The notes under the pieces were generated by a model. The model was not told the origin of the DNA and ran no database searches. It worked only from the letters and a program-made list of their open reading frames with translations. Positions 1-25,810 of a stretch of DNA of 25,810 bases are shown here, piece by piece. Source of the stretch: a virus (taxonomy: Duplodnaviria > Caudoviricetes); IMG/VR virus record IMGVR_UViG_3300017914_001834, positions 1 to 25,810 of that record, one strand, 5' to 3'. Every line of letters begins with the position of its first letter. Positions within the stretch are counted from its first letter, which is position 1. The position numbers and the translations under genes are program-made.

Positions 1-496
1 AGCTTGGTTGAGATATTTCCAAATTCCGAGAGTCCAATGAACGATTGCTCACACTGGTTAGACCACTGGTCGCAGGGCCTTGAATGCACAGCAGTTCAAC
101 GGTGATGTTTGATATTCCAGGGCGGACACTCTGCGCTGCAATACGCTTTTTGAAACGCCACCGACTATTGGCTAATCGTCTCTGAAGTTCATTACTGCCG
201 GTCCATCCAACCCAAATGCCTACGTTCTGGTTTCGGGGCAGGGTGAAGCTGCCAAACGTCCCTGATTGACTTGCGTAAAACCGTAGGAACGAATGGGCGA
301 CAGCTTCATCAGGCTGGTTTGCATAGGTCAGGACCAGGGTGTCTAAGGTCTGCTTGACCCCGCGCATGATGCGGATCTCCTGGCCATTGATTGATTTGTA
401 TTTGTTGTTAGGAAAATCGCCGGGAATTATCTTCCTACCTTGAGGTGGAATGTTCGGGAAATTCGGGTAGTTAGGCCAGACGTAGTCAGTTTTCAT
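1..496 (-). CDS. Distal-tail (Dit/gpM-like) minor tail protein, 3'-truncated by the window edge (>165 aa)
   Basis: Absent from the ORF track because it has no stop in the window. ATG at 496 lies 2 nt after the stop of the 2542-aa gene. Hand translation is open to base 1: MKTDYVWPNYPNFPNIPPQGRKIIPGDFP...NGQEIRI...LVLTYAN...GTFGSFTLP...WRF...VRPGISNITVELL. This motif string recalls siphovirus Dit-like proteins. Confidence 0.75.
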   Translation of the reverse strand, partial: MKTDYVWPNYPNFPNIPPQGRKIIPGDFPNNKYKSINGQEIRIMRGVKQTLDTLVLTYANQPDEAVAHSFLRFYASQSGTFGSFTLPRNQNVGIWVGWTGSNELQRRLANSRWRFKKRIAAQSVRPGISNITVELLCIQGPATSGLTSVSNRSLDSRNLEISQPS

Positions 497-498
497 GG

Positions 499-3400
499 TT
501 ATTGTTGGTACTCTCCAGGCTGAAGAATTCGGTACGAAGGGTCGTAGGTCCGGGCGTACCAAATTTGAATAGGTAGGGGATAGTATCTTTGTCCATAGGA
601 TTCAGGGCTGTAAAAGTCGCCTTTTGAACCGAATTTTTGATATAGCAGGTTATCAACCTTCTCTTGATACCCAGGATCATCCGCCCACCATGAAGGGTAA
701 ACGTCTGAATTAAAAGACCAATAGTAGAATTGTTGATAGCCTTCTTGATGGATGGTTAGGTCGCTTGTATTGCTGCCACTCTTTGTTTGAGGCCGTAGGA
801 AGGCAGGTTCAATACCAAAGTTCTTTTGCTCTCTTTCGGCCATCCTGGCCATCCCAGGCTGCTTACTTAACGTCTCACGTAGGCCCCACTTTTTGTGAAT
901 ATGCGTTCCCCAAGCTATCAACCAGCGTCCTACACCTCCATCTCTATCATTACAGAATTTGATTGAAGGATCGTTATCATACTGGTACTTGGTTATCCCA
1001 TAGTCCTGCTCAAAAAAGACGAGAGAGTTGTTTACTTCGACTTCGTCTGAATTGCCAGGCTCGAAACTTCTAATAAACTCTTCGTTCCCAAAGCTAGGTG
1101 GTAAATACTTTCCGGACTCGGCGTATGTGCAGTCCCTATAGCCGTTCGGTCCTGACGGGGGCTCTGGTATAGGCGTGCCTGGAATCTGACCAGTCGAGGT
1201 TATGAAGTATGCCTGCTCTCCATCCAGGTAGTTCCAGTAAACGAGTTCGCCCTCCCACTGAGGGGGTAGAGGGAAATCTCGTGTAGAAGCTTGCCCAAGA
1301 TTTCTATGCTTTTTCAATGCATCCTGTTTCCACTTTTTGTAGACCTCTAGTCCTCGGAAGGGATCCTTGTCGGCTATCCACTCCTTCTTTTTAGTTCGCT
1401 TGTTTTCTATCCAGTCCCCTAATATCAGCGTGCAGTAACCTTCTTCATTCATAACAATTCGGGTGCCTGGCCCTATTCTTGTTTTCTTGAATGAGGCATT
1501 GGGCTCATTGGTGAAGCCGAAACATCCGGGGTAACCTCCAACTTGGTTGTACCAGTTGTAGTAGCCGTCTTCGTCGACATCTGAGTTTGTGAAAAAAGTG
1601 TAGTTAGTGCTGATGAACTTGTAATCATCGACTTGACTTAGAGGTACGGTGTAACCGTAGCTTCCTCCTCGAATATAAACTCCAAGCTTGTTAATAGTTT
1701 CGTCCTCGAAGGGTGTTACGAACTTTGTTTTGATGTTGGGGTCGTGGTAAAAGAAAGTTGGCTCACCGCTAGTGTTATAGAATCTCTGGAAATACGGACT
1801 TCCTATGAGGGTAAAATTGTTATCGTCGATGTTGTTTAGACCCGGATCTAGAGGTTCATCTCTGATCTCTTCAGGATTGCCCATGCCGCTGCCACGCTTA
1901 TAGCAGCGAACACATTGCCATTCAACATAACCCCGTTCTGCGCCAGTATCGGCGTCGGGTCTTTGAACATCCGCACGACAGATAGGGCTCCATTCCAAGA
2001 TACCGACAGGAGCATGAAAGTCTCCACGAGCACCTAAACCCTCTGGAGGGCGGCCGTAACTATCGATAAATGACCATTCAAAATCGCCACCTTCTATTGG
2101 CTCTAATGGATTATTATTCTCGGCTAATTCCATGAAGTATTTATGCCCGGCCTCTGTGTAAAAACAGGGTTCTCCGTCAACCGCATAGGATTTTAGTCCT
2201 CCATCCGTTAGTTGGGTCTGATACCCTGTCCGTGCTACACCCCCGTTAAAACTTCCACCGGCATAAGCCGCACACATGTGCCATTTGGTGTTTTTATTAC
2301 TTTCTGAAAGAATATCGTAATAGTATGGAACGGATTCTCCATACCAGTACTGATACCATTCTTCGATAGTAAATAGCTTGAAGTGAGAGATAATATCCCA
2401 TTGTCCTAGATTGAATCGCTCGTTGGATAAGTCTCTATCTCTGGACCCTTCGTACTCCATATCCTCATACCAATCCTGGTAGTCGTCGCACAGTCCTTTT
2501 AAGGCGTTGGGCATGCGGTCATCAAATATGACTTCTTGATCTTCAACGCCGGGTATGTCTTCGAATCTCCTGTAGCGGAAATACTTGATCACCTTTAGCG
2601 CGCCGAAATCGCGCATCGCTTGCGCACAACCGAGAAAGTAGTCAATGTTTGGCCAGGCTAAATTTCTGGGACGAGTAGTTTCTACTATGTACTGTTGCCA
2701 CCAATCGGCCTCGGGATACCCAAGCGAGTAAGGGTGGACAACAACCTTTTGACTTAGAGTCGCATTCCATCCAGTAATTGTAGGTTTATTGGCATTAAAA
2801 TTAGGAGGTTCTGCAAACCGGCTTCCGCAATTCTCGTCTTCAGGTCCAATGCTAATGCCGCAGCTGCGAGCACTATTCATGATATGGGTTGTAATAGTGT
2901 TGTTAGTTCCTCCCCTATTTGAAGATGAATAGTAGTAAACATAAGGGCTAGGTGCCGATTGGCCGATTTCAGCATTTGCTCTAAATACAAGTAAGCGACC
3001 GTTTGCATTTCTATAAAAGTAGTACGTGATATATCCCAATATCCCGTTTGGCGCGCTAGCACTCATTTGAACATTGGCTACGAGACCGTAATCGCTAATA
3101 GTATTCTGGTTGGGGGTAAAGGGAATAATCCTGGTGTCCTCATAGATATTTCCTTGATTGGTGATTTGCGGCACTTGGTAAAAGCGGACGATTTCTCCGT
3201 TCTCATCCCTAGAGACGAGCTGCTCATTCGGTGGGTGCCAAATACATGGAACTAGCTCGACACCGGGTGCTGTCTGCGCGCAACCCCAAAATGGGTACTG
3301 GGTGAGGCCTGAGAAGGCATAGGTTGCCCAATAACTATTTTGTAAATTGGGAATGTTACTTATGTTGCCTTGCCAATGCTTAATCCATGTCCCGTATTCG

Positions 3401-6400
3401 TACTCGTAGGGCTCGGTCGGTACAGCGTCACCTTCGGCCAAACTTCCAAGCCCTGTCTCGATCTCTCCACTTGAGTCCGCCCCAATAATTGAATACCCCA
3501 CATCGCCGTTGCGGTCTAGGAGTTCATTCAGCTGTTCGTTTCCTTCAAGACTTACGAAGGCATTGACATCCACAAAACTTTGATTGTCTGCTTGATACTG
3601 CGTTGGGGGAAATTGATTATCCTCTTGTTCACCAACGACCGTAATTCCACAATTACCACCAGGTGTATTTCCACGGCTTACTGGATAGATTGAGGCGTTG
3701 ACCGTGACAACTCCCTCATCATCGATCTCGATTTGGTCTACTTGGTATGTTTGCGCAGCATCTTCTGTGTTGTTATAGGCGTCACACGTACTATATGCCG
3801 CTCCATAGATAGCCAGAATTGATCCTCCAGTAGCACAGCCGCCGCCGCATGCTTCATCTGTGGCTGTAACTTGCCCGTATCCGTTTACATAGACGATGCC
3901 GGACCTGACTTCTGATTCCCCTATATCCCAGATATGCGCGTAGTACTGACCAGGACCTAATCTTGGCCCACTCATTCGTACCGTTCCATCGCTTTGAATT
4001 ACCCCAGTGCGGCTTGGCAGGTTTGGATTGGTCCTTGAAAACACCAATATGAAGTCGCCGGGCTCGACGTTCCGCATCATTTCCGGGGTTGTCTGGAACT
4101 CGATTCGGCTTGTGACTCGTCGACGCAAACTCAAGAAATATCGCCCGATCTGGATCGCGTGGTTCTGAGTGGTGACGTAGTCCGTTAAATCGAATTCTTC
4201 GATAGGCACATTCCCGATCTCGTCCGAGTAGTACACCATCACTGTCCGGTCTACCGGTAGCTGGTTCTTCTCTGATACCCGATAACGCATCAACGCTTTA
4301 AAGGGCTTTCGCTCGTCCTCGTCAATCCAGCTGACTTTCAGGGTACCGTCCAAAATGTTCGAGTCCGTGAAGACTCCGCTGTACGCGACTTTCGTCTCTA
4401 CTCCAGTGGACTTATCTACAGGCACTGCTGGGCGGAGGGCGAACATTCCGTTCGATACCGCGAAATTCAGCATGTAGATCGGGGCTTGCTGCGATATCCA
4501 GTCACGTAGATTCACTCGATTCGTTAGGGGGCCGTCAAACGTGAACCCCTTCGAATCCACGAATTTGGCTGCGGCACGCATCCATTCCCAATCAATCAGT
4601 TCGTTCTTGACGATGTCTCCATAACCGTATTCAGCGTTTGTCAGCAGCCAGCAAGCTACGTCAACAAAATTGTTGCTCGCTTTGATCGTTGAATACTTGA
4701 TGTCCCCACCCGTTCCTGTAGACGTGGCGACCTCGGGGATGGCAATTCCTTCAGCGCACCACACGCGCGGCTGATCCATTGACCCGAACTTCCGCGTTGC
4801 ACGCATGTTCAGGCCGAACATCGTCATGTTCGTGTATGGAATTAATTCTGATAGGGCTAGGGATTCATTGACATATGTCACTTCATGCTCAGGCGCGCTA
4901 TCGCTACTCCTACTGATCAGACCGTCCCAATAAGTACCTTCTGTCACTTGGGTGACGGTTTCCCAGACATACCAAGGTGTACCGGGGTTATCAACACAAG
5001 TTTCCCGCTGCTCGTAGCACTTCCCGTCCCCGTCTGGTCCAGTAATGTTTCGGAGTGATCGAGTCTTTCGTCCTACGCCTGCTCCCCAATCCGTTTCATC
5101 ATCTGCAGCGGCTAAGTCCGAAATCAGCGCTCTCTGCTCTCTCATCTGCCTGAGGTAGTCTTCATCCCCTTCCTCTTCATCTCGGCAGATCTCAAACCAG
5201 GCTGTACCACCGTTTTCGAGACTTCCTTCAGGAATATCGTTTCCGAATCTTTGGGGACCCTTTTTCCAACCCTGAGTATCCCCATCCCAGTCTTCACCGT
5301 CCTCGCCGCAACTGCCGAATGAACGACGATCCGGTGGGATATACGTCCGGCAAGATTCACCCTCGTCAAATTCTTCGGGATCTGCATACCGGATCTTTAC
5401 GCCAGTTCTGAGTACTCGGGTTGTGTCCACGTCGTCAGTGACGTACTCGGTTTCAAAGAAACACGTCTGTGGCCCGGAGCCTCCACCGCTGCCTCCACCA
5501 CTGCCTCCTCCTCCTGAAGGTGGACACGTAACTTCAACAGTCTCGTTCTTACATGTCTGAGTAACCACCTTCTGCCCTTCCATTAGATCGGACTGCAGGA
5601 TGTCCTTTGTTTTTACGAGCTCGGCATTTGTTTTGACTGTGATATTTCCAAAATTAGGCGCATCGAAATTGCCCGAGACAATTCCAACTCGGGACGGCCC
5701 GGCCAACATCCAGGCTGTTTCAAACCAGTCAGGCAGACTTCCTCTGAATTCGGGGTGGTGGTAACGCGCAATTTCTGTGCCGGGGACTGGCACCATGCGG
5801 TATTCGAGCTTCTCGTCACTCCCCGTGTAGAACCGAAGGTAGTTGTATTGATCGGTGGGTCGAGACCCTCGCACAGTGAAGAGTTGGGGAATCATTCCCC
5901 AGGGGTTTTCGTCGGATGTCCCTGCCTTACGAACCTGAACAACAAAGAATGAGAAGCGCGTAAAATATAGATTGTAAAATCCGTTGTTGACAATAATGTT
6001 CTTGTCGTCAAATTTGTTTTGCTCTTCTGGTGTTGGCAGAGAGTTGAAGTTTGCCAGCCCGTTCATTTGAGCCCAGACATTACTCTTGATGCCGATCTCG
6101 GTGGCAGAAGTGGGTCGACTATTACGCACTACTGCCAGTGAAGTCCGCAGTAGCGGTGTCCACCATGTTGGGACGTGGTTGCTCGCGTCGATTACTTGTC
6201 CATCATTGGGACTATCCTCTTTCAGCCATTCCTTGTTGACGATGCCTACGTCGTTAGAAATGGTGATCTCTTCCATCTCCATTTCGATGACTTGCTCTCC
6301 TCCCACTCCGCCTGAGTCCGGATTAAAGGGAGCCCCGTCTGCTGTCCTGACCTCAATGTCGTAGACCGCAGGTAGGCCGTATTTGTCATCATCGTCAAAG

Positions 6401-8127
6401 TCCCAGCTGGTTTGGGTCTGGATTCTGGGCTTGCCTGCACGGAACCTAAATTCGTAAAAAGAGCCGCTGCCTTTTGGGTATTCAACTCTCTTCTTGATTT
6501 CACGACGGGCTACATCTCCGTCTTTACCGAGGTCGAAACTTGAGTAGTCGTCAACCTTGATAAAAATTTGCTGGTCCTCGAAGAACCAGTGCTCTCGGGA
6601 ATCAGTAAGGCTTGAACCAGGGTTGAATACGTTGACCCCACTGATGGTTCTACATCCTGGAGCTGTATTGCCCGCTAACTTGTCATTCCTGCGGTCGCAG
6701 TCTTCTTGTACACCCTCAAAAACTTTGTTGCTGCCAGTGTCTGAATCTGCGGTCTCTTCTTCAACCCTGAAAATAGGGATGCTTCTGTTCGTAATCCGCC
6801 ATATCGTTGTCCCGATCTGTACTTCGTCACCTAGCTGTAATTGATCGTCAGCTCCTTCTCTGTCCTCTTTTGAAACACTGTTGATATCTTTTGCGTTGAC
6901 ACCAGCCCCAAAGCTTTTGCTGTACTTATCCGAAAGGATGACAAACTTACTCTTGGAATTCTCATTACAGCCAGCTAGTTGACGGGCTTTGACTGAGGTT
7001 TGGCCATCAACCTCGGTTAAGGCCATGAAGCGAGACCAGGCTCGTCCTGCTGTTGGTTTTGGATTGGCGGGACCCCATACTTTTTGGCGCTCTGCTTTGT
7101 TCCGATCGTCTTGGTCGTCCTCGGTGTCTTTCGGCCTACTGATCTGTCGCCAATTCAATCGACGGTCCGCTCCATTCAAAATGGGCGAGTAGACGCCGAA
7201 TGATGTTTGGCTTGATGGCGAGTACGCCATTGAAAAGGCGAGCTCGGTGTCGTCTGCGTCTGTTCCGTCCGGTGCGGTGTAGACCTCTTGACCGTTCCGC
7301 TGATCGAGGGATCCGCTTGTTCCCCTCTGCCCATAAATCAGGTCCGTCCCTTGGATTCGGCAGACTTCGCCCCCAGCTGCGTTCCAGTAAACGTTGTAAT
7401 CGTTCTCGTACAGCGTGTCTAGCGGGGACTGCCCTAGCCATATGGAGGTCAGTTCAGGTGTGGTCAGTTCGGGGCAGCCAGCTACATACAAAGACCAGAG
7501 CACTTGCGTATGGCCGTAGCTCAATACTCGGGACCACACCAGCTTGGGCGCAATCAGACTTCCGCCCGACCATGTCGGACCTGGGCCATCGGACTCGGTG
7601 ACGAAGGTGCGGCTTCCTCCTAATTGAGGCTGCTTGAATTGATCACCCGTTTTGTATGACCCAAATACAAGGGGGACAACTTCCCCGTAACTGGCTAGAT
7701 CCGAGAGCGATTGAAAGCCGAACGTGGGGTTGAATCGACTGGTGCCACTGGCGCTATCCAGCGTGCGACTTCCACTGCTGCTTTGCTTTTGCTGCTTGAA
7801 TTTCGGGGCCGGCGGTGGCTTGGGTTTGGGAGCTAGGGCTTGGGCAGCCACTGTGAACAGGGTCCCAACAACCAGGGTCACCACAACCGTGGCTACAAAG
7901 CCGTTCTGAATATCGGGGATGTTTCTGTAGGCTGCCTCACGCTCTTCAAATCCCTTTCGATATACCTCTTGTCTGAAAAACTGGTACTCCTCCGCAGAGA
8001 TGCCCAGCATCTCGATCATGGAGCGTTCGTACGGCAGTAACGGTATGCGCGCGAGATGGGGACCAACGTACTTGGGGTCCAGATGACTCGTTGCGAGGGA
8101 TGAACTGTTAGAAGCCCTGTTCGCCAC
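499..8127 (-). CDS. Large tail-tip hub / central fibre (lambda gpJ-like, phage-tail_3-like) with a long C-terminal extension, 2542 aa
   Basis: Follows the TMP, gpL-like and NlpC genes. It has an N-terminal hydrophobic segment (FVATVVVTLVVGTLFTVAA), 'LASYGEVVPLVFG', 'NNFVDVACWLLTNAEYGYG', 'FDGPLTNRVNLRDWI' and 'EPGDFILV', typical of J-like hubs. GTG start has GGAG 4 nt upstream. Confidence 0.8.
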   Translation of the reverse strand: MANRASNSSSLATSHLDPKYVGPHLARIPLLPYERSMIEMLGISAEEYQFFRQEVYRKGFEEREAAYRNIPDIQNGFVATVVVTLVVGTLFTVAAQALAPKPKPPPAPKFKQQKQSSSGSRTLDSASGTSRFNPTFGFQSLSDLASYGEVVPLVFGSYKTGDQFKQPQLGGSRTFVTESDGPGPTWSGGSLIAPKLVWSRVLSYGHTQVLWSLYVAGCPELTTPELTSIWLGQSPLDTLYENDYNVYWNAAGGEVCRIQGTDLIYGQRGTSGSLDQRNGQEVYTAPDGTDADDTELAFSMAYSPSSQTSFGVYSPILNGADRRLNWRQISRPKDTEDDQDDRNKAERQKVWGPANPKPTAGRAWSRFMALTEVDGQTSVKARQLAGCNENSKSKFVILSDKYSKSFGAGVNAKDINSVSKEDREGADDQLQLGDEVQIGTTIWRITNRSIPIFRVEEETADSDTGSNKVFEGVQEDCDRRNDKLAGNTAPGCRTISGVNVFNPGSSLTDSREHWFFEDQQIFIKVDDYSSFDLGKDGDVARREIKKRVEYPKGSGSFYEFRFRAGKPRIQTQTSWDFDDDDKYGLPAVYDIEVRTADGAPFNPDSGGVGGEQVIEMEMEEITISNDVGIVNKEWLKEDSPNDGQVIDASNHVPTWWTPLLRTSLAVVRNSRPTSATEIGIKSNVWAQMNGLANFNSLPTPEEQNKFDDKNIIVNNGFYNLYFTRFSFFVVQVRKAGTSDENPWGMIPQLFTVRGSRPTDQYNYLRFYTGSDEKLEYRMVPVPGTEIARYHHPEFRGSLPDWFETAWMLAGPSRVGIVSGNFDAPNFGNITVKTNAELVKTKDILQSDLMEGQKVVTQTCKNETVEVTCPPSGGGGSGGGSGGGSGPQTCFFETEYVTDDVDTTRVLRTGVKIRYADPEEFDEGESCRTYIPPDRRSFGSCGEDGEDWDGDTQGWKKGPQRFGNDIPEGSLENGGTAWFEICRDEEEGDEDYLRQMREQRALISDLAAADDETDWGAGVGRKTRSLRNITGPDGDGKCYEQRETCVDNPGTPWYVWETVTQVTEGTYWDGLISRSSDSAPEHEVTYVNESLALSELIPYTNMTMFGLNMRATRKFGSMDQPRVWCAEGIAIPEVATSTGTGGDIKYSTIKASNNFVDVACWLLTNAEYGYGDIVKNELIDWEWMRAAAKFVDSKGFTFDGPLTNRVNLRDWISQQAPIYMLNFAVSNGMFALRPAVPVDKSTGVETKVAYSGVFTDSNILDGTLKVSWIDEDERKPFKALMRYRVSEKNQLPVDRTVMVYYSDEIGNVPIEEFDLTDYVTTQNHAIQIGRYFLSLRRRVTSRIEFQTTPEMMRNVEPGDFILVFSRTNPNLPSRTGVIQSDGTVRMSGPRLGPGQYYAHIWDIGESEVRSGIVYVNGYGQVTATDEACGGGCATGGSILAIYGAAYSTCDAYNNTEDAAQTYQVDQIEIDDEGVVTVNASIYPVSRGNTPGGNCGITVVGEQEDNQFPPTQYQADNQSFVDVNAFVSLEGNEQLNELLDRNGDVGYSIIGADSSGEIETGLGSLAEGDAVPTEPYEYEYGTWIKHWQGNISNIPNLQNSYWATYAFSGLTQYPFWGCAQTAPGVELVPCIWHPPNEQLVSRDENGEIVRFYQVPQITNQGNIYEDTRIIPFTPNQNTISDYGLVANVQMSASAPNGILGYITYYFYRNANGRLLVFRANAEIGQSAPSPYVYYYSSSNRGGTNNTITTHIMNSARSCGISIGPEDENCGSRFAEPPNFNANKPTITGWNATLSQKVVVHPYSLGYPEADWWQQYIVETTRPRNLAWPNIDYFLGCAQAMRDFGALKVIKYFRYRRFEDIPGVEDQEVIFDDRMPNALKGLCDDYQDWYEDMEYEGSRDRDLSNERFNLGQWDIISHFKLFTIEEWYQYWYGESVPYYYDILSESNKNTKWHMCAAYAGGSFNGGVARTGYQTQLTDGGLKSYAVDGEPCFYTEAGHKYFMELAENNNPLEPIEGGDFEWSFIDSYGRPPEGLGARGDFHAPVGILEWSPICRADVQRPDADTGAERGYVEWQCVRCYKRGSGMGNPEEIRDEPLDPGLNNIDDNNFTLIGSPYFQRFYNTSGEPTFFYHDPNIKTKFVTPFEDETINKLGVYIRGGSYGYTVPLSQVDDYKFISTNYTFFTNSDVDEDGYYNWYNQVGGYPGCFGFTNEPNASFKKTRIGPGTRIVMNEEGYCTLILGDWIENKRTKKKEWIADKDPFRGLEVYKKWKQDALKKHRNLGQASTRDFPLPPQWEGELVYWNYLDGEQAYFITSTGQIPGTPIPEPPSGPNGYRDCTYAESGKYLPPSFGNEEFIRSFEPGNSDEVEVNNSLVFFEQDYGITKYQYDNDPSIKFCNDRDGGVGRWLIAWGTHIHKKWGLRETLSKQPGMARMAEREQKNFGIEPAFLRPQTKSGSNTSDLTIHQEGYQQFYYWSFNSDVYPSWWADDPGYQEKVDNLLYQKFGSKGDFYSPESYGQRYYPLPIQIWYARTYDPSYRILQPGEYQQ
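5471..5520 (-). repeat. Degenerate 12-bp repeat encoding a (GGGS)n flexible linker
   Basis: Encodes PSGGGGSGGGSGGGSGP inside the hub protein. Confidence 0.8.
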
Positions 8128-8396
8128 GTCACTCCAAACGACCAGCTTGTCTCCGGATCAGGGAGGACAATTATGTCCCCATCGTATCGAGGCCGGTCAA
8201 TCCTGATCCCCCAACTATTGATGTCCTTCAGTACTTCTCGCGCACTCGCGCCATACCAACTTTGTTTGAACTTTGGTGTTGGTACTTTCAGTACCTGTAA
8301 ACAGCCATAAACAAGATGAATACAGTCGATGTAGCCGTCGCTTCCGTCCCCGCCGTACCGGTAGCGCATCCCAAGGAATCGTTCACAGCCGGACAT
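8016..8396 (-). CDS. NlpC/P60-like tail assembly protein (gpK-like), probably degenerate
   Basis: 'LGMRYRYGG...IDCIHLVY' followed by 'DGDIIVL' is the NlpC/P60 N-terminal signature. Position is between the gpL-like gene and the hub. Confidence 0.75.
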   Translation of the reverse strand: MSGCERFLGMRYRYGGDGSDGYIDCIHLVYGCLQVLKVPTPKFKQSWYGASAREVLKDINSWGIRIDRPRYDGDIIVLPDPETSWSFGVTWRTGLLTVHPSQRVIWTPSTLVPISRAYRYCRTNAP

Positions 8397-8928
8397 TTGA
8401 ACTGATCGGTAATGGTCCCACGTTTGTCTTGCTTAAGTACTGCCACGGCACTTCACTCTCCACTGCATCCAGTACTGAGTTCAAACGCAAAATCACTGCT
8501 TGCTGATCCCAACCCCCTGAGGTCACTTGACCGATGTACGTGTACATGATATTCGCGTTGCTTGGGTTCCCTACGTCCACTTCTAAATTCAATACTCGAC
8601 CTAACCATCCCGAGTTGATCGCTGTTGTAGCCCACGGTCTCGATATCTCCGTGTTTGGTACTGCGATCTCGGTGCTTACGTTGTCACCACTTCGGTTCAG
8701 GCTGATCCCTGTGTACGTGAACGGCAGAAACGTGAAAATTCTCCCCTCTAACGTCGTGTTCCCTTCCACGTTGTAGTTCTGGAAGGAGAAGGATGCGTCA
8801 GGGCCGATCAAAACTAGACCCTGACCGAAGGCCATCGTTACCGATGGACGGCTTTCTTGGACTCCAAATCGAGTCTCTTCGACGATACTGTCGCCGTCTC
8901 CTGCTCTGTTGTACTTGAGGTCTGCCAT
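8383..8928 (-). CDS. Minor tail tip protein (gpL-like position), 181 aa
   Basis: Translationally coupled to the TMP stop (TAATG). Beta-rich, with 'FTFLPF' and 'LNSVLDAVESEVP' motifs. Called mainly by synteny. Confidence 0.6.
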   Translation of the reverse strand: MADLKYNRAGDGDSIVEETRFGVQESRPSVTMAFGQGLVLIGPDASFSFQNYNVEGNTTLEGRIFTFLPFTYTGISLNRSGDNVSTEIAVPNTEISRPWATTAINSGWLGRVLNLEVDVGNPSNANIMYTYIGQVTSGGWDQQAVILRLNSVLDAVESEVPWQYLSKTNVGPLPISSNVRL

Positions 8929-11900
8929 TAGATCGCGAGCTTCCTTCGGACTGATGGAGAATTTCGCATGCGGGCTAGCGTTCTTGCTTCGCCTTGCTTA
9001 CTTGCTTGCATAATAATGTCAGGAAGTTCGCTCTTCTGGATGTACTCGTCTCCGTTGAAGTTCAATACTCCTCCGTTAATGTTGATATTTGGGTTGTAGG
9101 GCTCGGTCTCCTCTCCTGCCATTCCCCCACTTCCGCTCGCACCGCTTCCAGACACCACCTGATCTCCACGCGCTCCGCTTGTCCAACGCTGCAAGCTTGA
9201 TTCCATCTTCGACTCCGGAATTACATACTCGTTCTCACCACCCTCTCCAATTAGCGCTGGCGTCGGTCCCGTCACATACCCGCCCTCGGCAAATCCGAAG
9301 AGGCCTGCACCGAAGCCTCCTCCACTCGCTACTCCCAGGTTGATTCCTCCGAATCCACCGCCACCACCTGACCCCGCTCCAGGGAGGAAAATGCCGAGCA
9401 CTTGCATCATCAGTGCCTTCGCAATCATCTGAGTCGCCATCTCGATAAAGGCACGGCCGATGCTCTTGAACATGTCCGCCATCGCTTCCTCGACGGTTTG
9501 CGTACCCTCGATTACTCCGATAATTGCGCTTGACATCCCCTGCGCTAGCGCTTGTTGCACCGATTGCGCCAAGCTCGCGATCATCGCGCTCGTGTCGCTG
9601 ATCTCGCGCTTCCATTGCATGAACGTCTGCGTGATTGGGTTGCTCAACGCTGCTTGCGCCTGACCCAACTCCTTCACCTTCGCAATCAGCGTGTCGTACG
9701 CAGCGTTCACCTTTGCGATGTCTGCTGGGTCGGTCAGTCCACGGAGGGCTTGCGCTCTCTGCCTCTCGATTGCCAATAGACGGGTCTGAATCGCGATCTG
9801 CTGCTGATTCGCTCCCTTCATTCCCATCTGCAGCTGCAAAATCGTTTGGTCGATCTGCGCTTGAACGTTCTTCGCCTCGTTCTGAACTTCCTGCAGGTTG
9901 TTCAGTGCTCGTTGCGCTGCTGCTACTTCCTGCTTCTTCTCGACCTCGCTTGTCAGGTTCTCTTGCCGCTTCTGAATGGCTTCGGCCATCTTCTCTTCGA
10001 GCTCGACACGCTGCTCGGTCGTAATCACCCCTTCTGATTCCTTCTCCGCCAACGTTTCTCTAATTTGCTGCTCTTCCCTCCTCAGCCGGTTCAGCTCTGC
10101 TTGCTGTTGCGCTTTAATCGCTGCTCCTTCCGGGTTCTCTAGCGGGTTGGCCGCTATCGCTTCCATCTGGGCTCGTATTTGTACGAGCTGGTCGTCGTAT
10201 TGCTCAAGAGGGGCGGTATCAAATACACCCTGGAACGTGGCCTCAAATGCCGCCGCGATTTCGTCGTCCTTTAGGTCCGTCTTCAGCTGATCCACCAGAC
10301 GGGTCATCTGTTCGACTGCACCGATAGCTCCCTGCACTCCACTTGCATCAACACTCATGTCCGTGTTGGGTGCTTCAGGACCGTTGCCCGTTGTTGGCGT
10401 GCTCGGTTGAGTGCTTCCTCCGCTCGTGAAGTTCGCTGTACCCACGCGGCTCATCACATCGTCCACGTATTCCTTGATGGAGGGGTACGGATCGCCGTTG
10501 TAAGACTGCGCACGGGTGTCCATATGCAGGCCGGGTTGGCCGGAGTACCACTCCGATGCAGCACGACGCATGGCCTCTTCGTCGCTGTAGCCCTTCGAGA
10601 TCGAATCGTTCAGCATGTCCTTGAATCGACCAAGGATCACTTTCATCTGAGCGTCCGTGTCATTCCGGAACTGTTCTTGAGTCAGCCTCTTGCCGAGATA
10701 TCTCTCTGTCCATGGGCCGATGTTCTCCGGCATCACCTGACCCAGACCCGTCGCTCCCGAGCCCGAAGCATTCGACGCCCTGGAATTACCGCCGGATTCC
10801 TTCCCGATAATTGCGTTGGCCAGCTGGCTGACCATGTCGTCGCCCTCGAAGGTGCGGTTGCCTCCGCCACTAGACCGCGCAGTTGCAGCCTCTTTTGCCT
10901 TCTCGGCTTGGTAATCGGCTACTTCCTTCTGGTATTTGCCCATCTTCTTCTGCAGCTCTGCAATCTGCTTCTGGATTTGCAGCTGATAATCAGCCGCTTC
11001 CTTCGACAGGTTGGCCATTGCGATCTCTAGTTCCTTCTCCCGTGCAGCAATGTCCAGCTCACCTCGCATCTTCGTGCTGAGGTACTTGTTCAGGTTCTCA
11101 AGGAATGCGCGACTCGCTCCTTCTTCACCCTCTAAACGCTTTGCGTTGCGGCGCTCTTCCTGACGAATTAAAAGCTCCCCACGCAGGCGTTCGGCCTCGA
11201 CGCCTAGTCGTGCCGCTTGTTGCCTATATCGGAATTCGTCATCGATTAACTGCTTGCGGAGATTTGCAAGCTCCTTCTCCATCGACTGACGGTTCTCGGA
11301 CATCGTCCGGACCAGATCCTCATCATTCTTCTTCTTGCGCTGCGCATCGCGCTTCTCGATGATCTCGTTGTACTTCTCACGCTCTTTCTGTAGTTCCGCA
11401 AGCCTCTTCTTATCGTTGCGGAGGGCGCTGTTCCCGCTCATCGCTGTCGCGGGTAGGCGGTTGGGGTCGTTGATTGCGTCGTTCAGCTTGTTGATCTCTT
11501 CCGTCAACTCCCCGACTTTTTGAATCGCTTTGTTGTAAGCGGTGTCAGCCAGTGTCTCTAAGTACTGCTTATACGCTTTCTCGGTAGTGGTAAGGGTCTT
11601 CTCCTGATCACTAAATTTCTGGTTGAGCTCATCAATTGCTGCGTTCGCCCTGTTGTAAGCAGCGATCTCGGCTTGCTTCGCTTGGAAATCACCAATGATC
11701 TTCATCACAGCTGCGATGATCAGCTGTATCGCGATTAATTTCGCTGCGAAAATTGCAAATCCGGCGATAGCACCCTTAATTCCCTTGGCTAGTGCTCCCA
11801 CTCCGCCCGCCATCGTGGTGGCAGCAGCCCCAGCTCGCTTCGCTTTGACTGCTGTCTTGTCCAAGCTCACACCCAGGCTTTCGATGCTTGCCTGGAACTT

Positions 11901-13676
11901 TTTGATCCTTGGATCCGTACTCGTGAGCGTGGCGGCAAAGGCTTGTAGAGCTACCGACATCTTCTGGAAGGCAGCGCTAACCGCTAAGGCCAACCTCCCA
12001 AACGTCAATTTGACTTGAGTGACGAAGCGGGTAAAGAAGGCAGTGACAGGAGCCCACGCCTTCAGAATCGTCCCGCCAACCAGCGCGAGTTTGATCAGAC
12101 CTGTGACGCCTGTTGCGTCAAGGACTTTCATCGTTGCGGTCAGCTGCGCGAAGTACTGAACAATTGGCTGCTGCAGCAACTTGCCGTAAAGACCCAACAG
12201 GTTGCTGAATAATTGGATGATTGGAGTAAGGACTCGCGCTAGTTGTCCCAACGTCTGGACTAAGGCCTTGAATACTTCAATCGAAATATCCGCAAATCCA
12301 ACCGCTAAGCCCGCAAGACCTTTGCCTAACGCCAGTACTGCTTCCGTAATTTGCTCAAACAGATCCGTTACAGGACCAAGCAGCTGGATGATGTCGTCCT
12401 GAATGGTCGAGAACGCGCTCGCTACTGCGGTTTGGAGCTTTGTTGCTAAGCCCTCGAAACTCAGGTTCGCGAAAATGTCCGCACTACCGAGACCGCCGGC
12501 TACCAACGTCAAAATCGAGGCAATTGCTTCCCCTCCCGCACTCGCAATGTCCTTCAGCTGCTTGAAAATGCTGAAGAGTGAGTCGAATACGAGCGATAGG
12601 CCAGACAGCAGGGGCTTAAGCAGAGGCTTGCCCGCGAGCCGGCCGACTTCCTCGAAGATCTCCGCGATGTTGGAGACCACACCAGAGAAGCTTTGCGCTG
12701 CGATCTTTTGACCCGCAACCGAGGCCGCTAATCGCTTGTCCAAAAAGCCCATCAGCCCTTCGGCTGTGCTCTTCGCTTTCTGTACGTCCTCGTTCGTGAT
12801 ACCCAGGGCTTTTGCCAGGTAGGAGTCCTGCGTGATGTCGCCGCGCAGGATTGATCCGATCTCCTGCCGTGCCTGGTACAGCGGGATGCCGAAGGTGCCG
12901 AGTGCTGCGGAGAATTGGATTGCCAGGTCTTCTGCATCTTCGAGACCGCCACCGATTTGGCCGATCTGCTGCGCCACCATCCCGAAGACTTCGATCACAT
13001 CGTTGGATGTGACTCCGGCCAGATCCAAGGAACGCTCTCGGATGCTGTCGATGTTGCTTTCGATCTGACTCGTCAGCGTGACGATTTTTTCGTAGGGGTC
13101 GGTGATCTCCTGGCTGCCCTTGAACACCTTGCTGGTACTGGCCAGTGCGGCCTGGGTCTTCAGGATCGTTTCCTGCAGCTGGATTTCACGGCCGATCGTT
13201 GCGTTGAAGAAGGCTGTGTAGGCGCTGCCGAGAATGCCAACGGCTTCCTTGACCGCATAGATCGCAAAGCCAACCTTGGCCAGATTCGTGATCAGGGTAT
13301 TGGCTGCACCACCCGCTGTTTTCAGGCTCGTGGCAAGGATGTTGCCCGCTTTGGCTCCCTCCTTCAGACCCGCTGCGGCTTGGGGTGCATTAGCTGCAAC
13401 CTTCGCTGTGCCTGCTGCTAAGTCCTCGATGTCTTGGACTCTCTCGCCAAGTCCAGGTACTTTTTTACTTATGTTGTAAAAGGTTTTGATATTGTTGGCG
13501 GCTTCTTTTACGCCTGCGTTGATCTTTTTATAGTTCTTTTGAATGTCTGCGAGGTTTGTTACCCCGATTTTTATACTTCTATCCTTTGTTGCCTTATCCG
13601 CTATCCGATCAGTCTTGACGAGTTGCGCATTTGCCTGCTGCGTGTCAGCCGAGACCCTGATTTGATAGTCAGCCAC
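8928..13676 (-). CDS. Tail tape measure protein with an internal lytic transglycosylase (SLT) domain, 1582 aa
   Basis: Long Ala/Leu-rich helical and coiled-coil protein following the chaperone pair. SLT motifs 'IIGKESGGN' and 'GATGLGQVMP'; typical C-terminal 'FAEGGYVTGPTPALIGEGGENEYVIP'. Confidence 0.92.
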   Translation of the reverse strand: MADYQIRVSADTQQANAQLVKTDRIADKATKDRSIKIGVTNLADIQKNYKKINAGVKEAANNIKTFYNISKKVPGLGERVQDIEDLAAGTAKVAANAPQAAAGLKEGAKAGNILATSLKTAGGAANTLITNLAKVGFAIYAVKEAVGILGSAYTAFFNATIGREIQLQETILKTQAALASTSKVFKGSQEITDPYEKIVTLTSQIESNIDSIRERSLDLAGVTSNDVIEVFGMVAQQIGQIGGGLEDAEDLAIQFSAALGTFGIPLYQARQEIGSILRGDITQDSYLAKALGITNEDVQKAKSTAEGLMGFLDKRLAASVAGQKIAAQSFSGVVSNIAEIFEEVGRLAGKPLLKPLLSGLSLVFDSLFSIFKQLKDIASAGGEAIASILTLVAGGLGSADIFANLSFEGLATKLQTAVASAFSTIQDDIIQLLGPVTDLFEQITEAVLALGKGLAGLAVGFADISIEVFKALVQTLGQLARVLTPIIQLFSNLLGLYGKLLQQPIVQYFAQLTATMKVLDATGVTGLIKLALVGGTILKAWAPVTAFFTRFVTQVKLTFGRLALAVSAAFQKMSVALQAFAATLTSTDPRIKKFQASIESLGVSLDKTAVKAKRAGAAATTMAGGVGALAKGIKGAIAGFAIFAAKLIAIQLIIAAVMKIIGDFQAKQAEIAAYNRANAAIDELNQKFSDQEKTLTTTEKAYKQYLETLADTAYNKAIQKVGELTEEINKLNDAINDPNRLPATAMSGNSALRNDKKRLAELQKEREKYNEIIEKRDAQRKKKNDEDLVRTMSENRQSMEKELANLRKQLIDDEFRYRQQAARLGVEAERLRGELLIRQEERRNAKRLEGEEGASRAFLENLNKYLSTKMRGELDIAAREKELEIAMANLSKEAADYQLQIQKQIAELQKKMGKYQKEVADYQAEKAKEAATARSSGGGNRTFEGDDMVSQLANAIIGKESGGNSRASNASGSGATGLGQVMPENIGPWTERYLGKRLTQEQFRNDTDAQMKVILGRFKDMLNDSISKGYSDEEAMRRAASEWYSGQPGLHMDTRAQSYNGDPYPSIKEYVDDVMSRVGTANFTSGGSTQPSTPTTGNGPEAPNTDMSVDASGVQGAIGAVEQMTRLVDQLKTDLKDDEIAAAFEATFQGVFDTAPLEQYDDQLVQIRAQMEAIAANPLENPEGAAIKAQQQAELNRLRREEQQIRETLAEKESEGVITTEQRVELEEKMAEAIQKRQENLTSEVEKKQEVAAAQRALNNLQEVQNEAKNVQAQIDQTILQLQMGMKGANQQQIAIQTRLLAIERQRAQALRGLTDPADIAKVNAAYDTLIAKVKELGQAQAALSNPITQTFMQWKREISDTSAMIASLAQSVQQALAQGMSSAIIGVIEGTQTVEEAMADMFKSIGRAFIEMATQMIAKALMMQVLGIFLPGAGSGGGGGFGGINLGVASGGGFGAGLFGFAEGGYVTGPTPALIGEGGENEYVIPESKMESSLQRWTSGARGDQVVSGSGASGSGGMAGEETEPYNPNININGGVLNFNGDEYIQKSELPDIIMQASKQGEARTLARMRNSPSVRRKLAI

Positions 13677-13706
13677 TGACTGTCTCGCCTAACCGATATT
13701 CGTATT

Positions 13707-14192
13707 TTACGAGTCGCGTTCTGCTCGATTGTTCAGCGCCACGTAAACATGCATCGGGATCTGGAACGATCGGATCAGTTCCGTCAATACAAATTTCGTG
13801 GGCTCACTCGGTCCATCGCTCTCGGCTGAAGGCGGACGGTAGTCGGGGAACGGCAGGAAGTCTGTCGGCTTCGTCTGCGGGGGACTCTTCTTTGAGCCCG
13901 AGAAGCCGTGCGCGATCTTCAGCATCATGTCTGCCATTCGCGCAGCGGTAATCGACTCCATATTCGCTTTCACCTGATCCATGTCATCCAATTTCTCCAG
14001 CACCCACCGGATTACTGAAATTGGAGTGCGCAGAAACTTTCCGCGCGGGAAGTCCGCCCCCATCGGCGATACACGGATTCGAAAGTAGATCTGCTCCCAG
14101 TCCGGTTCGGGACTGCGGAGATACTCCCCGATCTCTTCGAGCTCCTGCTCTGGAGTAATTACTCGTCGACTACGACCTCGGTGGGCTCCTCC
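13707..14192 (-). CDS. Tail assembly chaperone C-terminal part (gpT-like), expected as a -1 frameshift fusion with 14159-14683 (~325 aa)
   Basis: Overlaps the upstream ORF in the -1 frame and sits directly before the TMP. In-frame A AAA AAG at 14198-14192. Confidence 0.8.
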   Translation of the reverse strand, partial: GGAHRGRSRRVITPEQELEEIGEYLRSPEPDWEQIYFRIRVSPMGADFPRGKFLRTPISVIRWVLEKLDDMDQVKANMESITAARMADMMLKIAHGFSGSKKSPPQTKPTDFLPFPDYRPPSAESDGPSEPTKFVLTELIRSFQIPMHVYVALNNRAERDS

Positions 14193-14680
14193 TTTTTTGG
14201 CCAACCATCCCGCTCCCACAGGATCAGGGTGAAGATCTCTTCCAAAATCTTGGCGGGCATGGCTTCAGTGTCTTCCACGCTCCAGTCGGACAGCTTCTCC
14301 CACTTGCGCTTGCCGTTCAGCTGCGCTTCGCCCCGGTACTGCATGAACAGGGTCACGAAGGAAACCTTCTGCTCAACCGCTCCAACGTTGTCGGCTTGGA
14401 GTTCTTCGAGCTCGGGAGCGAAGTCGTAGACCAACTCCTCCGTTCCCTCTTCTCCAATCTTCGAAAGCAGCTCGACCGCTTCCTTAGTTCCAATACCCTT
14501 CGCCTTCCCGATCTTTTGGGCCACCTTGATTGACTTGAAGGTGTTTTTGCTCTGCTGACGGGTGATGAGCTCCATCCCCTTTGATTCGCCAGGCACCAAA
14601 TCGTGATACACCGGGAAACGAAATGGGGCGATCTCGTAATACTCCTCAGGGGAGAAGAGGATTGAGGCGTATTTCGACAT
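14159..14680 (-). CDS. Tail assembly chaperone (gpG-like)
   Basis: Acidic protein of about 173 aa between tail tube and TMP, with a slippery heptamer near its 3' end. ATG at 14680. Confidence 0.8.
   Translation of the reverse strand: MSKYASILFSPEEYYEIAPFRFPVYHDLVPGESKGMELITRQQSKNTFKSIKVAQKIGKAKGIGTKEAVELLSKIGEEGTEELVYDFAPELEELQADNVGAVEQKVSFVTLFMQYRGEAQLNGKRKWEKLSDWSVEDTEAMPAKILEEIFTLILWERDGWPKKEEPTEVVVDE
14192..14198 (-). other. -1 ribosomal frameshift slippery site A AAA AAG (tail chaperone)
   Basis: CCA AAA AAG GAG in frame 0; the -1 frame continues KKGGAHR... into the 13707 ORF. Confidence 0.8.
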
Positions 14681-14702
14681 CAAGAGCTCTGGTTCTTCTT
14701 GA

Positions 14703-14708
14703 ATTATA
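14703..14708 (-). promoter_or_regulatory. Consensus -10 box TATAAT upstream of the tail chaperone gene
   Basis: Perfect TATAAT in an intergenic gap, 22 nt before ATG 14680 and downstream of the terminator. Confidence 0.6.
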
Positions 14709-14718
14709 CGGATAGCGG

Positions 14719-14955
14719 TTATTCAGACAGCTTTCGCCGGGGCAACTCGATGTTCCACGCTCGGTAACTGTCGATCCGGTTTAGGAGTTCCTCCGGTAAT
14801 ACGACCTCGATCGTCATTTCCTTACTCTGTAAGCGTATATTTGGTGTGGGGATCATCGGCTCCAGGTAGAACGCGCCGCAGCGGAGCGTGTCGTCTTCTA
14901 CCTGGCAGTTGACCGCATACGCCAAATTGATTGGGTTCTTCAGAAGGTCAATCAT
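14719..14955 (-). CDS. Hypothetical protein, 78 aa (MIDLLKNPINLAYAVNC...)
   Basis: Fills the gap between tail tube and chaperone genes. I prefer ATG 14955 because the track start (15111) overlaps the tube gene and crosses the terminator. Confidence 0.6.
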   Translation of the reverse strand: MIDLLKNPINLAYAVNCQVEDDTLRCGAFYLEPMIPTPNIRLQSKEMTIEVVLPEELLNRIDSYRAWNIELPRRKLSE

Positions 14956-14956
14956 G

Positions 14957-14979
14957 AAAAAACCCCCGCAGAGCGGGGG
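14957..14979 (-). terminator. Rho-independent terminator after the major tail gene
   Basis: Minus strand reads CCCCCGC-TCT-GCGGGGG-TTTTTT, about 30 nt after the tail tube stop codon. Confidence 0.9.
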
Positions 14980-15007
14980 CGAGGTCTCGCTTCTTAAAGC
15001 GTAAGCA

Positions 15008-16012
15008 TCAGGCGGTGCGGAAGCTGATGCGGAATCCTTCAATCGGACGGGATGTTCCGTTTGCATCCGCATTGCCGTTTGCATCCACCGCTTGGGTGAT
15101 TGCTCCGTCAATCGCAGTCAGCACGTACACAGTCCCCGCTGACAGGTCTGCATCCGGATTCACCGTCACCACGTTGCCAGTCAGCGTCACTGCTGCTGCA
15201 ACACGGGCGTTGGTGGATGCCTCGGTCAGGGCAAAGCCTGAACCATCCGGTGTACCCAGCGCCAGCTCGGTCAGCGCAGAGGTGCCATCGCTGGTGTAGG
15301 TCGCAGTCATGCTGCTGCCCACTGCCACGCTGTCTGCGTTGTCCTGAGGAACAGTTTCCACCTGCCGGGTGCCGGGATCCAGGAACAACAGCGTGGACTG
15401 CACGTTGCCGAAGGCAATGGTGCTGGATCCGTTGTTGTAACGGCCAAACACTGGACGACCTCGGGACACCAAGTCGAAGGTGATCTCAGTGAGACCTTCG
15501 GCGTTCATGTTCTCCGCGTAGTTCATGATCACCGCGTTGAAGCCGGTGAAGTCATAAATCCAGTCGCCGCTGTTGCCGTTTGACTGGCCCAGCTCCTTCA
15601 GGAACTCAACGTAGATCTCGTAGTCCTTGTTGTAACGAGCTCGCTGGATCAGGTCGAAGCCCTCGTCGTAGTTGCCTCGGAACTGAGGGCATTGCGCTCC
15701 ACCAGGAATCTCGGCGTCCTTCAGGAAGTAGGTGGTGCAGCTTGCCTGCACACCAGAACCCGTGATCACTGAGTCGTTCCAGCCGTCGTCTCCGAGCAGG
15801 CGGAATTCCTGGTTGTTGTCGTTGATCTGGAAGTTGGTTTGGGTCACACCCTGGATCTCGACGTACTGGTCGCCAGCGTCGAGGGTGGGCAGGGTGATCA
15901 TTCCGCTCGTGTCGCGATCTGCGAAGTAGCGGCAAGGGGCTTGCAAGTCCACGGCCCGGACAATCGTCCTGTGAGCCTTATGGAATGAAAGCCCAATGGC
16001 ATAATCGGCCAT
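15008..16012 (-). CDS. Major tail tube protein with a C-terminal Ig-like (Big_5/SbsA-type) domain, 334 aa
   Basis: Strong RBS (AAGGAG at 16021-16026), high GC3 and a downstream terminator. The C-terminal 'ETVPQDNADSVAV...VTVNPDADLSAGTVYVLT...ISFRT' fits an Ig-like pattern. Confidence 0.8.
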   Translation of the reverse strand: MADYAIGLSFHKAHRTIVRAVDLQAPCRYFADRDTSGMITLPTLDAGDQYVEIQGVTQTNFQINDNNQEFRLLGDDGWNDSVITGSGVQASCTTYFLKDAEIPGGAQCPQFRGNYDEGFDLIQRARYNKDYEIYVEFLKELGQSNGNSGDWIYDFTGFNAVIMNYAENMNAEGLTEITFDLVSRGRPVFGRYNNGSSTIAFGNVQSTLLFLDPGTRQVETVPQDNADSVAVGSSMTATYTSDGTSALTELALGTPDGSGFALTEASTNARVAAAVTLTGNVVTVNPDADLSAGTVYVLTAIDGAITQAVDANGNADANGTSRPIEGFRISFRTA

Positions 16013-16024
16013 GGATTTGACTCC

Positions 16025-16492
16025 TTAGGGGATCGGGGGGTTGATGTACGGGCCGAGGATTCGGGCCGTAAGCGACTCAAAGGTCGCTTCGGTTCGAGGC
16101 AGGTACTGAGCCTGGTCCCGAGGGAAAGTACGAGCCATTCGCCTGCTGATATCCAGCAGGTTCGTCGGCATTTTTGTACCCTCCAAATACCCGTAGTTCG
16201 TAAAGCGAACAAGCCATCTCTCGTAAGAGACAACGCCGCTTGCTGAACCCGGATTAAAGATCTCTGGTACGTCTTGAATGGTGCATTCGATGCCGTCGAT
16301 GTTCCATTCCGAAGGGACCATCACAGCACCCACCACGTAGACAGCCGGAATCACCGTTCCATCCGGAAGGATGTAGCGACCAGGCCAACTGTCCGCTTCA
16401 CGCAGTTCACCGAGCTCGTCATACAAGTTAAGAATGTGAGTCTCAACTGTCGTACGAAGCCAGGTGACTGGTGGGCAAGTCGTAGAGATCAT
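16025..16492 (-). CDS. Putative tail terminator / tail completion protein (~155 aa)
   Basis: Last gene before the tail tube. ATG 16492 overlaps the upstream TGA (ATGA). Called by synteny. Confidence 0.55.
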   Translation of the reverse strand: MISTTCPPVTWLRTTVETHILNLYDELGELREADSWPGRYILPDGTVIPAVYVVGAVMVPSEWNIDGIECTIQDVPEIFNPGSASGVVSYERWLVRFTNYGYLEGTKMPTNLLDISRRMARTFPRDQAQYLPRTEATFESLTARILGPYINPPIP

Positions 16493-16854
16493 TTCTGTTC
16501 CTCCATTGCGGAGCGGAGGAACTCCCCGTACTTCTCGGGCGCTTGCTCCATAGGAGCTTTCGTCCAAGGTCGGCCGGGGAATGGGGCGCGTGATCGGGTG
16601 TTCACTCCGCCCTCGTGAACTTGGCCTGCATACTCAACAGGCCAGGTGAAGATCACCCCATCAACGGTTTCTTCCCTTGTCTGGCTGGCACGGAGCCGAC
16701 CAGTGTCCACGATGTCTCTCACCTGAGGTGGAGTTGGGTAACTCCACTTCGATGCTGAGATCTCTTCCGTAAATCGTTGATCCAGCCACAAACTCAGTTG
16801 ACGCATCGCTTTCGCTTGCGCTACCTGAAATTGCTTGGATAGAGGGACCGCCAT
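16489..16854 (-). CDS. Neck / tail completion protein (HK97 gp10-like)
   Basis: Motifs 'VDTGRLRAS', 'EYAGQVHEG' and 'GRPW'. Confidence 0.75.
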   Translation of the reverse strand: MAVPLSKQFQVAQAKAMRQLSLWLDQRFTEEISASKWSYPTPPQVRDIVDTGRLRASQTREETVDGVIFTWPVEYAGQVHEGGVNTRSRAPFPGRPWTKAPMEQAPEKYGEFLRSAMEEQK

Positions 16855-17258
16855 CACGGACCTCCAATGACTCGGAAGGTTCCTTCGATCGATTGGCGCA
16901 AGTCCACATAATGCGTCTTGTCCATTGCAAGATCGAAGATCAGCTCGAATCGGCCTTCGTAACCATTAATGGTTGCTTCGGCTTGACTCCCGTTCGTAAT
17001 TCGGGGATCGAGCTTTGCGGGGCTAAGCAGTCGGCCACTCGCTGTGTACGTGGTGTTATCCACCCCGGCCTCTCCCTTCCAGTTCGGACGCTGGAGGTTC
17101 ATGGCAGCGAGATACTCGACTGTCTCCTGTGATGACACAGGCGTGATGGTGTTCCCCGTCGCTGAATCGACCTCGTATGTCTGCTCGTTCAGCACAAACT
17201 TGAGTTGTGCATTCCCGTGCGGGGCATACTGCGCAATCGTTTCGGCGGGAATGGCCAT
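16854..17258 (-). CDS. Putative head closure / head completion protein (~134 aa)
   Basis: Follows the adaptor gene. ATG 17258 is coupled to the upstream stop (TGATG). Beta-rich; called by synteny. Confidence 0.55.
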   Translation of the reverse strand: MAIPAETIAQYAPHGNAQLKFVLNEQTYEVDSATGNTITPVSSQETVEYLAAMNLQRPNWKGEAGVDNTTYTASGRLLSPAKLDPRITNGSQAEATINGYEGRFELIFDLAMDKTHYVDLRQSIEGTFRVIGGP

Positions 17259-17581
17259 CAGAACGTCCACCCGCATATAGGAAGGCTGTCAAGCAGCCTC
17301 ATGTACTCCTGCCCGTACAACGTTGAGTCGACACCCACAGCAAAAGGAGAGCCAGAAACACTCCCTACTTGCGTGCCTACTTGCACCGTTCTCGTGGCAA
17401 GGATGTGGGCTGTCAGGTAGTTGATCGCGTCGTACCGGACACCCGGCTCGATGCGCTTCTTCCAGCCCACCTCAGGACAAAAACGAATGGCTTCGGCCAA
17501 CGCTCCACTGACAACGAGCTCGGATTGCTCCCCGAATTCGGGGAAACGAGCCAGAAATTCAGCGGTGGTTGGCACGGCCAT
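17258..17581 (-). CDS. Head-tail adaptor, DUF4054-like, 107 aa
   Basis: Motifs 'FLARFPEF', 'LTAHIL' and 'STLYGQEY'. This is the usual position in DUF2213/DUF2184 phages. Confidence 0.8.
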   Translation of the reverse strand: MAVPTTAEFLARFPEFGEQSELVVSGALAEAIRFCPEVGWKKRIEPGVRYDAINYLTAHILATRTVQVGTQVGSVSGSPFAVGVDSTLYGQEYMRLLDSLPICGWTF

Positions 17582-18006
17582 CAGCCTCGGCCCTCCGTAA
17601 TCGCTGCTTTACGGGCAGCAATTGCGTTCTTCACTCGGATCCTTTGCTCCTTTGCATCCCATTTGCTGAGTTGCTCTAGATCAAAGCTCGCTTCCACAAG
17701 GCTCAATGCCTCAGTCAGCTTGATGTCGGTGATGCTTTCTGCCTGCATTGCAGACGGAGTGACCGCGATCTCGGGGCTCTCCTTCTCTTCGCTCACTACA
17801 AGAGCTCCAAGGCTTAGTAGACGAGTGACGATCGGATAATCCTTGATCTTGGCCCACACCTTCTCGTCAAAATTGCGGGTTACTCCGCTATTTAGACGGA
17901 CGTATCCGACCTTTCTTGCACCACCATCAGGCAAAAAGGAGAAGCCCACTGAGCACTCCTTGGCCATTGGGGGGTTTTCTAGTTCGGGGCGGTACGTGAT
18001 GATCAT
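17581..18006 (-). CDS. Hypothetical head-associated protein (~141 aa)
   Basis: Lies between capsid and adaptor genes and is coupled to the downstream start. ATG 18006 is 27 nt after a TATGAT box. Confidence 0.65.
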   Translation of the reverse strand: MIITYRPELENPPMAKECSVGFSFLPDGGARKVGYVRLNSGVTRNFDEKVWAKIKDYPIVTRLLSLGALVVSEEKESPEIAVTPSAMQAESITDIKLTEALSLVEASFDLEQLSKWDAKEQRIRVKNAIAARKAAITEGRG

Positions 18007-18061
18007 GGTCCGGTGAAGTTGATGCTCCAACCAATCATAAATTGGTTAGATCAGGTCAAAG

Positions 18062-18979
18062 TCAAGCTTCTTCCATCACAATCACGCTCTTCGGGTAGTA
18101 CAGAGCTGTACCGCCGATGCGTGAATGTGCAGCCACGGTGAATTCCAGGGCCTGACGGACAGGAGGAAGGAATTCCAGAGGCTGGGGAATGTGCAGTTGC
18201 AGCTTGTCGGGGCTCCGGTCGTAGGTCACGATCCGGTCCTTGTCCAAGTTGTTGCCTGACTTGTCTGCTTCGAGCTCGTTGATCGGCTCGATTGCAGTGA
18301 TGAATGGGTTCGTACGCAGGAAGAACTCCATCACCGTCGTGTCGCTCGTGGATGAACGAGGGGTGGTGGAGATGATGCGGTAAACCTCGTAAGGCACCAG
18401 CATCGTGTTCGGCTGCTCCTTCATGTTGCTGTTCTCCACCAGACGGGTGGCTGGCTCGTTGAGGAGCTGCAGCATTTCGTCAGTGGTGATCGCAGAATCG
18501 GTGAACCACTTGTCAGGTACAAGCTTGTCCACCTGATCGTTGTTGAAGAAGCCCTTGAGGCCGGTGGCAGCGTCGCCGAAATAGGCGATCTCCTGCACCT
18601 TCTCCTCATAGGCACGACGCACTGCGTTGGCGCGACGTTGCTCCAGGTTCATTCCAGGAACCATCGCAGCAGCGCGGGTTTCCTGGATGGTGTAAGCGAA
18701 TGATGCGCCCAACGAACGAACGTTGTGGACAACTTCCTTACGCAGCACATCTGCACGGGGCAGATCCTGCGCTTTGTCCTGGATGATCTTCATCGAGCCC
18801 TGCTTGTCAAACACCCGATAGGTGTATGAATCAGCGCCCGTTCCCACTTCCGTAGAAATGGGGATCAGTTGGGAGTACTTGATGTCGGCGTACTCGACCT
18901 CGAAGCTGCGAGCCAGGATCGTCTCCAGCTCACGCGCGAGAAAGATGCCGACATCATCATTGCGAATTTCAGATGCCAT
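18062..18979 (-). CDS. Major capsid protein, DUF2184-like (HK97 fold), 305 aa
   Basis: Motifs 'FLARELETI', 'AYFGDAATGLKGFFN', 'PNTMLVP' and 'RIGGTALYYP'. Follows the DUF2213 and cement genes; high GC3. Confidence 0.9.
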   Translation of the reverse strand: MASEIRNDDVGIFLARELETILARSFEVEYADIKYSQLIPISTEVGTGADSYTYRVFDKQGSMKIIQDKAQDLPRADVLRKEVVHNVRSLGASFAYTIQETRAAAMVPGMNLEQRRANAVRRAYEEKVQEIAYFGDAATGLKGFFNNDQVDKLVPDKWFTDSAITTDEMLQLLNEPATRLVENSNMKEQPNTMLVPYEVYRIISTTPRSSTSDTTVMEFFLRTNPFITAIEPINELEADKSGNNLDKDRIVTYDRSPDKLQLHIPQPLEFLPPVRQALEFTVAAHSRIGGTALYYPKSVIVMEEA

Positions 18980-18981
18980 GA

Positions 18982-19599
18982 TCAATCAGCGGTGAAGGTG
19001 GATGCAGGGATATCCAGCTCCAGAAGAGCCAGGCCGGCCTCGGTGGTTTCAGACAGCCAGCGAGCTCCACCGATAAGCACGGTGTTGCCTGCTGAGGCGC
19101 TTGAACCGAAGCGACCTTGGTCAGCACCAGAAGTGCTGCCGCTCTGGTCGGAGATGAAGGCGCGTACGTCATCGCCCATTGAGATGGCCTCAACGGCGTA
19201 GACCCAAATCACGCCCTTGGACATCACGTTCAGGGCTTGCTGCTCGGGATAACCAACGTGCTTGGTGCCCTCTGCGTCGGTACGGAACCAAGTAGGAACC
19301 TTCTCGTACGCAGTTTGAGCAGCAGCTTCGAAGGTGAAGCAGTCAATCGAAATACCGATGATGTTTGTCGCTCCGGCTGCGAGCTCGGTTGCGTAAACGT
19401 CGTTGGTAGTCGGTGTGGTGTCCAACTGCAGCAGACGACCGAAGGGGATCGCTGCACCAGATTGGTTGTAGTAGGAACGGGACACGTAGGCCTGAAGGTC
19501 GGCCAGCATGCCCTCGTGACCAACCGTCAGCTCCAGGGGATAGTCACCCTGTACACCAATTGGATTGGTGACGGAGGTCTCAGTGAAGGTAATTGCCAT
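18982..19599 (-). CDS. Capsid decoration / cement protein, 205 aa
   Basis: Between scaffold and capsid genes, with 'AIPFGR', 'NVMSKGVIWV' and 'GARW' motifs. Strong RBS AAGGAG at 19604-19609. Confidence 0.75.
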   Translation of the reverse strand: MAITFTETSVTNPIGVQGDYPLELTVGHEGMLADLQAYVSRSYYNQSGAAIPFGRLLQLDTTPTTNDVYATELAAGATNIIGISIDCFTFEAAAQTAYEKVPTWFRTDAEGTKHVGYPEQQALNVMSKGVIWVYAVEAISMGDDVRAFISDQSGSTSGADQGRFGSSASAGNTVLIGGARWLSETTEAGLALLELDIPASTFTAD

Positions 19600-19607
19600 G
19601 GGGCTCC

Positions 19608-20900
19608 TTACTTAGAGGCGGTGAGGGGGGCTTTCCAGGCAGCAGCCATCTTCTGGCGATAGACATCGGAGGAATCGACCTGCGGTTGGCCGGCTCCACT
19701 CAGTGCCTGACGCAGAGGTGCGCTGCTGTCTGCCCGGTCTTCCTTCGCTTCTTCAGAAGGAGCGTTGGAGATGGCAGCCACGGGCTCGTCATCGTCGCCT
19801 TCAGCTTCTTCCTCAGAAGAATCCAAATGGGCGAGGATGCCGTCGACCACACCAGCGATGTACTCGGGTGCGGCGTCTTCCCGAGGTGCTTCCCCGGTCA
19901 GATTTTCAAATGCGGTGCTGTAAAGCTCGGAGTCGTCGATGCCGTCGAACTTGAACTCCTCATCAAAGGCTGGAGCCAGATGTTGAAGAGTTGCAAGACG
20001 CTGCATGACGAGAGCGTCGAGTTCAGCAGTGTCGAGACGGTCGGAAGATGCGCCTTCCAGCTCGTCCATACGCTCGGTAAGAGCGTCTGCACGGCCTTCA
20101 GCGGACTCCTTCTCATAAGCGAGGGTCTCGATCTGTGCAGACAAAGAAGAAACTTGCTCGGTAAGAGCACTCTTCTCTGCTTCTAAGCCGTCAATCCGGC
20201 GCTCCATATCCCGTGAAAAGGACTGGATCGCTGGCGCGACTTCTGCGGGCAGATCGATCTCCAGGCCGTCAAGTTTGACGGTTGCCATAACGGGAGATGC
20301 AGAGTTACTGGTCAGAAGCGCCGGAGGTTCCGGCTCGGGGTCGTAGGCCACAGCGTCTGCTGCATCCATACGATCCATCAACAATTTCACCTCGGGGCCT
20401 GCACGGCCTCGGGGTACAACTGCGATGTGATTCACCCTGATGTTGCGTTGGATTCCGCTGTACTCCTCGCCCTCGGGTGTTACGCCGGGGGTGGGGTCAA
20501 AGTCGACTTTGTAGCCGGCTGAGACTTCGCGAGCATCACCACGCTTGATCTTGTCGATGGCGTCCTGATCAGTGACGGTCAGAGCAACTTCGACAAACCC
20601 GTCGTTGTAACGCACCTGGGAACCGGAATATCCGATCTGGTGCGTCTTTGTGTTCTTGGAATCCAAGAGGACAGGCGGGTGCCCCCACGTTGCGGGTTTC
20701 ATCCCGAACGTTTGGAGCGATTCGGGATTACTGACCTCTTCGGGAGGTCGATATTCACGAACCTGGGAACCATCCGAGCGTCGATACAACTGCGTGCCGG
20801 TACGGGCAGCTCGACACCACACACGAAGGTATCCCTCGTCTGTAGTTTCTGACTTCGTAATCGGAGCGAAGTCGTAGCGGTAGGCGGAAGATGGTGCCAT
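19608..20900 (-). CDS. DUF2213 prohead protease-scaffold fusion (~430 aa)
   Basis: Motifs 'TDEGYL', 'ARTGTQLY', 'EYRPPEEV', 'TWGHP', 'EVSAGY' and 'QRNIRVNHIAVVPRGRAG', then an acidic coiled-coil scaffold. Likely start is ATG 20900. Confidence 0.9.
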   Translation of the reverse strand: MAPSSAYRYDFAPITKSETTDEGYLRVWCRAARTGTQLYRRSDGSQVREYRPPEEVSNPESLQTFGMKPATWGHPPVLLDSKNTKTHQIGYSGSQVRYNDGFVEVALTVTDQDAIDKIKRGDAREVSAGYKVDFDPTPGVTPEGEEYSGIQRNIRVNHIAVVPRGRAGPEVKLLMDRMDAADAVAYDPEPEPPALLTSNSASPVMATVKLDGLEIDLPAEVAPAIQSFSRDMERRIDGLEAEKSALTEQVSSLSAQIETLAYEKESAEGRADALTERMDELEGASSDRLDTAELDALVMQRLATLQHLAPAFDEEFKFDGIDDSELYSTAFENLTGEAPREDAAPEYIAGVVDGILAHLDSSEEEAEGDDDEPVAAISNAPSEEAKEDRADSSAPLRQALSGAGQPQVDSSDVYRQKMAAAWKAPLTASK

Positions 20901-20939
20901 GGCTAAAGAATAACGCTCCATTTCAGACAGGATTAGTCT

Positions 20940-20958
20940 TAATACGTTGAGCGTATTA
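20940..20958. promoter_or_regulatory. Inverted repeat TAATACG-N5-CGTATTA, candidate operator
   Basis: Perfect 7-5-7 dyad in the short divergent gap between DUF2213 and the HTH gene, immediately after a TAGTCT -10-like box (20934-20939). Confidence 0.5.
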
Positions 20959-20964
20959 GGACTC

Positions 20965-21180
20965 GTGGCGATTCATCGGCAATTGGCAATGTGCAGGCGA
21001 TTGAAGCACCTTAGAGACCAGGCTGGTTATACGCAAAAGAGTGTTGCGGATTATCTTTCTGTCTCTCAAGCCGCGTATTCACGGTTGGAGAAGGGGGAAA
21101 TTGAAATTAGTTTGACTAAGTTATTGGCATTGAGTGAGCTTTATCGGCTGTCGGTGTCAAGAATGATGGAAGATATTTAA
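20965..21180 (+). CDS. XRE/Cro-family helix-turn-helix transcriptional regulator (~71 aa)
   Basis: 'RLKHLRDQAGYTQKSVADYLSVSQAAYSRLEKGEIEISL' is a typical HTH_3 pattern. The start is uncertain (20947, 20965 or 20989). Confidence 0.9.
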   Translation: MAIHRQLAMCRRLKHLRDQAGYTQKSVADYLSVSQAAYSRLEKGEIEISLTKLLALSELYRLSVSRMMEDI

Positions 21181-21195
21181 TTTCTGTCGCTTCTA

Positions 21196-21438
21196 TCAAC
21201 ATTTCCATCTGCGACGAGCGGCTTTCCCTCGCTCACCAGTCCATGAACGACTGCGGGCGCAAAAACTGGCTCGCCGTTTCGCTGCCTTCGATCCTGGCTT
21301 CACTTTCCCTGTAACGGGAGCCTTCAAGTTGCTCCCAGTTGCGCGGTTGTAACGAGCTCGGCCTTTGGCGGTTAAGCCACCGCCTTTTTCAACCGATTGT
21401 TTCTCACCGCGCCCGACGCTTAACGACGGGCCTTCGTC
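21196..21438 (-). CDS. Basic DUF6321-like module, probably made as a -1 frameshift extension of 21420-22346 (~383-aa fusion)
   Basis: 'GGGLTAKGRARYNRATGSNLKAPV...RRASFCARS...RRRWKC'. It has no ATG of its own and is reached by an in-frame A AAA AAG at 21444-21438. Family name is from recall. Confidence 0.65.
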   Translation of the reverse strand, partial: DEGPSLSVGRGEKQSVEKGGGLTAKGRARYNRATGSNLKAPVTGKVKPGSKAAKRRASFCARSRSWTGERGKAARRRWKC

Positions 21439-22346
21439 TTTTTTGCAGGGAATCCCTCTGCCCACACACTCCGCTTCGCACTCGTGAGTTTGTCCTCTCC
21501 GTCCTGACCCGTTTTGCGCTTCACCTCAGACTTGGCTTTGCTTGTAGGAACGCAATTGGGCACGATGCGGTTGCCCTTACGCTTCATACCCTTCTGCACA
21601 TAGCCCTTCCAGCAGGCATCGTCTCGGAACATGCCGGCCTGCAGTTCGCCCTCGAAACCATCTGCCCAAAATGGCTTCTTGCTGTTCCTGTAGCCCGGTT
21701 CATACTTGCGGCGCATCTTTTCAGTCATGAGACGAGCGTTGTTGAGTTTGTTTTGGCGGCGAAGGCTGCGGCTGAAAGTCTGAGGATTGAACCTCATGGT
21801 GGGCTTTCTTGCTGTGGCCTTTTGTGCGCTAGACAGCCATTTTGAGGCTTGAAGCAGATCGCCGAAATTGCGGTTCTGCTCCTCAAAATTAGATAGCTGC
21901 TTTCCTTGACGCTGACGGTTGTAGCTGTACGACTCAAGCGCGGTATTGAAAGTCTCCGAAGCTGCAAGGCTTGCTGCTTTCAGATTGCCGCTTTGAAATG
22001 CTCTCTTCGCTGATCGAGCCGCTTGAGCAGATTCGATCACGTTTTTGCCAGTGGCAAAGCTCAACAGCTTCTTATTGCCCGTCCGCTCACCACGTTCTTG
22101 CGCGTACTCAGAGGCGTTCTTTCCTGCACTCAGCAACTGCTTGACTGCACGACCTCGGTTGCCCGTTAGCGCTGAGCGGGCAGCACGAACACCTTGCACA
22201 GCAGTGGCGGCTGCAAATGCACGCTCTTTCAGTTCAGGCCCTTTCGTGGACTTGGCTGATGTGCGCTTGCTGCATTTGGCATTGTCTGGAATACCCGATT
22301 TGCCACAACGCTTATCAGCTCTGAAAGTATCAGCGGTGAGGACCAT
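21420..22346 (-). CDS. Basic modular hypothetical protein, putative internal head protein, 308 aa
   Basis: Coupled to the upstream stop (TGATG). Contains CGxSxIPx4C, two WAxGF motifs and CWKGY...VPNCVP. Confidence 0.8.
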   Translation of the reverse strand: MVLTADTFRADKRCGKSGIPDNAKCSKRTSAKSTKGPELKERAFAAATAVQGVRAARSALTGNRGRAVKQLLSAGKNASEYAQERGERTGNKKLLSFATGKNVIESAQAARSAKRAFQSGNLKAASLAASETFNTALESYSYNRQRQGKQLSNFEEQNRNFGDLLQASKWLSSAQKATARKPTMRFNPQTFSRSLRRQNKLNNARLMTEKMRRKYEPGYRNSKKPFWADGFEGELQAGMFRDDACWKGYVQKGMKRKGNRIVPNCVPTSKAKSEVKRKTGQDGEDKLTSAKRSVWAEGFPAKKTKARR

Positions 22347-22807
22347 CAGGTGTTGAACGTATTGGCGTAGATCATGTTGTGAGGCTGGCCCTGTGCATTC
22401 CGCTTGCGCTTCTCGCGGGCGTACTTCTCAGTGGCAAGCTTGTCGGCGCCCTCGGTGAGGACAAACGCTGCGTCGTTCATCTCGAAGCCCTTAGCCCAGA
22501 CGCTCCCCTTCTTGCCGCCATCCTTTTTCTTCTTGCCGCAGCCCATGTCGGCTTTGGCTTTGACGGCGTCCTTCTTGGAGCAACCACAGCCATCAGCCTT
22601 GAAAGCAGCGGCGTCGAGGCTGGGCATCCCCTTCTTGCGGGGGTCGTTCATCTTGGTCACGCCCTCGGCACCATCACCGCCCTCGATGATCTCGGTGTCC
22701 TTCTTCTTTTTGCCCTTCGACTTCTTGGCCTTCTTCTCCTCGGCTTCGCCCTCGCGGACCTCGGCCTTCTCCTTCATCTTCGCTTTTAGGGCAGGTGGGA
22801 GGGCCAT
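22346..22807 (-). CDS. Lys/Glu-rich low-complexity protein, putative internal head protein, 153 aa
   Basis: Very high GC3 with AAG-dominated Lys codons. TAAACT box 25 nt upstream. Contains GCGC and SVWAKGF. Confidence 0.75.
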   Translation of the reverse strand: MALPPALKAKMKEKAEVREGEAEEKKAKKSKGKKKKDTEIIEGGDGAEGVTKMNDPRKKGMPSLDAAAFKADGCGCSKKDAVKAKADMGCGKKKKDGGKKGSVWAKGFEMNDAAFVLTEGADKLATEKYAREKRKRNAQGQPHNMIYANTFNT

Positions 22808-22830
22808 GCCGATTCCGGAATACGTTGCTC

Positions 22831-23703
22831 TCAGTTTAGAGACAGTGGAACAGGCGCAAGTTGCTCAAATACGCCCGCCCTGGACAGGTTGACGGGCTCG
22901 ATGGTGTTGACTTCTCTCATCTCTTTCTGGTGCCGTTCACCAGCAGCCCTATAAGCGGGATCCATTGCAGCAATATCAGGATCCCAAGGAGAGAGATAAC
23001 AACGACATCGGGGGTGGACGGGGACTCGTATGTCACTGCGCTTGTAGATTTGACCGCCTCGTGGTGCGCAGATTGGGCAGGAGCGGTCATCAGCTGTCGC
23101 GTAATAGAGGACCGTGTCGACTCCATTCTGGGCGTAGTAGCTGTTGGAGGCTTCGTTGTATGCGCGAAGCGACTCAGTACGGACAATTACCTCGGCGCGG
23201 CTTTTCACCACTCCCAAACGGTCTCGTAGTTCGCGGACCATGCGGTCCTGACTGCGACCCTCGGCTATTCCCGAGGCAATAATCTCCGCTGAAGTTTCAG
23301 CGAAGCGTTCACCATGCTTTCGCAAGTAGCCATGCGATTGCTTCGCAGCTGCCACCGTCGCTTCCAACGGGATTGAAACGTCGATTCGGGGCCGGTTCCC
23401 GGCCATCTGGCCCACCAGGGCGTCTGCGACATCCACACCGTGGTCTGTCGCGCGTCGTAAGACTGTGTGGAATGTTCGGTCGTATTCATCTGTCTTGCCG
23501 GGATGAACTGCAGGGACCAGTTCGCGCAATTCGCGGAGGATTGCGATGTCGCGCTCGGTCTTAGGTGCATTTTCGGTGCGTAACCACACCCGGATGCGTC
23601 GTACGACACGGTTAAACGATTTATCCAGCACCTTGTTCAACACCTTGATGGTGTGTTCCTCCTCTCGCTTCAGGATCAGGTTGTATTCCTCAACTAGGTC
23701 CAT
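22831..23703 (-). CDS. Phage head morphogenesis protein (MuF / SPP1 gp7 family), short form, 290 aa
   Basis: 'RAEVIVRTESLRAYN', 'DDRSCPICAP' and 'PVHPRCRC' are MuF signature motifs. Confidence 0.92.
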   Translation of the reverse strand: MDLVEEYNLILKREEEHTIKVLNKVLDKSFNRVVRRIRVWLRTENAPKTERDIAILRELRELVPAVHPGKTDEYDRTFHTVLRRATDHGVDVADALVGQMAGNRPRIDVSIPLEATVAAAKQSHGYLRKHGERFAETSAEIIASGIAEGRSQDRMVRELRDRLGVVKSRAEVIVRTESLRAYNEASNSYYAQNGVDTVLYYATADDRSCPICAPRGGQIYKRSDIRVPVHPRCRCYLSPWDPDIAAMDPAYRAAGERHQKEMREVNTIEPVNLSRAGVFEQLAPVPLSLN

Positions 23704-25810
23704 GCGAAACGTGTAGCCATGTAGGCATCACGGCGGGCGCCGGTCTTCTCCTCTTTCTGAGCGGGCTCTTCTTCATCGTCTCCCTGCTCAGCGAAGCCCT
23801 GTTCACCCTGGTTCTCAGGACGGGCTCGACCATCGATTACCTCGTACATCCGGACGGTCTCGATGTAATCGTTGAGGATCTGCATCTGGTCGTCCTCCAG
23901 CTCAGCCTGCATGGCCTGACCGAGGAGCTCGGCGAACGCTTTCACATCGCCCTTTACCGCAGCAGCTTGGACTTTGGGGTACAGATCGAGCAATAAATCA
24001 TCGCCTTGCAGCTTTTGCTCCTTGGCTTTGGGTGCATCCAGCCGATCCTTGATGTACTGGCGTTCTCCTTGTACAACCAACTCCTCCACCACAGAGCTGA
24101 ACGTTCTCGCTGGTTTCTTGGCCGGCTGGCTTAAGGCGTAGTCGGTGGTCTGCTTGGTCCACTCATAAGCAACGGGAAAGGACTTTTTCATCTGCTCACC
24201 ACCGCCGATATACATCGCGTAGTTCTCCGCGTAGGTCTCCAGACGGCTACCGGTCTCGTAGTAGTTGTTTACCTTCCCGCTTGCCTTGCGGCGAATGTCG
24301 GATTGGCCGTAGTAGCTGCTTGATTTGATCAGTTCGATCTCAAGATCAGTTCCCGTGTAGACCTTGCCGTTGACCGTCACGCTTTTCGGTGTGGCGAAGT
24401 CACCCCGGTAGTGGATGGCGTGGGCGATCTCGTGAGCGTTGGTGTAGAGGGCACGGGCTTTGGAGGTGCCCACGAATTGGCCGGTGCTGTGGAGTTCGTA
24501 GAGGTCTTCCACGCTCTGGGCTTGGCCGGCCAACAACTTGCGGCGTTCAGGACCGTTGTAGTAAGCCTCGCGCTGGGCAATCATCGACTGCACACCGCCA
24601 GCCATGGTTTCGGCGTCCGTCTTGCCCTTGTAAAGCTTCACCTGTTGACCGGTGCGGCTCATGCTCAGCTCGCTTTCGCCCCTATTGGTGTGGATGCGAT
24701 TGGGTTGAGCGGTGTCGAAATAACCTTTGACACCACCTGCGAGAGCGGTGGTTTTGACACGCTGCACATCGATGCCGGCTTCCTGCACGAAGCCCACCAT
24801 CTGATCGATCGTGGCGTCCTCGACACCGTCCAAACCCTTCAGGGAACTGAAGTCTTTGACCAAGTCCTTGTTGCTGCGAGTAACTTGCAGCTCACGCTTC
24901 AGGCTCTTGGCACCGAGCAGGGAGGCAAGCGCTAATCCACCTGCAGCCAGAGGATCCTGCTTGGCAGTCTTGGCGGCAAGAACCCCAGTACCAACAGTGA
25001 AGCCGGCACGAGCGAGGGCGCTGCCGAGCTGACGGGCTCGGTAAGCAGCGGTGCGCTCACCCTTCTCGTTGGTGTGTTGGACCGCTTCGGTCTTGCCCTT
25101 CTCACGGATGCTCGCAATCTTCGACTCCTTGCTGGAGCCCTTTAAGGCTGCGCCACCTGTGCCGATCGTGCATTCGTGCTTGGAAGGGATATGCGACTCA
25201 CCGCATGCCTTCCCCTTGGACTTTTTTGAGGAGGCGTCCTCCCGCAGTCGCAGCTTCTCGGCCTCGTAGGCATCACTGCGCTTGGCAGCTAACGCCTCGG
25301 CTGGGATCTCCACACTGAAGGAGAGCTTGATGGGTTTGGCGCTCGGCCGGGGCTCTTCCTCTGCCTGCTGTTCTGCCTCTTTCGGGCTCGGTGATTCGCT
25401 CATCTTCGACACCGGCATCAGGGGAGTGACCATCTCGTCCTCATCAGCCGGCAGGTGCTCTGTGCTGGTGGGCCCGTTCACCACTGTGGGAGTGCTGTTG
25501 GTCACCAGCGGGCTCGGGGGATTGCGCTTGGTGATGGTGAGTGACATGTGCTCGTCATCCCCACGGATCTCCTTGCGGGCTAGGGCGTAAGCCTCAGCCA
25601 AAGTGCCAGTCCAACCCTTGCGCTTCATGATCGATTTGGCCAGTTCGGTCTGGCGTTGCGCGGCACTGAGTCCAGTTTTGGGCTTCTTGGGTGTGGTGGG
25701 CTTCTTGCCCTTGGCAGCCTTGGGGGTTTTGGGTACTTCGCTTGGAGCACTCAGGCCGCGAATGCCGGACTCGCGAACGATGGAGAAAGCGTCGGAAGCG
25801 TTGGGAGTGG
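23694..25810 (-). CDS. Large modular protein with a zincin-like metallopeptidase domain, 5'-truncated by the window edge (>704 aa)
   Basis: The frame stays open upstream of the track's ATG 25628 to the window end (TPNASDAFSIVRESG...PKTPKAAKGKKPTTPKKPK...). HEIAH at 24434-24420 and ETYAE at 24239-24225. Confidence 0.8.
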   Translation of the reverse strand, partial: TPNASDAFSIVRESGIRGLSAPSEVPKTPKAAKGKKPTTPKKPKTGLSAAQRQTELAKSIMKRKGWTGTLAEAYALARKEIRGDDEHMSLTITKRNPPSPLVTNSTPTVVNGPTSTEHLPADEDEMVTPLMPVSKMSESPSPKEAEQQAEEEPRPSAKPIKLSFSVEIPAEALAAKRSDAYEAEKLRLREDASSKKSKGKACGESHIPSKHECTIGTGGAALKGSSKESKIASIREKGKTEAVQHTNEKGERTAAYRARQLGSALARAGFTVGTGVLAAKTAKQDPLAAGGLALASLLGAKSLKRELQVTRSNKDLVKDFSSLKGLDGVEDATIDQMVGFVQEAGIDVQRVKTTALAGGVKGYFDTAQPNRIHTNRGESELSMSRTGQQVKLYKGKTDAETMAGGVQSMIAQREAYYNGPERRKLLAGQAQSVEDLYELHSTGQFVGTSKARALYTNAHEIAHAIHYRGDFATPKSVTVNGKVYTGTDLEIELIKSSSYYGQSDIRRKASGKVNNYYETGSRLETYAENYAMYIGGGEQMKKSFPVAYEWTKQTTDYALSQPAKKPARTFSSVVEELVVQGERQYIKDRLDAPKAKEQKLQGDDLLLDLYPKVQAAAVKGDVKAFAELLGQAMQAELEDDQMQILNDYIETVRMYEVIDGRARPENQGEQGFAEQGDDEEEPAQKEEKTGARRDAYMATRFAWT

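Follow-up and report, generated by a model that had tools for sequence, protein, structure and literature searches.

A conserved A_AAA_AAG cassette predicted to append a DUF6321 module to a head-region protein of a probable cyanophage by −1 frameshifting

The window, by which we mean the whole stretch of DNA analysed here, consists of a single phage contig, 25,810 bases long, that occurs in seawater metagenomes. Close to the end of its gene for a 308-residue basic protein lies a cassette which, from its conservation, is predicted to be a programmed −1 ribosomal frameshift (probability about 0.87); this is likely because the slippery heptamer, the frame break and the frame-0 stop are kept between relatives while the synonymous sites of the module downstream are saturated. 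At the end of the 308 residues most ribosomes would terminate, while some would shift back by one base on A_AAA_AAG, helped by a predicted hairpin, and read on through a DUF6321 module to give a product of 383 residues; the slippage would presumably be a tandem one, by two Lys-tRNAs. The cassette is a well-conserved candidate frameshift, situated in a minor protein from the head region of a likely cyanophage, whose relatives hard-wire either the one product or the other.

All elements of the cassette lie on the minus strand. The heptamer (21438..21444) is read in frame 0 within GCA AAA AAG, as Ala301-Lys302-Lys303 of the ORF 22346-21420, five codons before its stop; frame 0 continues as TKARR and ends, after the five further codons given in the initial annotation, at a TAA (21420..21422), which falls in the loop of the hairpin. 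The layout proposed there, with GAGG (21455..21458), 10 nt, the in-frame A_AAA_AAG, 6 nt and the hairpin (21411..21431), is borne out at every coordinate. Ahead of the heptamer stands the WAEGF motif (21450..21464), the usual C-terminal signature of the proteins of this cassette region. The −1 frame (21196..21444) is open for 82 codons, down to 21196, and the fusion computes to 383 residues, the length that had been estimated. Its peptide, first described as DUF6321-like, is indeed DUF6321 (PF19846), scoring 63.2 bits in Pfam against a cut-off of 28.5, with the Atlas in agreement. The heptamer alone is unremarkable, since 3 of the 39 Lys-Lys pairs in the 18 window ORFs scanned are encoded as in-frame A_AAA_AAG; in two of these three, the stop of the ORF comes no more than 13 codons later and the −1 frame stays open at length (82 and 163 codons). 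It is conservation that lifts the site at 21444-21438 above chance.

A search for related loci that assumed no fixed linker returned four viral and nine metagenome loci, to which L129 was added from loci fetched through the protease gene; with duplicates merged, the junction between WAxGF and the module exists in two states. In the shifted state, represented by three distinct loci (window/L081, L083/L183 and L097), the linker is 17 nt long and contains A_AAA_AAG; in the in-frame state, represented by eight distinct loci, it is 12 or 18 nt long and contains no A-run. DNA spanning the full shifted junction comes from those three loci and from short contigs. One further locus, L179, has its contig end inside the module and was left out of the analyses of selection, hairpin, tail and stop, tree, and starts and Shine-Dalgarno (SD) motifs. 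The heptamer is identical throughout window/L081, L083/L183 and L097, and the dipeptides preceding it differ across all data (PA, TP, EP); the diverged loci L083 and L097 thus keep heptamer, break and stop, which answers the homologue comparison proposed in the initial annotation. That annotation had also held that a single continuous ORF in homologues would speak against recoding. Such ORFs do exist, as 13 clusters of in-frame WAxGF-DUF6321 fusions with the same junction among the 120 listed matches (of 673) to an in-frame junction, but their linkers are of other lengths (12 or 18 nt in the eight loci with DNA) and lack the A-run, so that they show the fusion to be a natural product and are no sign of an error in the window. 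In each of the 13 fusions an Asp stands two residues ahead of Gly-Pro, or of what takes its place, at the position that the Asp of KKDE occupies in the −1 product, in agreement with the KKD site first noticed before the module.

The frame-0 product also has its counterparts. Of 25 protein clusters matching the last 69 residues, 17 end in WAxG[FY]-xx-KK plus five residues, and the remaining eight comprise four that end at WAxGF(T), one in-frame fusion, one in-frame remnant and two without the motif; three further KK-tail clusters among 145 new representatives bring those with the nine-residue frame-0 tail to 20, in a search whose query ended in the tail and so favoured that class, and which covered its clusters at the level of protein, up to the frame-0 stop. 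More generally, WAxG[FY] near the C-terminus is the norm of the family: counting the window and L097 sites, 21 of 38 distinct sites are within 15 residues of the stop and 14 of 38 within two. Together with the in-frame fusions, this norm means that both predicted products match forms plainly encoded by relatives. Some clusters (P0015-P0018 and P0023) end at WAxGF(T) or in a shortened remnant of the module, which has therefore also been lost in the family.

The shifted relatives may form one lineage, and their counts are not independent; the module tree, with support of 49/82, is too weak to count origins and is compatible with a single one. The linker lengths suggest that the shifted state goes back to an in-frame linker of 18 nt that lost a single base. 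A first search with the module (80 loci) gave standalone genes and fusions in T4-like phages, none with this junction; further scans for the junction pattern found the same three contigs again, one of them adding four unrelated chance matches, and no cultured phage with a WAxGF-KK tail is among the records listed (15 of 201).

The break could in principle come from faulty assembly or a miscounted homopolymer, or from a recent mutation private to this sequence; in favour of this are its position within an A-run and the fact that contigs rather than raw reads were compared. Eight sequencing runs were compared in this way, in which rare seven-A variants would drop out; one run (X18) is without coverage of the site and another (X9) has pieces reaching less than 31 nt on one side. 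No contig of the eight runs shows an indel, and six A's are kept, which settles the question of A6 versus A7 in favour of A6 at the level of independent assemblies. The site is bridged without a gap, and with between 0 and 18 substitutions, by contigs of X6, X8, X10 and X13, which belong to four studies; X3 and X5 were left out of this count as possible sources. A diverged X3 contig differs from the window at 35 positions over 226 nt, again with no gap; six differing positions fall in 21446-21453, abutting the heptamer, and none of the 30 differences listed falls in 21424-21445. Judged from these listed differences, it reads Glu-Pro before Lys-Lys. The four-study contigs and the loci L081, L083 and L097 agree on six A's; the diverged loci refute the alternative of a one-base error or mutation left standing in the initial annotation, and we give it practically no credence.

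The substitutions between relatives follow frame 0 before the heptamer and the −1 frame after it. Upstream, mismatches between the window and L083 distribute over the frame-0 codon positions as 4/2/28, and the residues that the −1 frame would encode before KKD differ in all three shifted loci, frame 0 being kept there. Downstream, over 78 codons of the module, the three shifted loci show pS of 0.69-0.83 and pN of 0.12-0.15 with no stop or indel, and their pairwise mismatches by codon position are 14/9/44, 14/11/51 and 9/11/47. As judged from these patterns, the DUF6321 module is under purifying selection, and the coding constraint changes frame at the heptamer. Beyond it, where the two frames overlap, all five tail variants tested are readable as D[EADS]GP[SN]L in the −1 frame, a property that 22 of the 95 single changes of TKARR would preserve. 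All three shifted loci and all 17 tails have their frame-0 stop at one position, which carries a stop in two of seven in-frame loci and, among distant contexts, in 4 of 69 (the relatives not being independent). The module might instead be a dead relic left by a one-base deletion, in a family that does lose it (4 of 25 clusters end in WAxGF(T), and one retains a shortened remnant); with synonymous sites saturated, the protein 85-88% conserved at non-synonymous sites, no stop or indel acquired and the tail variants tracking the −1 frame, this is extremely unlikely.

The module might also be a separate small gene of 89 residues, starting at the GTG at 21465 and overlapping the end of the 308-residue gene. 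DUF6321 stands alone in many phages, a −1-frame GTG is present in the window and in L083 (two of three loci), and in the window a GGAG lies 3 nt upstream of it. The GTG is, however, a by-product of Val-Trp codons; in L083 it has no SD motif before it, and in L097 it is replaced by CTG, with no ATG, GTG or TTG following a TGA 13 codons upstream, although the module there is intact. The −1-frame variation before KKD in three of three loci, with frame 0 kept, also speaks against translation from this point, and such a start is found in none of the best 120 module-size proteins listed. Taken together, these observations make a separate gene very improbable.

For the frameshift, the downstream hairpin is supported as the predicted stimulator. 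The 21-mer folds with −12.0 kcal/mol (z −3.8; wider windows give z of −0.3 to −2.6), and a hairpin is found in all three shifted loci, in two registers, starting 5-8 nt after the heptamer. The 30 nt following the spacer reach −13.2 to −16.1 kcal/mol in the three shifted loci against −4.2 to −12.7 in seven in-frame loci, a small margin at its narrowest (−13.2 versus −12.7); other contexts (36 distinct ones from 80 distant loci, not matched for base content) reach no better than −12.2 kcal/mol. The codons for Gly-Pro...Gly-Arg-Gly favour pairing in this region regardless of selection for a hairpin. An SD-like tetramer upstream occurs as GAGG in the window, in weaker form as GGCGG in L097 and not at all in L083, and is also present in one of the seven in-frame loci (L185); GAGG results from the codons for Glu-Gly in WAEG, a by-product rather than a conserved element, so that an internal SD is possible as a stimulator but unproven. 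The dnaX-like geometry claimed at the outset therefore stands for heptamer and hairpin, and is weak for the SD, which is not conserved. A second stable hairpin (21384-21352, minus strand) follows the heptamer at a distance of 50-90 nt, within the module; on the plus strand it resembles a terminator, downstream of nothing obvious.

RNA polymerase, rather than the ribosome, could slip on the A-run and add a base, whereby some mRNAs would encode the fusion in frame; the products would be the same, as would the selection on both frames. The run, however, is just six A's long before a G ends it, and slippage-prone homopolymer runs are usually longer than six; moreover, the hairpin trend and the X_XXY_YYZ phasing suit ribosomal slippage. 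Even with the precedent of Thermus dnaX, which uses RNA polymerase slippage (described in passages of PMC5009743 and PMC4066793), slippage during transcription is very unlikely here.

Of the heptamers compared for E. coli in passages of PMC5009743 and PMC4066793, A_AAA_AAG shifts most readily; these passages place stimulatory hairpins 5-8 nt downstream and SD motifs 9-14 nt upstream. The cassette in the window resembles E. coli dnaX in its in-frame A_AAA_AAG, its hairpin 6 nt downstream and its SD-like tetramer 10 nt upstream, all within the ranges given in these passages, and shares the heptamer with sites of the IS3 family. It differs from dnaX in that the shift there truncates the product and here would extend it, in that the SD is not conserved, and in that the carrier is a phage head-region protein. 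By analogy, the closest logic is that of frameshift-added domains on phage capsid and tail proteins: in T7 10A/10B, T3, Lactobacillus A2 and Listeria A118/A500/PSA, as far as the available passages describe them, a mobile C-terminal domain is added to a fraction of the molecules, and the same kind of domain occurs elsewhere as an in-frame fusion. What is extended there, again according to these passages, is a major capsid or tail protein, mostly by an Ig-like domain, whereas the protein extended here is minor, basic and modular, is encoded between gpF and the protease and has no major capsid or major tail match in Pfam or PHROGs, and DUF6321 is predicted to be helical. Phage frameshifts treated in the same passages of the reviews (PMC5009743 and PMC4066793) concern mainly tail chaperones and major capsid or tail proteins. 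As in lambda gpG/gpGT, a −1 shift close to where an ORF ends would yield a short and a long form in a set ratio; unlike there, the site is in the head module, between the gpF-like gene and the protease, and not between the tail tube and tape measure genes. A cellular analogy, with no homology claimed, is offered by CsoS2A/CsoS2B of the alpha-carboxysome, a repetitive shell-interior protein that, as described in part of PMC9314367, occurs in two lengths, through −1 frameshifting, in some lineages, while others make a single length; in CsoS2, however, the shift removes the C-terminus.

The minus-strand gene order around the cassette runs from a gene for a Mu gpF-like minor head protein (22831..23703, by domain and PHROG matches) through two basic ORFs, of 153 residues (22346..22807) and 308 residues (21420..22346), to the DUF2213 head maturation protease (19608..20921), the cement protein, the major capsid protein (18062-18985) and the tail genes; a convergent HTH gene (20947..21180, plus strand) precedes the protease. 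The 153-residue protein belongs to the same cassette and has a WAKGF motif of its own; the 308-residue protein, in its frame-0 form, ends in the WAxGF-xx signature followed by KKTKARR, has no Pfam match, and matches PHROGs of unknown function over residues 238-305. The antisense HTH gene is kept in most related loci and in Synechococcus phage S-CBS4, which provides the best cultured match to the protease (39.6% over 99%). S-CBS4 has the antisense HTH, protease, cement-like protein and capsid in the same order as the window, but other genes occupy the slot before the HTH; it is absent from the DUF6321 matches listed (30 of 82). The phage is probably an S-CBS4-like siphovirus with a cyanobacterial host, which we infer to be a picocyanobacterium; a search of MAG contigs for a host link gave two phage-like contigs and no host. 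A promoter and terminator scan of the window gave hits at chance level only.

Across 80 loci fetched through the protease, the stretch from gpF to HTH is a variable cassette of modular proteins. In the window (21196-25808) and in L099-L178 it encodes basic proteins that are made up of short modules with two Cys each (CGKSGIP..AKC, CWKGY..PNC, CG.SHI, DUF6321), which often start with an RxD motif and end in DS[IV]WAxGF-xP; stops often overlap the next start. The protease contains 10 RxD motifs where 2.4 are expected, and the long upstream ORF 6 where 1.9 are expected; in the 308-residue protein the enrichment is weak (2 against 0.9). The module itself is basic and has 82 residues, of which 24 are Lys or Arg and two Cys; its structural model has three predicted helices at a pLDDT of 67, no Foldseek match at E <= 0.001 and a best Z of 2.9, which has no bearing on its function, and a search by sequence for a solved structural relative found none. 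DUF6321 is very common in marine phages (7968 matches among 8000 candidates scored), where it occurs on its own in podoviruses and others, in T4-like phages behind sites rich in Glu (9 of 80 loci), and here after x-x-Asp. In the T4-like cyanophage S-CREM2, ORF137 ends in DUF6321 and is part of the virion proteome, with four peptides that cover 4.1% of it and are not mapped to the module (part of PMC10665884). A literature search, which mostly left subscription papers aside, found no report on DUF6321 or on this slip site.

We put it at about even chances that the module is head cargo, freed by the DUF2213 protease after Asp and dosed by the frameshift. The short form would then keep the usual WAxGF end of the family, and the long form would supply the module in lower copy number, to be cut free after the Asp of KKD; the frameshift would keep down the amount of module produced and, likely, the amount that enters the virus particle. 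This points to a dose-limited virion role for DUF6321. In this lineage, gene callers split or drop the module.

Related loci contain 15 distinct in-frame A_AAA_AAG sites, of which three are the junction described here and the others mostly close within 10 codons; with the exception of one in L082, these others are not shared beyond near relatives. The third in-frame heptamer of the window (25227-25221, minus strand) lies in the ORF 23694-25808, which is open at its 5' end, with a GGAGG 11 nt upstream and a hairpin of −15.5 kcal/mol. Its −1 frame stops after nine codons, and a shift would truncate the protein just before a CGESHI module. L082 has a heptamer at the matching place (1694), with an SD-like motif and weak structure; eight other similar module starts listed lack it. 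We tentatively raise the possibility, to which we attach clearly less than even odds, that A_AAA_AAG sites act as copy-number dials in a variable head-cargo cassette, one adding DUF6321 to some molecules and the one at 25227 cutting a cargo extension from some copies of the long upstream protein. If so, marine phages would dose DUF6321 in three ways: by itself, fused in frame after a protease site, and after a frameshift.

The remaining in-frame A_AAA_AAG of the window (14192..14198, minus strand) is the slip site of the tail assembly chaperone and serves as an internal control; it lies 13 codons before the stop and opens 163 codons. At this position, 34 of 35 readable relatives from the fetched loci, and also S-CBS4, have a heptamer of the XXX_AAA_N type, in 32 of them G_GGA_AAN; the individual forms are G_GGA_AAG (19), G_GGA_AAC (12), and one each of G_GGA_AAA, A_AAA_AAC, C_CCA_AAC and, in S-CBS4, A_AAA_AAA, with one relative incomplete. 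That the phage's own tail chaperone uses the same heptamer suggests that A_AAA_AAG works as a slip site in its host. The short DUF6321 cassette, with the chaperone site as a control from the same phage, could be used for studying −1 frameshifting in picocyanobacteria. Between the tail tube gene and the chaperone gene there are about 290 bases (14719-15008), which contain a short ORF and, behind the tube gene, a hairpin resembling a terminator.

Follow-up and report, generated by a model that had tools for sequence, protein, structure and literature searches.

Can a phage gene whose reading frame runs on unbroken hide a signal that makes some ribosomes leave that frame and end the protein early? 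The question is raised by a 25,810-nt stretch of viral DNA (hereafter the window), in which a large head-region gene contains a candidate -1 frameshift site. The original prediction had held that slippage here would leave no break in the ORF, and the gene does read through the site; it had also held that shifted chains would lack a two-cysteine tag, a hydrophobic hairpin and an HExxH domain, and the site indeed precedes all three (Table 1). From the evidence below, we consider it likely that the cassette is a programmed -1 frameshift that cuts a protein of ~1,220 aa to ~720 aa, with loss of its swappable cargo.

The window comprises the head and tail module of an S-CBS4-like siphovirus on one 25.8-kb contig, with the head and tail genes on the minus strand. 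Pfam and PHROG profiles identified minus-strand genes for MuF, a DUF2213 head protease, cement, major capsid, major tail and tape-measure proteins. Among cultured phages, Synechococcus phage S-CBS4 has the closest capsid (56%; next best 33%), and window DNA was found in seawater metagenomes (20 runs listed, no RNA run among them). A cyanobacterial host is likely; the 56% capsid match is the one sequence-based argument for it, because a GTDB scan returned two short contigs, binned under Burkholderiaceae and Rubrivivax, and both fall short of the junction at which the candidate site lies.

Relatives of the visible 704-aa ORF are 1,216-1,230 aa long (~1,220 aa), the six closest being 65-87% identical. 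The parts of the large protein follow in the order conserved N-domain, RxD motif, slip site, CG tag, hydrophobic hairpin and HExxH metallopeptidase-like cargo. Upstream of the slip site lies a conserved domain of ~600 aa that matches no known family: the window's protein, including its RxD and CG-tag motifs, had no Pfam or PHROG match, P0001, P0017 and P0021, searched at full length, had no Pfam match, ESM Atlas searches with both protein halves gave only scores of 0.83 or less, and a tblastn search with the large protein found no match in 50,697 phage records. Downstream of HEIAH, E524 and E528 are invariant in the alignment of relatives, and an HExxH homologue in locus L002 weakly matches the Pfam families ATLF and MPTase-PolyVal, both below their curated cut-offs. 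At least six clusters occur among the 50 cargoes longer than 200 aa, and they include LRAT/NlpC-P60-like domains and the window's HExxH domain; by eye, the 229-aa cargo of L224, which has no Pfam match, may resemble a phage ADP-ribosyltransferase. Within the N-terminal part, an acidic, Pro-rich insert of ~95 aa (window ~25560-25280, minus strand) begins at an RGD motif, is found in some orthologues of two clades and is missing from others; it is a mobile module bounded by RxD motifs.

At the slip site itself, the proposed elements were all recovered: GGAGG (25242-25238), 10 nt, A AAA AAG, 7 nt and the hairpin, together with the -1 reading KKVQGEGMR and its TGA. When codons were resampled with the peptide fixed (5,000 draws), the heptamer arose in 3.6%, GGAGG in 12% and an equally stable hairpin in 2.7% of draws, and all three jointly in 0.02%, a post hoc figure uncorrected for the 41 listed Lys-Lys pairs. 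The hairpin had a z of -1.9 against dinucleotide shuffles (10/200 equally stable) and of -2.5 against synonymous resampling (p 0.02), and the 101-nt region around the site was of ordinary overall stability (z -0.67). The SD-like motif had further been placed in a mini-hairpin of its own; such a hairpin exists (6 bp, 25243-25229), but its stability is not significant (z -1.2) and a functional role for it is unsupported. The cassette at 25242-25182 is probably not a product of chance.

Table 1 Features of the large head-region gene and in-frame slippery heptamers of the window.
Feature	Position	Strand	Details
Large head-region gene	23694..25808	minus	5'-open ORF, 704 aa visible in the window
RxD motif (R189-E-D191)	25236..25244	minus	Same R and D in all 15 aligned rows; motif 3 codons ahead of the heptamer
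SD-like GGGAGG	25238..25243	minus	10 nt before the heptamer; anti-SD duplex -10.3 kcal/mol
Slippery heptamer A AAA AAG	25221..25227	minus	Shift-prone register (TCA AAA AAG), Lys195-Lys196
3' hairpin, predicted stimulator	25182..25213	minus	7 nt after the heptamer; 6+5 bp; -15.5 kcal/mol
-1 frame stop TGA	25198..25200	minus	Closes the tail KKVQGEGMR, 7 codons after the slip
CG tag C-G-x3-I-x5-C (residues 202-213)	25170..25205	minus	Where the exchangeable cargo cassette begins
Two moderately hydrophobic stretches (residues ~260-304)	24897..25031	minus	Kyte-Doolittle 19-residue peaks 1.2 and 1.05
HEIAH motif (residues 459-463)	24420..24434	minus	Zincin-like metallopeptidase domain
Second in-frame A AAA AAG	21438..21444	minus	ORF 22346-21420 into the -1-frame DUF6321 ORF 21465-21196; extending type
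Third in-frame A AAA AAG	14192..14198	minus	G/GT-type tail-chaperone junction, major tail/tape-measure genes

In close relatives, the Lys-Lys pair seemed unconserved at the protein level, with Ser-Gly-Lys in P0001, P0002 and P0006. DNA reversed this impression, because contigs of four sequencing runs (X5, X11, X14 and X16) show a concerted swap in which 25227, 25226 and 25225 changed together to give G GGA AAG, in two distinct alleles. The X14/X16 allele, whose elements were read by hand from difference tables, retains the SD, the 7-nt spacer and the hairpin, which gains one extra outer-stem pair and has the basal A-U of its inner stem replaced by G-C; the -1 stop follows after 5 codons. Runs X7 and X10 gave no matching contig. 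A second X5 contig keeps the heptamer unchanged, one X11 contig diverges across the slip site, and an X8 contig from a close relative is a counter-example, with C AAA AAG and a weakened SD.

We then compared the junction across the family, using loci from a capsid-anchored scan (best 80 of 255), from tag patterns and from an alignment scan. The three tag patterns, which avoid the slip site, gave 106, 18 and 20 stretches, and C-G-x3-I-x5-C tags were de-duplicated and then classed by what lies upstream. A single-protein search of IMG/VR with the junction region gave 13 pattern matches, 0 of them confirmed, and a metagenome scan gave 13 loci, made up of 3 repeats of IMG/VR contigs and 10 weak short matches. 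Removal of 5 paralogue rows reduced 66 first internal tags to 61: L054, L222, L227, L231 and L234 form a distant paralogue clade on the tree, and none of them is slippery (47/66 heptamers with these rows included).

An in-frame heptamer lies within 8 codons of the tag in 47 of the 61 orthologous junctions. Forty-three are G GGA AAG, 3 are A AAA AAG and 1 is G GGA AAA, so that 46/47 have the form X XXA AAG. Heptamers occur at 5/29 later tags of the same genes, at 6/143 other tags and at 0/63 N-terminal tags; in the background, G GGA AAG occupies 27 of 1,104 other Gly-Lys pairs and any heptamer 76 of 5,924 nine-codon windows. Peptide and codon usage at those 47 sites lead one to expect 2.8 heptamers. 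By the original prediction, homologues that use AAG AAG here without the hairpin would have spoken against the signal. This is not what was found: most keep X XXA AAG at the junction, along with an upstream SD-like sequence and a -1 stop close by. Synonymous sites in the homologues tell the same way. At four-fold degenerate sites the median identity is 0.32, near saturation, and despite this the slip-site Gly is GGA in 33/45 rows; it is the only 1 of 24 conserved Gly columns dominated by this rare codon, the other 23 holding GGA at most 8 times. The base preceding GGA is G under six different codons. The heptamer precedes all 6 cargo clusters and is present in all three main N-domain clades, and in L002, L224 and L003 it sits at other codon positions.

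These counts could also arise if the junction-plus-tag segment recombined as a cassette, its codons shared by descent and its linker simply rich in Lys and Gly, with no recoding. Exchange of this kind is visible in identical N-domains joined to different junctions (L121 vs L171), tag synonymous identity lies somewhat above that of the N-domain (0.31-0.55 vs 0.32), groups chain together at stricter cuts, and a signal missing in 14/61 orthologues fits this account as well. Yet the Gly three codons further on shows saturation (GGC 22, GGG 12, GGT 7, GGA 4), the heptamer is found behind 29 junction peptides, A AAA AAG and G GGA AAG interchange through three concerted changes, and the heptamer recurs at other codon positions. 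We therefore consider shared descent without recoding unlikely. Mosaicism of the genes nonetheless means that the counts are not independent. With synonymous identity cut at 0.7 there are 20 groups, 16 of them slippery, and the groups chain into 3 at 0.6; clustering by the N-domain only gave 24 groups at the stricter cut. The orthologues that lack the heptamer occupy ~7 separate places in the tree (8 changes with the excluded paralogue group), and since these 14/61 and the X8 relative do without it, the slip signal is dispensable in some lineages. Two loci carry more than one such site: L002 has A AAA AAG ahead of both internal tags (6244 and 7558), and L238 has two tandem G GGA AAG. A few later or unrelated tags (L135, L138, L161, L123, L202 and L212) also have G GGA AAG, and there the -1 stop comes 11 codons later.

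Upstream, an SD-like sequence 6-17 nt before the heptamer (the rule of PMC4066793) is present at 39/47 heptamer sites, as against 185/1,218 (15%) background Gly-Lys pairs. The SD signal is partly forced by the peptides, since these alone lead one to expect 25.8/47; anti-SD pairing exceeds expectation in 43/47. Among independent pairs, loss of the SD did not significantly track loss of the heptamer (3.2 same, 1.1 opposite, p ~0.6). An SD at this place could instead drive internal initiation of free cargo from a CTG or TTG before the tag, or an interdomain pause, with the heptamer as a by-product. The largest junction family does have CTG/TTG ~8 nt past the SD (26/47 have CTG/TTG before Gly), and small genes of these phages begin just ahead of a CG tag. 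The window, however, lacks an in-frame start codon at a suitable distance from the SD, the spacing is wrong in the other junction families, and the GGA and A AAA AAG alleles are left unexplained; we judge internal initiation or pausing very improbable as the function of the site.

In the -1 frame, a stop lies within 16 codons in 39/40 orthologues (the set before the last 20 loci were added); in freshwater orthologues the -1 tail is of the ALRRLAHPEGA type. GGT AAG itself yields a -1 TAA, which confounds -1-stop comparisons; with this taken into account, the stop lies within 16 codons at 48/49 slippery tags vs 28/47 non-slippery ones; a near -1 stop is also found in 10/13 non-slippery orthologues.

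Downstream, the hairpin is present in the window and in the X14/X16 allele. RNAalifold on 41 distant sites gave no consensus 3' stimulatory structure, and the one testable 3' pair showed no covariation (20/36, where 17 would be expected; p 0.12). Pairing is equally good at non-slippery second tags; a conserved pseudoknot or hairpin was sought in distant orthologues and is unsupported. The conserved element across the family is the heptamer, not the hairpin.

The sole RNAalifold consensus near the site is a 3-bp GGG-N-AAG-CCC mini-hairpin (40-41/41 per pair), and a further account would make this structure, in RNA or ssDNA, a binding, processing or recombination signal, its slipperiness being incidental. 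The Pro codon is CCC in 38/42, and GGG is kept in 7/14 non-slippery orthologues. But none of the three sites with A AAA AAG, of which the window's is one, can form the structure, no compensatory pair changes occur (zero), and neither the SD spacing nor the A at the first loop base in 43/50 GGG-N-AAG orthologues is explained, so that we hold out scant prospect for this account.

An RxD motif precedes the heptamer by 1-8 codons in 40/40 sites; the motif also occurs within 20 residues before all 55 first and 24 later tags, and at the capsid N-terminus in 80/80 loci (L018-L097). The window has 10 copies in the 437-aa protease and 6 in the large ORF, and 8 in 4,458 tail-protein residues. These features point, rather faintly, to RxD as a candidate site of cleavage by the DUF2213 prohead protease; nothing bearing on RxD cleavage was found among PDB capsid relatives. 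RxD is dense in head-region proteins, and the window stretches concerned, with the capsid N-terminus, are 18985-18962, 20921-19608, 22346-21420 and 25808-23694. The two-cysteine CG tag is a candidate capsid-targeting tag. Between the MuF and protease genes of L031, L036, L040, L048, L056 and others there are arrays of small genes, each of which opens with RxD and a C-G-x3-I-x5-C tag and continues into unrelated sequence.

The N-domain also occurs on its own. Four clusters (P0020, P0021, P0022 and P0024) include proteins that end at the junction, terminating in YLQTKRGFN on three N-domain types; P0029, clustered with P0021, continues into cargo, and one 90% cluster contains both 693-698-aa and 1,043-aa forms. 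Because four clusters include proteins that stop at the junction and one has both lengths, the N-domain alone is a natural product. A search for the DNA of these stand-alone forms gave 4 pattern matches, none in the large gene; from the protein sequences, the KRGFN ending seems to resemble a -1 reading of R-E-D-L.

In the mechanism that we favour, host 16S rRNA would pair with the SD upstream of the heptamer and ribosomes would pause at the hairpin, which may help in the window's lineage. At the Lys-Lys or Gly-Lys codons a fraction would slip back by one base, to stop 7 codons on, so that shifted chains would end at about residue 720 of 1,220 (P0001 numbering). Because RxD precedes the slip site by 1-8 codons, cleavage there would give the same mature N-domain from shifted and unshifted products, whereas CG-tagged cargo would be made by unshifted ribosomes only; the frameshift would set the ratio of N-domain to cargo above 1:1. 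The large protein would presumably be packaged in the head. That RxD cleavage equalises the mature N-domain, and that the shift thereby sets N-domain/cargo stoichiometry in the head, is a conjecture to which we give somewhat less than even weight. Just as tentatively, the head contents of S-CBS4-like phages might be RxD-cleaved, CG-tagged polyproteins with a portable, truncating -1 dosage control after the first cut site. The signal would then move with the cargo cassette on exchange, and the ratio could be reset from lineage to lineage as the heptamer is exchanged, displaced or lost, or as a stop becomes fixed there. The proposed dosage logic is that of Gag/Gag-Pol, but with the frames reversed in the phage gene.

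Among known systems, the closest in form is dnaX tau/gamma, a likeness that the original prediction had drawn and that is borne out by the register of the heptamer, the SD spacing and the nearby -1 stop. E. coli dnaX and the window share A AAA AAG, an SD 9-14 nt upstream and a close -1 stop; the 3' stem-loop of dnaX has a predicted counterpart in the window, and the shift, which gives the shorter product in dnaX, would do so in the window too. Reversal of the frame roles is known in the dnaX family (PMC5009743). The same review describes G_GGA_AAG and A_AAA_AAG as highly shift-prone in E. coli. Unlike dnaX, which encodes a replisome subunit, the phage gene belongs to a structural region, mostly uses G GGA AAG and loses a variable cassette. 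We also considered the large gene as a member of the dnaX family; it has no clamp-loader homology by its lack of any Pfam/PHROG match, and would only resemble dnaX in how it works. Shifts in alpha-carboxysome csoS2 (CsoS2A/B) and E. coli copA likewise drop a C-terminal part, though a sequence relation to the phage gene is not expected, and the csoS2 shift, which concerns the interior of a protein shell, is used by only 79/162 species, a patchy spread similar to that in the window's family (PMC5009743). csoS2 differs in that the review describes it without an SD stimulator, and the part that the phage gene would drop is an exchangeable enzyme domain. G/GT tail-chaperone shifts and those to capsid/tail Ig-like domains use the same heptamer classes as the window (PMC5009743), but they add a domain and appear as split ORFs, whereas the window site would remove ~500 aa from an unbroken ORF. 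As a G/GT shift, the 25227 site fails on both counts, being in the head region and truncating; the G/GT-type site of the window is the one at 14198. The site would work like those of dnaX, copA and csoS2 and stands outside those gene families and the G/GT class.

The arrangement of the protein also recalls polyvalent and MuF toxins, which share a conserved N-terminal part, variable C-terminal enzymes and a head-gene context, with cargo types such as zincin-like HExxH and LRAT/NlpC-P60-like domains in common with the family (PMC5512222). An N-terminal part with interchangeable C-terminal enzymes, as in polyvalent proteins, is found here too (6 cargo clusters), but MuF is not in the same polypeptide and is encoded by the separate next gene, 23703-22831. 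The word frameshift has 0 occurrences in the main text of PMC5512222. Titles and the openings of abstracts, from a collection with few subscription papers, contained no description of the large gene, its tags or its frameshift; relevant entries may exist in the candidate tables of PMC4066793 or PRFect.

In the portions of the reviews PMC5009743 and PMC4066793 that we drew on, nearly all phage frameshifts lengthen the protein and are seen as split ORFs; an exception in the former is Cro of phage A2, where a -1 shift makes a product 12 aa shorter. According to the latter portion, truncating frameshifts leave no annotation trace; here, too, a truncating shift would be invisible to annotation, because the ORF is unbroken. 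If our reading is right, such sites hide in unbroken phage ORFs, and recoding would also ration effector domains in the virion in a widespread aquatic phage family. With its natural A AAA AAG, G GGA AAG and degenerate alleles, the ~60-nt cassette would offer a series for SD-stimulated -1 shifting on a probably cyanobacterial ribosome.

The remaining heptamers of the window provide points of comparison. It had been claimed that three of four minus-strand AAAAAAG heptamers are in the shift-prone frame, and this is so for 25227, 21444 and 14198 and not for 13466. The 21444 heptamer is kept in 3/3 other informative loci (L018, L020 and L153; 4 matches, one cut by a contig end), and a single PHROG profile, phrog_10346, covers ORF 22346-21420 and the DUF6321 ORF as one protein. 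The tail-chaperone junction served as an internal positive control: it has a heptamer in 38/38 loci (the window and 37 related ones), namely 18 G GGA AAC, 15 G GGA AAG, 2 G GGA AAA and 3 A AAA AAN. G GGA AAC, the commonest there, is never found at the head-gene site. In S-CBS4 itself (L001, NC_016766.1), an in-frame A AAA AAG lies at the end of gp018 (13169-13175), in the position corresponding to 21444 upstream of the repressor and protease genes, and the -1 frame runs into gp019 via an RGD motif; judged from this arrangement, gp018-gp019 is a probable unannotated frameshift in a cultured phage.
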